Source: a virus
Lineage: Duplodnaviria; Heunggongvirae; Uroviricota; Caudoviricetes
Reading direction: 5' to 3' (one strand)
Virus record (IMG/VR): IMGVR_UViG_2778261065_000002
Location: 1-19,822 of that record
Length of the DNA stretch: 19,822 nucleotides
Below the pieces are notes generated by a model. It was not told where the DNA came from and searched no databases. It saw only the letters and a list, made by a program, of their open reading frames with translations. Shown here piece after piece: positions 1 through 19,822 of this stretch. Every line of letters begins with the position of its first letter. The stretch's first letter is position 1. Both the position numbers and the translations under genes were made by a program.

Positions 1-7834: not shown

Positions 7835-8459
7835 CAGTATCACGGAAATTATTGAGGCGCTGGAACGCTACAGTAAAATCATCACCCCCTGGGCGACAAA
7901 GGTCGCGGAAAACTTTACTGCGGACCTAACCCGGCAGAACGAGAAAGTTTGGCGGCAACACAGCAAGAACATCAGTCGCGAGCTCCGCAATCTTGTGGAA
8001 AGCGCTCCTGTGGGCCAGGTGATGCAATCCATCATCGCCGAACAGGTCAAGTACATCAAATCGCTCCCCCTCGAGGCGGCTGACAGGGTGTACGACATCC
8101 AGAATCGGGCGACAGAAGCTGTTGTGACCGGCGGGAGAGCAGAACATTTTGCTAAAGAAATAGCCGCATCGGGTGATATAGCAAAGTCCAGAGTTGACCT
8201 GATTGCCCGTACTGAACTTGGACGTGCAACCGGCGCGCTGGATCAGGCGCGTGCGCTGTCAATTGGTTCGAATGGTTATATCTGGCGTACAGCCGAAGAT
8301 GGTGACGTCAGGCATTCTCATCGGGAAATGGAAGGTAAATTTGTCGAATGGGGCAAACCTCCAACGCTTGATGGCATGACCGGTCACGCTGGCGAGCTCC
8401 CGAATTGTCGCTGTTATAAAGAAATCGTTTTTCCCACCTCCCATTCTTACCCCGCCTGA
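7686..8459 (+). CDS. Head morphogenesis protein (Mu gpF / SPP1 gp7-like minor capsid protein)
   Basis: C-terminal region with IWRTAEDGDVRHSHREMEGKF...PNCRCY, the pattern I associate with F-like proteins; start ambiguous (ATG at 7686, 7695 or 7725), all overlapping the portal 3' end. Confidence 0.7.
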   Translation: MPKMKRRPASANLMTNRRNRQAEIRYRTSLRRIARAVGDIVNGHYDGSNDSITEIIEALERYSKIITPWATKVAENFTADLTRQNEKVWRQHSKNISRELRNLVESAPVGQVMQSIIAEQVKYIKSLPLEAADRVYDIQNRATEAVVTGGRAEHFAKEIAASGDIAKSRVDLIARTELGRATGALDQARALSIGSNGYIWRTAEDGDVRHSHREMEGKFVEWGKPPTLDGMTGHAGELPNCRCYKEIVFPTSHSYPA

Positions 8460-8473
8460 ATCGCAGGTAACAC

Positions 8474-9694
8474 ATGAAATATTTTTTCAATACCCGGCTG
8501 GGGGAAACCCGCTATCAGCTGGCTGACGGCTCGTTGCTGTGCAAAGACGTGCCGATAGGACGAACAGGTAAGCAGCTCTATGGTGCTGATGACCTGCCAA
8601 AACTGAAACCCGATAAGTTCGGTGAAATAGTCGTCACGCGTTCTCCTGAGCAGGTATTCCATCCGGCCACGCTTGCCTCATTCGAAGGGATGAGCATCAC
8701 GATTCTGCATCCTGAAGATGAAAACGGGAATGTGCGGCTGGTAAATCCCGAGAACTGGAAAGAGCTTGCTGTCGGGCACCTCCAGAATGTCCGGCGCGGG
8801 ACGGGTGAGCTGTCTGATTTGATGCTGGCTGACCTTATCGTCAAAGACGAAAGCGCCATTCAGCTTATCGAAGATGGCCTGCGCGAAGTGTCGTGCGGCT
8901 ATGACGCGGAGTATGAGCAGACCGAGCCAGGTAAAGCCGAGCAGGTCGATATTACCGGAAACCATGTGGCTCTTGTCCCTAAAGGCAGAGCCGGAAATCG
9001 TTGTGCAATTGGAGACAGAGACACAATGGCAAATCAAAAGAAAAGCTGGTGGACCCGCATGCGCACGGCCATCAAAACGGGTGACGCTGACACCATGAAC
9101 GAACTGGTGGAGTCGGCTCCCGCATCGGTTACAGGAGATGAGGGGGATTTGCCGCAGGGCGTTAATCTCAACATCAACCTGTCCCCGCAGCAACCGCTAC
9201 CGGACAAAGCACCAGAGATGGGCGGAGGTCCAACCGGCGACAGTGATGATGACCTCAAAACATTACTGAAAGCCCTGCTGGCTAAGCTGGAAGGAAATGC
9301 GACGGGCGATAACGACAATAAGCCTGACGATAATCCGACCGGTGACGGCGAGGACGATGAAGAGGAAACCACGATTACTGGTGACTCAGCCTGGCGTGCC
9401 GAAGTTATCGTTCCGGGTATCGATCTGAGCCGTAAGATGAAACCGACCGCGTTCAAACGCGAGGTTCTGGCTTCTGCTGACAAAACGCTGGTTCGCCAGA
9501 TAGTCGGCGATGCGGATATCCGCAAATTACCGAAACAATCGGTCGACATGGCGTTTAATGCCGTGTCTGAGATTGCCAAAGGGCGAAACACCCGCGCCAC
9601 CACCGGCGATGCACAGCGCCTAAACATGGGCATGACCAGTATCGCTTCCCTGAACAAACAAAACGCTGAATTCTGGGCAAACCGTAAAGGGTAA
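8474..9694 (+). CDS. Putative scaffolding / prohead-core protein (possibly protease-scaffold)
   Basis: 406 aa with a central acidic low-complexity stretch (GDSDDD...DGEDDEEE) typical of scaffolds; lies between F-like gene and capsid genes. Confidence 0.45.
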   Translation: MKYFFNTRLGETRYQLADGSLLCKDVPIGRTGKQLYGADDLPKLKPDKFGEIVVTRSPEQVFHPATLASFEGMSITILHPEDENGNVRLVNPENWKELAVGHLQNVRRGTGELSDLMLADLIVKDESAIQLIEDGLREVSCGYDAEYEQTEPGKAEQVDITGNHVALVPKGRAGNRCAIGDRDTMANQKKSWWTRMRTAIKTGDADTMNELVESAPASVTGDEGDLPQGVNLNINLSPQQPLPDKAPEMGGGPTGDSDDDLKTLLKALLAKLEGNATGDNDNKPDDNPTGDGEDDEEETTITGDSAWRAEVIVPGIDLSRKMKPTAFKREVLASADKTLVRQIVGDADIRKLPKQSVDMAFNAVSEIAKGRNTRATTGDAQRLNMGMTSIASLNKQNAEFWANRKG

Positions 9695-9697
9695 AAA

Positions 9698-10204
9698 ATG
9701 AATAATGTATTTCTGTACCGGATGCCTGTTGGCATTGCCGGGGCTGTCTCTCGCCCGCAGGACTTAACCGTCGAACCGGTGGTCCTTAAATCCGATAACG
9801 CCTTCGCTGCCTATGGGCTGGCTGGTAAATACGATGATGACGGTTTTTTCGTGCCGCTGGCAGATGGTGATACCGCAGACAAGGTGAAGGGGATCTACGT
9901 GCGCCCTTATCCGACCACGTCGCAGCCGGACATGGTTCGCCAGGTGGGAACAGGCAAGAACTTCCCGGGCGACGCCATGAAGCGTGGCTACGTGACCGTT
10001 AATCTCGGTTCTGATTTTGATGCCAGCACTATCAAAAAAGGCGACCCGGTATACGTTGTCGTCTCCACTGATGAATCCATCAAAGTGCCGCTGGGTGGAT
10101 TCATGTCCACGTCAGTCAGTGGCAAAAATGTGGTGCTGACCAACGCTGAATTCACAGGTGCCGGTGATGCTAACGGCAATGCAGAAATTTCCTGGAAGAT
10201 TTAA
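9698..10204 (+). CDS. Putative head decoration / cement protein
   Basis: 168 aa, Gly/Val-rich and beta-rich looking; immediately upstream of the major capsid gene. Confidence 0.4.
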   Translation: MNNVFLYRMPVGIAGAVSRPQDLTVEPVVLKSDNAFAAYGLAGKYDDDGFFVPLADGDTADKVKGIYVRPYPTTSQPDMVRQVGTGKNFPGDAMKRGYVTVNLGSDFDASTIKKGDPVYVVVSTDESIKVPLGGFMSTSVSGKNVVLTNAEFTGAGDANGNAEISWKI

Positions 10205-10215
10205 GGAACAGACGA

Positions 10216-11157
10216 ATGATTACTTTTGATCAGGCAACCGTTGACAGCTCTGGTGCCTTTCTCATCGGGGAGCTGGAGCGACTCGACCAGACGCTGAACC
10301 TGCCACTGGTGGGGTACACCTGGACCCGCGATATTCAGTTGCGTGAAGATGTCTCTATCGCAGATGACATTTCCAGCTGGACGAATACCAGCTTCGCCGC
10401 TGCGGGTACTGGTGCAAATCCGAATGGCAAAAACTGGGTAGGCAAAGACTCAACCGCTATTGCTGGCGTGAACGTGGATACCGGCAAATCCGGTAACCCG
10501 CTGAACCTGTGGGGGATGGAACTTGGCTGGACGGTCATAGAATTGCAGGCTGCTCAGCAGGTCGGCCGCCCGATTGATACGCAGAAGTATGACGGGATGC
10601 AACTGAAATGGCAGATGGATAACGATGAACAGGTATATGTTGGCGATTCCGCATTAAACCTGAAAGGCCTTGTTACCCTGGACGGCGTGCCTGTCAACAA
10701 CGCTGCCAAAACGTGGGCAACCTCAACACCGGACGAAATCCGCGCAAGCATTAACCAGGTGCTGTCTGATGCGTGGGCCGCTTCTGGTTACTCTGTGGTC
10801 CCGCGTGATTTGCTGATCCCGCCTGAACAGTTTGCTCTGTTGTCCAGCATCATCGTTTCATCTGCGGGTAACCAGTCCCTGTTGACGTACCTTCAGACCA
10901 ACACCATCAGCTATCACCAGAACGGTGTTCCGCTGAATATCCGCGCGGTTAAATGGCTGAAAGGCCGTGGTGTGGGGAATAAGGATCGCATGGTTGCGTA
11001 CACCAACGATAAAAAATACGTCCGCTACCCGCTGGTTCCGCTTCAGAGCGTGCCGGTGCAGTATCGCGGCCTGTATCAGATCGTCACTTACTACGGCAAG
11101 CTGGGTGCAGTCGAGCCAGTGTATAAAGAAACTCTGTCCTATGTGGACGGTATCTGA
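10216..11157 (+). CDS. Major capsid protein
   Basis: 313 aa; position after scaffold and decoration genes, followed by a strong stem-loop; composition typical of a major capsid protein. Confidence 0.6.
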   Translation: MITFDQATVDSSGAFLIGELERLDQTLNLPLVGYTWTRDIQLREDVSIADDISSWTNTSFAAAGTGANPNGKNWVGKDSTAIAGVNVDTGKSGNPLNLWGMELGWTVIELQAAQQVGRPIDTQKYDGMQLKWQMDNDEQVYVGDSALNLKGLVTLDGVPVNNAAKTWATSTPDEIRASINQVLSDAWAASGYSVVPRDLLIPPEQFALLSSIIVSSAGNQSLLTYLQTNTISYHQNGVPLNIRAVKWLKGRGVGNKDRMVAYTNDKKYVRYPLVPLQSVPVQYRGLYQIVTYYGKLGAVEPVYKETLSYVDGI

Positions 11158-11167
11158 TAACCAGAAT

Positions 11168-11183
11168 GGCCCCGAAAGGGGCC
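11168..11183 (+). promoter_or_regulatory. Perfect GC hairpin with GNRA tetraloop just downstream of the capsid gene (RNA stability / attenuation element)
   Basis: GGCCCC-GAAA-GGGGCC: 6-bp all-GC stem with GAAA loop, 11 nt after the capsid stop; no U-tract follows, so not a classical intrinsic terminator. Confidence 0.45.
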
Positions 11184-11197
11184 TGAAGGAAACTGAA

Positions 11198-11566
11198 ATG
11201 GCGAAAGAAAAGCTGGTTACCATCCATGTTCACACCCCGTTTACGCTGACGCTCGGCGATCAGTCAAAACAGGAGTTTGGCCGGGGACGGCATAACGTAC
11301 CGGAAGAGGTCGCGTCGCACTGGTTCACCCAGGCGCACTCTGAGCTTTCCGAAAGCGTGATTAGCGACACCGATGATCTGCAACCCATTATCGACGGCCT
11401 GCAAGCGCAGATTGCCGACAAAGATAAGCTGATTGCCGATCTGAAAGATGCATTGCTCAAACTGCAGGAGCAGAACGACAGCCTGCAGGCGCAGATTACT
11501 GCCGCCCGGACTGGCGGTAATGGGGCTAAAGATGTCAAAGAATCAAAGTCTGCCAGCGGTAAGTGA
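11198..11566 (+). CDS. Hypothetical protein with coiled-coil C-terminus
   Basis: ATG at 11198 with AAGGAA RBS (the ORF-track start at 10967 overlaps the capsid gene and is rejected); heptad-like [27 protein letters not shown]. Confidence 0.5.
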
Positions 11567-11939
11567 TTTTCGCCGCGACTTCCCGCAATTTGCTGACCCG
11601 GCAAAATATCCCGACGCCCAAATTGGGTTCCGTCTGAATCTGGCCGATGAACTGCTGAGCGAAAATGTCACCGGCAAAAAGTTGTTTCCGTACTTTGCCG
11701 GGTTGTTCGTTGCTCACTACATGACGCTCTGGGCGGCTGACAGCAGAGCGATGCTGGCTGGTGGTCCGGGCGGTTCAACCAATGGTGTTCAGTCCTCAAA
11801 GTCCGTGGATAAGGTAAGCGTCAGCTATGACACCAGCGCGACGCTGAATCCTGATGCAGGTTTCTGGAATAACACCCGATATGGCGCTGAATTTTATCAG
11901 TTGATCACGATGTTCGGTGCAGGTGGTCGCCAGCTATGA
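11532..11939 (+). CDS. Putative head-tail connector / adaptor protein
   Basis: ATG at 11532 ([20 protein letters not shown]...), overlapping the upstream gene by 35 nt; position in the connector block. Confidence 0.4.
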
Positions 11940-12490
11940 GTTTCAAAAGCGGTGTAACAACGAGGGTGGATAACGCTAAGGCCATTCTGGATGCGCTCAG
12001 GTCGTTAACCAAAAAAGATGTGCTGGTCGGCATCCCTTCGGAAGACAGCGAGCGGGATGATGTTCCGTTTGGTAATGCGGGCATCGGTTACCTCAACGAA
12101 TACGGCTCACCAGAGCAGAACATCCCGCCACGACCTCACCTGGTCCCCGGCGTTAAATCGGCAGAAGAGCAGACGGTGCCGCAGCTCAAAGCCGCGGCGC
12201 AGGCTGCACTTGATGGTAATGCTGCGGGAGCAGAACGCGCACTCAACCGTGCCGGAACGCTGGCCGCTAATGGCGTCAGGCGTTACATGACCATTACCGG
12301 CTTTACGCCGCTTGCTGACAGTACTGTTGAAGCCCGGGCTCGTCGGGGGCGCAAGGGGGCAACAATGGAACTTGCCCGGCGTGCTGCTGGCGAATCTCCG
12401 GGAACCGAACTGGCGAAACCATTAATTGACACCGGGCAATATCGCAGAGCTATTACCCATGTTGTGAGGGATAAAAATGCCGACTCTTGA
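11936..12490 (+). CDS. Putative head-tail joining / virion morphogenesis protein
   Basis: ATG overlaps the preceding stop (ATGA); 184 aa; position in the connector block. Confidence 0.4.
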
Positions 12491-12866
12491 TGTAACAGAT
12501 GTGCTTTTTGACCCCGATTTTTGCGACTTCAATTTGTGGGTAACACGCCGTGTGCAAACGGTGGATGAGGACGGGATCGGCAGCGACAGCGAAGTTAAAA
12601 AGCAGTTTGCCGGAGTCGTTACTGTTGATCGCTCTCTGGAAAACCGTCGTATGCAGGCCGGGCAGGTAATCAGTGGTGCAATTCTGATTGTGACGACTGA
12701 GCGACTGACACAGGGACAGACTGGCCGTGATGCCGATATCGTGACGTATCAGGGCCGTGATTATCGTGTGACCTTCGTCGACCCGTATACAGCTTATGGG
12801 GCCGGATTCGTTCAGGCGCATTGTGAGTTGATGCCGTTTGATGGGGGAACTCCGGTTGAGCAATAA
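12477..12866 (+). CDS. Putative head closure / neck protein
   Basis: 129 aa, 14-nt overlap with the upstream gene; position only. Confidence 0.4.
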   Translation: MPTLDVTDVLFDPDFCDFNLWVTRRVQTVDEDGIGSDSEVKKQFAGVVTVDRSLENRRMQAGQVISGAILIVTTERLTQGQTGRDADIVTYQGRDYRVTFVDPYTAYGAGFVQAHCELMPFDGGTPVEQ

Positions 12867-13404
12867 CACCAGTACAGAGCGCGGATGGTTAATACCAACC
12901 AGTGGCGATCCGGATTATGACGAAGCGCTCGACAGGCTGTTAAGCCAGTGGATGCGTAACGTTTCCGGTCTGTCTGCCGGGATGGTTCGCCCGCGCTGGC
13001 AGAAAGAGCAGCCGCCACTGCTACCGGTTGAAACGAACTGGTGTGCGTTTGGGGTTATCGGATGGTCAGGTGATGACAGTCCGGCATTCACCAGACAGAC
13101 CGATGATGGCTCTCAGCTCTGGCGGCATGAAACGATTGAGTGTATGGCTTCGTTTTATGGACCGGCGGGGATGGTGTATGCGTCCCGGTTTCGTGACGGT
13201 ATATCTGTGCCGCAGAACAATGCAGCACTGAATGCGCTGGGGCTGTCTCTTGGCGATTACACAGGTCTGACTCCCTTCCCTGAACTTATTAATCAGCAAT
13301 GGGTCCGCCGCTACGATATGACGGTGCGCCTGCGCCGGAAGGTTGTGCGTGAGTACGGTATTAAATCGCTGGTGGAAGCACCAGTCATCTTTTTCGGAGA
13401 TTAA
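12841..13404 (+). CDS. Putative tail completion / neck protein
   Basis: ATG at 12841 (ORF-track start at 12838 is TTG); 187 aa immediately upstream of the sheath gene. Confidence 0.4.
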   Translation: MGELRLSNNTSTERGWLIPTSGDPDYDEALDRLLSQWMRNVSGLSAGMVRPRWQKEQPPLLPVETNWCAFGVIGWSGDDSPAFTRQTDDGSQLWRHETIECMASFYGPAGMVYASRFRDGISVPQNNAALNALGLSLGDYTGLTPFPELINQQWVRRYDMTVRLRRKVVREYGIKSLVEAPVIFFGD

Positions 13405-13407
13405 GCT

Positions 13408-14553
13408 ATGGCACAGGGCTTGCCTGTATCAAACGTTGTTAATGTTGATGTGATCATGTCGCCGCGTGCAGCATCAGGGCGAAATTTTGGTGCATTACTC
13501 ATTCTCGGCCCGTCCACAATCATTCCGGTAAGTGAGCGCATTCGCCGTTATTCTGCCGCGGAAGATATTGGAAAAGATTTTGGCGTGGAATCACCAGAAT
13601 ATAAGGCTGCGCAGGTGTTTTTCTCTCAATCACCGAAACCTCAGGAGGTTTTTGTTGGTCGTTGGGTGAAAACGAAGGGAGACAGCGAACAGGCCACGCC
13701 TGAGACGCTGGAGCAGGCTGTGAATGCCATGCTTGATTATACTTCATGGTATGGGCTGGGGATTGCAGACGATGAAGATATTCCGGATGCAGACTGGCTG
13801 AAAGTGGCTGCGGCGATCGAATCCTCTTCTGTAAGCCGTATTCTGGCGATTACGACAAGCGATGAGAAATGCCTGCAGACTGCATCCAGCGATGATTTGG
13901 CATCAAAACTGAAAGCCGCCGGATATTCACGCAGTTTTATTCAGTATTCATCGGGTAATAAATACGCTGCGTTATCTGCATTTGGCCGGGCATTCACGGT
14001 TAATTTCAATGGCAGTAATACCGCGATTACGCTCAAGTTTAAGCAGGAGCCGGGTGTCGGGTATGAAACACTGACAGTCAGCCAGGCATCGGCACTTGAT
14101 GCAAAAAACTGCAATGTGTTCGTGTACTACCAGAATGATACAGCTATCCTCCAGCAGGGAGTGATGGCTAACGGCGATTTCTTTGATGAACGCCACGGCC
14201 TGGACTGGTTACAGAATTATGTGCAGACCAACCTCTATAACCTGCTTTATACCAGCACCACGAAAGTTCCCCAGACTGAAGCCGGTATTACCCGACTGTT
14301 ATCAAATGTTGAAAAATCACTGGATCAAGCCGTTCAGAATGGACTGATTGCTCCGGGCGTATGGAACGGGGGCGACCTTGGTCAGTTGTCATCAGGTGAC
14401 ACACTGCCCAAAGGTTATTACGTATACGCTCAGCCGCTGGATGAACAGGCTCAATCAGAACGTGAAGCCCGTAAGGCTCCGGTGATTCAGGCTGCAATAA
14501 AACTTGCAGGCGCGGTTCATTACGCTGACGTACAGATTAACGTTGTTCGCTAA
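13408..14553 (+). CDS. Putative tail sheath protein (contractile tail)
   Basis: 381 aa, followed by a 146-aa tube-like protein, chaperone and tape measure: canonical sheath position. Confidence 0.5.
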
Positions 14554-14563
14554 GGGGAAGTGA

Positions 14564-15004
14564 ATGTCTACCTATTCTTTTATGGATGTCACTGCGACGC
14601 TGACCGGGCCGACCGGTTCGATTGACCTCGGGTACGGTTCTGCAAGTTCTGAAGAGGGGATTGTGGTTGCGATGGGCGGTCCTAAAAACACCATGACCAT
14701 CGGTGCTGATGGCGAAGTGATGCACAGTCTCCATGCAGATAAAAGCGGGACGATTACCGTTAACCTTCTGAAGACATCACCGACAAATAAAAAATTGTCG
14801 CTGGCGTATAACGCACAGAGCCAGTCTTCTGCCACATGGGGGAATAACGTTATTGTGATCCGCAACAAGGTCAGCGGCGACATCATCACGGCACGTAGTG
14901 TTGCGTTCCAGAAACAACCGGATAATGCCAACGCTAAAACCGGTAATACGATGCCGTGGGTGTTTGACTGCGGCAAGATTGACCAGGTTCTCGGGGAGTT
15001 TTAA
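14564..15004 (+). CDS. Putative tail tube protein
   Basis: 146 aa, between sheath and tail assembly chaperone. Confidence 0.5.
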   Translation: MSTYSFMDVTATLTGPTGSIDLGYGSASSEEGIVVAMGGPKNTMTIGADGEVMHSLHADKSGTITVNLLKTSPTNKKLSLAYNAQSQSSATWGNNVIVIRNKVSGDIITARSVAFQKQPDNANAKTGNTMPWVFDCGKIDQVLGEF

Positions 15005-15007
15005 TAC

Positions 15008-15460
15008 ATGGAATTCGAAATCAAAGGCGTGAAATATCGCGCGGCAAAACTCAGCGTTTTTGACCAGCTGAAAGTGACCCGCAAACTTCTTCCGGTACTG
15101 GCGGGGATGATGTCAGATTTCGGGAGCATTCGCTCCCGTTTGCCTGCTGATGGCAAAATCGACACCGTGAAATTCGAGCAGTTAAAACCGGTGTTTGAAA
15201 CCATGCTCCCGCGTATCGCTGAGGAACTGTCTTCCCTGACCGAAGATGACACCGATGCGATTATTCATCCCTGTCTTGCGGTGGTATCGCGGCGTCATAT
15301 GGACGGATGGGTGCCGGTATTTACCCGGGGCGAACTGATGTTTGATGATATTGACCTGCTGGTCATGCTGCAGCTGGTGGCGCGGGTGGTCGCCGATTCG
15401 CTGGGAAATTTTTTGCCTACACCCCTTACCAGCACGACGCAGAGCCTGCAACAGGGCTGA
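15008..15460 (+). CDS. Tail assembly chaperone (short, in-frame product)
   Basis: 150 aa directly upstream of the tape measure gene; contains the slippery run AAATTTTTTG near its 3' end. Confidence 0.6.
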   Translation: MEFEIKGVKYRAAKLSVFDQLKVTRKLLPVLAGMMSDFGSIRSRLPADGKIDTVKFEQLKPVFETMLPRIAEELSSLTEDDTDAIIHPCLAVVSRRHMDGWVPVFTRGELMFDDIDLLVMLQLVARVVADSLGNFLPTPLTSTTQSLQQG

Positions 15461-15648
15461 CGTTTAACAGCCTGCCGGACGGGCTGTCCTACCTTCTCAA
15501 TCCGGTTGACGCCGGGTTAATTCCTTATACAGCACTTAAAGATGGCTCTGTCGATTTGTACGACATTGCTCTCTTGAATGACCATCTGGCGGTAAAAGCG
15601 GATAACCAGCGGCGCATTGAGAAATGGAGAGAGGATAATGAACGCTGA
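15008..15648 (+). CDS. Tail assembly chaperone, -1 frameshifted long product (G-T-like fusion)
   Basis: The -1 frame is open without an ATG from the slippery site A_AAT_TTT_TTG (15406-15415) to the TGA at 15646-15648, filling the otherwise noncoding 177-bp gap before the tape measure start. Confidence 0.5.
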
Positions 15649-17644
15649 AACTATTAAAGATTTCCTCGTCTCGCTTGGCTTCAGTGTGGATGATGCAGGA
15701 GCGAAAAAGTTCGGTTCTGTCCTCGCCGGTACAACTGCAAATGTCATCAAAATGGGGCTGGCTGTTGAAGGGGCTGCGCTGTCCGTGGTGGCCTTCACGG
15801 CTAAGATCGCCTCCGGTCTGGATAATCTTTACTGGGCGTCACAGCGCACCGGCGCGACGGTCCAGGGAATTCAGTCTATTGGCTATGCGGTTTCGCAGGT
15901 TGGCGGCAGTGTGGACGCTGCGCGATCTTCTCTGGAAAGCCTCTCCCGGTTTATTCGTAACAATCCCGGAGCAGAAGGCTTTCTGAATCGCCTGGGCGTA
16001 CAGACCCGTGATGCCAGCGGTAACATGCGTGACATGGCTGCTATCTTTACGGGCGTTGGACAGAAACTCAGCAGCATGCCGTATTACCGGGCTAACCAGT
16101 ATGCGCAGATGCTGGGCATTGACGAAAATACCCTGATGGCTATGCGTCGCGGAGTGGGGCAGTTCAGCGCTCAGTATTCAGAAATGGTGAAAGCGATCGG
16201 ATTTAATGCCGATCAGGCTGCCTTATCGTCAAACCGGTTTATGACCTCGCTGAAATCGCTCGGTGAAATGGCCGGGATGGCGCGGGACAAAATCGGATCG
16301 AATCTTGCGGACGGACTGGCGGGGCAGATTGATAACCTGCGCAAAAAGATAATTGAAAATTTTCCCAAAATTGAAGTCACCATCACAAAGGTCATAAAAG
16401 GGATCCTCTGGCTGGGTGAGATAGTCGGGCGGGTAGCATTTCGGATAGTCGATGGTGTCGGAGATATCATCGAGTGGTGGGGGAAACTGGATGCCGAAAC
16501 GAAAACCCTGATAGAGGTTATCGGCGGCCTGGTTGTCGCCATGCGGATACTTAACTCTACTTTCTGGATGTCACCTATAGGGCTGATTACTGGTCTGATC
16601 GTGGCTCTCGGTCTCTTGTGGGAAGACTACAAAACATGGAAAGAAGGCGGTAACAGCCTTATCGACTGGGAAAAATGGCAACCGGCAATAGATAAAGCGA
16701 AGGATGCGATCACCTGGTTCCGCGACAAATTACTCGAGCTGAAAGACAGCGTGGGGGGATGGCAAAAATCATTGGAAATCCTCGGTACATTCATCGCGGG
16801 TGTCTGGATATCCAAGGTTCTGGGGGCTTTCGGAAAAATATCAGGTTTGCCGATCCCACCCTGGCTTAAATTGTGGGCGCTTTACGCGGGTTATATTGTT
16901 AGTGACAGAGAAAATATTGCCGATAGCGCAAAATCTTCACTGAGGTATACGAAGCGAATTATCGGCGACACGCTGGCTGCTATTGGTATAAAAACAGATA
17001 TCGGACGCAGGGATGTCAGTGAGGTCCGTGAATGGCCTGCGTGGATGGACTGGTTGCACGGGGGACCCGGTAAAGTTATCCGGCAGGGACAGAGTAACGG
17101 TGTAGTGCATGGCTCCAATGTCCAGCCCGACATCCCCGGCGGCGGCACTCTTGCTGATCGCAACAATAACCCCGGGAACATTCGCCCGGTGAGCGGTAAA
17201 GGGTTCCGTTTTTTCGAATCAGCGCTTGAGGGCTGGGAGGCGATGAAAAACCAGCTCATGCGTTACTTTACCGGGAAAACAACCGGACGGGCATTACAGA
17301 CTATTCAGGATATTGTCAGTACCTGGGCCCCGGCAGGTGATAACAACGATCCGAAAAAGTATGCACAGGATGTTGCGAAATGGATGGGAGTATCACCGAA
17401 TGCAATATTGAATCTTACAGATCCCCGGACTATGGGAGCATTGATGCAGTCGATGGCGCGCAAAGAAGGTTATTCAAACTGGAACAGCCCGCTGGCGTAT
17501 AAGGTCGCCGCTGGCAGCCTTAACCAGCAGACTGTTATAAATGTTCATGGAGTTAACAACCCTCAGGAGGCGGCTAATCTGATCGCTGACAAGCAGGGGG
17601 CTGTAAATGCCAGGGCGGTACAGCAATTGAAAGGACCTGCGTAA
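15638..17644 (+). CDS. Tail tape measure protein
   Basis: ATG at 15638 with GAGAGG RBS (ORF-track start at 15617 is TTG); 668 aa, Ala/Gly-rich helical N-terminal part, central hydrophobic segments, C-terminal globular region. Confidence 0.8.
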   Translation: MNAETIKDFLVSLGFSVDDAGAKKFGSVLAGTTANVIKMGLAVEGAALSVVAFTAKIASGLDNLYWASQRTGATVQGIQSIGYAVSQVGGSVDAARSSLESLSRFIRNNPGAEGFLNRLGVQTRDASGNMRDMAAIFTGVGQKLSSMPYYRANQYAQMLGIDENTLMAMRRGVGQFSAQYSEMVKAIGFNADQAALSSNRFMTSLKSLGEMAGMARDKIGSNLADGLAGQIDNLRKKIIENFPKIEVTITKVIKGILWLGEIVGRVAFRIVDGVGDIIEWWGKLDAETKTLIEVIGGLVVAMRILNSTFWMSPIGLITGLIVALGLLWEDYKTWKEGGNSLIDWEKWQPAIDKAKDAITWFRDKLLELKDSVGGWQKSLEILGTFIAGVWISKVLGAFGKISGLPIPPWLKLWALYAGYIVSDRENIADSAKSSLRYTKRIIGDTLAAIGIKTDIGRRDVSEVREWPAWMDWLHGGPGKVIRQGQSNGVVHGSNVQPDIPGGGTLADRNNNPGNIRPVSGKGFRFFESALEGWEAMKNQLMRYFTGKTTGRALQTIQDIVSTWAPAGDNNDPKKYAQDVAKWMGVSPNAILNLTDPRTMGALMQSMARKEGYSNWNSPLAYKVAAGSLNQQTVINVHGVNNPQEAANLIADKQGAVNARAVQQLKGPA

Positions 17645-19822: not shown

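Follow-up and report, generated by a model that had tools for sequence, protein, structure and literature searches.

The analysed stretch of DNA (the window, 19,822 nucleotides) holds the late region of a temperate myovirus, a prophage of E. coli. All of its genes lie on the + strand, in the order lysis cassette, terminase, portal, head genes, sheath, tube, a 150-aa ORF, tape measure, and baseplate genes. A 1.1-kb query spanning the tube gene, the 150-aa ORF, and the start of the tape-measure gene (14564-15700) was 98% identical to the phages vB_EcoM-606R2, -689R2, -611R5, and -683R1 and 100% identical to several E. coli chromosomes. The 150-aa ORF was assigned as a tail assembly chaperone by its match to Phage_TAC_15 (PF21822), which covers residues 6-138 at 107.4 bits, well above the gathering cut-off of 22 bits. 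The chaperone stop is separated from the start of the tape-measure gene by an apparent gap of 177 nt, the neighbouring tail-gene junctions being 2-10 nt long or overlapping, and a search of this gap for promoters and terminators gave none above shuffle expectation. The coordinates of all features are collected in Table 1.

Table 1. Features of the tail assembly chaperone locus (positions are those of the window).
Feature	Positions	Strand	Evidence
Sheath gene	13408-14553	+	
Tail tube gene, 146 aa, directly 5' of the chaperone gene	14564-15004	+	Pfam KPP10_Orf10 E 8.8e-61; PGAP name DUF3277
Tail assembly chaperone, short form ('G'), 150 aa, 16.8 kDa, zero frame	15008-15460	+	Pfam Phage_TAC_15 E 1e-30; phrog_1688 tail assembly chaperone E 8e-65
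Whole open -1 frame, 97 sense codons and stop, sharing 106 nt with the 3' end of the chaperone ORF	15355-15648	+	
Slippery run G_GGA_AAT_TTT_TTG, three overlapping in-phase X_XXY_YYZ heptamers	15403-15415	+	Read from the sequence; in phase in relatives; codon freezing
Putative -1-frame extension ('T'), 78 codons and TGA, decoded only after the slip	15412-15648	+	Pfam DUF6889 E 1.2e-20; phrog_4364 E 2e-23; codon-position pattern
Predicted folded part of the extension, small three-helix domain	15475-15642	+	AlphaFold2 model of the 79-aa extension
RefSeq/PGAP standalone 54-aa 'DUF6889 family protein', CTG start without Shine-Dalgarno sequence	15484-15648	+	
Tape-measure Shine-Dalgarno sequence GGAGAGAGG, within the 3' end of the extension	15626-15634	+	Read from the sequence
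Tape measure protein, 668 aa; ATG overlaps the extension stop (ATGAACGCTGA)	15638-17644	+	phrog_2276 tail length tape measure protein E 9e-248

The gap is crossed by a -1 frame that stays open until a TGA located 8 nt into the tape-measure gene. The first-pass annotation had described this frame as open for about 78 codons through the 177-bp gap to a stop at 15646-15648 that overlaps the tape-measure start, and all of these coordinates were confirmed. It had also remarked that the extension has no ATG, and we found neither ATG nor GTG in the -1 ORF (15355-15645). Two TTG codons are present (15556 and 15574), both of them deep in the conserved domain and without a Shine-Dalgarno sequence. An open frame of this length is unlikely to have arisen by chance, because with stops making up 7.3% of the -1-frame codons across 18 late genes, 97 consecutive open codons are expected with P of about 6e-4; the longest other open -1 run in these genes is 68 codons.

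In the overlap of the two frames, the zero-frame codons read ...CTG GGA AAT TTT TTG CCT..., with GGA beginning at 15404 and TTG ending at 15415. A slippery run A_AAT_TTT_TTG had been placed at 15406-15415 of the chaperone ORF; this placement holds, and the run proved to consist of three stacked heptamers beginning further upstream, with in-phase starts at 15403 (G_GGA_AAT), 15406 (A_AAT_TTT), and 15409 (T_TTT_TTG) and a T6 run at 15409-15414. A slip on T_TTT_TTG would lead into the -1 frame at 15415 rather than 15412. The predicted fusion of the chaperone body and the extension has 213 aa and a mass of 24.0 kDa, in which residue 136 would be Phe after a slip on G_GGA_AAT or A_AAT_TTT and Leu after a slip on T_TTT_TTG. 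The predicted junction peptides are ...SLGNFFAYTPYQ... or ...SLGNFLAYTPYQ..., and the predicted Phe136 junction peptide is ...VVADSLGNFFAYTPYQHDAEPATGLTFNSLPDGLSYLLNPVDAGLIPYTALK.

The translated extension belongs to a known protein family, as its match to Pfam DUF6889 (PF21829) reaches 73.4 bits (E 1.2e-20) with a gathering cut-off of 23.9 bits, and it also matches phrog_4364, a family with no assigned function. The Pfam core corresponds to residues 38-76 of the extension (approximately 15523-15639). When the 79-aa extension was modelled alone with AlphaFold2, the mean pLDDT was 86.7, and the model consists of approximately 20 linker residues followed by a three-helix domain with helices at residues 23-34, 40-45, and 50-78. 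The model of the whole fusion, built on a 33-row alignment, had a pLDDT of 39 and was unusable. A Foldseek search with the extension model found no relative among the PDB structures (best E 5.6); its matches in BFVD were weak and limited to small, uncharacterised proteins of phages (best E 0.09). No match to the fusion was obtained in a sequence search of the PDB, and no NCBIfam model matched it.

The first-pass annotation had proposed an alignment with the corresponding gene pairs of related phages, and the layout turned out to be common to all intact relatives examined. From bacterial assemblies with one genome per species, we collected 47 species-level loci with chaperone identities of 34-86%, of which 45 have an intact chaperone ORF, and analysed the latter together with the phages Mulock, SEN34, and YP3. 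In all 45 intact loci and the three phages, a T6 or T7 run is present in the phase T_TTT_TTN, and all but two of them (one truncated, one read-through) carry a -1 extension of approximately 79 aa. In these relatives the extension typically reaches 188 nt beyond the zero-frame stop and the +1 frame closes within tens of nucleotides. Nine distant phages of Burkholderia, Bordetella, Acinetobacter, Ralstonia, Providencia, and Hafnia share this layout, with other in-phase motifs at the junction, namely C_CCT_TTT, A_AAT_TTT, G_GGA_AAT, G_GGT_TTT together with T_TTT_TTC, and T_TTT_TTT; an in-phase heptamer is found at the junction in eight of the nine, and the ninth has a U_UUU tetramer only. Altogether, the two-frame layout and an in-phase slippery motif are kept in 55 relatives ranging from Enterobacterales to Burkholderia and Acinetobacter phages.

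The pairwise nucleotide differences among 46 loci, sorted by -1-frame codon position, are approximately 0.29, 0.23-0.24, and 0.54-0.56 at the first, second, and third positions, respectively, a pattern indicating that the extension evolves as a protein under purifying selection in the -1 frame. Within the overlap it is the -1 frame that is constrained, and the zero-frame tail is variable in both sequence and length. These data bear on the simplest alternative, in which nothing is expressed from the -1 frame and its openness reflects chance in an untranslated spacer, a sequencing error, or a pseudogene. The low chance probability of the open frame and the strong DUF6889 match (E 1e-20) speak against this account, as does the purifying selection across the 46 loci. 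Furthermore, the T6 run is found with an identical layout in 80 of 80 close IMG/VR relatives, and near-identical DNA occurs in 311 E. coli genomes. We give this alternative almost no probability, and the family-wide conservation as read from the alignments effectively refutes a chance or sequencing-error origin.

Close inspection of the codons at the slip site revealed an unusual degree of fixation. Across 55 sequences, Phe135 is encoded by TTT in 54 of 54 cases, Asn134 by AAT in 47 of 47, and Gly133 by GGA in 44 of 52. Other conserved positions of the same gene served as an internal control: Phe18 is TTT in 21 sequences and TTC in 29, Phe112 is TTT in 30 and TTC in 23, and the conserved Gly7 is never GGA. 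A natural control is provided by three distant GC-rich lineages in which a chaperone-like part and DUF6889 are encoded in one ORF of 190-210 aa that aligns collinearly with the predicted fusion. In these lineages the junction codon is TTC, and an in-phase heptamer is absent anywhere in the gene; in one in-frame lineage, a separate Phage_TAC_15 gene lies just upstream. These comparisons of codons and layouts show that the -1 frame is coding, that its product is meant for attachment to a chaperone body, and that selection acts on the slippery nucleotides only where two frames need bridging.

The same data argue against the annotation used by RefSeq/PGAP, in which the extension is a separate small gene of 54 aa with its own start at CTG 15484. 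In favour of such a gene, PGAP and other pipelines place standalone ORFs of 43-78 aa here, and an in-frame Met occurs in some relatives, within the motif L-M-R-P-V. However, the -1 ORF contains neither ATG nor GTG, the CTG at 15484 is not preceded by a Shine-Dalgarno sequence, and the annotated starts vary between records. The conservation (FF.R.P..RD) and the -1 codon-position pattern extend up to the slip site, upstream of any annotated start, and the tblastn matches in distant phages start at residue 1 of the extension. Initiation at an own start also could not account for the frozen AAT and TTT codons. We therefore consider a separate gene very improbable, and the standalone 54-aa ORF is judged to be an annotation artefact. 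Database entries of the family are fragments with differing starts, labelled 'DUF6889 family protein', 'NTP pyrophosphohydrolase' (a frequent name), or 'hypothetical protein' in the records examined, and a search of 1.8 billion representative proteins again returned mostly short DUF6889 fragments. On our reading, DUF6889 is the frameshift-encoded C-terminal domain of Phage_TAC_15 chaperones.

Phage P2 provides a comparison, in which E and E+E', encoded in the FETUD tail operon, are related by a -1 frameshift on an in-phase TTTTTTG without downstream structure (PMC3091744; NC_001895 annotation). Like the phage in the window, P2 is an E. coli phage with a contractile tail whose chaperone gene lies directly 5' of the tape-measure gene. 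In both, an in-phase T_TTT_TTG is found approximately 20-50 nt before the zero-frame stop with no structure downstream of the slip run, and the stop of the extension overlaps the tape-measure ATG. The two systems differ in their protein families, which are Phage_TAC_7 (E) and Phage_P2_GpE (E') in P2 and Phage_TAC_15 and DUF6889 in the window, in the number of heptamers (one in P2, three stacked in the window), and in the size of the products (91 and 142 aa in P2, 150 and 213 aa in the window). Homology of the extension family to P2 E' was tried and rejected, since the hhalign probability was 0.3% and the similarity is confined to a shared WRE motif, which is not significant.

The P2 site also helps in weighing a further alternative, transcriptional slippage, in which RNA polymerase would add one U in the T6 run and a subset of the mRNA would carry a single continuous frame with no slip of the ribosome. 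A T7 variant of the same prophage does encode the 213-aa fusion in frame, so insertion of one T would yield the right product, and T6 or T7 is kept among the Enterobacterales relatives. Nevertheless, efficient slippage of bacterial RNA polymerase has been described for runs of approximately 9 A or T (PMC5009743), compared with which T6 is short, and a conserved long A/T homopolymer of that kind was not found at the locus. In distant two-frame relatives the junction homopolymer is only 3-4 nt long (GGGAAAT in the Bordetella phage, CCCTTTT in Magia, AAATTTT in the Acinetobacter phage), yet the in-phase heptamer is still kept. The identical TTTTTTG of P2 is named as a site of translational frameshifting in a comparative paper on P2-like phages (PMC3091744). 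Transcriptional slippage is thus improbable as the source of the fusion.

The ribosomal frameshift favoured here can also be compared with that of phage lambda, in which the yield of the long form is roughly 1:30 and the G/GT slip reportedly takes place on G_GGA_AAG (Levin 1993; Xu, Hendrix and Duda 2004, 2013, 2014). Lambda and the window share the position of the chaperone locus between the tail shaft and tape-measure genes, the production of short and long forms with a common N-terminus, and a low-level -1 slip near the 3' end, which is a prediction in the case of the window. The first heptamer of the window, G_GGA_AAT, resembles that of lambda, with T instead of G as its last base. In lambda, the tape measure is the partner of G and of the G part of GT, and the shaft subunit that of T (PMC5009743). 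Unlike lambda, whose tail is of the siphovirus type and whose frameshift ratio and binding partners have been measured, the window belongs to a myovirus and has a predicted frameshift with putative binding partners. In a search with the Pfam families of lambda G and T, the window proteins gave no match at E up to 0.1, and only TAC_15 and DUF6889 were found.

A stimulatory stem-loop or pseudoknot downstream of the slip site, envisaged in the first-pass annotation, is absent. Folding of 15416-15500 (85 nt) gave a z score of -0.8 and folding of 15380-15560 a z score of -0.3; RNAalifold with 20 diverse sequences predicted 0 conserved pairs downstream of the slip site, the mean z score of the downstream folding over 46 loci was +0.24, and a search of Rfam returned nothing at the gathering threshold or at E up to 1. 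The missing stimulator does not weaken the case, because P2 also works without one (PMC3091744). An upstream Shine-Dalgarno-like stimulator, GGGUGG (15383-15390, -6.5 kcal), was considered and found no support, as 16% of random 30-nt stretches taken from the window do as well; it lies 16-19 nt upstream, too far in comparison with the stimulator spacing of 10-14 nt. All relatives carry G-rich elements 11-26 nt upstream. The features of a stimulated cassette of the dnaX/IS3 type were likewise not seen, there being no hairpin or pseudoknot 5-9 nt 3' of the heptamer and no upstream element above background.

The slippery positions themselves vary in the family. Five of the loci and the Providencia phage lack the upstream AAA and have T_TTT_TTN only, the Acinetobacter and Burkholderia phages have X_XXT_TTT only, and the Bordetella phage has G_GGA_AAT only; since each of these relatives is limited to one heptamer, each of the three positions would serve as the slip site in some members of the family. 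In E. coli, the class H_HH.U_UU.Y, to which A_AAU_UUU belongs, ranks with the most efficient, and heptamers without stimulators in E. coli reporters reach at most about ten times a background of approximately 0.05% (PMC4066793). Given how weak unstimulated heptamers are in reporters, the yield in the window may fall well below that of lambda, and the long form is probably rare.

Homologues of both parts are found in two phages for which such a product has already been annotated. In Klebsiella phage Mulock (MN098327), the chaperone is 57% and the extension 64% identical to those of the window, and the slippery sequence is the identical GGGAAATTTTTTG. Burkholderia phage Magia (MT701587) has a longer chaperone (186 aa) and the heptamer C_CCT_TTT. 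Both GenBank records name a 'tape measure chaperone frameshift product', which is a prediction in either case, and the announcement of the Mulock genome is silent on the frameshift. In the Pakpunavirus/Vandenendeviridae phages, exemplified by phage Adele, the TAC-N/TAC-NC pair is a myovirus chaperone whose -1 site is a conserved poly-T (GTTTTT). Its downstream ORF routinely carries the wrong label of hypothetical protein, and the same kind of comparative argument was made for it in 2025 (PMC12846349). Adele belongs to another phage family than the window. T4-like phages have a two-gene solution (Vladimirov, Gautam and Davidson 2022, as outlined in PMC10885494). The overlapping two-frame layout of the window differs from this arrangement. 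Two distant DUF6889 lineages do resemble it, with a Phage_TAC_15 gene followed by an in-frame gene for a chaperone-like part and DUF6889, and as these are separate genes, the short and long forms would be made without recoding.

The G/GT-type frameshift is a well-known device of tailed phages, and its conservation among tail assembly chaperones was reportedly described by Xu, Hendrix and Duda (2004). The first-pass annotation had seen a match to it, with which the gene order, the Phage_TAC_15 assignment, the startless -1 ORF, the in-phase run, and the comparative data all agree. Two overlapping ORFs (15008-15460 and 15355-15648) lie between the tube (14564-15004) and tape-measure (15638-17644) genes, and the second, which occupies the -1 frame, lacks an ATG or GTG start and shares 106 nt with the 3' end of the first. 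The three heptamers at 15403-15415 are in phase as X_XXY_YYZ within this overlap, and the layout and the slip site are kept in divergent relatives, for which the in-frame lineages form a negative control. As far as sequences can tell, the feature has every computable property of the conserved chaperone frameshift.

Based on these results, we propose the following mechanism. Most ribosomes on the chaperone gene would stop at the TGA at 15458-15460 and produce the 150-aa short form, and a minority would slip by -1 on G_GGA_AAU_UUU_UUG, most likely with tRNA-Asn/tRNA-Phe on A_AAU_UUU and/or tRNA-Phe/tRNA-Leu on U_UUU_UUG. The slipped ribosomes would read the -1 frame to the TGA at 15646-15648, giving a 213-aa fusion in which the chaperone body is joined through a linker of approximately 20 residues to the three-helix DUF6889 domain. 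Apparently without an mRNA stimulator, the ratio of long to short form would be set by the stacked heptamers alone, at a low level. If the two forms act as G and GT do in lambda, their common N-terminal part may coat the tape measure protein and the extension may recruit the tube protein for polymerisation of the tail around the tape measure. We infer the ribosomal nature of the slip, its frequency, and the binding partners, as well as the production of the fusion and the need for it in tail assembly. It is almost certain that this E. coli prophage produces a second, longer version of the chaperone through a few ribosomes that slip back one base at GGGAAATTTTTTG, and we hold it to be highly probable that a programmed -1 ribosomal frameshift yielding the short form and the fusion explains the locus.

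A wider reading combines these observations and is offered tentatively, as a possibility to which we give rather less than even weight. DUF6889 may be the 'T' module of a distinct chaperone family that serves simple contractile tails of the E217/Pam3 type, with a three-helix fold that has no solved or characterised structural relative. The level of the long form may be set without an RNA stimulator by the three stacked, phase-locked heptamers, with additive contributions, and the family may have switched repeatedly between recoding and an in-frame gene for the long form, sometimes with a separate gene for the short form. If such repeated switching is true, the family would provide a natural series with which to test why the ratio of short to long form matters.

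The biology of the locus is that of a textbook G/GT frameshift, which has already been annotated in two homologous phages and has been overlooked by the standard annotation of the family. Its practical value lies in an annotation correction with a wide reach, as matching DNA was detected in 338 of the 5,426 complete E. coli genomes and many prophages of other Enterobacterales harbour a homologous locus. For frameshift predictors, the family supplies clean positive and negative controls, with frozen slip codons in the two-frame loci against TTC and no heptamer in the in-frame fusions. Reading the extension as the C-terminal portion of the tail assembly chaperone allows a function to be given to Pfam DUF6889 and phrog_4364.

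The window encodes a 'simple contractile tail' module of the E217 / Pam3 / KPP10 type, whose sheath, tube, Dit_like, plug and hub genes are collected in the table below. At its C-terminus (residues ~488-667), the tape measure protein has a lytic transglycosylase or endolysin-like region (phrog_873).

Features of the tail module and of the region upstream of the terminase (window coordinates)
Feature	Position	Strand	Remark
Sheath, DUF3383/E217_gp31-like	within 13408-19643		
Tube, KPP10_Orf10	within 13408-19643		
Dit_like protein	within 13408-19643		
Plug, Pam3_gp18	within 13408-19643		
Hub, E217_GP41-like	within 13408-19643		
314-aa ORF, TTG start	3624-4568	minus	overlaps the small terminase gene

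In the mechanical ORF list, two other regions of the window show overlapping frames: 149 nt between the portal and minor-head genes (7686-7834) and 119 nt at ~11448-11566, within 11141-11566. We rejected both regions as recoding candidates and regard the overlaps as artefacts of start choice, because PGAP places the starts at 7851, 11198 and 11532, downstream of those listed, which makes the overlaps smaller or abolishes them. The interval from the spanin genes to the small terminase gene (3324-4192) contains no plus-strand ORF longer than 60 aa. The minus-strand ORF there is probably spurious, since it overlaps the small terminase gene and has no Pfam match. The prophage of E. coli GCEC19 diverges from the window 5' of ~6368 and is otherwise collinear with it.

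A G-rich element complementary to the anti-Shine-Dalgarno sequence lies 5' of the predicted slip site in the window (15383-15390) and in every one of the one-genome-per-species relatives (L086-L132), where it precedes the T run by 11-26 nt. Its variants are GGGUGG, GGGGA, GGAGA or GAGGAG. Several relatives (L113, L118, L124, L130 and L131) have elements with a binding energy of -8 to -9 kcal at a spacing of 11-13 nt, resembling the upstream element of dnaX, whereas the window's own element is weaker and more distant. The G-rich element may be a mere consequence of the conserved V-V-G/A-D residues.

Among the 80 near-identical IMG/VR copies (L006-L085), the -1 extension stops early, after 36 codons, in one, possibly a decaying prophage, and runs to 82 codons instead of 79 in eight, possibly a variant C-terminus. 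Four other copies look degraded. The chaperone ORF is truncated to 47 aa in Apirhabdus apintestini (L093) and to 23 aa in an Arsenophonus endosymbiont (L127), and the extension ends after 11 codons in an Arsenophonus MAG (L122). In Izhakiella australiensis (L115), the extension stop has been lost, as the reading frame continues through 258 codons.

A further prophage copy, 98% identical to that of the window (L133, Logan SRR23924998), has T7 instead of T6 in the segment (1895-1912) homologous to window 15403-15415. The additional T places chaperone and extension in one frame, giving a single 213-aa ORF (P0001, which belongs to a cluster of 16 sequences) and leaving no gene for the short form. 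This T7 may have arisen from misassembly of the homopolymer, or it may be a genuine fusion-only allele.

Residues ~14-58 of the extension, with the pattern LP.G..-L..PV..G, are matched by the very long proteins P0159 (1857 aa), P0175 (3661 aa), P0194 (1218 aa), P0168 and P0163, each with 3-9 repeated matching stretches. In four GC-rich metagenomic lineages, L146 (689-1830), L147, L148 (1038-1664) and L149 (1201-1833), one ORF joins a chaperone-like part to DUF6889. In L149 a 674-aa ORF precedes the fused gene; in L148 the genes for Dit_like and Pam3_gp18 follow it immediately, and no tape-measure gene intervenes. L146 and L147 carry a distinct Phage_TAC_15 gene of 167 aa immediately 5' of the fused gene, so that the short and long forms have two genes in these lineages.
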